Source: Narcine bancroftii (Eukaryota). From it: a stretch of DNA of 64,000 nt. Location of the stretch: assembly GCF_036971445.1 (NCBI RefSeq), contig NC_091476.1, positions 153,822,001-153,886,000 of the forward strand. The letters are read 5' to 3'. This document shows positions 1-64,000 of this stretch, in pieces (within the stretch, counting starts at the first letter, position 1; each line of letters starts with the position of its first letter). The notes below the pieces were generated by a model. The model saw only the letters and a list, made by a program, of their open reading frames with translations. It was not told the origin of the DNA and made no database searches. The translations under genes were made by a program, and so were the position numbers.

Positions 1-378
1 TCATCCATTTCCCATAGATTCAAAGGCCTACATCAGAGAATCAAGAGCAGAGGATCTTTCATGGGGGAGGCAGCCAGTTCTGATGGAAGAACCACTTTGT
101 GCCATTCTTGATGCAAGCTTGACTTCATCCCATATCAATCCAGCTCCACTGTCTAATATCATAAAAGCTAAGTGAAACAAATCTCAGAGAAAGTATCTTC
201 AGTCACATCCTCTATATTTGGAGAGTATTTCAAGGCAATTCAGAGATAATTGTGACCATTTCAGAATTAAGCTGTAGTAGTTCTAAACAAGAATACTTGA
301 ATGATTCCCATCAGAGCACACAGAGAAATCACAAAGAATTGCTGCTGTCAAGTGCCATCTATTTTCCCCCAATAAACC

Positions 379-625
379 GGCACGGTTGACGTAGCAGTTA
401 GCACAATGTCTTTACTGTGCCAGTGATCGGGACGAGGGTTCAAATCCCAAGGAGTTTGTACGTTTCCCCCGTGTCTGCATGGGTTTTCCCCAGGGATTGC
501 AGTTTCCTCCCACCATTCGAAATGTAGCAGGGGTATAGGTTAATTGGGTGTAAATTTGGTGGCACAGACTCATGGGCTGAAATGGCCTGTTACCATGCTG
601 CATGGCTAAATTTAACATTTAGAAT
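379..625 (+). mobile_element. tRNA-derived V-SINE (HE1-like)
   Basis: tRNA-like head (ggcacggttgacgtagc...gggttcaaatcc) followed by V-domain-like text ggagtttgtacgtttcccccgtgtctgcatgggttttcccc...gtttcctcccac; AT-rich tail; several homologous copies in the window. Confidence 0.8.
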
Positions 626-1544
626 TTTAAAGTCTGAATGCGGTACTGCAGAGGGATCTCCATTCAGTCTGCCAATAGATTACTGGCAGTGTTCTCAAAC
701 ATCTTCAAGTAATCAAAGACTTGCACTCCAAATCATATTGTGAATTCCATCCAAGGACTTTTAGTGAGGAAAATCTGCCAGTCTGATCTTGTGGAAAGCA
801 GAAGGTCAGATGATGGTGTTAGCAGGGGGGCATGGGGGGGGGGGGGGGTGGGGGGGGGGCGGGGTGACACTTTTCTCTCGACCAGATCAGACAAGGCATG
901 AATGGTAGAAGAGCAGATTTTCTCCACTGAGAGTCATTTCAGCATCAATTTGTACACAAGCATTCTCCTGCTGTAAATGCAAAGTTACAGCCAGAATCAC
1001 AAACCTGGTTGAACTTGGATCTTCATCCCATCAATGGAGCTGGAGCTCAGCCTTGGTTGCATGGGGACAAAGGCAAGTGGGGCATTATCAATCACAAGGA
1101 GCCAATTCACCACAGACCAATCAAACCTGCTCAATTTCATTCTGGTTTCAAATCTGTTGCACATGGAAGCCTCTTGATTATTATGCCAATGCAGTGCAGT
1201 GACACAAGTAATGTCTCAGCACCTTGACCTCCAATGTGATTTATGACAAACTTGCATATTCTCCTTATAACCATATGGACGTTCCCCAGGTGCTCAAGTT
1301 TCCTTCAATGTTGCAAAGTCATGCTGATTGTAAATTAAATTGGCCATGAAGTCCCACCATGAATGATGGGATCAATGGAATCCAAGGGACAGAAATTGAA
1401 GGAAATGTGGGACCAATTTGTTATTGGGAGAATTAGTGGGGGAACGGGGAGGAACAATGCTATAAAGCTGAAATAGACTATGGTCTGAATTACATCTTCT
1501 ATGACAATATGTTAATAATGATGTGTTATAAAACATTGGCCTCG

Positions 1545-1935
1545 ACTGTATTGGGTACAGTTTATATGCCTGCACTTTAAGATATTGGGGGTTTGGAGAG
1601 GATGGATAAGGGTTTACAATAATGATATCAATGATGAGGTTCTTCCATTAATGGAGGAGACTGGAATAAGCTGTGGCTACTTTTCTTGAAAGAAGGAATA
1701 TTGAGAAGAGGCATTTAATAAAGAGAAAAAAACATTTCTATTGATGGGATGGTAAATAACTTGAATTAAACACATTTTGGCAAAGAACAAGAGGGCAAAT
1801 ACAACAATTTTGTTTTAATGGTGAGATACAGTAAAAAAAACATGAAAGTGGATGCAGATCCCATGTGATTTTCAAAAATAAAATTGATTATTATTTAGAA
1901 TGGAAAACAAGTTCCAGGTTAATAGGGAAAAACAG
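1545..1935 (+). mobile_element. Degenerate CR1-like LINE 3' fragment
   Basis: Resembles CR1 3' coding/UTR text (tattgggtacagttt..., ggagagactggaataagctgtggctacttttcttg); heavily decayed. Confidence 0.5.
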
Positions 1936-2859
1936 GAGGATAAATCAGCTAAATTTCCAAAAAATAATCCATCTATTTTGTGTTTTTTGGTCTAACGAAT
2001 CCATTGGGTATTTAAAATCCAGCCAATCATTCCAAGTTTGACAACTATTGCATCAGTAGATAGCAATACATCCTCCAACATCGACACAAGAGGTGGTTTT
2101 AGTTCTGAACCGTTTATCAATGTATAGTAGCCAGCAAGTTTTCATGCAACACAACACACTGAACTGCCTTTAGAAAACAAAACCAATTATCAACATTGTG
2201 CTGAGTAAATAGGTAGGGTTTTGTGTTATTTGCCCCTCCCACCCTAGTTAAAAAAGTTTTCTTTCTTTAGTGCATGGTTTCAGCCAGTCAACGATGTACT
2301 AGAACTGCAGACCATCTGTGGTCCATGGATTTGTTATGGATTCTCTGTGGCGAAGTCAAACATTACTGATGAATATTCCCACTAAGACAAAAAATCCCAG
2401 TGCTCTGGGAAAGGGCTCTCGTCAACCTCCACTCCACCAGTGATTCTTTGGTTGGATATTGGTGATCTATGGTGCCCAAAGAAAACTCAAGGTAGTATGT
2501 GGGTGCTAAAAGATTGAAAAACATTAATTAAGATCATCCACTGATATTAAGCCAAAGACCAATTCAATATGCAATCACTATTTTAAGAAAACTCCAGTTT
2601 GTTTTTTTTTTTTAAAAAGTCTTGTAATGGCAAGCACTTAATTTCTTAATTGTGTTAATGTTCTGAGATAAAATATTGTCCAAGTCATACCCATATTTTC
2701 CTTTGAGGTCATCCCAAGGGATCTTTTGAAAGTGCAAACAGGATCTTCATTTAAAGTTTCATCCGAAATAGCAGACCTCCCACAATCTTTCGTACTGCCT
2801 TGGAGGGCAGTCTATATTTCTGCTCTGAACTTTCAGGGATAGGACTGAATTCACAACTT

Positions 2860-3840
2860 CAGAATCAGAATTTATTGTCATGAACAAGTCATGAAATTTG
2901 GTGTTTGCAGCAGCGTCTTAGTGCAAACATTCATATTATAACCATCTTACGACATTACTATAAAAATAATGATAATGCATGAAAAGTAGGGCAGTGTCTG
3001 TGGTTCATTGTTCATTCAGGAATCTGATGGCAGTGGGGAAGAAGCTGTCCTTGTGCCACTGAGTGCTCATCTTTAGGCTCCTGTACCTTTTTCCCTGATG
3101 GTAGCAGAGTGAAGAGGGCATGGCCTGGGTGGTGGGGGTCTTTAAGGATAGAGTCTGCTTTCTTAAGACACTGCCTCATGTCAGCGTCCTCAATGGAGTG
3201 AAGTGTCGTGCCTGTGATGTCGCTGACCAAGGTAACAAACCTCAGGAGTTTATTCTTGTCCTGAGAGTTGGCATCTCCTTACCAGACAGTGATGTAATCA
3301 GCCAGAATGCTCTCCACGGTGTGCCTGTAGAAGTTTACGAGAGTCTTTGGTGACATTCCAAATCTCCTCAGACACCTCACAAAGTACAGTAGAGCCACTT
3401 TCAAGCCTTCTGTGTGACTGCATCAACATGGAGGCTCCAGGACAGATCCTTAGAGTTGTTGATACCCAGGAATTTGAATTTATTGACCCTCTCCACTACT
3501 GAGCCTTCAATGAGGACTGAGTCATGTTCCTCTCACTTCCTTCTGAAGTTTACAATCAGCTCCTTGGTTCTGCCAACGTTGAGTGCAAGGTTGTTGTTAT
3601 TACGCCATTCAACGAGCTGATCTATCTCCCTTCTGTGTGCTTCCTCGTTGCCATTTGTGATTCTACTGACAACTGTGGTGTCACCGGCAAACTTGTAGGT
3701 AGCATTGGAATTTTGCCTGGCTACAAGTCATGGGTGTATAATGTGTCGAGCAGTGGGCTAAGCATACAATCTCGGGGTGCACCTGTGTTGATGATCAGTG
3801 AGGAGGAGACGTGGTTTCCAATTCATACTGCAATGGATCT
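2860..3840 (-). mobile_element. Rex1/Babar-type LINE 3' fragment (RT C-terminal part and 3' end)
   Basis: Minus-strand peptides ILKDPHHPGHALFTLLPSGK and IGNHVSSSLIINTGAP typical of this clade; (ttctga)-like tail at about 2860; frameshifted. Confidence 0.85.
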
Positions 3841-3841
3841 G

Positions 3842-4831
3842 TGTTAATATTAAGATTAATGTTCAGCTATATTTTTTTTAACAAATGTGTCTTAGATTAG
3901 TTGTGGGTTGGTTACAGGGTTACACACACAGGTCACAACACATTTACAGAACCATTGTACTCAGAATTCATTCTCATAGCTGATATGTGAAGAAAGACAG
4001 AGCCATAAGGGAACAGACATGTTCTTAATGGAAACTCAAGTACCAGGTGTGGTTCCTAAAAGCAATTAAGCCCCTTGAACAGAGATGAGAAAAAGAGTTT
4101 TGTAGAAATTAAACTAAAACTGTTAAGGATTCCAGTAATGTGATTGCATGGTTTCGAAGAATTGGGACTGACCTCATTGGCAATGTAATCTCACATGATT
4201 TGGAGAAATATATGATCAAATTCAGTCATTTTTGGATCAGTTTACAGAAGTCAAGGCCCTGTTACATACACAGGAGTTTGAACCTTGTGGGAAACAGGGT
4301 TGAATTACGTGTTATGTGTTACTCCAAATAAATGGGAGATACAGAATAAGTAGATTTCAAAAGAGAAGCCTACTTCTGTCTCCAAGATAAAGAGGACAAT
4401 TTAATCATTTGGAAAACAGATTCCAAAGCCTTCATTCAAAAGAAGACAATCTGACCTCCTGGAAAGACAGGAATTGTATTATCCTATCCATAGGAGACGC
4501 ATTTGTGACCCAGAAGATGGTCACTTCTGCTTGAAGAATCTCTCTCAAGGACAACTCATTGAAAGAATTAGGAGTTTAAAGAGACCTGAAGATATGATGT
4601 TTAGAAGCATTTTATTTCTGAACTGAAAATTTGAGACCTTCAAGCAAGTCTAAAATGATGCTGAAGTTTTAAAATTGACTTTTCAGAGTGGGATTTTAAT
4701 CACAGACACAGACACAATTTAGAGTCAAGTTTGAGAAATGTTATGTTATTAATAGTTTAATAAAAATGATTATTTTGAATTTACAATTGCTTGGTGAATT
4801 TTCCATTGCTGTTCTTGTGTTAGTGCTAACA
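3842..4831 (+). mobile_element. Putative solo LTR (about 1 kb)
   Basis: Begins tgtta, ends taaca (TG...CA, 5-bp inverted termini); AATAAA near 4758; lies between Rex1 pieces; no clean TSD seen. Confidence 0.5.
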
Positions 4832-4859
4832 AAATCCCTTTAGTTCCAAACAAAATTTA

Positions 4860-4986
4860 AGGGCTTGTTCGTTTGTAATAGGATTGACTGTGGTCTCCTT
4901 ATGAGAACATCAAGGATCTAGTTGCAAAGGAGTTAGAGGCTTAGAGTTTGTATCTTTTCGACCAGCATTGAGGAAATTATGGTATT
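4860..4986 (-). mobile_element. Rex1/Babar RT fragment, distal half (split by the HAL1-like insertion)
   Basis: Minus strand reads NTIISSMLVEKIQTL...ILDVLIRRPQS, the direct continuation of [11 protein letters not shown] found at 7835-7875. Confidence 0.75.
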
Positions 4987-7834
4987 TTTTTTTTTAAACT
5001 TTATTTAAGATTTTAATAACATATAGGATTACATTAAAAAAAATTAAGAAAATAATAAAATTACAATACAATATCAGTAATCTAAATAAACTATACCCTC
5101 CCCAATAATTATTACACATTAATAACCCGACTCATATTAGTCCAACCCCCCCTTCCCCCCAAAATAAAGAGTGAAGAATTAATAAAGTTAATAATATGAG
5201 AAAAAAACCCACTTACAAAAACAAAAACATAACCGATTAAAATACTAACAAAAAGTAAATACTAAGATATCAGACTTAAAAAACATATTTAAATCAAACT
5301 TAAATGCATATATTTAACAAACAGAGTTAAGATGAAACATATATTTAACTCAAACTTAATATAAAAAATTAGTAAAGTTAGTAACATTATCTATCAAAAA
5401 TTCTTAAACAATAATCAATTCTTAAAAAAATTGTAGCATGAAAAAGATGAAAAAAAACTCTCTATAGAGATAAACCTTCACCAAATATCAACCAACTTCA
5501 CATCTATCATCATATTAGTCACATAAACCACCATCTTAAAACAAAATTCAAACCTCATTAAGCATTGAACAATTCAATTTTAGTACTCTTCCACCATTTA
5601 TCCCTTTTACTCTTGAATAGTTATCCAATAAAAGCTCCAATTCCACATTTAAATATCCCCAATCATTACGTTAAAATTCAGATATCCAAATAAAAACACA
5701 TCTACAACGAAATCTATATCTTCAACAAATGGAGCATAAACCACAAACAAAATTCAAGCCTCATTAAGAATTGTACAATTCAATTTATAACTTTCACCAT
5801 TATTCCCTTCGTTCTATAACTAAAATAGCAAAATAATATACACCAGAATTACCACTCCTTTCACCTTAAAGTTAAAGAAAAAATATTAAAAAAACTTATC
5901 CATCCCATTCATATTTAAATTTCAGATATTCCTTATCTACTGAATAAACTTTACAAAAACCACATCAATTTTTAGTTTTTTTAAACAATCAAATACTTTC
6001 TTATGCTTTTTTTTAAAAAATATATATTTAAAAAAAAAACCCCTTCACTCTTTAATCTAATAATACAAAAAAAAAGGAAAAAAACGGGTAGGAGGTTAAA
6101 AATACCCCCTCCCGTCTAAACCACGCAATGCGGTAACTCCCAAAAAAAAATGGGAGTGGGATAACTCACACGTAGCAGATGACTTTCAGGAAGTGGTGCC
6201 TATCCAGTTCTCTCCCCCAACTCTCACTTCTTAAACTAACATCATCATTATTTAATATCCCTTTTTTAAAAAAAAAAATTAGAAAAATAAAGGGACAACT
6301 CTTCTTTTAATCAGCTCCAACTGCCGAGTCACCATTACAACCATTCCTTCTTGGAGCACGACTCTTTTCTTCCATCTCTTGTCTCCTTAGAGATCGCGGC
6401 GGACTATGTCTCTGTTGAAACTGAGTAATTGGCAGCTCTTGAGCAAATGCTATAGCTTCCTTTGGAGAATCAAAGAACTTTGGTTGGCAACCATCTTGAA
6501 AAACCTTCAAAACAGCTGGATATCTAAAGGTTGCCTTGTAACCTTTTTTCCACAACAACTCTTTAGCAGGATTGAATTCCCGTCGTTGGAACATAACTTC
6601 TTGACTCAAATCCGCATAGAAGAAAACTCAATTATTTTGAATCATCAAGGGTGATTTTCTCTGTTGTGCATTTCTAATAGCCACTCGTAAAATTATTTCT
6701 CTGTCATAATAATTCAAGCAACGAACCAAAACAGGTCTTGGACTTTGACCTGAAATAGGTCTTCTACGCAAGGCTCTGTGAGCACGTTCCAGTATTATAC
6801 CTTCCGGGAAATGTTCTTGACCCAGCACCTGCGGAATCCATTCAGTAAAAAATTTTCTTGGGTCTGGTCCCTCCATACCTTCCGGCAAACCAATAATCTT
6901 TATATTGTTCCGTCTGGATTGGTTTTCCAAATAATCAATCTTTTTCACCAAATTTTTATTTTGAGTTTGTAAGTCTTCGACCATTTTGGTCACATCAAAA
7001 ACTTGATCCCGTATTTAGTCTATATCTTTTTCACACAAATTAAATTTATCTCTCACTTCAAGCTTAAAAGCTCCAAACTCAGCCATCTGTTGAGAATGTA
7101 TTTTCACCAAAGTATTAAACCTAGTACCAAGTTCAGTCATAATCTTGGATAATCCCTGCATTGTATAAGATAATTTAGATTCAAGATTCACAAAAATCTT
7201 TTCAATTGGAAGAGATTTTGGCTCAACAGATTCCTGCTTCTTCTCCAAAGGATCTTCTATTCCTTCCTTCATTCTGGTTGCCATCCTTGTAGTACGACTG
7301 CGTGTGGAAACCCCAGCCACAGCCTCTCCAGCAATGACTGGAGGACACTGGCCGGGGTTTTCCCCAGTCCATAATGTATTAAATTCTCCCAGTACATCAA
7401 GTTGTATAGGTTCTTGTATCTCAAGAGATGCAGTTTGCAGCGCCACCTCTACAATTGACAAATGCCTTTGAGTAACTCTTTGTTCTAAAGGCTGTTTGGC
7501 GCCCTCTTTAGGGGGCTCTACCGATGTAACATAGAGCTCTACATCCGAACACTGTATCTCTCTCCTGGGATCCATTTCACGCCGAGTCCTGGTGTCTTTC
7601 CTGTAGGTAGGCTCCAAAACTTGAACTTTTGGAAAATGTAGTTTTTTGATGATCTGTTGACATCTTTTTTTGCTCTTTTCCACCAATTGTACCATCATAA
7701 GTTAAATTAACAGCACTGAAATTATCTAAACTTTTAAAGAATTTTAACAGGCATTTCTAGACAAAACAGTAAGATAGAGTCAGGAGAGAACTGGAAGGCA
7801 CGTCTGATCCTTACGCCATCTTGCCACGCCCCCC
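4987..7834 (-). mobile_element. Full-length ORF1-only L1 derivative (HAL1-like non-autonomous retrotransposon)
   Basis: 5' end ggggggcgtggcaagatggcg (L1-type start); single ORF1; about 1.3 kb T-rich 3' region without ORF2; AATAAA plus poly(A) at about 4987-5005; 15-bp TSD ggaaat(t/g)atggtatt at 4972-4986 and 7835-7849. Confidence 0.88.
6307..7698 (-). pseudogene. L1 ORF1p (Transposase_22-type coiled coil/RRM/CTD), 463 codons with two in-frame premature stops
   Basis: ORF-track pieces 7015-7698, 6628-6993 and 6307-6609 are all in one frame, separated by TAA (7015-7017) and TGA (6628-6630); motifs LENQSRRNNIKIIGLPEG, ILERAHR, PRPVLVR, FFYADLS, RYPAVLKV. Confidence 0.92.
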
Positions 7835-7967
7835 GGAAATGATGGTATTAAAGGCCGAGCTGTAGTCGATAAAGTGCAGCCGTATGTATGAATTGCTGTT
7901 TTTGAGGTGATCGAGAGCTGAGTGGAGAGCCAGTGATATTGCATCTGCTGTGCAGCGATTGTGACAA
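7835..7967 (-). mobile_element. Rex1/Babar RT fragment, proximal half
   Basis: Minus strand reads [17 protein letters not shown]...[11 protein letters not shown]. Confidence 0.8.
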
Positions 7968-8713
7968 TAGGCTTTTTCAGGTGCATTCTCTGCTAAGAAT
8001 GCACCTGAAGAAGCAGAAGCGGCTCTTTAAATTACAGTTCAGATGGCAGCGTTGAAAGCACAGCGCTGGCCACTTGAAAGGACAGCTGCACCCGGATGCA
8101 CATCTGAGCACATTTTGGTTCCTGTCCTTTGGGTTGTCAATTCAGGATGGCTGGCTGTCAGCTGGGACAGCCAGCACGGGGACATCCCCACACTGATCCC
8201 ATTGCCCCACTCTCTCCCACTCACGAGGCTGGAATGGCCAGCAGGGGGTGGGGGGGGGGGTACATGGGTGCTCGAGTCAGGTACCAGCATTGTTTTGGCC
8301 AGCCCCCTTCTCCCCCACCGGCCACTCCAGCACCCTTCTCCCCACTCCCGAAATCAGTCCCAACAGTGTGGAGTCTGATTTCATGAGTGTGGAGAGAGCA
8401 GGGCAGCGGGATCAGTATGGGGACATCCCCGTGCTGACAGCCCACACCGGCCGCCCGACAGTGTGGGGACTGGGAGAGAAGCTGTCAGGCACTCGCCAGC
8501 TAGCTGACTGTCATCCGAATGCAGCCGCTTTTAGGCGGCTGCATTCCGATGGCTGGGGAGGCCACTGTGCCATGGGGTTTATCCCTCTCGGAGGAGGGTT
8601 ACCAAACTCTCCTTGCAGGCACCTCCTGCACATTCATGTGGCCTTCCCACAGCTGCATTTTGCCAAAATATGCAGCTTTACAAGCAGGTCAATTGGCCAC
8701 CTGAAAGTGCCTA
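7968..8713. mobile_element. Non-autonomous TIR element with 10-bp TSD (superfamily unassigned)
   Basis: TIRs taggctttttcaggtg / cacctgaaagtgccta (14/16); attgtgacaa duplicated at 7958-7967 and 8714-8723; GC-rich interior with no recognisable coding. Confidence 0.75.
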
Positions 8714-9659
8714 ATTGTGACAAGGAGAATTGGCTTCACCACAATTGCAGCTGCTGTATAGCTAATGGCACTTTCAAACAAACATTTACTAAATCTCAGA
8801 TAAAAAGTTGATCACTAATTAGTGATCACATTGCATGACAAAGTGCTGAACAGATCTAACAGTTTGAAGTAGTTCCAAACTTCCTATCCAGATGATTTGG
8901 TTCCTACTTTTCATTAAAAGTACAGAGACATAACATTTCCCTAGTTATTTAACATTAGACAAGACAAGGATTTTATTGTACTGCAAAATCCCCATTATCC
9001 AGAATTCAAGCAACCAGCAAAAGAAATGTGGAAAATAAATACATTTAAAAAATACAAAAGTTTAAAATCGGCACCCCTTGCGAGCAGTTTGACAATCATG
9101 CAACATTTAATCTCAAGCAACTGCCAAATTCACTTATCCAGCATCTACAAATCCTCAGATGCCACGACCAGGGCTTTTACATATTTGCCATTTTGTTCCC
9201 ACATCTCATCCAAAGCAGAGCCAAGCTCACACTATTCAACATGTACTAACTAAACAGATTAGGATTCTATGTTTTACTGTCCAGAGGTACAACCCATTTT
9301 AAAGTTTCTGTGGCCTTCACAACCAGCAGCTACTCAGATCATGAGAAATTATTTCTAGTCAAGATTCTGTTCAAATGGCTTTGAAAATTATTGAATACAA
9401 ACACTTGCCAGGTACAAGAGTTGGGTAACAAACCTCCCTTTAAATAATTTGTTTTAAATGTATAGCTGATTTTTTTTTTTTAGGATGATAACCTTTGAGG
9501 CTTTTTTTAAAAAACAATGCTTAAAATTATTTTTCCACGTAGGAATCACTACATACAATTGTGCGTTTAGATAACCTAGATGACTGTGAAACCTATACAA
9601 TAACACTTGTGTTATACTGATGTACACTGGTCAAATTTTAACTAAACCAGAATTTAAAA

Positions 9660-10195
9660 AATATCTTCTAATATCATCAGACCTAAACAAAGTTATATAA
9701 GAAATAAAGAATTTGGACTTGATTTGGATGGAGCACAAAAAAGATTTGTTATGATAGCCCTAGCTGTAGCAAAAAAATGTATTATATCAACCTGGAAATT
9801 AGAAGACAACTTGAGAATACAACAGTGGTACATAGAAATGAATAAATGTATTCCATTAGAAAAAATAACATACAAGTTAAGAAATAACATCACAATATTC
9901 AAACAAATATGGGAACCGTACATGAAATACAATAGAGAAATCCTACCACCTAAAATGACAGAAGGAGAAGACAACGAAATGAACTGACTCAGTATATAAA
10001 AGTAAAAGATAAAAATTTCTTGTTTAATTTATTGTGACGACATTGTTTAACGGATTTAATGTATCTTATAAATTGAACTTTCAATAAATGGGAAGGGAGG
10101 GAGAGGGAGGGAGAGAATATAGTCAAGAGAAAAATGTCTATGTATTTTGGTCAGTATGGTTTATTGTGTGAAAAATTTAAAAAAATTAAAAAAAT
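9660..10195 (+). mobile_element. 5'-truncated L1 3' end
   Basis: ORF2 C-terminal peptide IALAVAKKCIISTWK...QIWEPYM, same family as the 28187-32164 copy; A-rich tail. Confidence 0.85.
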
Positions 10196-10217
10196 GATCT
10201 TCCTGAAGATCCTCAAG

Positions 10218-11129
10218 CACTGGCGTCACTGGGGGGGTGGGGGTGGAAACCAGACAACACCAGGCAACAGCAAAATGACTGTATAAAACATTTTGTAGTG
10301 TTTCAGCAGAAATTTATTATTTAAAAAAAAAATTCCCTATAGTTAGTTATAACAGCAAAAACATTTTTTGTAAACCCAGTTTATGTATCAATATACTTAC
10401 AGGGCTAAAATTCTAATTTACTTTTTGAACCTTCTATTGTGCTCCAGTCATTGTTACGCAAGAACACTGATTCTTCGAACCACGAGGCACGCACTGGTGC
10501 TTTTTTTACTGCCGGTGATTTTTTATAATTGCCACTTTTATCAAATTTTGTGTTTTAGCTACAATATTGTGGTAATTAGCAATTGTGAACCTATATCAAT
10601 AACTTTTTTGAGAAGGAATTAGTAATTAAAGGAAAAGGAGAAAAATTAAGAGCTTCCACTCAGTTACTAATGATGTTGCAATTCAATGTAGAAAAATTTT
10701 ACAAAACAATTGTTGTTAGTAGTCGTATAATCTAAGAAATACTACATTTAGCAATGTTAACATCAATTATTTTTTTATGCAGTTCTTAAATGTTTTTAAT
10801 TCAAATTCTATTGTTTTCTTACCAAATTTTCACTCTAACCACATGAAACTATGTAAAAGTAAATACATTCAGACTGTATGTATGATATTGTAATTTAAAG
10901 GTGTAATATTAATTTTGATAGTTGTTTATCTCACTACCATTGCCATGAAATTCAGTGATATACGATTATGACAATTTACTAATAACATTAGTGCAAAAAA
11001 CATTACTAAGGATTCTGTTTGGTCTGGTACAGGAGGTCATCCATGGAGGGGGGGGGGGGGTGGTGGGGAGGGAGGCATTGACACCACAAGTTACTGCACT
11101 GGGTGACACCAACCCTAGTGTTGCCACTG
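10218..11129. mobile_element. Non-autonomous hAT DNA transposon
   Basis: Termini cactggcgtcactggg / ccctagtgttgccactg (CAGTGGC-type TIR); 8-bp TSD tcctcaag (10210-10217) / tcctcacg (11130-11137). Confidence 0.82.
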
Positions 11130-12749
11130 TCCTCACGTGAGTAGAATTAGTAGTCTCCAATAAGAATTGATTAACTTTAAAATAATGGCCATTCCCCCTC
11201 CCACCCCCAAGCTGGGTTCTAGTCAGCATAGGTGCAACTCACACTGGAAATTCTAAACTGGTTTAGCCAATTTGCACGTGGACATAATCAAAATGAAACA
11301 CCAGTGCAAGGACTGGTGGAAATATGGGTTTTATCTGCATTTCTGCAGATTGCAAAACAGGTTTAGTCCAAAATTTTAAATTGAGGAGATGCAAATTAAC
11401 TTGCTGAATGATACTTTGTGACAAGAGATAAAGATGAATTTGTTTAACCTAACTTACACCAGCAAAGTGCAACAATTGATAATTTATTCCAACCTGACAA
11501 ACATTAAATGTTACTTTTAAATAAATGATGTGTAACCCCTTGAATATTTCCAGCATTTTCCAACCATTATTAGTAATTTTAATTGGTTTATACAATAAGG
11601 AAACCATGGCCAATTCTGGTCATTCATCCACTCCAGTGCTGCACAATTAAAATAAGAATCACCAAAGACAAACTTGCAATTTGCTCAAATAATCTTTTTT
11701 CTATTTCAACAGCTTCAGAGATGCTTACTTGATACAATCTGTCCAAGGCACTTAGCATGTGCAAGGATACATTGACCCATGTAACCTTTGTTTCCTGAGT
11801 AGTTTACTTACCAGATAGTGGCATGGCCTGTTTCCGTGCTGTAAACGGTTATATGGTTATATCAAGTCTGGTTCAGAAACAAAGCCTTGAGACAATGTAT
11901 AATCATGGTTCACATGGACTAGAAATGCCAAAATAGGGGGTTGGGTCCCATGGTATTTTTTCCTTGCTTCATAATTAACAGCATTCTGTGAAACCACACC
12001 AAAAAGCAAGCCATCAGCCAATCTTAAAGAATAGGGCTTTTCATAGCGTGGGATTAGACTCAGATTGTGTCTGTGATGTTATGAGTCACAAAACCAATAA
12101 CATGGTGGCAAAATAATCAAGCATGGACAAGTGATAAGTTGAGGATAGATGTAAATAAATAGTTGGTAAACCACCTTCTGCAAACAAACCTTTCCATCAA
12201 TATCCTTTGAGAATTCAACACTATTTTAAAATCAGCAATCCATTAAAGCACAAGCTCCAAACCAACCATTTTCATAAGGCAAAAGCTGCTACTGACTGGA
12301 GAAGGTTGACATGGTCCAAGGAAAAGAGTATGGGATCTTCAATCAGAGGGTCTGGTCAGCCAGAGGAATCACAAGAGTGATGCAATGATGGATCTTGACA
12401 GCAATACCAATTGTCCTGAATACCTTTGAGAAATCGGAGTTACACAAATACAACCACCACTTGGTAGATACATTAGAAGGTCATGGCCAGTTTTGTAAAA
12501 CCACAATTCAGCAAAGAAAACTTTCAGGAGGCCAAAGAGAAATTCTTTGACACCTCTACAAGGTAGAAGATGAGGCAAGGAACCTCAGCTTCCATTTAAC
12601 TTAACCACAGCTGACCTATATCCCAATTCCTTTTGCCTTACTTAAACAATGCAAAACAGTGGAGATCAAACAATATCCATTTTTCAATTTTTCAAAAGGA
12701 GTCCCCTACAATTTTGCTTTTGGAGGTAGGATGTGGGAAGGAGAGATTT

Positions 12750-12915
12750 CCTCACCCATCTATTACCTTCTGCCTGTGGGTCTGTGCTCCTCCCCCTGCC
12801 CCTCCCACCCCCATCATTATGTTGGGGCCTCTGTCCACATTTTGTCCAAACCTTGATGAAGGACTCAAGCCCAAAACGTTGATTTTATATATATATATAT
12901 ATATAAAATATATAT
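12750..12915 (+). mobile_element. Penelope-like element 3' terminal fragment
   Basis: Near-identical to 14850-15010, including ttgatgaaggactcaagcccaaaacgtt. Confidence 0.7.
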
Positions 12916-13506
12916 GCACCATCTAGACGGCCAACTCCCAATTAGGAACTTGCCACTAGAGGATAGAACTTGGGAGATTTTACCCCATCAAACCCTTTAA
13001 CCACTTCAATCATTTACAAACTCAAGAACACACAAGTTTAATCTCTGCAATCAGATTTCATTACTTAGCTCTAGTTTTGTTCTAGTAAGTCTACACAGAA
13101 CCTTCTGAAGAAAGGGCAGCTGGGTTGGTGTTGCGGCTAGTGCAATGCCTTCATAAACGTACGGTGGTGTAATTTGGGCGACACAGACTTGTTGGGCTCA
13201 ATGAGCTTGCTACAAGAAAAGTTTAATTTAAAAATTCCTTTCCCAAGGGTAAAGAGTTTGCGACCAGAGTGTCATACCTCTCCACCCTTGTACTCTGCTT
13301 ATCTCCCATAGACCAACACCTTATTCTCCATGGGGAAGTGATGTCTGTGCAGAACCTCGCATGTCCACCCTATAAACTGAGCTCAACGTTGGCATTCTAT
13401 GCTTGAGTCATTGCACAATTAACACAGTTAATCGCACCCCTTTCGCCAACAGACCTAAACCACCCTCTTCCAGTTGAGCAGAGACAGAGTAGATCATTAA
13501 ATGAAC

Positions 13507-13745
13507 ACTCACCATGGTGTTACTGTAGCTTGATCTCTCGATTCCTTCCAGGCACTTTTTGACTCAGGACATTTGCAGAGGGTAGTTGAGAAATAGCCTT
13601 TAGCCGAGAAGTTCTTCTGGGATTTAGCGAGATTTCCCGAGCCATGCGCACGTTCTTCGTTCCGCTGGAAGCCACCACAGGTGAAGCACCTGGGAGAGTG
13701 AGAGGGGCGGCACCCGCTTGCATATATCAGCAAGTTAAACAAGAC
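13507..13745 (-). promoter_or_regulatory. Candidate promoter and first (or 5'UTR) exon of a minus-strand host gene, ending ACC-ATG|gtgagt
   Basis: Non-repetitive, locally CpG-enriched; minus strand has forkhead-like TGTTTAAC (13734-13741), TATA-like ATATAT (13722-13727), Inr-like TCACTCT (A at 13699), ATG at 13513-13515 in ACC context, then consensus donor GTGAGT (13507-13512). Confidence 0.6.
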
Positions 13746-14160
13746 ACGGAGGGGATTAGATAAACTCCAAGGCGTTACAGTTATTGAAAAGTTAATTAGA
13801 GGTCACACGCAAGGTGTAGCTGGTTGAAGTTTCTATGGCTGAAGGGAAACATAGAGCAACATCAGATGGATATTCTTCTTTGCAAAGATTCTCTGCAGAG
13901 GAGCAGGGTCGGACTAAACATCACCTTGGCAAGAAGTCGTTGTTTCCCCCACTAAGACTCACAGAGATATGCAGCGCAGAACATTTTGCCCACACTGACC
14001 ATCAAAACGTCCCAGCTCATTTAATTCTGACTTCATTACCATTAATTCTACCGAAACTCTACCGCTCACCTGCACACCAGGGTAAATTTACACTGGCCAA
14101 TGAACTAACCTAGCCACTACTCAGGAAGAGGCAGTAGACTTGGTAGCTGCTCTTGTTGTT

Positions 14161-15067
14161 GCAAACACAATGCTGGAGAAACTCAGCAAGTCAAACAATG
14201 GACTACTGAGCAAAAATAAAGATTCATAAACAACATTTCAGCTTTACCCCTTCATCAAAATAGGGACAAAATGGTGGGGGGGGAGGGAAGGGGAAGATGC
14301 ACAGTCCCACAGGCAAGAGGTCATAGGTGGATCAGGGAGGGAGGGCACACCAGCAAACTGTGGGGTGGGGGGGGAGGAGGAGGGTTCTGTGAATGGAAAG
14401 GGAAGAGGTTGGAGAGCCAGAGGACAGAGTGATGGAGAAGAAGGAGGAAGAACAGGGAATAGGCTAATGGAAAATTGACGTTAATCCCATCCGGTTGGAC
14501 AGTGCTGAGATGGAAAATTAGGTGTTGCTCCTCCAATTTACAGGTAGTCTTGGTTTGACACAACATGAGGCCATGGACAGATATGTCAGAACTGGAGTGG
14601 GGCACTGTCTACATCAATGGCAGGGATCTCCCAGTGGCCAAACATTTCAATTCCATGCTCCACTCCCATCCTGACATGTCTGTCCATGGCCTCATGCACT
14701 GTCAAACCATGTCCACGTGTAAATTGGAGGAGCAACACTTCATTTTCCATCTTGGCACTCTCCAGCTGGATGGCACTAACGTTGACTTCTCCAGTTTCTT
14801 CCTCTCTCTTCTCCATCACTCTGTCTTCTTTCCTCCAGCCCTCTCCCTTATCTACCTATTACCTCCAGCCTGTGGGACTGTGCTCCTCCCCTTGCCCCTC
14901 CCACCCCCATCATTTTGTTGGGGCACCTGCCCACATTTTGTCCATACTTTGATGAAGGACTCAAGCCTGAAAAGTTGATTATATATCTTTATTTTTGCTA
15001 CATAAAATACACTGTTTGACCTGCTGAGTTTCTACTTCAACTATGGGGTCTGTAGACTTTCGTGTTT
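14161..15067. mobile_element. Penelope-like element insertion: two 3' ends in inverted orientation
   Basis: GIY-YIG C-terminal peptide on both strands (plus PVAKHFNS...KLEEQHFIFHLGTLQLDG; minus SVHGLMLCQ...KLEEQHLIFHLSTVQPDGINV); 13-bp TSD tgctc(t/c)tgttgtt at 14148-14160 and 15068-15080. Confidence 0.85.
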
Positions 15068-15189
15068 TGCTCCTGTTGTTACTGCAGGTGAAGTGGCCAC
15101 AAACAAGCTTGTGCATTCAAATCCAATTTTTTTTCACCTTTAGGATGTGGGAACTGCACCTAGCCAAGCATTTATCCGTAATTCAGTAG

Positions 15190-15415
15190 TGTTTAGTGCA
15201 ATGCTATTAAAGTGCTAGTAACCCGGGTTGAATCCTGTCTCAAAGGAGTTGGTATGTTCTTCCCATGTCTGTGTGGGTTTCCTCTGGGTGCTCCAGTTTC
15301 CTCCCACCCTTCAAAATGTACTGTATAGGGGTTATAGGTTGATTGATGTATGTGGGTGGCATAGGCTTGTGGGCCGCAAGGTCCTGTTACCATGCTATAT
15401 GTCTACATTTATTAA
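15190..15415 (+). mobile_element. V-SINE copy
   Basis: Homologous to 379-625. Confidence 0.75.
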
Positions 15416-16009
15416 AATCTCCATCTATATTTGAAAAGTTGGTGGTGACCTAGCGACTGCAAGGCTTCTGGTGAAGGTACTCCTAAAATGCTTCAGGTAA
15501 GGAGTTGCAGCACTGACGTTCGACCATGGCAAAGGAATTGTGATGTAATTGTATTTCTGAATCAGGATGATATGACACTTGGAGAAGTGTTTGCATGTGG
15601 TGGTGTTTTCACACAACATCTGGCCTTGCCCTAATTGAGGGTAAAGTTCATGGGTTTAGTATTTGCTGTTGGAGAGGTCTGGTTGAATGGGATGGTGGTT
15701 GGGCAACATGGATAGTAGAGTTGGAGACACAGGAAACAGCACTTGCTGGAATCTGAGCAATGAACAGTCTGCTGGAAGAACTCAGCAGTTCGAGCAGTAT
15801 CAGTGGGACAAAATGAATGGCTAACATTTCAGATGAGAGCCCCTCATCAAGATAGACTACAGATAGGAGATAGCCAGTATAGCAAGGACATTGTGGTAAG
15901 TTTGGACAAGGGTCAGTAGGGGTTTGGGGAACTGGGGAGGAGTGAAGGATGAGTGATAAAGGCTGTTGATTGGCAGGTGCCAGACAAAGGAAGAGAGAGT
16001 GGCAAGAGA

Positions 16010-17645
16010 AAATTCATTTCAATTCGTTTATTTTCATCTGATTATACAAGTACAACATGATGAAACAGCGTTCTCTAGTCCTCAGTGCAAAAACACGCAG
16101 ACATACAACCAGACATAACACGCATACAGATGAGAGTATCAGATGTTTACAGTGAGCAGTTTCTTTGGCCATTCAACATTCTCATTGCCCGTGGCAAGAA
16201 ACGGTTAGTGAAGGCAGCATGGTTGGCATAGCGGTTAGCGCAACACCTTTACAGTGCCAGGAATCAGGACCAGATCTGGTTTCGAATCCCATGTTCTTCC
16301 CATGTCTGCGTGGGTTTTCTCCGGGGCCTCCAGTTTCCTCCCACCATTCAAAAATATACCAGGGTGTAGGTTAATTGGGTGTAAAATGGACAGCACAGAC
16401 TCATTGAGCCAAATTGGCTTGATACAATGCTGTATGTCTAATGAAAAAAAATTTTTTTAACTGTTTCTTAGCCTGGTGGTGCTGATCTCTTCCCTGATGG
16501 GATCAGCTGAAATACGCTGTGTGCAGGGTGGAAAGAGTCCTCAATGATTGCATGCACCCTCTTCAGATAACGATGCCAGTAGATCGTGTAGATGGGTGGG
16601 AGGGAGACTCCAGTCATCCGTTCTGCCACTTTTATGGACCTGTAGATTGACTTCTGATCCATTTCTCTGCAGCAACATATCACACTGTGATGCACCAGTC
16701 AGGATGCTCTTGATAGAGCTCCTACAAAAGGTTAACATAATGATGGCCTATAGCCTTGCCCATGTAAGTCTTTTCAAGAAGTGCAGTCACTGTTGTGCCT
16801 TCCTAAGAAGCGAGGAGATGTTGATTGTCCACAATGGGTCACCAGTTAAGTGAATTCCAAGGAACTTGGTCCTTCCCATTCTCTCTACTACAGAGTTGTT
16901 GATGTGTACTGGTCTTCCTGAAGTCCATGATCATCTCCTTTGTCTTGTCCATTTTGACACTAAGGTTGTTCCTCTCACACCATTTCACAAGATTTTCCAC
17001 CTCTTCTCTGTAGTGTGACTCATCATTCTTGCTGATGAGGCCAACTACTGTGTCACCTGCAAACCTGAAGACAACATTGGAGCTGGATCTGGTGAAGCAC
17101 TCGTGGGTCAGTAGCATGAACAGAAGCAGTCTGCTCAGCCACTGCTCAGCGTGACAGTGTTCAATACTTTGCTACCGACCCGCACAGACTGTGGTCTTTC
17201 CTTTAGGAAGTCCAGGATCCAATTACAGGGAGGAGTGTTGAGTCCCAGCAAGGGCAGCTTCTCCATCAGCCTCTGGTGAACGATTATATTAAATGTCGAG
17301 CTGAAGTCAATGAATGGCAGCCTGACGTATGAGGCGTCGTTCTCCAGGTGGGCCAGGATGGAGTGAAGCGACAGGCTATAGCATTGTCTGTGGAACAATT
17401 TCTTCTATATGCAAATTGAAATAGATCCAGTGTCCCTGGGAGGTGTGCTTTGACACTCAAAGCATTTCATAATGGTGGAGGTCAGTGCCACAGGGTGGAA
17501 GTCATTGAGGCCTGTCATTCTCTTGGGTACCAGGATGATTGTGGCTGTCTTGAGCACTGCAGGAACAATGGACTACTGCAGTGAATTGTGAAGATATCCA
17601 TGAAGACCTCCATCAATTGGTCAGTGCAGTCCTTCGGTACCTGAC
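16010..17645 (-). mobile_element. Rex1/Babar LINE fragment (RT to 3' end) with a nested V-SINE at about 16213-16440
   Basis: Minus peptides [69 protein letters not shown]; multiple frameshifts. Confidence 0.88.
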
Positions 17646-19344
17646 TGGGAATATCCTCAAACCGGAAAAAGCTGTTATTTTCACATCAGCCTCAAGGTGG
17701 AGCTGCTGCATGCTCTTGTACACTGTGGGTCAACCTTGGATAGAATTCTTCTCACTTCGCTGCAGCTATGTGGGGGGCATGTTCATCAAGAGGACACAGA
17801 GAATTAGAGGTCAAGCAGGGGAAGACAAGTCATACAGAGTGAGGAGGGGGGCTGAAAACTCAAGACAAAGGCAGGTGATAACATTAATAAATTAAATGAG
17901 AGACCAGGTGGAGCTGAAAGGAGGGCCGATGCAAGAGGGTGAAGAATAAAGTGGTGAAATATGGGTGGAAGAGGATGGAACAAGAAAGGGAGGGGGGGTG
18001 TTAGGTTTTGTAAATCAAGGAAAGAAGCTGTGAACCATAGCCACATTTTCAGATAATACAAAACTGGTGCAAAGGCAAGTTGTGAGGAGGATTCAGATAG
18101 ATCACAGGGAGATATTGATAGGTTAAGTGAATAGGAAAGAAAATTGGCAAGTGAACTATAATGTACAAAAATGTGAAGTGAATTTAATTTGAGAGGAGGA
18201 ACAAAAAAAAAACAGGATATTATTTGCAGGAAGTACCATCATGAAGGGAAATTGGAACCTCACACAGAAAGCAAATGAGTAGACAGCAAAGCTAATAGAA
18301 TGTTGGCCAAAACACAGAAATAGTGGAGGAACTCAATTGGTCTCGCAGCGTCCAGAGGAGGTAAAGATATATTACTGGCGCCTGAAGGCCTGAGCCCTTC
18401 TTCAAGATATGAGTGGGAAAAGACAGGCGTCTGAATTAAAGGAAAGGAAAAGGTCAGAATGCTAGTTTTTGTTTCAAATGGGGTTGCAGTATAAAACAGA
18501 GATGTCTTACAACATCGTTTACACCAGCCATTCTTATCCTTTTTATCTGGTTATGCCCCCACCCCCACTCACCCCCCCCCCACTCAGTACTCTGTTGAAA
18601 GTTTATGGACCCCCTTCCCTGTGAAGCAGTTAAGTTTTGCTTTCTATACTCCTGCCAACTACATAAGGAAACATAGAAGATATTTATATCACATGAGATG
18701 AAAGGAAAGCAAGGCTTTTACTTAAATGTGCTGTGGCTCCCGGGGTGGGGGGGGGGGGCGGGGGTGTGGGGTGGTGCGGAGGGAGGGGGGGGTGGGAGCT
18801 GTAGGGTCCCCATTGAGAGTGAAACATGAAAGTCTTTACACGTTATGATTGTAATCAAATCACAGAAACGCCAAAGGAACTCAAGTGGTCTCGCAACCTC
18901 CATAGGCAATTAAGATATATTACCATCATTTTGGGCCAGAGCCCTTCCTTGACCAGCTGTGTGCCTTGACCCCTGTTGAGAATGGCTGGTGAGAGCAGTG
19001 CATAGTTTTCGACCCCTTATTTTAGGATTGATTTATCATTACAGGCTATTCAGAGAAGATTAATTAGGCCGACCCTTCCATAACTTCTTAAGCCTGCCTG
19101 TTCCACTCTCAACCCAAGGTTCCTTTCTGTTTAATCTTGTCAATTTAGAATTCCTTTCAACTTCCTTGTAAAGTGGTTTACTATTTGAGTTGGGGTTGGA
19201 TGGTGTCAAAATTGATCATTTCCTTTTCTGATGGAATATCCTCAAACCAGAAAAAGCTGTTATTTTCACATCAGCCGCAAGGTGGAGCTGCTGCATGCTC
19301 TTGAATTGGGTTTTGTGCCAATTAGAGAGAGTGTAATACTGGAT

Positions 19345-20971
19345 GGATTCGATGCTGCTGTCGGCCTCTGCCATCTTGAGTACTTCGATGTTGGAGATGA
19401 AGTCACTCCAATGAATGTTGAGGATGGAGCGGAGGCAACGCTGGTGGAAGCGTTCTAGGAGCCATAGGTGATGCCCGTAGAGGACCCATGATTTGGAGCC
19501 GAACAGGAGTGTGGGTATGACAATGGCTCTGTATACTCTAATCTTTGTGAGGTTTTTCATTTGGTTGTTTTTCCAAACTCTTTTGTGTAGTCTTCCAAAG
19601 GCGCTATTTGCCTTGGCGAGTCTGTTGTCTATCTCGTTGTCGATCCTTGCATCCGATGAAATGGTGCAGCCGAGATAGGTAAACTGGTTGACCGTTTTGA
19701 GTTTTGTGTGCCCGATGGAGATGTGGGGGGGCTGGTAGTCATGGTGGGGAGCTGGCTGACGGAGGACCTCAGTTTTCTTCAGGCTGACTTCCAGGCCAAA
19801 CATTTTGGCAGTTTCCACAAAACAGGATGTCAAGCGCTGAAGAGCTGGCTCTGAATGGGCAACTAAAGCGGCATCGTCTGCAAAGAGTAGTTCACGGACA
19901 AGTTGCTCTTGTGTCTTGGTGTGAGCTTGCAGGCGCCTCAGATTGAAGAGACTGCCATCCGTGCGGTACCAGATGTAAACAGCGTCTTCATTGTTGAGGT
20001 CTTTCATGGCTTGTTTCAGCATCATGCTGAAGAAGATAGTAAAGAGGGTTGGTGCGAGAACACAGCCTTGCTTCACGCCATTATTAACGGAGAAGGGTTC
20101 AGAGAGCTCATTGCTGTATCTGACCCGACCTTGTTGGTTTTCGTGCAGTTGGATAACCATGTTGAGGAACTTTGGGGGGCATCCGAGGCACTCTAGTATT
20201 TGCCAAAGCCCTTTCCTACTCATGGTGTCGAAGGCTTTGGTGAGGTCAACAAAGGTGATGTAGAGTCCTTTGTTTTGTTCTCTGCACTTTTCTTGGAGCT
20301 GTCTGAGGGCAAACACCATGTCAGTAGTTCCTCTGTTTGCGCGAAAGCCGCACTGTGATTCTGGGAGAACATTTTCGGCGACACTAGGTATTATTCTATT
20401 TAGGAGAATCCTAGCGAAGATTTTGCTTGCAATGGAGAGCAGCATGATTCCCATGTAGTTTGAGCAGTCTGATTTCTCGCCTTTGTTTTTGTACAGGGTG
20501 ATGATGATCGCATCACAAAGGTCCTGAGGCAGCTTTCCTTGGTCCCAGCAGAGCTTGAAAAACTCATGCAGTTTGGCATGCAGGTCACGTCTCCAGAATG
20601 GAGGACCATCGCCTTCCCAAGATCGTGTTATATGGCGAGCTCTCCACTGGCCATCGAGACAGAGGTGCACCAAAGAAGAGGTACACGGACTGCCTAAAGA
20701 AATCTCTTGGTGCCTGCCACATTGACCACAGCCAGTGGGCTGATATCGTCTCAAACCGTGCATTTTGGCGCCTCACAGTTCAGCGGGCAGCAACCTCCTT
20801 TGAAGAAGACCACAAAGGAGGAAAAACCCAACCAACCAATTTTCCCTTGCAACCGCTGCAACCGTGTCTGCCTGTCCTACATCGGACTTGTCAGCCACAA
20901 ACGAGCCTGCAGCTGACGTGGACATTACCCCTCCATAAATCTTCGTCCTCGAAGCCAAGCCAAAGAAGAAG
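19345..20971. mobile_element. RTE-clade LINE with inverted 5' segment (RT on minus 19345-20582; 3' end on plus 20583-20971)
   Basis: RT motifs QCGFR, FVDLTKAFD, GVKQGCVLAPTLF, LLFADD, FTYLG on minus; RMEDHRLPKIVLYGEL and the CxxC...H finger on plus; (gaa)n tail; 10-bp TSD aatactggat at 19335-19344 and 20972-20981. Confidence 0.92.
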
Positions 20972-21289
20972 AATACTGGATATATTAGTGAATGAGACAG
21001 AACAGGTGACGTAAGTATGTGTACAAGAACATTTTGGGTTAATTATGGAGAAGGATAGGTCTGGGGCTAGGGTTGAGATTCTAAATATGAGAAAGGCCAA
21101 TTTTGAAGAACTGAGAAAGGATCTAGAATGCATGAATTGGGATAAGTTGTTTTTGGGTAAGGATGTGCGAGTTAAGTGGAGAAGCCCCAAAAGTGAGAGT
21201 ACAGAATTTGTATGTTCCTGTCAGGATTAAAGGCAAGGTTAGCAGGCATAGAGAACCGTGGATTTTGAGGAATAACATAACTTTATGAT

Positions 21290-21975
21290 CAATATCTTTT
21301 GGTAGTTGCTGTGCATTATTTTGGTTATAATGCCAAATTTTTCCTGTTCATGAAAAGATTGCAACAGCCTTCTGTAGCCTTAAAATTATCACTGAGGTCT
21401 GGGTGCAACTTGGCCCACTGTAGAGCAAATGTTCTTATTTTGTTTCAGGTGACTATATACCAATCTTGCTTCTGTTCATCTACCCTTTCTGAAACATGAT
21501 TTTCCAACTCTGGTCAATGAGTGATTCCTTTTCTCAAAGAACAATGCCTTTTTGGTATTTTTCTTAAAGTCTCTTCTTTCTTCCTCCAATCTCTTATTTC
21601 TCATGCACATCAAATTTTCTTTCAGCAGCTCGGTTGTTGGTTTTCTTGGCCACTTATATTACTTTCAACTTAAAACTATTTTTGTTTTGTGGTTCATTAT
21701 GTTGATGGACCCTCCATGATAGCCATCACCTCCAGCCAACGCCCAGCAGATTAATCCGCACGATCCATGGGTTTTGTCGTATACTCCAGTCAACGGCCCT
21801 TCTCAGGCATCGCAGGCTTTGGGGGTTGACTTATACACTGGTCAATGGGGCATCTCAGGCAGCCAGAAAATTGGAATCGACTTGTATGCCGGACATACCA
21901 TAAAACCCTTAAAATGAGGCTGAAAAAGGGTGTCGAATTATTCACTGATCGACTTATACGCTAAAATAAATGGTA
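21290..21975 (-). mobile_element. Degenerate pogo/Tigger-like DNA transposon, 5' part
   Basis: Minus strand about 21590-21680 reads FKLKVI*VAKKTNNRAAERKFDVHEK (Brinker-type HTH of pogo transposases); TIR-like end gacttatacgctaaaataaatggta at 21975. Confidence 0.65.
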
Positions 21976-23367
21976 AATTGATCCTATCTGGTTTAATTAT
22001 GATTGTCTAGATCATAACATTACTTAGATATGATACCAATTGTTGGTATAATGTAACTCAAGTGGTTTATATTCATAATTATTTTAACAAATGATATCAA
22101 ATTAACAATTATGGATGAAATTTGTTGGAAAGTGCATTTATGTTAATTATATGATATGTATATGTTATGACATTCCTTTGTTATATTAGTAGATCATGTA
22201 TATAGGATTATTATGTTAAACTCAATAAAAATATTTTAAAAAGAAAGTACCATTCTGAGGTGCCATAGATATTTCTGCCATTGAAGGAGGCCCTTTGTCC
22301 CATCATATCTATTGCAATCAGAAGAGTACTCTAGTCAGGTTCACTTCCCAGCTGAAGTCTGTAGCACTGACTCACAGTGTCTTCACTGACTGCTTTAAGA
22401 GTAAAAAAAAAGGAAAGTGTGCAGAGACTGTGATTGAAATAAAAACACAAGGCTGGAGAAACTCAGCAGGTCAAACAGTGTACTTTATAGAGCAAAGATA
22501 AAGATACCTAACCAACGTTTCAGGCTTGAGCCCTTCGTCAAGGTAACTTGACTGCTTTGCAGGGAAGGGGGACCATAAACATTGAGCAAAGTCCTAAAGG
22601 AGCAAGAGGCTGTTGTAATGGATAGAACAGTTGATAGGAGCCAAGGAGATATTTTTCATCCACAGACTGGTAGGAGTCTGCAGCTCACTGTCTGGGGGAA
22701 GTGGAAGGAGAAATTCTCATCACAGTGAAGACACTGTGAGTCAGTGCTACAGACTTCAGCTGGGAAATGAACCTGACTAGAGTACTCTTCTGATTGCAAT
22801 AGATATGATGGGACAAAGGGCCTCCTTCAATGGCAGAAATATCTATGGCACCTCAGAATGGTACTTTCTTTTTAAAATATTTTTATTGAGTTTAACATAA
22901 TAATCCTATATACATGATCTACTAACATAACAAAGGAATGTCGTAACATATACATATCAAATAATTAATATAAATGCACTTTCCAACAAATTTCATCCAT
23001 AATTGTTAATTTGACATCATTTGTTAAAATAATTATGAATATAAACCACTTGAGTTACATTATACCAACAATTGGTATCATATCTAAGTAATGTTATGAT
23101 CTAGGACAATCAATAATTAAACCAGATAGGATCAATTTACCATTTATTTTGGCGTATAAGTTGATCAGTGAATAATTCCACACCCTTTTTCAGCCTCATT
23201 TTATGGTATGTCCGGCATACAAGTCGACTCCAATTTTCTGGCTGCCTGAGATGCCCCATTGACCAGTGTATAAGTCGACCCCCAAAGCTCGCGATACCTG
23301 AGATGGGCCGTTGACTGGAGTATACGACAAAACCCATAGATCGCGCGGATTGATCTGCTGGGCGTTG
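21737..23367. repeat. Inverted duplication 1: arms 21737-22388 and 22723-23367, 334-bp spacer
   Basis: Arms are reverse complements along their length with scattered substitutions and a short indel; each arm is a patchwork of pogo, L1 tail and CR1 pieces. Confidence 0.95.
22397..22548 (-). mobile_element. Short Penelope-like terminal fragment
   Basis: Same family text as 14161-14260 (gctggagaaactcagcaggtcaaacag...aacgtttcaggcttgagcccttcgtcaagg); flanked by tgactgcttt at 22387-22396 and 22549-22558. Confidence 0.75.
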
Positions 23368-23599
23368 ATTTCTCTACTACTGATTACATAAGAAAACATA
23401 AAGAATATTTTATGATTTCAGCCCCCTTTAAATGAGTTGTGCCCCCACTTGACAATGGTTACACTACAATAAAACCTAACTATCAAACTCGTCACAGGGA
23501 GATTCAAGTCCAGGGTTCCCTTCTATAAAAGCAATCCAAATAAATTATTTAAAATAGGAAAAAACATTGAAAACAACTTAATCATGGAATGAAATGAAA

Positions 23600-26364
23600 T
23601 TATTTAATTCTTTATTAACTAGTCATGATAAACAAGTAGCTGCATCCCCAACATGACAGTATTTTCCTTCTCCTTACACTAAAAGAATCATAAAGTGTTA
23701 CAACACGGAAGCAAAGACCTCTTCTCTGTGCTGATCTTGTTATCTACTTGCACTTATCCTATTTACCTGCATTTATCTCATATCCCTCTACAGTTCCTAT
23801 CCTTGTACTTGTCCAAATGTCTTTTTAAACATTGCAATTGTACCCACCTCTGGCAGCTTGTTCCATGTACTTACCGCCCTCTTGTGTGAAAATGGTGCTT
23901 CTCAGGTCCCTATTAAATCTTTTACCTCCCATCTTAAATCCATGCCCTCTAGTCTTAGACTCCCTTAACCTGGGGAATAAAAGACTATGACTACTTAACT
24001 TTGGCATGTCCCTCATGATTTTATATCCCTCATACACCAATTTCAGCCAACCATTGATGACAAAATGGGCCAATTGACTATTTTAACCCTATCTGGGGCA
24101 TTGCTATAATGCAGCAAGGTCTCACTAACCAACACAGAAGCACAAAATTCACCAGATGACGAAGCTCAGTAATTTTGGTCTCAGATATACCCCAACTGAA
24201 AACATTGGACAACAATTTTTTTTTCAAAAGGTTTTCTTTCTGAAAAAAATTGGGAATTATGATAGGCCACTTCAAGCTGAACACAGATACTTTCAGATTT
24301 GTTGCATCATGTAGGAAGATGGAGAAACATAAAATCAACTTTTATTTAATTTAGCATGTTTATTTGCATGATGATGCAAACACACTGCATTAGCTCAACT
24401 GACCTAAAAATGTTTTGCCGCTGATTTTTGTTTGTCCTCAGCCTTTGATGCTTCTCATGTTAGTGTCCAACAATACTCAGCCAGCATTGATGGATTCCAG
24501 TTGCCCTGATATTGCTTTTCCATTGTCACAATGTCCTGGTGAAATCTTTCACCGTTGCACCAAAATCAGCATTTCTGCTGTATTGAATATTCCTGAAGAC
24601 AATAAAGGCTATTGTTAAGTACACTCACTGTGCTATTGGCTGAAGAACATATGCATCAACATGTGTTCAATCTATAATCAATGTAATACACAGCATTTTT
24701 ATATGTGAGCTGCTTTTATAGTCTGTCTGCATTTATCCTGACTAAGCATGCCCAGGCCTAAGATAACATTTGCATAGTACCTGCACTGAGTGCATGCCCA
24801 GGCACGCTTGGACTAAACAAAACAGTTTGCTCTGTGGGCAATATACTAGTAGACTTTTGACAGGAAATCACAAAAAAAAAGTACATTATAGGAAATGTTT
24901 AAGGCTATTTTCATGATCAGCAGCCAACAATCCATAAAATACACCTAAAAGTCTTCAGGAAGCAAAATCTTCATTGTCCAATGTAAGCAGATAACAGTTA
25001 GAAATGTGAATCGATTAACAATAGACATTTGAAAATAAAATTCTCCTTTGATGAGGAGTGAACGTTTGCTCCATGTTCTTGAGTGTTTATTGAATTGTTT
25101 TGGCAGTTAGTCACTATCTATTTCTGTACAGCTTGCCTGTGGTTGAAAGGCTTCAGGTTGAGTCAGTGCAATTAGGGCACGGTTGTTGCTCGAAACTATG
25201 CACTCATTTGAGTTGTTGTTTTCTTTTATTGCTTTCCTTTGTATCATCTAACAGGCCATTGCAGAACAAAACTTGTTGAACGCTAGGATGGTGTTTAACT
25301 TGGAGAAAGTCGAGCTGTGTCGATGCCATGCATTTTGTTATTCTGGAAAACTGAGGTTTTGGATTTAGGAGGTGCCAAGTTAAGCTTTAATTAAATTTAA
25401 ATTTACTTGTCACGGAATATGTAGTGCAAGGTTCTTCTACAAACTGACTATTAAGATATCTCTAACATTCATACAGGCATACAAAAAGAATAATTACAGG
25501 GTAGAGCATTGCATTGAGGGGAAAGATCAATTAGCACTAAGCAAGGGCAGTGTGTTATGGGATTCATACAGGAGTCAGATGGCTGCAGGATAGAAAATCT
25601 CTTTAAGCCTGTTGGTGTGTGCTTTCACGCTCTTATGCTTTCTCCATGATCAGAGAAGGGAATGTGTGTAGAGTGTGTCAGGCCCTTCAATATGCTGGCT
25701 ACCTTTCCAAACCAGTAGAATATATACATGGAGTCATAGCACTATGTTCTGAACTACAATTACTACCTTCTGTAACTACTTTTGATCATGTGCCAAGATG
25801 TTGCTAGGCCGCATTGTGATACATCCAAGAAGTATGATTTAGATGGTGCTCCTGAAGAAATTTGTATCTACTGATAAAGATAGGGTTAAAATAGTCAATT
25901 GGCCCATTTTGTCATCAATGGTTGGCTGAAATTGGTGTATGAGGGATATAAAATCATGAGGGACATGCCAAAGTTAAATAGTCATAGTCTATTATTCCCC
26001 AGGTTAAGGGAGTCTAAAACTAGAGGGCATGGATTTAAGATGGGAGGTAAAAGATTTAATAGGGACCTGAGGAGCACCATTTTCACACAAGAGGGTGGTA
26101 AGTACGTGGAACGAGCTGCCAGAGGTGGGTAGAATTGCAATGTTTAAAAAGACATTTGGGCAAGTACAAGGATAGGAACTGTAGAGGGATAAATGCAGGT
26201 AAATAGGGTAAGTGCAAGTAGATAACAAGATCAGCACAGAGAAGAGGTCTTTGCTTCCATGTTGTAACACTTTATGATTCCTTTAGTGTAAGGAGAAGGA
26301 AAATACTGCCATGTGGGGGATGCAGCTACTTGTTATCATGACTAGTTAATAAAGAATTAAATAA
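23600..26364. repeat. Inverted duplication 2: arms 23600-24094 and 25878-26364, about 1.8-kb spacer
   Basis: Arms are reverse complements (ORF-track peptides 23825-24073(-) and 25899-26132(+) are nearly identical); arms include a CR1 3' fragment plus flanking sequence on both sides. Confidence 0.95.
24203..24983 (-). mobile_element. Internally deleted CMC/Chapaev-3-like DNA transposon, copy 1
   Basis: Termini cattggacaa / ttgtccaatg; flanks aaa/taa; minus-strand transposase C-terminal remnant ERFHQDI...QGNWNPSMLAEYCWTL. Confidence 0.75.
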
Positions 26365-26615
26365 AATTTGGAACATAAAACTAATTGATTTGAATCCTTT
26401 TATTGATTTTCTTTTTGGTTTTCAATGCTAATTAGACAACTTGTTACCAAGTCCATTGTACAAACTCCTCCTCAAAATATGCTGAGTGCTCATCATTTTC
26501 TTTGATTCCCAACCCATCCTGAACCTTCCTTTGGATTCTGGTGTATGATTATCCCTCCACTCTATGTTCCTAGTTTATAAAATTGCAAGTTTGAAATTTG
26601 TCATGTAGTGTGCTA

Positions 26616-26840
26616 TGTGAAATGCCAGTTGATGAAGTAGACAAAGACGTTGTGGTCAAACAATAATCATGGCTTTTATTAGCGGAAACTCATGGCACAA
26701 TAATGAAAGACAATAGATGCAGATACAGTTATATCCAAGGGGAGTGTCCTTAACAGTAGAGATAATGCACAGCCAATGTTAGTACAGCAAGGCTCACCAG
26801 AGGGGGGGGGAGACAGGCAGCTTGGCAGACATTCACCACA
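26616..26840 (-). mobile_element. Short Gypsy-type solo LTR
   Basis: tgtgaaatg...cattcaccaca termini, AATAAA on minus strand, cta(t) on both flanks. Confidence 0.55.
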
Positions 26841-28186
26841 CTATGCTATACAATTTCCCTGAAAGACTTCTTTCTGGTGGAAACTGGTGAATTACCATGT
26901 GGATTGCTGTTTCCCTCGAGGTTCATTGTGCGTCCAATACAGTGGCCAAAAAAAGGAAGGTGGGGGAAGGGGGGGTGATGTCTACATGCAAAATACAGAA
27001 AATATGCGATTTTTGGGCCAATAGAGGGGGTCGACTTTTACACGGGATCGACTATCATACGATAGTACTATATGGTACTCAGACATGTGGCATGGGATTC
27101 ATTACTATGTAACATCAGCCTGGAGGCCACTCACAAGAATTTTCATCGCCTACACAGCCCACATACTGTATGTGTTGTTAGAGGACTCCGAATCTCTCCA
27201 AGGCCTTTGTCCTTGAATCATCTGCAATGTTATAAACTTTAGCAAATCTTTCTGTTTTGCAATTTCTGGTCTCTTTTTGTGCCCTCAGCTTGGATCTCTC
27301 TCCCGCAACCTCTTTGTCTTTCTATTTGTGTTTTTCTTAAAGATTCTGCTTTAGCTTATCTTAAAGTGAAATGGTCGATCACTTAACCTGATATCTATGG
27401 CTTAGAATCAAATATTGATTGATTATATTTCTGTGAAAATTGATAAGATGTTTTACTATGTTAAAAGTGTGATGCAAATACAAATTGTTGTTAATTAACC
27501 CAGAGAGGCTATAGTTGAAAATTTAGCAGGCATCTTCACTGCTCAGCAGGAGAAAGAATATCTCTATGAGTGACTCATCTTTTTTGAAACTAGCTGTTTT
27601 CATGCCATATGCATTCATTCTCTTAGAATTCAACTTAGGACCCTTATTACTCCATTAATCATTAGTTATCCCTCATTTACTTTGCTACATTTTGAGTGCT
27701 ACTGTATCATTCATTTTTGTTCTTGGATCGCTGATAACGCAACTGCTATCACATCCTCAAGCAAGATCTGACACAGAGTGCAAGTGCTCTTTGATCACTA
27801 TATGTGGTAAGATTCTACAAGTAGCTCACGCTGCTATTTGAAATGTGAATATCGGAAATAGAAGGAGGACGTGACTTCAAGCTTTTGGTGCCAAAGCAAC
27901 AAAGCTAGAGCTGGTTCTGTACCTTGTCCACCATTTGTTCAATCCCCAAATCTGCTGATTTGCAAAATGCCAAGAAGTCTAACAATCTCAGTCAGTGAAT
28001 ATCCAGAATCCACTTGCATGTCCCAAGGAGATCAAGTGGTTCCATTTTCCTTTTGACCTTCAACTTTTTCTCCTTCCCAAATCTTCCCCAATTCTATTTT
28101 TGAATGTTACTGTTTCAATGGTGTGCAGATGGTGCTCCATGTGCGGTAAGGCATCAGCTTCCATCTTTGAGCAGATATCCACACTT

Positions 28187-31100
28187 TTTTTTTTAATTTT
28201 TATTTTTCACACTATGAACCATATCAACCAAAATATGTACAAACATTTCTCATTAAATTTACACAGTGGTCTTTTCTCCCCTTTTTTCCCCCTTGCCCTC
28301 CCTCTCCTCTACCCATCCCCCTCCAAAACCCTTAAATATTCAACATATACAATACAATAAAACCATAAAGCAATATCTTCACACAAAGGAAAATAAACAA
28401 GAAAAATTTGTCATCTATTTATTACACACTGAATCTAGTTATTTTGTCTTCTTATCATTTTCATTCTCATTTTAGGGGATGGAGGTCGTAGGCAAGCTCT
28501 CTCTGATATGTTCCATGTATGGTTCCCAAATTTGTTCAAACATTGTGACTTTATTTTTTAAATTATATGTTATTTTTCCCAATGGAATACATTTATTCAT
28601 TTCCATGTACCATTGCTGTATACTCATGCTCTCTTCCATTATCCAAGTTGACATTATACATTTTTTTGTATTCGCTAAGGCTATCATAATGAATTTTTTT
28701 TGCACTTTATCCAATTTGAGGCCTAATTCTCTACTTCATATGTTACTTAAATCAGATACTAAATGAAATTACAAAAAATAACATACCAAAAAAACCAGAG
28801 ATATTTCTTTGAAATATATAGAATTCTTCCCAACTTGTATGTAATGCTGTTCCCATTTCCTTCTTACAGTGAAAAATATCTATCTGATAATGTTGAATCC
28901 CATTTTTTAATTTTTGAAGAGTAATATATACCCTGTGTAACCAATTATACTGTATCATGCGTAACCTTGTGTTTATTGTATTTTTCATAGTTCCAGAACA
29001 TAACTTTTCCCATACTTCATTTTTTACCTTTATGTTTAGATCCTTTTCCCACTTCTGCTTAGGTTTATAGTTTATTTCATTTTCCTTATATTGCAGCTTA
29101 ATGTACATGTTGGTTATAAATCTTTTAATTATCATTGTGTCTGCAATCACATATTCAAAGCTGCTTCCTTCAGGTAATCTCAAGCTGTTTCCCAATTTAT
29201 CCTTTAAATATGCTTTCAATTGATGATATGCAAACATTGTGCCATGAGTTATTCCATATTTGTACTTCAACTGTTCAAATGTTAATAAATTATTTCCAAA
29301 AAAACAATTTTCTATTCTTTTGATTCCTTTTCTCTCCCATTCTCTAAAGGAAAGGTTGTCTATTGTAAAAGGGATTAGCAGATTTTGCATCAATAGTAAT
29401 TTTGGTATTTGATAATTTGATTTTTTTCCTTTATAAGTGGATCTTCTTTCATGTATTAAGTAAATGATGCAGTACTGGTGAGCTTTTATATTACACCAGC
29501 TTTTCATCTCACCTATAAAGTATACGTTCTGGTATCTTTTCCCCTATTTTATATAGTTCTATCTTAGTCCAATCTGGTTTTTCCCTTGTCTAGTAAAAAT
29601 CTGATAAATACCTTAATTGTGGAGCTCTATAATAATTTCTAAAATTTGGTAACTGCAAACCACCTCTCTGCTAATTTATCTAATGCTACCCTTGGATTCC
29701 TCCCTTTCCACAAGAATTTCCTTATTATTCTCTTTTGTTCATTAAAGAATTTCTCTGTTAAGGGAATTGGTAATGATTGAAATAAGTATTGTATCCTTGG
29801 GAAGAGATTCATTTTAATGCAATTTACCCTCCCTATCAACGTTAGTGTGTAATTCTTTCCAATGTTCTAAGTCTTCCTGCAATTTCTTTATTAGTAACTG
29901 ATAATTTAATTTGCACAGGTGGCTTAAATTATTATCCAATCTAATACCTAGGTATCGGATTGCTTGTGTTTGCCATTTAAATGGAGATTCTTTTTTTAAA
30001 TTCTGTATAATCCGCATTACTCATTGGCATCACTTCACTTTTATTTGCGTTGATCTTGTACCCCAAAATTTCTCCATATTCCTTCAATTTCTTATGTAAT
30101 TCTTTTACTAATACCTCTGGTTCTGTTAGGTATACTATGATGTCATCTGCAAATAAGCTGATTTTATACTCCTTCCCCTTTATTTTTATCCCTTTTATTT
30201 TATTTTCTGTTCTTATCAGTTCTGCCAAAGGTTCTATTGCTAAGGCAAACAATGAAGGGGATAGTGGACATCCCTGTCTAGTTGACCTACTTAATTTAAA
30301 GTGACTCAATACATATCCATTTACTCCTACCTTCACCAAAGGTCCATTATATAATGCTTTAATCCAATTTATGTATTTTTCTGGTAGATTGAACTTCTGT
30401 AATACTTTAAATAAGTAATTCCACTCTAGTCTGTCAAAGACTTTTTCTGCGTCTAGAGGAACAGCCACTGTTGGTTTCTTATTTCCTTGAACTGCGTGGA
30501 TTAGATTAATAAGTTTACAGACATTATCCGCTGTTCGTCTTTTCTTAATACATCCAGTTTGATCTTGTTTTACTATTTTTGGTACACAGTCGGCCAATCT
30601 GTTTGCTAATAATTTCGCTATTATCTTATAGTCTGAGTTAAGTAGAGATATTAGTCTATATGATGCTGGTGTTAATGGATCCTTCCCCGTCTTTGTTATT
30701 ACTGTAATTATTGCTGTCTTACATGAATCTGGCAAGTTTTGTGTTTCTTCTATCTGGTTCATTACTTCCAGGAGAGGAGGAATTAATAATTCTTTAAATG
30801 TTTCATAAAATTCTATGGAAATCCAATGTGTTTTATTGTTCGGCAGCTTTTTTAATATATCCTGTGCTTCCTCTATTTCAAATGGTTTTTTTAGTTTGTT
30901 TTGTTCCTCATCTTGCAATTTCAGCAGTTCAATTTTAGCTAAAAATTCCTTTATTTTATCATCTTTCCCTCATTTTCAGTTTGGTATAATTGTTCATAAA
31001 ATTCCTTAAAATTTTCATTAATCTCTGTTGGGTTATATGTAATTTGTTTGTCCTTTTTCCTTGATGCCAGTATCATTCTTTTAGCTTGTTCTGTTTTAAG

Positions 31101-32164
31101 TTGACAGGCTAATATTTTATGTGTTTTTTTTTTCTACCAGTTCGTAATACTTTTGCTTTGTTTTCATTATGTTCTTCCCCACCTTGTACATTTGTAGTGT
31201 TTCGTATTTAATTTTTTTTGTCCGCCAATTCTCTCCTTTTCATTATATCATTCATTTTTACTAATTACTTTTCTGTACTTACTATCTCCCTTTCCAACTG
31301 CTCTATTTCCCGATTGTAATCCTTTTTCATCTTAGTCACATAACATTATCTGCCCTCTAATGAAGGGTTTCATTGGGTCCCATAATATAAATTTGTCTTT
31401 CACTGATTCTGTGTTTATTTCAAAATATGTTTTAATTTGGCGTTCAATAAACTCCCTAAATTCCTGTCTTTTAAGTAGCATGGAGTTTAACTTTAACCTC
31501 CATCGATATGTTCTTGGTGGATGTCCTCCAGTTCTATTGCTAATAACAGGGGTGAATGATCTAATAGTAGTCTAGCTTTATACTCAGTTTTCCTGACTCT
31601 TCCTTGAATATGGGCCGACAACAAAAACATATCAATCCTTGAGTAAGTTTTGTGCCTACTTGAATAATATGAAAATTCCTTCTCTCTTGGGTGTTGCTTC
31701 CTCCATATATCCATAAATTTCATTTTCTTAATTGATTTAACCATAAATTTGGCTACTTTATTCTTTTTACTTGTCTTTTGTCCAGTTTTATCCAACATTG
31801 TGTCCAAATTAAGGTTAAAATCCCCTTCTATCAATATATTTCCTTGTGTGTCTGCACTCTTCAAAAAAATATCCTGCATAAATTTTTGATCCTTCTCGTT
31901 AGGCGCATATATATGGAGCAAATTCCAAAATTCTGAGTATATCTGACACTTTATCATTGCATACCTCCCTGCCGGATCTATTATTTCCTCCTCTATTTTG
32001 ATTGGTACATTTTTGTTAACTAGTATGGCTACACCTCTAGCTTTTGAATTATAGGATGCTGCTGTTATGTGTCCTACCCAGTCTCTCTTTAGTTTGTTAT
32101 GTTCACCTTCAGTTAGATGCGTTTCCTGCACAAATGCTATATCTATTTTTTTCTTCTTCAATAA
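28187..32164 (-). mobile_element. 5'-truncated L1 carrying nearly all of ORF2 (APE endonuclease and RT), disrupted
   Basis: IAFVQETH, IYAPN, GDFN, SRIDMF, DHSP (EN); DAEKVFD, RQGCPLSP, LFADD (RT); many frameshifts; poly(A); 15-bp TSD caga(t/g)atccacactt at 28172-28186 and 32165-32179. Confidence 0.95.
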
Positions 32165-32298
32165 CAGAGATCCACACTTGAAGAGAGCAGGTCAAAGTCT
32201 CCTTGGGCTATCGAGGCTGCCAATAAATGAATTAAATGGTTAAGGAACATCATCACAAAACACTTTCTAAACCAACTTAATTGTCATCTGATGGTTTA

Positions 32299-33524
32299 CT
32301 GTATATTTCAACGTATAAGTCGACCTTCAGATAAGTTGGATTCCCATTTTCAGTTTCAATTTCATGGTTTTATCATATATTGGGTATACAAGTCTATCCC
32401 CCCCAAAAAAAAATTGCTTTGACTGAGCTTTTGAGTGTTGTGGGAAAGTAATTGTTATCATGGAGCCTCCATCAAAATGATGAAAGTATGAAGGTTGGGT
32501 TCTTTTTTGGTGTTTCAAGGGTTGTCTTATATGCCAAATCTATGTTGAGCATTTTTTTTATTAGTTGGATTTTAGATACATTTCTGTATCTGGTGTATAA
32601 GTTGACCCCTGACTTTCGAGTGCTTTTTGAAGATTTCAAGACTTTTTTAAAAGTTTATTTATTTAAAAGATCATTAAGAAAAAACAGTATACAATCGAAT
32701 AAGAACAATTTTGTATAAGTATATATATAAAAGAAAACACACAAAAAAACCACAACATAAAAAACCACAACAAAAATAACCAAACAAACCACCCCCCACC
32801 CACTCTCCCACCCCATCAGCCAGCTCTCTTAAGGAGAGCCAAAAATATAAACAAAAAAAACTAAAAGTATTTAATAAATCAAAGTATATCCAAATGCATA
32901 TATTCCAAATAAGGTAGCCACTTATTAACAAAAAAAGAATAATTCTCATGCAGATTATATGTATTTTTTTCCATAACAATACAAGCTTTCAGTTCATTAT
33001 CCCAACACATTATACTAATCGCTATATTATCTTTCCATGTACTAGCTACACATTTTTGGGACACAGACACTAATCATATAAATGCAATTTGAAACTTATC
33101 CAACCCTAATCCCCTTAAAGGAATTCATATAGCCCATTAGAAAAATAGATGGGTCTAATGGTAACTTTATATTGTATAATTTTTCCAAAACTAACCTAAT
33201 TTCTTTCCAAAATGATTGTACTTTAACACAAGACCAAACAGCACGTAAAAAAGTTCCAGTACGTAAACCACAACTAAAACAAGAATCCGAATTACTAAAA
33301 CCATATTTTTTCTATTTTTTCGGAGTTAAATCTAACTGATGTAAAAAAAATCATAATTAACCATTCCATATCGTGCATTCGTCAATTTAGTTACACCATC
33401 GTAACACAGATCCGCCCAATTATCTTCCGGAAAAATAAAGGTTAAATCATTTTCCCATTTAAGCTTAGACTTCTCCCATTCCAGTTAAGATTTCAAGACT
33501 TGACTTGTACACCAAAATATACGG
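32299..33524. mobile_element. pogo/Tigger-like MITE (TA TSD) interrupted by an L1 fragment
   Basis: ta|ctgtatatttcaacgtataagtc ... gacttgtacaccaaaatatacgg|ta imperfect TIRs. Confidence 0.75.
32645..33486 (-). mobile_element. 5'-truncated L1 3' end (second subfamily)
   Basis: Minus peptide KCVASTWKD...NKWLPYLEY; AATAAA plus A tail; perfect 15-bp TSD aagatttcaagactt at 32630-32644 and 33487-33501. Confidence 0.88.
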
Positions 33525-35612
33525 TAATTGAACATTACAGTGGAATGTGACCCAGTGGAGTTTGAGTCACACCATAGGGATGGAGGAATGTGACTGGTTT
33601 TGCTTGTTGAATTGGACCACAGGAAGTGCTATTATCTAACTTCCCTCAAGAGATTAACTGGGTGGGGAAGAAACTACATTTTTAATTCTCTGTATCATTC
33701 TTACCATTGTAATCAACAAAATTGATAACACATTTTTCAATTGTCCACTCAATAAGAAAAAAAATCAGTTCTAAGGACATCAAAAGCATCTCACACTTAA
33801 CAAAGTACTTTTGATTTGTTGATATTAGAGCAAATATAACCATCTGAAAACAGCAAATTCCCAGAATTTCAATTGTCAAAGTAGCTTGCATTCATAACAC
33901 ACTTTCTTGTTCATACTTGTGAAATTAAGCTATTCATTTAGAGATTGCAAAGGCCAATATGCACATCAAGATTCTACACACAGTAAGTGCATTACCAGAT
34001 AATCTGCAGTTGAGGGATAAATGTGACCACAATATGTAGAAGAAATTCCTTTCACTATCAGAATGAAATGGTTTACACTTTCCTAAGATATTTAGAATCA
34101 CCACCGAACATCACCATTTCCAACAGAGCAAGACTTTCTTAGTACACTTCTGCACTGCAGGTGCTTCAGGAAACTACACTCGGCCTTCTAGATTTCCATT
34201 TTAACAGCTGGGAAATTTATCAGCTGTCTTCCAATTGCTGGGACGATTTTCTATGGAAATGGCATTCCTAACAATCTCCCAATAGACCAACAATCAGTTT
34301 GAATTACCAGACTGGATAGATAGCACGGGGACTTTGACCAAAGGTCACAGTGACACAGTGGTGTCTATTGAGTTGATTGGGGTTGAAGCAGAAGTGGTCA
34401 GGATTTCCCAAATAGTCTCCTTATGGAGAGCGAACAGCATAAAGTGGGCCTTTCTTTCAGAAGATAGTGACCTTCAGAGATCCTTGGAATTGTACATTAA
34501 GAAACATCTGTTTGTCAATGCTCCCCAGCGTCTTAGCATTCATTGAGTATATCCTTATCTTATTAGTCCTCCTAAGATACATCACTTCATCTTTAGCCAT
34601 TACTCTGCGAATTTTATCAACTACTCAGTATAATTCTATATCTCATACTAGGTAATCATTAATGCTACCATCTAATCACACCTTGACCCTGACCTTTCAT
34701 TATATTGCTTGTCCATGATTCCCACTTATTCCATGTAGCCTTGCCTCAAACACCTATCCTGGTCTTCTTTAGCCAGGTCCTATTTTATGATCTTGAAATC
34801 AGCTTTTCCCTAATTCAGATTCCTAATTTCTTTATCCTTTTCCTTAACTATTTTGAAAGTTGAGGTCATATCACGATCACTGTCCCTAACATAGGCATAT
34901 CACCCGGGTTGGGGGGGAATTTAGAAAAAAAACGGGGAAAATTTGGGCAAAGCCAGGGAGACCTGAATCTCACCTTCTCTCTTTCCCTCCTCTACACAGC
35001 CACAGGCAATGATCCACTCTTCATTCCCCAAGTCCTCGGTCCCCAACCCAACTGGAAGAAAATCTGAAATAGGATGTTACCTGATGTAGATTTTTCTGGT
35101 CTGGATACCTACTGACTAAGAACTTGCTCCAGGGAGTGGCATGGATGAGGGCATGGATGAGGGTGGCTGGGCAGAGAGGGAGGAGAGGGGCAAGGATCTG
35201 CACAGGGTTTGTCTGTAACACCTTGCAGCCAGCTCTGGATCGTTGAGCGTGGAGCAGTTGGCGGCAATCAACCACAACAAAGGGTAAAGCTCAGTGCCAC
35301 AAAGGTAGGTGGATGGAATGGAATTTAACTGTAAATGTGACCACATGAACTACTAAACCAGCAAATGGCACTGGTTTTGTATTTGCGACATTCCAAGGCT
35401 TTGAGTGTTGTCAGTTTCAGGGTTCCCAAGCAATGCGAATTGGAGCAAAGGGTCTTCTAATTGAGGATTTAGACTACCAGAGAATGTGCTTGGGCCACTC
35501 CCACCCCCAGTGGGTGGCTGGGCAGAAGTACTGAATCCAAATCTGTAGATTTTTTTCAAGATGGGTAAGTCCCTAATTTTCAATTGCTTTGCAAATGGTT
35601 ATATGGTTATTG

Positions 35613-35855
35613 TCTTCTTTCTTTGGCTTGGCTTCGCGGACGAAGATTTATGGAGGGGGTAAATGTTATTGTAGTGTGCATCGAAAGAACCAAAGACTTG
35701 CTGATCCAAACCAAGGCTTTTATTAACTAAAAGACTGGAGCATATCCGAAGTAGGTTGACCAGTCCAGAATGACCTGGTCTGGCTAGGAGGAATCCGTTA
35801 AGACCTGCCAGTAGGTGTGGCTACACTCTCAGCCAATCAGTCATTCTACACTACC
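35613..35855 (-). mobile_element. Very short RTE 3' tip (about 35613-35662) abutting a small solo LTR (about 35670-35855)
   Basis: ttctttggcttggcttcgcggacgaagatttatggaggggg with gttattgt on both sides; then tgtagtgtg...tacactacca with minus-strand AATAAA. Confidence 0.65.
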
Positions 35856-36214
35856 ATCTGTTCATTGGCACTCTTTGATCCCACTTCCAGGAATGTGTGC
35901 TCTTACTTGTTCGAATGTATGTTGTACCTGTCCATACATCTTGGGGGAACTTGCTACTAATAATATATCCATGATTTAGCTTTGCTGCTAGAATTTTTTC
36001 TTTTTGAAGGAAGCCAGATGCAACTTTCTCCTTGCCAAGACCAGTGAAAGGACAAAAAGCTGCTGACATTGCTATCTGATTGAGTGGGTACATTTTCAGT
36101 GCGGGATGCGGGGGGGCGGGGCGACTGAGCAAAAACCCTATTGCTGACTGATGCCCCAGAAGAAAATAATGTCCAGGCTTCACAGGTTATAGACTTCAGA
36201 GATTTAATACCTGC

Positions 36215-36750
36215 AGCACGGTCGGCGTAGCAGTTAGCACAAAGCTGTTATAGCACCAGTGATTGGGAGTGGGGTTCAAATCCCACACTGTCCATAAGGA
36301 GTTTGCTCATTCTCTCCAAGTCTTCATGGGTTTTCCCTGGGGGCTCTAGTTTCTTCCACTGTTCAAAACATACCAGGGGATTGTAGGTCAATTGGGTTAA
36401 TTAGGCGGCAAGATAAGAACACAGTGCAAGGTTAACCTACACAAGGTAGCGGGAACAGACAGTATACTTGGTCAGGGACTGAAGGACTAAACAGTCGAAC
36501 TGACAGGTATCTTCAACAGATATCTTCAACATGTCACTACAGCAGTCCATCATCCCCAAGGGTTTCAAGACAGCCACCAACAACTCGATACCAAAGAGGG
36601 AGTCAGTAAAAGGCCTCAATGTCTACAGCCTCATGACACTGACCTCCATCATTATCAAATGCTTCAAGCATCTGGTGATGGAACGCATCAACACACACTT
36701 CACAGAAGAACTGGATTTATTTGTGTTTGCATATTTTCACACCATTGACT
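36215..36750 (+). mobile_element. V-SINE (about 36215-36410) followed by a Rex1/Babar RT fragment (about 36420-36750)
   Basis: SINE text as at 379; peptide IFNMSLQQSIIPKGFKTAT...LTSIIIKCFKHLV. Confidence 0.75.
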
Positions 36751-36976
36751 AAAGAAAGGCTGTTACATTCAGTCGAACTTACACAACTGAATGATAATAA
36801 TAGATTTGAGCTTGAACTTAACAGGCCAAAAACAAACATGTTGAGGAGTGGTGGTGGGGTGGGATTTATAGGAGAGCAAGGGGAGAAAGAAAATAAGAGT
36901 GAGAGATAGAATCTGGATGCGAGAAAGGGGAAGCAGGAAAGGGCCACAATGGGGTTAGAGAGAGTCAGAAATAGTA

Positions 36977-37004
36977 TGAGAGAGAGAGAGAGAGAGAGAG
37001 AGAG
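36977..37004. repeat. (GA)n microsatellite
   Basis: Direct reading. Confidence 0.9.
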
Positions 37005-37731
37005 CAAAAGGGACAGTGAATCAAAACAGGACAGAAAGAGAGAGCGGAACAGCAAGACAATGGCAGAGGGAAAAAGAGCTGTAAAATTCCAGGTATCTGG
37101 CACCTATGATGCCGGATAAGTGGATTTTGCGGTTGCTTGAGACTTACTCCTGTGAGAAACAGAAGTACCTTCACAGATTTCACTCAAGACAAAAATTGAG
37201 AACAAAGAACATTTATTATACAACAGTGCAAAGTTGGGTGCTTCCCCTTACCCTGGGAATACACACACATACTGGGGCTCAGCCAACTTTTATACAGTTC
37301 ATTTCAGTGTAGAGATACCCACCCCCCCCCCCCCCTTAACATTCTTCTGCCTCCTGGATTGGTTTGGCATTTCGTAATTCTGTCTGCCTACGTGCAGTTT
37401 CTGTAAACTTGGAAGACCATGGGATATCCTGTCTGGGTCCCATCATGTCATTGTCCTTATTCACGATTCTGCCTTTGTCCTTATTCACACATCTCAACCC
37501 CCAGGACTTACTAATTCTATATGCAGAACCTGCTAATTCTTTCTATCACTATAAGACCTTTCTTCTATTGTACTTGCGTAACCCTTCCTCACACTCTTAT
37601 CGGAATTCATCCCTATTCAGCACTTACTTAACTTCCTCTAGTCTAGTCTATTTTATTCTTTATTTTATTCATACTAACTTTACTTCCTATAATCTATTAT
37701 CTCTCACACTCTTCCAATGTCAAACTAACAT

Positions 37732-38218
37732 TCTTCTTTCTTCTTTCTTTTCTTCTTTGGCTTGGCTTCGCGGACGAAGATTTATGGAGGGGGTAAAAAG
37801 TCCACGTCAGCTGCAGGCTCGTTTGTGGCTGACCAGTCCGATGCGGGACAGGCAGACACGATTGCAGCGGTTGCAAGGGAAAATTGGTTGGTTGGGGTTG
37901 GGTGTTGGGTTTTTCCTCCTTTGCCTTTTGTCAGTGAGGTGGGCTCTGCGGTCTTCTTCAAAGGAGGCTGCTGCCCGCCAAACTGTGAGGCGCCAAGATG
38001 CACGGTTTGAGGCGTTATCAGCCCACTGGCGGTGGTCAATGTGGCAGGCACCAAGAGATTTCTTTAGGCAGTCCTTGTACCTTTTCTTTGGTGCACCTCT
38101 GTCACGGTGGCCAGTGGAGAGCTCGCCATATAATACGATCTTGGGAAGGCGATGGTCCTCCATTCTGGAGACGTGACCCATCCAGCGCAGCTGGATCTTC
38201 AGCAGCGTGGACTCGATG
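37732..38218 (-). mobile_element. 5'-truncated RTE LINE
   Basis: ORF 37807-38181 RTE C-terminus; (gaa/gaaa) tail; TSD ctaacat at 37725-37731 and 38219-38225. Confidence 0.9.
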
Positions 38219-38397
38219 CTAACATACCAGCATGAAGAATGAACATTCTAAAAGAAAAAAAACACTGCAAAATTTTGAAAAAAAATCAATATTGTTGTTC
38301 TTAATTATGCAAAGTTCACTTTAATCAGGTAATTCCTGTAACTGTGCCACCATCATAATTAAGCCCCCACCACTCCCCCAAGTTCACAAATAAAACC

Positions 38398-38500
38398 TTC
38401 TTCTTCTTTGGCTTGGCTTCGTGGACGAAGATTTATGGAGGGGGTAAAAGTCCACGTCAGCTGCAGGCTCGTTTGTGGCTGACAAGTCCGATGCGGGACA
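38398..38500 (-). mobile_element. Short RTE 3' end
   Basis: Same 3' sequence as the other RTE copies; aaacctt on both flanks. Confidence 0.85.
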
Positions 38501-40559
38501 GAAACCTTACTAATATACTTAATGACATACTAATAAAGATAAATACTCTTACTAAGCAGGCATAAGGAGACACTTTACAAGAGTCACCCCAACGAGGAGC
38601 AACATCAACCGGCTCTTCATCCTGGGCAGCTCCATTTTATTCAACTTTATTCAAACAGCTGCGATGAGCAAAGCATGTCCAAGGCAGTCTGCTGGCTGAA
38701 TGTTTGCTCCTCTCTTCACCAAAGGTTTATGAGTTCCTTCAGAGAGCATTTACTTCTACAATTTTAAACTTTAATTTAAATTGCTATTTATGATAATTCT
38801 ATTTATTTATTTTCTTTGGGGGGTTTTTCTGCCGGTTGTTTGAGGTTACTGGTTGCTTGAATTTTGGAAAAGGGGTTTTTACTGTACCTAAGGAAAGAGA
38901 GACAATGAAAGAGAAAATAAAGAGAGTGAGAAAGGGAGAGGAAGAGGAAAGCTAATCTCACTGCCCTGCGGTGCATTGCAATTGTGTCCCGCACCTGATC
39001 AAGTGAGTGCGATATATGCCAGAAGGCAGAACTGAACATTCTTAAGTATGATGTGAATCACATTGCCAACATTAGCAATGTCAGGACACTTTTGCCTTAC
39101 CCACACAAGGTCTAGTCACTTGCCAATAGAGAATCTGCAGCTGCACATGACTTTCCAAGACACAAAAGACAGTAGATGCTGGAATCTCAAGCAAAAATAA
39201 ATTGCTGGAAGAACTCATGGGTTCAAGCTCCAGTTCTGTGCCTTTCTGCAGACTGTTCCCTTTGCTCTTTATCCATCATCTTTTGCATCTGTTTATTACT
39301 CTCTCCCTCCCCTGTCCTGCAACCCCTTAGCTTTCTCAAACCCTTTTGGAGGCAAAAGGGTGGGTCATCATTCTGGGTCGAGATCCTGGGTCAGGGTTTA
39401 CAGTGAAAAGGGAAGAGATCCAGTCTTTGGAAGTGAGAGGAGGCTGGTAGGTGATAGGTGGAACCAGACTGGTGTTGGGGTGGGGGAGGAGTAGGGAATG
39501 ATGGGAAGAGGGAGTGACAAGAAGGTGGGAGGGAGGAGGGAGTACAAAGACAGAAGTTCGAAGGTGATAGGTGGAAACACAAGAAGAATAAAAAAATATT
39601 TTATGCCGATGAAGCTGGGTAGGGGTGGAAGGAGTTTAAGGCTGATAGATGACCACATTAGCTAGTAGGTGGAATCAGATGAGGAAAGGTCAACAACAGC
39701 AGAAGAAACCCAGGTAGATAGGTATGCAGGTGTCGGGAAGATGGAACCAGTTGGGAGAGATTGGTGAGACTAGGGAACTGGGAAGGGGGATGATTTAAAA
39801 AGGTGAACAAGGTGAGAGAGACTCTGTGTGGAATGGTAGGAGTGAGAGAAATATGGAGGGGAGGTTGAATTGTGTGATGAATTTTCATTCATTCATAGAG
39901 ATTGCAAACCTGGCCAAAAGTTAATACCTATCTCTAATTGTCTCTTAAATCAAGTGGATTGTTGGCTGTTTCTGAAGGTGGTTACAGGGCAAGTGTGTTG
40001 TTGAGTGGGCCTGGAGTCACATGTAGGTCTGATTGAATCTTTCCTTCCCTGGAAGCCAAGAAAGTGTATGTGCCATCAATAGTATAATGGATTCTTCATG
40101 GACTGGGAGGAAAGATTACACGCGAGTAGTGTCACTTGTGGGATGGAGTGCAGATTGATAAATGGCCTTTATTTTTTGTGTTCTTTTTTACAAATCATTT
40201 CTATCTATTAGTTAAGATTTATTCTGAATCTATTTTGTGGTGTTCAGAGAACACAATTCTTTTCTTTCAAAGAAATTTAGTTGTAATAGTCTGTAATTTT
40301 TTTGACTTGTGCCATAATGACTTGTTCATGTCATCTACCCATGTGAAACACTCAACATTTTCCGAACATCCAAAGCCCCACAGGCTGCATTTCATTGCAT
40401 GAGGTGAAATGCAAAGTGCTGGGGGTACTCAGCAGGTCGGGCAGCATCCATAGAAAGGAATATCCAGTTGACATTTTGGGCTGAAACCCTTCATCAAGAG
40501 TAGCAAGAGCCAGGTGAGTGTCTATATAAAACGGGGGTGGGGGAGGAGCACTGGCTAAT

Positions 40560-41478
40560 TTTCTTTCTTTGGCTTGGCTTCGCGGACGAAGATTTACGGA
40601 GGGGTATATCCAGGTCTGCTGCAGGCTCGTTGGTGACTGACAAGTCCGATGCGGGACAGGCAGGCACGGTTGCAGCGGTTGCGAGGGAAAATTGGTTGGT
40701 TGGGGTTGGGTGTTGGGTTTTTCCTCCTTTGTCTTTTGTCAGTGAGGTGGGCTCTGTGGTCTTCATCAAAGGAGGTTGCTGCCCGCTGAACTGTGAGGCG
40801 CCAAGATGCACGGTTGGAGGCAATATCAACCCACTGGTGGTGGTCAATGTGGCAGGCACCAAGAGATTTCTTTAAGCAGTCCTTGTACTTCTTCTTTGGT
40901 GCACCTCTGTCTCGGTGGCCAGTGGAGAGCTCGCCATATAACATGATCTTGGGGAGGCGATGGTCCTCCATTCTGGAGACGTGACCCACCCAGCGCAGTT
41001 GGGTCTTCAGCAGCATGGATTCGATGCTTGTGGACTCTGCCAGCTCGAGTACTTCGATGTTGGTGATGAAGTCATTCCAATGAATGTTGAGGATGGAGCG
41101 GAGACAGCGGTGATGGAAGCGCTCTAGGAGCCGTAGGTGATGCCAGTAGAGGACTCATGATTCGGAGCCGAACAGGAGCGTCGGTATGACAACAGCTCTG
41201 TATGTTTCTTCATGTGGTTGTTTTTCCAGACTCTTTTGCGTAGTCTTCCAAAGGCGCTATTTGCCTTGGTGAGTCTGTTGTCTATTTCTTTGTCGATCCT
41301 TGCATCAGATGAAATGGTGCAGCCGAGGTAGGTAAACTGGTTGACTGTTTTGAGTTCTGTGTGCCCGATGGAGATGTGGGGTAGGGGGGGGCTGATAGTC
41401 ATGATGGGGAGCTGGCTGATGGAGGACCTCAATTTTCTTCAGGCTGACTTCCAGGCCAAACATTTTGGCAGTTTCGTG
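40560..41478 (-). mobile_element. 5'-truncated RTE LINE
   Basis: Peptides VNQFTYLGCTIS...SAFGRL and QLRWVGHVSRMEDHRLPK...HQRAC. Confidence 0.9.
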
Positions 41479-41629
41479 AACACAGAAAGAGTAAAGAAGT
41501 GGTGGGGGAAGGGACAGAGGGCTGTTAAAGACACACTCTGATAAGAGGAAGGAAGGGAACGGGGGAGTTGGAGGAAGGTGGGTGTAGGTGATTTAATGTG
41601 GATATAAGGCAGTGGAATGGAGATTCTTT

Positions 41630-41845
41630 TTAGTTTTATAGATACAACATAGTAACAGGCCCTTCTGGCCCAAGAGCTCATGCTACCTAAATGCATCCCA
41701 CGAATCCTGTACTTCTTTGGAATGTGCGAGGAAACTGGCGCAGCAGGAGGAAACCCAAAAGGACCCAGGGAGAACTTATAACCTCCACACAGACAGCAGA
41801 GGATTTGAACCTGGGTTGCTGACACCGTAACAGCTACATTAACCG
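41630..41845 (-). mobile_element. V-SINE copy
   Basis: Reverse complement of the SINE text at 379-625. Confidence 0.7.
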
Positions 41846-41902
41846 CGAAGTGGCAGGAGAATTATGCAGAGCACGAGTGAAAGAGAAGGTTGCAGGGAAA
41901 TA

Positions 41903-42194
41903 CAGTGAAACCTCATTAGAACGTGATTTGTTAATCCACGGAATCGTTTATAGCGTGGGTGTCCAAACTTTGCAAATAAGTTGATTAAAATTCAGAATAC
42001 CAATATTAAAAGAATGTGCTAGTTTTCTTTCAGTTAAATTGTTAGTTATAAGTAGCGCATCCTTCGAAAACTGGCAATATTTCGGTTTGATTATCCGTGG
42101 GCACCCTGACGTATATGCATTTGTTCTGCGACTCAGCTGTAACGCGGTATGAAATCTTGGACTCAAACTACTGCGTTCTAATAAAGTTTTACTG
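41903..42194. mobile_element. Tc1/mariner (Tigger-like) MITE
   Basis: ta|cagtgaaacctcattagaacg ... cgttctaataaagttttactg|ta: about 21-bp imperfect TIR, TA TSD. Confidence 0.82.
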
Positions 42195-43230
42195 TAAATA
42201 AATGGAGAAGTTTAAGGTTCACTTTTGATGTCACGTAATAATACATTAAAAAATGTAGCATACAAGATATACTAAATTTTGCTTATTGTAAGACAGACAA
42301 AGAGGCATTGAGTGACCATGGATTCTCCTCCAACACTCCAACAGCCTCTGTAGCTGCACAGACTCCTGTCTGAATCATTGACACTGCAAACTCCAGATCC
42401 AAAACTCCGACACAACCAGGAAGCCTTCTGCACCCGAAGCGATTCAGGAGCTCTTCTTGCCCCTCTCAAATCCAGACTCCAATACCTGGATCTCTTCAGC
42501 CAGTATCCACCAGCCCTGTTGGATTGCTGTGGGGGCTGCAATAATCTGAGTGGGCTGAATGGCATCTTGTGTTGGACATAATTATATCAGTTGTCTTAAT
42601 TTTGCAAATGGGCCAAAATATTGCTGTTAACCTCTACAAACCCTGTGACTGGTAATTCCATTGGATGTACGTATGGCTAATGTGAATTGGAAGGCTAAAT
42701 GAGATCATTTGTTCTTTTGAGAAATTGTAACATCAATTGATAAAGTTAATTGTGAACTGTTCACTTGAGAGCAAGGCTTGATGCTTTTGTATGGAGGCTT
42801 CATGCTTCTACACTCCAACCTTGCCCCACCCGCACACTTCTGACACAAGCCCATACCATTTATAACCAATGTTGATGGAGATTTGTGCATCTACTTGCTT
42901 CTCATTGTCAGTGGCTGATTTTTTCAGTTCATGAAATTGTGGCCAGTTACTTGGCACAAAATGAAGGGAACTGTATATGTGATAGATTCACTATGTGCTA
43001 CCAACAGGAGATTGCTGGGAGTGCAATTCCTCTGCCAGGGTCTTTCACTCACAGCATGGCTTCATTTGTTTACATAAAGTGGCTTTAATGCCTTGTCTGA
43101 TGCTGTAATGTCATAGACCAGCAGCAATAGAAATTCACCAAGACAATGGTATCTTCAAAACAATATTTTTTATTAATAACTATTAATAATATAAAATCTT
43201 ATATCTAAACTTAACCCCAAATATACACAA

Positions 43231-43231
<1 letters not shown>

Positions 43232-43269
<38 letters not shown>
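43232..43269. repeat. (TG)n microsatellite
   Basis: Direct reading. Confidence 0.95.
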
Positions 43270-43272
<3 letters not shown>

Positions 43273-44110
43273 TACCCAAACCTTTACAGATTAGTCACAA
43301 TTCTGAAAAATCAATTTCAAAGATCAGTCTTAGAAATCTTGTGTTGAAACTCAAAATCTTTAAACTGATGTTCAGAAGTAATTATGAAGTAGCTGAGACA
43401 CCATGTCATCAGACTTCTTAAAACCCACAAATTCTTGTTTAGTTGTTTTCAGAGAAATGTTCCTTCATATGAATGATTTGTCACAGTTCCCCTCATTCTT
43501 GCATAAGGGTTACAAGACGTGACTCCCAGGCAAAGATCAGATGAAATAACCATCAAAATGGTCATGATCCAAATACAAGAATGATCTTGCTTTCTTTACC
43601 CAGATATAGGTCAGTCAAAAGTGACCATTACAATGGCCATGGTATCACTGCTCTCTCTTGACAAGGAGAAGCAGCAGAAATGATCACCTTTCCCAAAGTC
43701 ACTTTAATTCTGTCTTCAGATGACTCTTGTTGATGATACTAAAGGCTGATTTTTGAAGTGTCTTAATCACATGACTTGCTCCATCAATACTGGTTTTTAG
43801 TTCAGTTTCCCAAAAACATGAGTCAAATGGCAGATGGCCTACTGTTTGAACAGGTATCTCTTTGGGTAAACATTCATTGTTTCAGGTTTTCAATTGAGAA
43901 CAAAAAAACTGGTTTTATGGTTTTGATCAGAGATTATTTATTTTATATAAATAATAAGGTGGAAAGTGCTGCATATAAATTCAAGGACACAGTGAAATTC
44001 ATTTCAGTCTTCTGTCATGAATGTAAAATAAGCAATAATGAGTCAACAATTGTTTATACACCTCTTCTGATCTTTTTGAGTAGGAATAAATATAATGTCA
44101 TATTGTGTGG

Positions 44111-44200
<90 letters not shown>
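44111..44200. repeat. Compound (CT)n(AT)n microsatellite
   Basis: Direct reading. Confidence 0.95.
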
Positions 44201-44319
44201 CACAAACTCATTCGCAATGTTCCCACACTGCAACATTGCACAATTGCACACATTATTTACATATAAAGATATAAAATATATATATATTATAAAATTATGT
44301 ATGTGTATTATAACGAACT

Positions 44320-44758
44320 TTTCTTTCTTTCTTTCTTTGGCTTGGCTTCGCGGACGAAGATTTATGGAGGGGGTAAAAGTCCACGTCAGCTGCAGGCTCG
44401 TTTGTGGCTGACAAGTCCGATGCGGGACAGGCAGACACGGTTGCAGCGGCTGCAGGGGAAAATTGGTGGGTTGGGGTTGGGTGTTGGGTTTTTCCTCCTT
44501 TGCCTTTTGTCAGTGAGGTGGGCTCTGCGGTCTTCTTCAAAGGAGGTTGCTGCCCACCGAACTGTGAGGCGCCAAGATGCACGGTTTGAGGCGATATCAG
44601 CCCACTGGCGGTGGTCAATGTGGCAGGCACCAAGAGATTTCTTTAGGCAGTCCTTGTACCTTTTCTTTGGTGCACCTCTGTCACGGTGGCCAGTGGAGAG
44701 CTTGCCATGTAACACGATCTTGGGAAGGCGATGGTCCTCCATTCTGGAGACGTGACCC
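44320..44758 (-). mobile_element. 5'-truncated RTE LINE
   Basis: ORF 44386-44799 contains GHVSRMEDHRLPK...HKRACS; (gaaa)n tail. Confidence 0.9.
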
Positions 44759-45401
44759 GAACTCAAGGATAATATAGACAGGAGGAACTGAATGGTCACA
44801 GTTACTCAACATTTCACACAAGCTCAAGACGAGTCACAGCCCAGCGATAATTCAATACATTGGAAGAACTAAGGGAAGGTTGTTCTGTTCCAGAATTTGA
44901 TAAATTTGCAAAGACACGGTGATTTTGTGAAGGGAGAACCATTCTGGCTGCTGAAGAGAAAGCAACTTTTTGAAGCAGCTCTTGTGGCCAGCCATTTTGT
45001 GGAATTCAGAGCAAAGCCTGCTCTGTGAATGACTGGGCCTTTTCAGTGGATTGACCTGTGCCAAGAGGGGTTTTTTTGGGAAGCAAAATGCTTCATTTTG
45101 ATTGTTACTACAGTGAAGGTCACTTGGAGAGAATGCTTCATTTTAAGTATGACTAGCAGTGAAGTTACTTGGAGAGATCAATGTCAGGGTTTTGGAAGCT
45201 TCCCCCCAGTACAAGTCTTGCCTACAGAAGGACAAGGAATGTTTGTTTTAAAATTAAACGCTGCCTGGTTCATTGTCTATTTCTGCTCGTTATGTGCAGT
45301 TCATAACAGTATGTTACAAATATTACACATTTTAGTAAGTATAAAATACTTTTATTTATTAGATATAAATACTGTGTCCCATTAGTGTCAAGGAATATTA
45401 A

Positions 45402-46170
45402 CTCTGGACAAAATATTTTTTCAAAAGGTTTGCTTCCTTAAAAAAATAGGGATTATGATAACGTCACACTGAACACAAAGATAATTTCAGATTTGCTGTA
45501 TCATGTAGGAAGTTGGAGAAGCATAAAATTAACTTTGATTGAATATAGCATATTTCATCACTTTGTGATGCTGACCCATTGCATTAGTTCAACTGACCTA
45601 AAAATGTTTTGCCACTGATTTTTGTTTTTACATAGCATCTGATGCCTCTTGTGTCAGAGTCCAACAATAGTCAGCCAGGATTGATGGATTCCAGTTGCCC
45701 TGATACTGCTTTTCCATGTCCTGGTGAAACCTAACCATTTTTGTCATTGACTGCACCAAGATCAGCAGGGAAGACGTCCAAGAGTGAGTGCAGAAAATGA
45801 ATTTTCAATGACATTGCACTTCATGGTTTTGGATTCTTGATACATGTTGTCAGTCAGCTGCTCTGTAGTTGCCAGGAAAATTCTCAACAACATCTTTAAG
45901 TGCCTGACTAAGTATGCCCAGGCATAAGGTAACATTTGCGTAGAACCTGCACTGAATGCACACCCAGCCATATTTGGACTGAACAAAAGAGCTTGCTTTG
46001 TGGACAATACACTAGTAGACTTAAAATATGACAGGAAATTTAAAAAAAAGGTTATATCTAAAAAATAGTACGTGATAGGAAATTTTAAAGGTGATTTTCA
46101 TGACCAACAGCCCAAAACCCATAAAATGCACCCAAAAGTGTTAAGGAAGCAAAATCTTTGTTGTCCAGTG
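45402..46170 (-). mobile_element. Internally deleted CMC/Chapaev-3-like DNA transposon, copy 2
   Basis: Termini ctctggacaa / ttgttgtccagtg (CAC-type); flanks taa/caa; minus remnant SLKIHFLHSLLDVFPADLGAVND...RFHQD...QGNWNPSILADYCWTL; colinear with 24203-24983. Confidence 0.8.
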
Positions 46171-46764
46171 CAATCAGGGAAAATATAAATGTGGCAGAAG
46201 GACAGAAAACATTGCAAACACTCAGGAGGTTAGGCAGCAGAGGTGAAAGGCGAACTGAGTTAACGTGTCACTTTGAAGACCTTCTTCAATTGCTCACTTG
46301 AATGTTTCCAGCAATTTAATGGGACGGGGAATTGGTGCTGAGGTGAAATGTGGACTCACTCCCTTGTTGCTTTGGTTAGACAAAAACTTAATGAAGGTGG
46401 AGTTAAGGAGGGAAAGCCAGTGTCACTTTTTATGTTATTTCTTTCTTGCTAAATTTACAATAAGATGCACTCTAGTGTGACTGGCAGGGCAAGATGACAT
46501 GCTGTCTATCATTACTTATACTCCTGATTTGAGTCATAACCCCTCGATCTTTATCTTCATGAGATTGAAGTTCAATCTCAATGCATAATGTCATCTACAG
46601 TCTTTTGTGATGACCTTCTGGATATTCTTGTCCTAGAATTAAGCTGTCTCGATCACCTCCCTTATCCTCATCCCATCCAGGAGGTTTCTGCTCAGAAGGC
46701 TCTATCACTAATTCTCTCAAACACTACCTTTCTCTCACATGTGCAGTATATATTTTTGTCTATC

Positions 46765-46767
<3 letters not shown>

Positions 46768-46829
<62 letters not shown>

Positions 46830-46841
46830 TCTCTCTCTCTC
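46768..46841. repeat. (CT)n microsatellite
   Basis: Direct reading. Confidence 0.95.
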
Positions 46842-47074
46842 AGTTTAAAAGAGGGTGGTACTGAGACTAAGGCATATATACAAGAAGCTATGATAGAAAT
46901 CCATTTTTCCTATGTATTTTGAGAGCTGCATTGATTGAGCTCTGTAACTGGAGGTTTACACCTTGTGCACTTCCTTGAAACCGAGAGTGTTGGATTACAC
47001 AATATAGAAGAAAATATGTTGGGTAACTAATGTATTTATTCTCTGACCTGGGCATGTTTTACCTTTCAAATTTT

Positions 47075-47270
47075 ACATTTTAGAAATACAGCACGGTAAC
47101 AGGCCCCTCCGGCCAATTACACCCAATTAACCTTCAAACTCCATATGCCTTGGAGAGTGTGAAGAAACCAGAGCACCTGGAGGAAACACACACAGACATG
47201 GGGAGAACATACAAGCTCCTTTTAGACAGTGCCAAATTCAAACGCGGGTTGCTGCTGAACGCTAATGCCA
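47075..47270 (-). mobile_element. V-SINE copy
   Basis: Reverse complement of the SINE text. Confidence 0.7.
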
Positions 47271-48106
47271 ACCTTCCCATTCTCTAAGTACTTGTTTGGA
47301 AGGTAGAGAAACAACCTTATTCTGAATCTAACCTATGCCTTGAACCTACCCTGTGAATTCTTGCTGAGAAAATATACAAGAAATTGAAACGGTACTGGAC
47401 ATTTGCTGTATCTGTCCTTGGAATATTGAATGAGCGTGTGGTGTAAATTTTGCTCTTAATCTTTTCTGAGCTGAAATTTCACCTGAATCTGTTCAGTGAT
47501 GGTTCTGGAAAATGGAAGCTTCTCAATTGCCCAGAATTCTTTGTAAATTGGTATGTTTATTCTTTTAAATTTTAAGCCAATTTTCCAGTTTCTTTTCCTT
47601 AATACATAAGTGTAGGTTTTGAACATTCCTCATCCAATTAGGCTGAATGCAAGAAATTACTAGATAATGGAGATTTCCTGATACCTGCTTCAGAGCTCTT
47701 GGGTTGGCAAGGGATCCCTTGTTGACCATTATCAATGACATGCTTTGGAAGGCCTTCATGTTTGCTTGTGCCTGGTTGTACTACCCTGGCCAGAGATGGC
47801 TAATCTGTGGCAGATTTTCTGGGGTTCACATGTGAGGTGTAATGGTACACAGGTAAGCAGCAATCACAAAGTCCTCAGGAAGCTTTGAATGTGCTGGAAT
47901 ATGGAGTGAGTGGTAAGAGAGGAGAACTGGAGCAAGAAACTGAGCAGATCAAGCAATGGTGAATGAAATAATCTTCATTGAAGGATTTCTAGCTTGTGTG
48001 TGAGGCCAATCACAGCTCCCCTCTACCCTATCTTGCACTCACATGTACAAGAGTGCAGGAGCCAGGGCATGGTGCTGCTCCCCAGTTATGAAATAATTCC
48101 AGGTAC

Positions 48107-49761
48107 TGTAGCGGGTTGTGAGCGAACACAACAAAAAGCCTTTAAGCCCGTATCTGGTCCTGCCCCCTGCGTTTCAGCACTTGCGTCACAGTCATGGAAG
48201 AGACGATCCCATGACGGCGTCTTTGCCGCAGCTGCCCCACTGACCACATGTGACAAGCAGGGCCAGTTCACAGCTACAAGCGTGTGCTGCACAATCCCAC
48301 CCCACACCCCCCACCCCCCCCCCCCAGAACTGGCACCGACGGTCTTGCGATGCATCGATGGTGAGGTGTGCTGTTTCGATGGCCGACCTCTACGTACCAG
48401 TGGGGAGACCTGTACTGGTTTTGACTGTACTGACAATAACTACAAAAGCAGTACGAGTATAAGACAGCTTTAATAAACTAATATGTACACTAAGAGGTCT
48501 TGTTTCTCCACAAGACAAACCTGGAAGGCTAGACTGTAGCTCTGGACTGCTTTATAGACAAGGTCAGCGGGATGACCCCTAGTGATCTAGTGGTATAATT
48601 ACATATCACCACAGGGACAAGTCCAGATGGGCTGGTTTCAAACAGTCCAGTGTGAATAACTCTTCCTTGCCCCCAATGTCAAGAGTAAACGTGGATGCGT
48701 TTCTTTGTAGAACCTTGTAGGGTCCTTCATAAGGTCACTGAAGGGGAGTCCTGTGCACGAATATATACTCATAGGAGGACAAGCCTGGTGGAGTATGACA
48801 CTTATTTCTGCCCCCGTGTCCACGAGGAACCTGCAGCCTGTCCCAGACTTGAAGAAGTCTGTTTGGCCGGCCAGCCACTGCAGCCATCAACGTTGGCTGG
48901 TCCCATCGTTTCCTGGGAACGAGCATAGCTGGCGCCACCTGCATGCTGATGCACCCCAACGCTGATAGTAGAAGCATTATTTGGGATCGGCCTTTCTGCT
49001 CTCTGGTGGGATGGGGCCTTCATTCATGGTGGACTGGACTTGGGCATTGTCCTTGGTGTGGCGGCCGTGTAATGCAGTTGTTTGAGTCTATGGTTTCATT
49101 TTTGGAATGGTAGAAAATGTCCACTTGCGCCGCATCCTTGCGCAGGTCGCTGAAATCCATGTCGACCAACGGGAGACTCATGTCTTCGGGTATCTGCTTG
49201 AGGAACGCCTGCTCAAACATGAGGTAGAGCTTGTGACCTTCTGCCAGTGTGAGCATCTTGTCCATGAGGGCAGAGGGAGTCCTATCGCCTAGGCCATCCA
49301 AAGGAAGATTTTAAAAGCCATGTATTTACCTTCCTCTGGTGGTGCCTGAGGCGGCTTGCTGGTCGAGCGAGCTGACGACTTAGAAGTATCTTGTCGAATC
49401 AGAGGTTATCTATTTGATCTGGAACTGGGCCTCCACTTGGCCAAACCAAATGCAGGCCTGTTCATCCAGAATGTTGGCAGCTTCAATGCAACAGCTGAAG
49501 ATTTCATTGTGTTGAGTCTCTTGGGGGTCACCAATGTAGCGGATTATGAGCAAGCGTAGCAAAAAGACTGAGACAACACGCTGAGAGCTTGATTATCACA
49601 ACTGCTTTAATTTGAATTCCGCACTGCAGCCTTTAACCCCATCTCTGGTCCCACCCCCTGGACTGGAAGAGATGATCCCATGACCATCTTTGCTATAGTT
49701 GCCCGGCTGACCGTGCGTGACCAGTGTGGCCGGTTTGCCGCCAAAAACGTGTGTCGCCACA
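48107..49761 (-). mobile_element. Internally deleted Gypsy LTR retrotransposon (two LTRs, gag and protease remnants, nested solo LTR at about 48362-48613)
   Basis: LTRs 49535-49761 (5') and 48107-48293 (3'), both tgtagcgg...caca; PBS tggtgacccc next to the 5' LTR; G-rich PPT at about 48295-48325; gag AVALKLPTFW and DGLGDRTPSALMDKML; protease VDTGAEISVI; flanks gtac/gtat. Confidence 0.85.
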
Positions 49762-50890
49762 GTATCATAATTTGAAGTTGGCGTTATGTCAAAGAGTTTA
49801 CAGCAGCCTTGCTACTAAAATGGGTCCAAGGCCTTGTCAATAAATATAGAACATTTAAAGGATGTATTAAGGGGAAAACTGAAGACACACATAAGTTAAG
49901 CGTGAAAGCATGAAATGGAGCATGGCAGCTTGTATGGTGAATAAACATTGTGGTGTACTTGTATTTGATTTCTGTACTGTGTAAAGCTTTCATAAGGGCG
50001 AGGTTAAGCACCGGAGTGATAGAGGAAAGCGGTTAGTCAACTCCAGTTGTGAGAGAACCCTGAAAAGCAATTGTATCTTAAGACCTGAATGATGAGCTTG
50101 AAAACAGGCCCTGCTGACACAGCCAGCACACTTCGCTCAACCTCTCCTGTGAGCTGTCTGTTCTGGTGTGTCCCCAACCTCCTCTCTCTATGAAGACAGT
50201 GACTTTGATCAACTTGAGGGATGCTCAGCCTTGCTCTTGCTCCCTATCAGCTGCTATCTATGTGAGCACAGTTTTCTGCCTCCCCCATTTCCCCCTCCCC
50301 ACTTCCATTGTTCTCAGGATGTGAGAGGATGAGGTTATCGGTGACCCCGTTTGTTGTGGTGCCTTTCATCATTTTTAGCCTGTTCCTTCACAAACAGGAA
50401 ATAGGGTTAATTAGGTGGGAGCTGAGGTGCTTTTGTAACAATTCGGATTCATTTTCAACTCTGCTTAAAATTCCAAGCACTGGATGAACCTCAGAGTGCA
50501 GAAAGGAAGCTGGTCACAGCCAGAGTGGCAAACAGGAATGCAACTGAGTTCAATTCAACGAGCACCGCATCTGGAGCAAACAGAAAGAACAGAATAGCAA
50601 AAGCACTAATGCATACTGGAGTAGTTTAACGGGTGCTTATTTGCACTATGGTACAGGTCAAGAAACACTGCCTGTCACTGAGATACAGTTCCATTCGACT
50701 GACTCACTCTGGGGTACAGCTGCATGGGCACAAATGTGTGTGTGGGTGGGGGGGATGGGAGTGTGGGGCAGGAGAGTTCCAGGGGGACTGACTTAATTGA
50801 GGGGAAACTCAAAAACTGCTTATGCTGGAATCTTCAGTGAACTAAGAGAGGCCAGATGGACTCAGCAGGACCCAAAATGTTGACTGACCA

Positions 50891-51305
50891 TGTGGTGTGC
50901 TATTGAACAGAAGCAAACACACAAAATATAAATGTATTGACAATAACCACACCAGCAGTGCGAGTATAAGACAGCTTTAATAAACTAATATGTACACTAA
51001 GAGGTCTTGTCTCTGTAGCTCTGGTCTGCTTTAGACTGAACCCTGGTGACCTAGTTGTGTAATTACATATCTACAGGCTTTATTCAACATAAAATTCCAA
51101 AGAGCTGGCTGTGAGGAATGCTGTTGCAAGTTCTGAGACTGTCTTTGAAGGGCCGGATCTGGCTTATATCCCAGAGGGTGATTGACAGCTGACTGGGTGG
51201 GGCTTGGTCCATTCAGGTCAGCTGATTGTTCCCCCCCCCCCCCCCCGTGCTCTTCTGCAGGTTCAGAGGTCGCCCCCTGCAGTAGGCTGGTGGTATACCA
51301 CCACA
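50891..51305 (-). mobile_element. Composite solo-LTR unit inserted in a Penelope-type fragment
   Basis: tgtggtg...caccaca termini; 5-bp TSD gacca at 50886-50890 and 51306-51310; 50891-51075 matches the nested LTR at 48362-48613. Confidence 0.7.
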
Positions 51306-51779
51306 GACCAATTCTTCTCCATGGATGCTGCCTGACTCCTTGAGTCTTTCCAGCTTCTCTTAAATGAGGGAAGATTGTGTAGGTATTGATGATTTGCTGG
51401 TACAGTTTCACAGGCCTCAGCTCTCACGAGGATGACTGACATCAAGGGCCTACAGTTCTACAGACACTGATGTTCATTGTAGTATGGGTCTATGACTGAC
51501 ATTGGATCAGAGTTCCACAGGTGATGATTCTTACAGGGATTTGCTCTAAAGGCACAAAGCTTTTACAGGGACATAATTCCATTTCATGCATTGTACACAT
51601 TGAAATACAGTTCTTTACTGGAGAACAGGGCATTGACTCTTAATGAGGTACAATTCCACAAGCAAAACATTTCACTTTGATGGAGTTCTCTGAAACACAA
51701 AGAGACAGCTCTTCTGGCAATGTGTCTACAAGGCTGCAACTACTCCCACAGGTAACGTCTCTCTCACTGTTGGTCATAG

Positions 51780-53420
51780 AATCGCAGAAAAATAATAGCA
51801 GATGTAGGCCATTCAGACCTTTGAATGTGTTCTGTCATTCCATAATGACCTGCTATTTCAGTACTAAACTCTTGCTTTCTCCTCATATCCTTCAATTGCT
51901 TTTGTGTAGCAAAGTTTATCCATGTCTTTCTTAAAAATAGACAGCAATTTGGCCTTTACGCCCCAGCAGTGGAGAATTGCTTCTCATATCAGCCATAAAT
52001 CTCTTGCTCTGGGTGCGAGAATGTCCCTGCTTGTTCAAAATCCCGAGTCAGTCATACTCCCTCCGCCCAGCCTGCTGAGCCCTTTTAAAAATGTATATTT
52101 TGCAGTGAGATCTCTCATCTCTCATCTTTTTAAACTGCTGAAAATACGAGCCTAATGGATTCAATTGCTCCTCATGCAACAAGCTCGGCATTCCACTAGA
52201 GTTTCACAAACCTTTGTTGCACTTCCTTTTGGGCTAAAGAAGACTAAATCTGCATTCAATACTCCCTACATGGTTTCACTAAGTATCTATGTTAATGCCA
52301 TAGAAAATGGAAATCTACAGCACATTGCACACCCTTCAGCCCATAGTGTTGTGCCAAACTAATAACCTCCTCTAACAATTACCTAGAATTTCTCTACTGC
52401 ATATCCTTTCATTTTTCTCTCATTACACCTGCCTCCACAACCCATTGCCAGCAGCACGTTCCATTCATTCACCACTCTCAGGGTGAAGAATGTGCCTCTT
52501 GCATCCACCTGTACTTACTCTCAAAACTATGCCTCCTGGTGTTAGCCCTTTCAGCCAAGGGGAACATCATCAGTGCCTCTCATCATCTTGTACACCTCTC
52601 CTAGGACACCCCTCATCTGATGTCACTCCAAGGAGAAAAGGCCAAGTTCACTCAGCCTATCCTCATAAGGCATGCTCTCCAATCCAGGCAGCGTCCCTGT
52701 AAATCTCCTCTGCACCCTCTCTTTCACATCCACATCTTTCCTGTCATGAGGTGACCAAAGCTGAACACAATAGTCCAAGTGGAGTCTAACCAAGATTTTG
52801 TAGCTGTAACATTACCTCCCAGCTCTTGAACTCAATCCCACAGTTAATGAAGTCCAACACATTACATTCCTTCTTAACAACACGATCAACCAAAGCAGCA
52901 GCTTTGAGTGTCCTATGGGCAAGGACCACAAGATCTCTCAACCAGACCAAATCCTATGCTCAAAGCCTCATGCAATGAAGACCAGCACACCACTTCTAAA
53001 TTGCTTGCTGCTACTCTGTGTTTGCTTTTGGAGACTGATGCATAAGGACACTCAGATCGTTTGTTACATTAGAATTTACTCATCTTTAATCATTTAATTA
53101 TTCATAGATTCATAGAACACTACAGCACAGTACATCCTCATTGTTGTGCTAACATATATATTCCTACCAAAAAAAAACAAACCCTTCTTACCTTGCAACC
53201 CTTTATTTTTCCTTCATCCACGTGCCTGTCTAAGAATCTCTTAAATGCCTCTAATGCTTCAGCCTCCATCCACCATCACCCCTGACAATGCATTCCAGGC
53301 AGACAACTCTCTGTTAGGTGAAATAAATTTCTTGGTGTCTCCCCTAGACTTTCCTCTCTTCACTTTATACAGATATCCTTTGGTGTTTGCTACTCCTCCC
53401 CTCTCAGGACCTTGCAGACC
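51780..53420 (-). mobile_element. Cluster of CR1 LINE 3' fragments
   Basis: Typical reverse CR1 text (tccaatccaggcagcgtccctgtaaatctcctctgcaccctctc; gacaatgcattccaggcagacaactctctg); several overlapping copies. Confidence 0.75.
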
Positions 53421-55865
53421 TCTATTAACGTTTGCAGTGTGTAGGTAAGGGCACTGCTTCATTGGCTGAGGCTTTGCAAATGAAATTGAAGATTAGTGCA
53501 ACCATCAGCAAAATTCCCCACTTATGGTGGACGAAAGGTCAATGATGAAAGAGCTGAAAATAGTTTAACTTAGGACATTGCCTAGAAAAATCCTCACTTT
53601 ATTGGACTGAGAGTCAATGCTGAGGCTTTTAAGGAACTCTTCCTTTCTTTGAATACAACTCTGCCAACACCCTGGTGGATCTGTCCTGCCAACAGGACAA
53701 AGGTCCTTATGAATTGTGATGGAGGAACCTGGCACATTGCCTATAATTCAAAGCAAGATACAGTTTGATATAATCACACTCGCTCTCTGACTGGGCAGTG
53801 AATGACATTACTGTCTTCAGATCTATGGCCTAGGTTGATGCCAGGTAATCCAGTGAGTTTCACTTCTTCTCAGAAATAGCAGCAATGGCACAACTGAATG
53901 ACTTGCTCGACTAGATCAGACGAGCAGTCAACCACGTGGGCTTTGTTTGGTAGGCCAAAACTAGTATGATGGCAGATTTTCTCTCTGAAGAAGATTAGTA
54001 GTAGACATGATGATTTTTATGATGACGCTGTAGTTTCATTGTCATGAACACTAAGACCAGTTGGTGTACTCCCTCCTGCAAGTTCCAGATAACTAACAAC
54101 TTCTGTGGTTGGAATTGAATGCCAATACATGGATTGTTACCCTACTTCTAGATACTGATTCTCACTGGACTACGGCCCTGGGGCATTGACTCTCACTAAA
54201 GGCAATAACATTCGTTTGAGTACTGTTCAGAGGTGTTTACTTTCAATTGGAGTACCATTCCATAGGTTCTAATTCTGACTGAGCATCAATGCTAACTTTT
54301 ATCTGTTCAGCATCAACTCTAACTCAAATATAGTCCTTTAGGTATTGATTCTTACTGGAGGGTTATTCTATGGACACTGAATCTTGTTGGGTTACATACC
54401 TGCAATCACTACCACTCACCAGCATACTGCTCCATGAGAAATAACTCTTCTAGAAGTATAATAAAGTTCACTGAGCTGCAGGTTGATAAACACATGCACT
54501 GATCATTGTCTATAAACAGGGATCAGTTTACTGGACACTGGACACTTCCCTCTGCTCTATGTACACTGACTGTCACTGGTTAACTGTTCCATGGGCACTG
54601 GCTCTCAGTTGTGGTTCAGCTCAGCAGGTGTTGACCTTGCCACAAACAATGAAAAGCTGGAAGAACTCCGTGGACCCACAGCATCAATGGACACTCAACA
54701 ATTTGGATCAGAACTCTCAAAAAAAGGCGCCTGATCTGAAAAATTGACCCTCAATCCCTCTTCATGGATGCTGAGCCCCTCAGAATCCCATTGCTTGCTC
54801 AAGATTCCAGCATTTGCAGGTTTTTGCGCTTGTCTCAATGTTGACCCTCATCTAATCTATTTCTATTGCACAGACTTTCACTGGCCTACTCAATGGACAC
54901 AAACTTTCACTAAGATGATTCTCATTGGTGTGTTGTTCTATTCTCTCACTGGGATACAGTTCTGGAGCCCTGGTACTCATTTTGAATATTCCACAGGTTG
55001 AGACCAGCCTTTGTGCTGTTATTTGATAGATACTGAATGTCATTGAATGTAGCATTATGTGCATAGATTAACACAGCCATGCAATGCCACCAGCCAACGT
55101 TCACTGGGGTGCAATTTCCCACCCTTTGTCTTTCCTTGAGGATACAATTTCATGGATGCTGCCTCTAAAGGATTGACATTCCAACTTCACCACTGTTAGT
55201 ACGTAGAGTTCCCTAGGCACTGAAACATCCTGGTTCCAAGGTGTCCCCAGGGATAACACCCAAATGGCCATCCTGCTGTGGACTTCAGCTCTTCATGAAC
55301 AAAGGAAGTGCACAGAAAGCAGCATTTTTCTAACGCCCAATAACAATGGATTGCTTATTGTTGGAGTTCTCAATATCTTTAAAGAAGGATGACATAGTGC
55401 TTGAAAACCGATTTTGCAGCAAATTACTAAGAATTCCTGAATGAAATTAATTTGAGAGAACATCTAAAAGTCTTGTGTTAACACTTTCAGTATGAGTTTG
55501 TGTCCAAAGCATAGAGCTGATGATCAACTTGTTGTGGTAAACCAAAGGGTTAGGCAGACTGATGGAAGACATTTAGGCAGTCTGTTGGGTGAGCACTGCC
55601 TGAGGAGCTGATGCATTTAGAAAGTTCTTGCTGTTGCATTTGTGCTGATGACTGTGAGATATACGCCGAACCCAAACGGTTCCCGTCCACACTCCGCGGA
55701 AGTTGAGGTGCAATGTCGACTGATTGTCACTGAGTCATAACAAGCCCGGCTGTGCAATGGGTTTAACAGGTGGATTTGTGATGCACAGCATGGTTAACCC
55801 CTGAAGTCCTGGAATTAAAAAAAATCATGAATACTGGAAGGCATAAATAGAAATGCAACTTGAGT

Positions 55866-55871
55866 TTTATT
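55866..55871 (-). promoter_or_regulatory. Candidate polyadenylation signal (AATAAA) of the minus-strand gene
   Basis: AATAAA about 330 nt after the stop at 56201, followed by T-rich downstream sequence. Confidence 0.45.
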
Positions 55872-56200
55872 ACATGGAGCAATAGAAACAAGACAGGCTG
55901 TTGAAAAGGTGGTGCAATCAGATTTCAAAAGATCATCGAAAAAAAAGCTGCAGAGTTGAGCAATCTTTGAACATTTAGAAAACCAAAGCAACTGATTAAT
56001 GAGAAGGGAAACACAATTTAGTAACAGTTTAAAAGGGAGCAGAAGCTGTAATCCTGTGATGAAATGAAGGAACATCACAAAGGGATGAGGCAGGAGAGGG
56101 GAAATTTAATTCACAGCATAAAGAAAATAAGGCAGAAAGAGAGAGCAGCAAGGTGGCGCCTGATAACAGCATGTGAGCACCCACATTACGACCCAAGGTG

Positions 56201-56287
56201 TCAACTCTCTATTGCTTTTCTGCTGAGTCCGTCCAGCTCCTCTTCTGTACAAGTTGGCACCTCAGTTTCGAGCTGTTGAGCTAGAGT
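56201..56287 (-). CDS. Candidate terminal coding exon of an unidentified gene (TLAQQLETEVPTCTEEELDGLSRKAIES*)
   Basis: Acceptor tgttttctgcatctcag| on minus; phase-0 open frame to TGA; non-repetitive; phase-compatible with the 41-nt exon at 60243-60283. Confidence 0.55.
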   Translation of the reverse strand, partial: TLAQQLETEVPTCTEEELDGLSRKAIES

Positions 56288-58079
56288 CTGAGATGCAGAA
56301 AACATATAGTATCAGTGAAGGGAAAAGTTAGTTTCGCATGTTGTGCTCGGATGTATTACACTGTTTAAAGTATCCTGGGCTTCCAAGTACCATACAATCA
56401 CATCCTTAATAAATCAGCTTACAATATTTTTCCACCAACTGACCTATTTTAATTCTCCCTACAAGCAGTGGGGTACAGAAGAAATTGTATCTCCTCAATC
56501 TTGACTGACCTCCAGTATTGTCTGTGCAGAATTCGCATGTGTTGAATCACTTTCTTCCAATCTCCTCCACGTTTCAATAAGTACAATGGTTCTTACTGGA
56601 CGTTACCTTGGACCAAGGCTGAGTGACTGGGAATATGAAAGGGAATAAGTTGCAAAGAAATTAGTGGGTGCATGGGATTGGTTGAGAGTCCGCAAAGTTG
56701 CTGCCTTCTGTGTTGAAGATATGAGAAACAACTGAGTCGGGGCTATTACCCTGTAATCTTCAGAGACTATTGTAAATCTGGAGAATTCTGAAAAATAAAA
56801 TAAATGTCCAAACTATTGTGGTATTCACCTATTGTGGTAGGTCATCATGTCCAGGGGATTTGATAAGATTTGGACTCATTCTCTACTACTATTTACAAAT
56901 AATTACTTTCTCATTCTCAAAGGACTAAATTTTGGAATATTTTATGTCTTCCATTGCAACAGGCCTTTCCCACCATCTCCTTCCCACTTTCCATTTTATT
57001 GTGCATTTCTATACCAAGAATTGAATATCCTATAACATTTGGTTATTCAATAACTCCACCTCCTTTAGGCAATTAGATCAAGCTGATATATTTTGGTGTC
57101 TTATTAATCATTATAAATAGAATATGCATTCGGATATAATGCCTTTCTATATTTTTTTCTCTCTGAAATTCTATTACAAGTGCTAGAGAAACAGTCAAGA
57201 AGCAGATGTGCAATTAAATGGGGAAAATCCAAAAGTGTCTGTCTGAAAAGTGCCTCCTCACCAGAAACAGTAGAGCAACTTGCTTTCTGTCTCATCAGTG
57301 AGATGCATTGAGCCGTGTGAAGTGCAGTGTCTCCTCTTGTCAGGTTTTAATTGTTGTTGAATTAAAAAGGTAAAATATAAAATTCAAAACACTTCTGTTC
57401 TCTGTCTCCCAAAATCCTACCTCTTTCAGTCCCCAGTGCTTTATTAAATTCACCCATGTTAATTTACATTTCTCAGTTCCACTGCTGTCCATTGAACAAT
57501 TCTTCAGTCTGTTTACTGAGCGAGACAGACAGTTGCTGACCCTATTCCTTTATACTCTAGATATATAGTCTCCCTTGCATTCTCAGCAATTTGTCGCATG
57601 CAAAATGAAAATAAAATTTAGGATGTTGATCTAATCACTGATATAATTCTGACTCAGTAATTTTAATAATGGAGGCAAATTGGATCAGTGCAAATAGGCA
57701 TCACAGTCAGAGTGGATGAGTTGATTGAAGGATCTATTTCTGTGCTCATTGACTCTAATATCTCATCTGAGGAATGAACCTTTGACTGAACAGTATTTCT
57801 CTCAATTCTAAACCAAAATGAGCATTACATCAAATTAATGGTGCATTTAGTTGGAAAAGTGCTAGTCAAAGAATAATCACCCTGATTTTTTAAATCAGTT
57901 TTCATTAATGAATTCCCAGAGATATTCCTTTGCTCAAGGAGGTCTCATTTGGGACTAAAATAAACATAATTTCACAAGGATCAGCACACATAAATTGTGT
58001 GGTGCATTAATGGTACATTGCCAGCTCTCCTATTCAATGTTCTTGTACTCCAGGCACATATTTGTCACATTTTCCTTTG

Positions 58080-59990
58080 ATGGTCTGCAAGGTCACGAGA
58101 CATTGCCCATCCTGAAAAAGTGAGCCACCTTCTTCAACAACAACCGTCTCTCTGACAAAGGCACCCCTCCACTGCTGGTGAGTAGGAGTTCCAGGATTTA
58201 GATCCAATGACAATGAAAAAGCAGCATTATATTTTCATCAGTATGATGGTTGTGACTTCGAGGAGAGTTTGCAGGTGGTGACATTTATTGCATCTGCTGT
58301 CCTTGATTTTTCTGCTTGTAAGGATGACAGATTTGTGATGTGCTGTTGGAGGTTGATGGAGGTTCTGGAGCATATTTTTAAGATGGTATATGCTCGAGTC
58401 ATGGTGCATTGGCAAAGGAAGTAATAATTTTTGGGGTAATAGATGGGATACAAATTGAGTGGGTTCCATTGCCCTGGATGTCACAGATCTTCTTCAGTGT
58501 TTGACCTGCATGCTTCCAAGCAAGATCACAGCATCCTCCTGAAAAAAACCTTATATGGGATGGAAAACATTTAGGGTAACAGGAAGTGAGTCACAGAGTG
58601 AAGAAATTTCATCCTCTAACCTGCTCTTGGTGTCAAATGAAGTCTCATGTCAATCATGTCAATATCAAAGGCTGCCTTTAGAAGATGCCAATAAGTTCAC
58701 AAGGACTTGTGAACTTAAACCAGTTTTGACTTGGACTGTTGTGAATATGTTGGGAACATCTGAAGGCTGAATATGACAATTTAGAAAGGCAATATGTTGA
58801 TCTGTAACTGGAGTCACATAAAAGGGAAAGGGTCCATTTTTAACTTTAATTAATTCTCTAATCAAAAAGTACACAATTGCAATATTCAATTGTAGGACTA
58901 TTGTGATCTCTATGGGTAAAATACATGCACTCCCTATCTCAGGAAAACACTGACTTAACCATATAACCATTTACGGAGCAGAAACAGGCCATGTTGGCCT
59001 TTCGAGTCCGCACCGGTTCATTGATTTTGTGCGCCCTCTTCAGGCATTGGTCCCGGTAGATCTTCATCAAAATTCAATTATCATGTTATAAAGTGCAATA
59101 TTACACAAAATTATGGAAAACTTTAGTTTTAATTAATTCAAGAAATGCATGTCATGTATTTCTATAACAAAAACAGAAAGTGGACAATAAACAGTCACTT
59201 AACCACATCTGTGGGAAAAGAAATAGAACATTTCAGGTCAAAGAGCCCTTGTCAGAGGCTTCCTCACTAAACATTTCTTAGTGAAGAAGGTGAATATCCT
59301 GGAAGGATGATAGTTTTCTGAGGGATTAACTGAGCTTGTATTTCTAGAGAAAAAATACTAGAGATTGTGGATTTGGAATGTTCTGTTGAAGAAGCCTTGA
59401 CAATTTGTTTCAGTGTGTCATGAAATTTTACACCCTGTAGCCATAGTGTTCCGTGGCAAAATAAATTGACCTTTAAAGTGAAAGGTTGAGTATACTCTTT
59501 GGTCCTTTATGGTGCTGAGGTGCCTACTGGAGCTGCACTCATTCAGACACAAGGAGAATACTCCATTCTACTTGATATGTGCCAATGAGAAGGTTGGTAT
59601 ACTGCAACCGAAGAGGTGAATCACTCACCACTATATACCCAGCAACTAACTTGTTTTTGCAACTGATGTATTGATGTGGTTGCTCAATAGTGCCTTCCAA
59701 GGTATTAATAGCGATACCATTAAATATCAGGAAAATATAGTTTAACTCTGTTATTGCAGATGCATTAGTATGGTACAAATATTATGTGACATTTACGAGC
59801 CCAAACCTCAATGCTGCCGTGCTGCATCTAGCCATAGACTGTTTCGTGATCTGAAGTACTCCACATTAGAACTGAACATCCTGCAACTATCCATGCTGAT
59901 CATATACTGTATGAAACAATTTTGTACCAGCAGCTGAATTATGAAGATGGTTAAGCTTTGGATATTGACAGGTGGGTTTGTGCACCACAG
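58080..59990. mobile_element. Ancient, heavily decayed LINE fragments (L2/CR1-type) with a younger CR1 3' tip at about 58955-59070
   Basis: Decayed LINE-like text; (taaccata) tail repeat shared with 11820-11862. Confidence 0.45.
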
Positions 59991-60242
59991 AGATGGGGCT
60001 GAGAGATTAACTACCTCCCGGGCCCTAGCCTGAGCTTTAGTAAGCATTCCCCCTCCCCCCTGACCTTGCCTCCCTGCCCCATGGCCCCTACCCTTTGTTG
60101 AATAGAATAAAGAGATATTGTTCCATTTATTAGCCTTTGGGCATATTCTAAATGTATCCACTGGTATGTGCTGAGAATACACCAGTTGGTGTTTGGTTAG
60201 AGGAGGAAGGAAAAACTTCATTCAAATCAAACAAAATTTTAC

Positions 60243-60283
60243 CTTACGGAAGCCATTTACTAGCACCGAATAACTTGAAAAGT
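60243..60283 (-). CDS. Candidate 41-nt internal coding exon (xFSSYSVLVNGFRK)
   Basis: Minus strand ttttatttattttttgtaactaacag|...AAG|gtaaaa; only one of three frames is open (phase 1 in, phase 0 out). Confidence 0.6.
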
Positions 60284-61533
60284 CTGTTAGTTACAAAAAA
60301 ATAAATAAAATCAGTTCTGAAAAAAAGTGTCGATACAAAATAACACAGGAGAATGGAGAGTCTTTTCTAAAACGTAGACCTCCCATGAGTGGCACTGCAT
60401 GAGTCAAGCTCTGCTGCAGGAGGCACTCCTCAGACTCGCGCGCATGTACAAACTTGAGCATGGACAGGTTGCTTTGGGACTGGATGGAGCTTGAATTGAT
60501 AGATGGGACCAAGACCCTACTGCTGTTTGACAGGTGAAGGTGGTACTTCAGCAAGCCTTGATTGACAGGACTAACAGGAGCCCATATTGACAAGAGTTAC
60601 ATTGGTGTACTAGAGGTTGTGACAGGCCCCCTCACCTTCCAGGCCCCTAGGCTTCTCAGCCTAATAGTTAATCCGCCGCTGGCTGAGATTATTGATTTCC
60701 ACAACTACAGCCATCTCGTTTTGAACGAATTATTGCTCCAGCCACTGGGAATGTCTCAATTCCCATTGATTTTAATTTTACCAGGGACTCTTGATAGCAA
60801 TCTCAGTCAGGTGTTAACATGAAGTCAGAATCAGTAAGTCTCGCTTCAATTCTTAATCCAATATTCCAGAGTAGCAGGTAAAATAATGAAGTAGTTAGTC
60901 TTGTGTGTAATTTAAGAGAACTGGGATTTCCAAAGTAAACATGCCAAAAGTATTTTTTCAATTGCCGTCTGATTTATCCCTCTACCTGACCACACTATTA
61001 TCTTTACACATTAAAATGGATAATCAAGGTCTCAGAATCTCCCCATCATATAAAAATGAAAAGCAAGCTATGCAAATCCTCAGACAGGCATCTTAAACTT
61101 TGCAACTCTACTCCACCCAACATGGCAAGTATTTCACAAACGCAAGATTTGGTTATTACTCATGATGGTTTGGCTAGTTAGTCCAACAGTTTGTTAACAT
61201 CAGTATGTCAGCTACAAAATACATTTGCATTTCTACAACAGATTGCAGACCCTAAGCAGCGTTACTGACAACAAGATTCGTTTTTTGAAAGGCTATGTAG
61301 GAAATGTGATTCCAATTTTCCCACCGTGTTCCAAGGAACCCCAATATGATAATGATCCAGTAGCAGGCTTTAGTTGGTTGAGAGAGAACATGGGCATGTG
61401 ACATTCGGGAGATAGTCCCAGCTTTTTTGGAATAATGTTGCGGTATTGTTATATCTACGTGAGAGGAAGAGACATTGCTTTGCTTAGATGCGCTTTAAAA
61501 AAGAGTAAGTCCTGTATTTGAAGGGGCAGGACT

Positions 61534-61620
61534 GAGAGATTGCTGCACTGTTGGTGATGCGGTAATGAGGGATCACTGCACTGTTGGTGATGCGTTAACG
61601 AGGGATCATTGCACTGATGG
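61534..61620. repeat. 33-bp tandem repeat, about 2.6 copies
   Basis: gagagattgctgcactgttggtgatgcggtaat / gagggatcactgcactgttggtgatgcgttaac / gagggatcattgcactgatgg. Confidence 0.85.
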
Positions 61621-63014
61621 AGGGAGGGAATGATCTTGATTAAAAACTGTTATGAATGAATCCTGCACTCTCAGAGGTGCACTGCTGACCTGAGCCTTGA
61701 TACCCTTGGGTCAAGCATGAAGGTTCCAATACACTCCATAAACAAACCTGCATTAATATCTTTTACATGACCTTAGCACATCCTAACATGCTGCCCCGGA
61801 AATGGTTTACTTTTATTATTACTTTTGATCTTTTTGTAGAGAACAAGGCCCCTCATATTGCTCTGTGACATTCTGACTTTCCCAATAAGAATTGGCCAGG
61901 CTTCTGTCGAACGTTCTGTCAAGTCTGGAATAGTGACTTTTAATATCCATATAAAATTGAGCAGTTGGCGACACAATTTGATTATTAGCTGCTCTCTTCA
62001 TCAAAAATAAATTATTTGGTTAATTATCATAACACATCTTACAGGTTGCACTGACAAATACTGCACCTCAAAGACAACAAGGCCCTTTTACTCTTCTAAC
62101 TGTCTAAACACCGGAGGTGAAAGTTCTGCCTTTAACGAACTACCACTCCCTTTTCAAAGAACCAGCAAAACAGGATGTACTTTCACTGGTCCCAGCAGGG
62201 TAATCTCTTGCTTTTTTTCCCCAAGTTAAAATCAACAATAAAGTCTATAATAATAATATTTCAATACTTCCAAGAAGTTATTTTTCACGCTAATTGAAAT
62301 GCATTGTTCTTAATAGGAAATTGGATTAAATGAAACATTCCTTTTTTGGGGGGGAGTTTTTTTGGATCTGCAGAGCAAAAAAAATAGACAAGACAGCTGG
62401 CTCTAGGGCTGTTATGAAGATTTTTCAGTAGGAAGCATGAGTCACTGGTTTTCATCTCTAGTAAGTTTGGCCTGAAAAGATGGCTTATTTTTCTCAGCCA
62501 TTTCAGAAGGTAATTCAGAATCGTGTTTGGGACAATGTTAGGAAGTCAGGTTTTCTTCTCTTAAAGACAATTGAACCAGATCAATTTTTCATCAATCCAC
62601 AATATTTCATAGTCAATCTACCTGGTACAAATTCCCTTCTTTGCCTTGGTGAGATTTAAATTCATATACATGAGATTATTAGTTCAAAAGGTAGCTTTTT
62701 TAGTTCACAGTCAGATCAGCCATGATCTTATAGAATGACGGAGCAAGGCTGATGGGCAAAATGTGCCTACTATAGCTCTCATTTCTTATGACCACTGGAA
62801 ACTTGTATATAAATCTCAGTTTCACTCCTTCCACTCCCTTATGCTGTAGTCAGGAGGTTTACAGAGTACCTATCACCGTTAAAACCTCAGAAACAATCAA
62901 CTTTGGCTGCCAGTCTCCCAAGAAGCCAGCTGGCACTCATATTAGTGTGAAAATAACAAGATATACATCAAGAATGTTGCTATCATCTTTGATTCGTTCC
63001 AGCATTTATGATAC

Positions 63015-63073
63015 CAAATGATATTACATCATGCCAAGACACAGTCTGGATCGATGATACTCTCAGCAAAGGT
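63015..63073 (-). CDS. Possible upstream exon of the same minus-strand gene (PLLRVSSIQTVSWHDVISF)
   Basis: Strong acceptor ttttttaattctttacag| at 63074; donor uncertain (gtatca at 63014 gives phase 1, matching the 60283 exon). Confidence 0.3.
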
Positions 63074-64000
63074 CTGTAAAGAATTAAAAAAATTTATATC
63101 CATTTGAAATATTGCTGGTGATCAGTCACAGAATCTGTGGCAAGTGGTTGAATAGAGAATTAGCTTTCATGCTGTAGATTTTGGAAATTATTTGTTTTAA
63201 TGTCTCATCTTTTACTAAGATGAAACCAGGGGCACAAACTTAAAACTGATCAGGGATATATAATGGACAAGGCAGAAACAGTGGACAAATAACAACTATT
63301 TTCTTATTAATTACAGTCATTTGCAAAATTCAACATGTACTGGCGTATTTAATTCTAGAGGGAAAGTAGCTTAATCCATATAAAAACCATTTTACACTTT
63401 ATTCATGCTTTGGTAGTTTGTTTTGATGTCAGCATGTATGTTTTGGTGTTCTGCACCCAACTGCACCCATTCAGATTTGTGACGGACAGGAGGAACAAGA
63501 TGGAAGTGGCCCATGGGTGTGGTGGGATGTCATCAATTAATGTGAGAGGCTGAGAGAAAGGCTGGTGACACCTGGAGTGGGATGGGACCAACCCTCCAGT
63601 ACACTGCAACATGAGGCATCCTATTGTGGAATCTGCAGTTTCCATAGCATGCACATTAAGCCCCTAACAAGAAAGACCCAGATTTCTCCTTCATTGCATT
63701 GTTGGGATGGTTCCTAAATCCTTTGTATGCAGGCATTCCATTCCAAACACTAACACTTTAGTAAGTCAATGTTTTAATCTAACATATCACTTTAACTGCA
63801 TGAGGAAGACTAGTGGGTGTGGTTATTGAATGGAAATGCATAGATTGAAGCAAGCTGGGGAATTGGATGATTTATTGATTGACAGCAGAACAAGTCCCCA
63901 GAAAATAAAGTGTTTTTACACTGAATGCAGCCATCTTAGAGACACTTTGCAGTGTAGCCTCAAACTGAAATTGGTTTTGTCAGAAGAGGTAACTTTCAAG

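What the first reader, a model, noticed from the sequence alone, without database searches (positions are those of the whole stretch)
4972..7849. Complete ORF1-only 'half-L1' retrotransposon with TSD in a probable cartilaginous fish
Seen: a 2.85-kb minus-strand unit with an L1-type 5' end, one 463-codon ORF1 damaged by only two nonsense changes and no frameshift, about 1.3 kb of non-coding T-rich 3' sequence, AATAAA, poly(A) and a 15-bp TSD. The TSD splits a Rex1 RT exactly inside [12 protein letters not shown], so the unit inserted as one piece rather than being a later ORF2 deletion across flanks. Established: ORF1-only HAL1 elements mobilised in trans by L1 ORF2 are described mainly from mammals. 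Inference: an independently evolved non-autonomous family that keeps its own ORF1p, with an unusually long N-terminal extension.
Basis: partly seen in the sequence, partly recalled or inferred. Interest (0 to 1): 0.8.

Follow-up and report, generated by a model that had tools for sequence, protein, structure and literature searches.

The report
Half-L1 retrotransposon that swaps its head
This is one of more than a thousand copies, in an electric ray genome, of a jumping gene that lost its copying enzyme but kept its RNA-packaging protein, and that has replaced its front half with the front half of a complete LINE-1 in the same genome.

Summary
A 2,848-bp minus-strand unit has an L1-type 5' end, a 463-codon ORF1 with two stops, AATAAA, poly(A) and a 15-bp TSD (one mismatch) inside an RT fragment. 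It is a family: 1,134 exact tail 22-mers, and 52 of 55 copies have distinct TSDs at TY/AAAA-like sites.

Three corrections. (1) The 'non-coding' tail contains a decayed piece of the ORF2 endonuclease plus an L1 3'UTR. (2) Full-length L1s with the same head exist (4 of 40 sites picked by the 5' end), so the long N-terminus is not specific to the half-element. (3) The element is a mosaic. ORF1 and spacer follow that L1 at 81 of 83 diagnostic sites; the remnant follows another lineage at 48 of 59. One locus carries the same tail under an older head whose ORF1 stayed under purifying selection (pN/pS 0.42) while the remnant decayed.

Best reading: a long-lived HAL1-like lineage, moved in trans by L1 ORF2p, that recaptured its 5'UTR-ORF1 cassette from an autonomous L1. 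Two further ORF1-only families occur in the genome. This is a new variant of a known kind; Repbase and Dfam could not be checked.

The parts
7835..7849 (-). 5' copy of the 15-bp target-site duplication
   Evidence: one mismatch to the 3' copy
7699..7834 (-). 5'UTR (136 bp) with G-run start; internal promoter inferred
   Evidence: 94% head identity to full-length L1s L181-L183; 525 exact 30-mers in the genome
6307..7698 (-). ORF1, 463 codons; this copy has stops at codon 228 (7015-7017) and codon 357 (6628-6630)
   Evidence: open for 463 aa in L004, L006, L025; similar to human L1 ORF1p, E 4e-7 single sequence, E 7e-32 profile
7207..7698 (-). N-terminal extension (codons 1-164), predicted mostly disordered; shared with autonomous L1s of this clade
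   Evidence: pLDDT <50 over most of 20-164 in the model of L004 ORF1; alignment
6913..7206 (-). long helix, coiled coil (codons 165-262)
   Evidence: helix 165-262
6424..6912 (-). RRM and CTD (codons 263-425)
6012..6306 (-). inter-ORF spacer of the A-type autonomous L1; ends in a T/A tract where head and tail are joined (about 6005-6030)
   Evidence: 17 of 17 diagnostic sites follow the A-type L1; alignment stops near element position 1810-1820
5607..6009 (-). decayed ORF2 endonuclease remnant, part 1; begins about codon 19, ORF2 start absent, 4 stops
   Evidence: 76% to B-lineage L1, 69-70% to A-type; stops counted
5539..5606 (-). 68-bp internal duplication of remnant sequence
   Evidence: also present in the older-headed locus L203
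5404..5538 (-). endonuclease remnant, part 2
   Evidence: 74% to B-lineage L1
4996..5327 (-). L1 3'UTR of B-lineage type with AATAAA at 5000-5005
   Evidence: 73% over 387 columns to B L1; only short matches to A-type L1
4987..4995 (-). poly(A) tail, 9 A
4972..4986 (-). 3' copy of the target-site duplication
7850..7960 (-). interrupted host RT-like fragment, upstream side; continues at 4971-4880 and again near 3830-3500
   Evidence: continuous frame across the site; Rex1 label recalled, not tested

Best explanation
A HAL1-like non-autonomous LINE. Its RNA is made from the L1 5'UTR and translated into ORF1p (disordered N-terminus, coiled coil, RRM, CTD) that packages its own RNA. ORF2p from a full-length L1 then inserts it by target-primed reverse transcription at TY/AAAA-like sites. 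The lineage began as an internal deletion of a B-lineage L1 that kept the start of the endonuclease and the 3'UTR. It kept transposing while that remnant decayed and its ORF1 was held by selection. It later replaced 5'UTR, ORF1 and spacer with those of the A-type autonomous L1, most likely by a template switch in the T/A tract, and exchanged ORF1 sequence with A-type L1s at least once more. SHOWN: family, TSDs, target preference, origin of the tail, mosaic structure, an older-headed relative with the same tail, purifying selection on that older ORF1. INFERRED: transcription, translation, cis action of ORF1p, trans use of ORF2p, template switching as the route, and which L1 supplies ORF2p.
For: Family: 37 of 40 scored places near full length at 93-96%; 1,134 and 1,297 exact tail 22-mers; 52 of 55 copies with distinct 10-19 bp TSDs, median 16, T at -2 in 37 of 52 and A at +1 in 42 of 52. 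Mosaic: at sites where A-type and B-type L1 differ, the element follows A-type at 64 of 66 (ORF1 core) and 17 of 17 (spacer), but B-type at 42 of 50 and 6 of 9 (remnant) (Fisher p 1e-25). A-type L1 is sister to the B group in both the ORF1 and RT trees, so it is not the recombinant in those regions. Older form: L195/L202/L203 has the same tail (92%, sister to all A tails, 100/100) under a head 85% like B2 L1 and about 75% like this element, and keeps the full spacer and a decayed ORF2 start. Its ORF1 has pN/pS 0.42 (49/683 vs 31/181, p 1e-4), and 9 of 125 nonsynonymous C sites changed to T, against 19 of 24 in its remnant. The remnant's decay is strand-biased (37 of 49 C>T vs 5 of 85 G>A), unlike single-copy changes and toward the composition of fourfold sites in the L1s (C 3-5% in 6 of 7 copies), so it decayed while being copied. 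Second exchange: the +84 head subfamily shares about 18 sites with autonomous L183 and not with the +99 autonomous copies. L187 is a single truncated chimera of B-type ORF1 on this tail.
Against: The AU test did not reject grouping the remnant with A-type endonuclease (p 0.148). The older-headed form is one locus, interrupted before its 3' end, so no TSD was seen, and an unsampled autonomous L1 could be its recent head donor. Within present A-type copies selection on ORF1 is weak: whole ORF p 0.38, RRM+CTD 2N:5S vs 133:40, p 0.011, one of four partitions tested, and shared variants may come from the autonomous donor. Two of 40 copies lack most of ORF1, one with a TSD (L122, L152). Only 7 of 72 copies are open from the first ATG and 26 of 72 from Met42. 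All three A-type full-length copies read have a broken ORF2. The +84 exchange rests on one autonomous copy and its direction is unresolved.
Confidence: 0.75

Rival explanations
1. Same structure and history, but ORF1 is now a passenger. The element needs only the promoter and poly(A), borrows both proteins, and its ORF1 looks intact because the head was captured recently.
For: Whole-ORF test not significant; N-terminal shared variants pN/pS 1.2. ORF1-less copies L122 (with TSD) and L152 exist. Copies are only about 1-1.4% from their subfamily majority.
Against: Older head under purifying selection while its remnant decayed. RRM+CTD p 0.011. Shared ORF1 indels in frame 5 of 5 vs 4 of 14 private, p 0.011; this is weak, because two shared events in the A-run (one out of frame) and two private ones at the stop were left out. 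Family C RRM pN/pS 0.29, p 0.01, whole ORF not significant.
Confidence: 0.15
2. Plain HAL1 origin: one internal deletion of the A-type L1, followed by very fast decay of the tail, with no head capture.
For: Head 94% to A-type L1; AU test p 0.148; the remnant is on a long branch.
Against: Remnant follows the B lineage at 48 of 59 diagnostic sites; 3'UTR is B-type; the same tail exists under a B2-like head with the undeleted spacer.
Confidence: 0.04
3. Reverse flow: the A-type ORF1 evolved in the half-element and was donated to an autonomous L1.
For: Half-elements outnumber autonomous copies about 31 to 4. L183 shares its ORF1 5' part with the +84 half-elements and its ORF1 3' end with the other autonomous copies.
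Against: ORF1 and RT trees agree for A-type L1. The half-element lacks spacer and ORF1 segments that autonomous copies have. Still open for the +84 subfamily alone.
Confidence: 0.05
4. One-off truncated or internally deleted ordinary L1, or an assembly artefact.
For: Copies that continue into ORF2 exist.
Against: More than 1,100 tail matches, same junctions, distinct TSDs.
Confidence: 0.01

Closest known systems
HAL1 (half-L1) of placental mammals and marsupials (Bao and Jurka 2010; not held, known here through passages in PMC3627910, PMC5753468, PMC5786205, PMC13756887)
   Same: L1-derived, ORF1 only, poly(A), TSD; ORF1 coding capacity maintained; several independent origins.
   Different: Host is a cartilaginous fish; copies are young (about 1-1.4% from subfamily majority); the tail keeps a recognisable ORF2 remnant; head and tail come from different L1 lineages. 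Independent origin, not orthologous.
ORF1-present bipartite non-autonomous LINEs: HeT-A (Jockey clade), Ag-Sponge (CR1 clade) (PMC5786205, passage)
   Same: 5' and 3' parts of a LINE joined by internal deletion, encoding only ORF1p.
   Different: Other LINE clades; HeT-A is telomere-specific (recalled), whereas this family is dispersed at TY/AAAA-like sites.
Recombinant mouse L1 families Tf and Gf (PMC3600994, passages)
   Same: Exchange of 5'UTR and ORF1 between L1 families; RT strand switching is one proposed route; an older observation there has a young 3' end recruiting an older 5' end.
   Different: Those are autonomous. Here the recipient is non-autonomous, and an old decayed 3' end carries a young 5' end.
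Non-mammalian vertebrate L1 (PMC5381506, section 7 and Table 2)
   Same: Short 5'UTR, long inter-ORF region, about 6 kb full length.
   Different: ORF1 is 1,392 nt or more here, against 780-1,059 nt in fish and 891-1,158 nt in mammals. That is a trait of this ray L1 clade, autonomous copies included.

Membership tests
HAL1-type ORF1-only L1 derivative | ORF1 homologous to L1 ORF1p (coiled coil, RRM, CTD) | tested here: met
   Pfam PF02994 itself was not hit by P0001
HAL1-type ORF1-only L1 derivative | No functional ORF2 | tested here: met
   no ORF2 start, remnant with 4 stops, no RT region
HAL1-type ORF1-only L1 derivative | Amplified as a unit: many copies, same ends, poly(A), independent TSDs | tested here: met
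HAL1-type ORF1-only L1 derivative | Derived from a parental L1 in the same genome | tested here: met
   two parents: A-type for the head, B lineage for the tail; their EN and RT domains confirmed by Pfam
HAL1-type ORF1-only L1 derivative | ORF1 kept by purifying selection in the non-autonomous state | tested here: inconclusive
   met for the older head (one locus) and for RRM regions; whole-ORF test in present copies not significant
HAL1-type ORF1-only L1 derivative | Mobilised in trans by L1 ORF2p, with ORF1p acting in cis | not testable with these tools
   only indirect: target preference and TSD length
Mammalian HAL1 families (HAL1, HAL1B, HAL1M8) by descent | Descent from mammalian L1 | tested here: not met
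   nearest relatives are ray L1s in the same genome, then fish and frog ORF1s at about 26-36%
Autonomous L1 | ORF2 with endonuclease and RT | tested here: not met
   about 3.1 kb of ORF2 absent (B positions 2628-5745)
Named Repbase or Dfam family | Match to a deposited consensus | not testable with these tools

The most novel reading that the evidence does not exclude
Head replacement is how ORF1-only L1 parasites persist. An old tail survives turnover of autonomous lineages by repeatedly capturing the 5'UTR-ORF1 cassette of the L1 that is active, which keeps its promoter and ORF1p matched to the helper. In this ray several such lineages (A, C and the B/C chimera D) outnumber their helpers and may also pass ORF1 segments back to autonomous L1s.
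Probability: 0.4. Interest if true: 0.75.

Novelty: new variant of a known kind. Interest (0 to 1): 0.58.

Why it matters
HAL1-type elements are described from mammals in every passage I read. A young, abundant example in a ray suggests the strategy is open to vertebrate L1 generally. The decayed endonuclease remnant is a built-in neutral control inside the same RNA, so the long-standing inference that HAL1 needs its own ORF1p can be tested by sequence alone. The mosaic shows a non-autonomous lineage renewing its promoter and ORF1 from a helper. The remnant also records a strong sense-strand C>T drift in copied, unconstrained sequence, which bears on the open question of what sets LINE base composition (PMC7140322, passages).

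Tried and rejected
Pfam on the window's ORF1 pieces and on intact P0001 gave no significant L1 family; homology rests on PDB sequence matches and the model. The AU test was not significant. A search with the N-terminal 230 aa found only two proteins of the same family; it missed known 50% siblings, so it says nothing about absence elsewhere. The window's own ORF2-like fragment at 9658-9987 belongs to another high-copy family with no blastn match to the element; its relatives L031-L040 were not analysed. Expression: no RNA holder listed. Four runs laid as contigs cover the element in pieces and their RNA status is only guessed, so they are no evidence on expression. Bao and Jurka 2010 was not held. 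Earlier findings of this scan: none. Literature searches listed no report of an ORF1-only L1 in a cartilaginous fish or of head capture by a HAL1; most subscription papers, Repbase and Dfam are not covered, and no supplements were read. A larger sample of the wider clade was not obtained: 20 sites were read, not the 40 planned. An editing enzyme as cause of the C>T bias was considered (24 of 27 after A/T vs 5 of 14 after G/C) but cannot be separated from RT error or selection on composition.

Full report
OBSERVATION. The unit lies at 4987-7834 on the minus strand (2,848 bp). It starts with a G-run and GCGTGGCAAGATGGCG. ORF1 runs from 7698 to 6307, 463 codons plus stop, with stops at codons 228 and 357 and no frameshift. 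It ends in AATAAA and nine A. The 15-bp TSD has one mismatch. The flanks read as one RT-like frame across the site; the name Rex1 is recalled and untested.

HOST. The nearest named proteins (93-94%) are labelled Narcine bancroftii, an electric ray, by their source. Two such proteins match G000 at 100%.

IT IS A FAMILY. Of 3,353 candidates 40 were scored; 37, this copy included, cover nearly the whole element at 93-96%. Exact matches in the genome: 525 for a 5' 30-mer, 1,134 for a 22-mer at the start of the tail and 1,297 near the 3' end; reversed-pattern controls gave 0. These words are present in 10-12 of 30, 65 of 72 and 56 of 72 fetched copies. That suggests roughly 1,700 copies, a majority near full length; this is a rough estimate from a sample biased to well-kept copies. 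Of 55 copies reaching both ends, 52 have a TSD of 10-19 bp (median 16), all different, at TY/AAAA-like sites. Crossed flank pairs give 0 of 870 at 13 bp or more, against 27 of 30 true pairs. Copies are about 1.0-1.4% (non-CpG) from their subfamily majority, minimum 0.47%.

ORF1p. An open copy (L004, P0001) matches human L1 ORF1p (E 4e-7; profile E 7e-32). The model shows a mostly low-confidence region 1-164, one helix 165-262, then RRM and CTD folds. ORF1 is longer than any in Table 2 of PMC5381506, but full-length L1s here have the same extension, so it is a clade trait.

THE TAIL IS NOT PLAIN NON-CODING DNA. Sibling ORF1 P0004 led to full-length 6.1-kb L1s (family B) with endonuclease and RT domains. 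Against these the tail resolves into spacer, about 600 bp of decayed endonuclease sequence with a 68-bp duplication, and a 3'UTR. The element is an internal-deletion derivative lacking about 3.1 kb of ORF2 and the ORF2 start.

I took 40 of the first 42 sites listed for the 5' 30-mer; the two skipped were already held and are ORF1-only. Result: 25 end in this tail with a TSD call, 6 carry the tail but are interrupted or cut short, 4 continue into ORF2, 3 are only 5' stubs and 2 are other families. Both forms exist, and the half-element is the majority. Three of the four were fetched whole (L181-L183): about 6.2 kb, ORF2 in pieces, TSDs visible in two.

MOSAIC. The head (element 1-1820) is 94% identical to these A-type L1s, the same as copy-to-copy identity. 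The remnant is only 69-74% identical to them and their 3'UTR barely matches. At sites that separate A-type from B-type L1, the element follows A-type at 64 of 66 in the ORF1 core and 17 of 17 in the spacer, but B-type at 42 of 50 and 6 of 9 in the remnant (p 1e-25). A tree-based AU test on the remnant was not significant (p 0.148). A-type L1 is sister to the B group in both ORF1 and RT trees, which points to the half-element as the recombinant.

THE OLDER FORM. Among 18 new loci picked by the tail word alone, 14 had the A head, 2 were truncated, one (L187) was a truncated chimera with B-type ORF1, and one (L195) had a different head. L195/L202/L203 shares the tail (92%, same duplication, sister to all A tails at 100/100). 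It keeps the whole spacer and a decayed ORF2 start, and has a B2-like ORF1 that is open from its ATG for about 390 codons. It is one locus, interrupted before its 3' end.

SELECTION. On that older head, ORF1 changes are 49 of 683 nonsynonymous and 31 of 181 synonymous sites (pN/pS 0.42, p 1e-4; coiled coil 0.80, not significant). Its remnant has 4 stops and pN/pS 1.55. The synonymous divergence of ORF1 (0.17) is about the remnant's overall divergence (43 of 255 sites), as expected if this head travelled with the tail throughout. In present A-headed copies (72) the signal is weaker: whole ORF p 0.38, RRM+CTD p 0.011, N-terminus pN/pS 1.2. Shared ORF1 length variants are in frame, a weak test as explained under the rivals. 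Seven of 72 copies are open from the first ATG and 26 from Met42; an A-run near codon 10 is an indel hotspot.

DECAY WHILE BEING COPIED. In the remnant 37 of 49 ancestral C became T but only 5 of 85 G became A. Single-copy changes are not skewed that way (ORF1 C>T 0.25, G>A 0.35 per site). Fourfold sites of ORF2 in the full-length L1s hold 3-5% C in six of seven copies (21% in L169). I infer that the remnant drifted during many rounds of retrotransposition and not as a dead genomic copy. The cause (RT error, deamination, or selection on RNA composition) is open.

MORE THAN ONE EXCHANGE. Heads come in +99, +84, short and further-deleted forms. The +84 half-elements share about 18 sites with autonomous L183 and not with the three +99 autonomous copies, while carrying the same tail. 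The direction is unresolved.

MECHANISM. Inferred from established L1 biology and the anatomy: transcription from the 5'UTR, ORF1p binding its own RNA, ORF2p borrowed in trans, target-primed insertion. Head capture is most simply an RT template switch in the T/A tract at the end of the spacer; strand switching is one of three routes discussed for mouse L1 mosaics (PMC3600994). Which L1 lends ORF2p is not known. A-type and B-type copies are of similar divergence, the head matches A and the 3'UTR matches B.

COMPARISON AND NOVELTY. It works like HAL1 and meets the structural tests, but is not descended from mammalian HAL1. Passages read place HAL1 in mammals (PMC5753468, PMC3627910, PMC13756887) and class it with HeT-A and Ag-Sponge (PMC5786205). 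Seen: passages of those four, passages and section 7 of PMC5381506, passages of PMC3600994 and PMC7140322; Bao and Jurka 2010 only as cited. Eight searches listed no ray or shark example and no HAL1 head capture, but Repbase, Dfam and most subscription papers were out of reach.

VERDICT. New variant of a known kind. Interest 0.58; the bolder reading, serial head capture as a persistence strategy, has probability about 0.4 and would deserve about 0.75.

Noticed in passing
L056-L070, L172, L173: Family C: a second ORF1-only family (about 2.8 kb, ORF1 about 50% to this one) with its own tail holding a 200-bp decayed piece from late in ORF2 and a B-type 3'UTR. Same C>T skew (8 of 12 vs 5 of 31). 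15 of 15 loci fetched shared the tail.
   Followed up: partly
L076, L077, L082-L085, L087-L090: Family D: B-type ORF1, a 640-bp endonuclease piece, then the 3' part of family C; about 3.65 kb; 10 of 20 B-ORF1 loci. Another head-on-old-tail chimera that amplified.
   Followed up: partly
L078, L139, L166, L176, L179: Further internally deleted or ORF1-plus-3'-end L1 copies with other heads; unknown whether amplified.
   Followed up: no
L174, L177, L178: Elements with the same 5' 19-mer but no match to families A, B or C, and a poly(A) signal 1.4-1.9 kb downstream; possibly another short non-autonomous family. The 19-mer has 3,104 exact matches.
   Followed up: no
L071-L075, L163, L165, L168, L169: B and B2 L1s are nearly identical at the start of the endonuclease but 7-10% apart in RT and ORF1, suggesting recombination among the autonomous lineages too.
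   Followed up: no
window 9658-10200 (+) and 28339-28748 (-): 3' fragments of other L1-like families (ORF2 C-terminus-like); 4,858 candidates in the genome.
   Followed up: no
L204:1-1275 of the minus-strand reading: The flank upstream of the truncated chimera L187 has a 150-aa frame that resembles the transmembrane part of a retroviral envelope (resemblance recalled, not tested).
   Followed up: no
P0007, P0011: Public gene models fuse ORF1 fragments of this L1 clade to a GalNAc transferase and to GPR139; probably annotation artefacts.
   Followed up: no
L184: End of the A spacer and the tail sit directly behind endonuclease-like sequence of an unrelated L1; insertion or chimera.
   Followed up: no
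window 21737-26364 and 14398-14849: Nested inverted repeat pairs (about 650 and 490 bp, 95-96%) and a 450-bp imperfect palindrome; probably DNA transposon or MITE copies.
   Followed up: no
run X5 on window 4987-7834: A run labelled as a second organism has low-depth contigs over 26 of 30 bins, tail included; whether it is another species is unknown.
   Followed up: no
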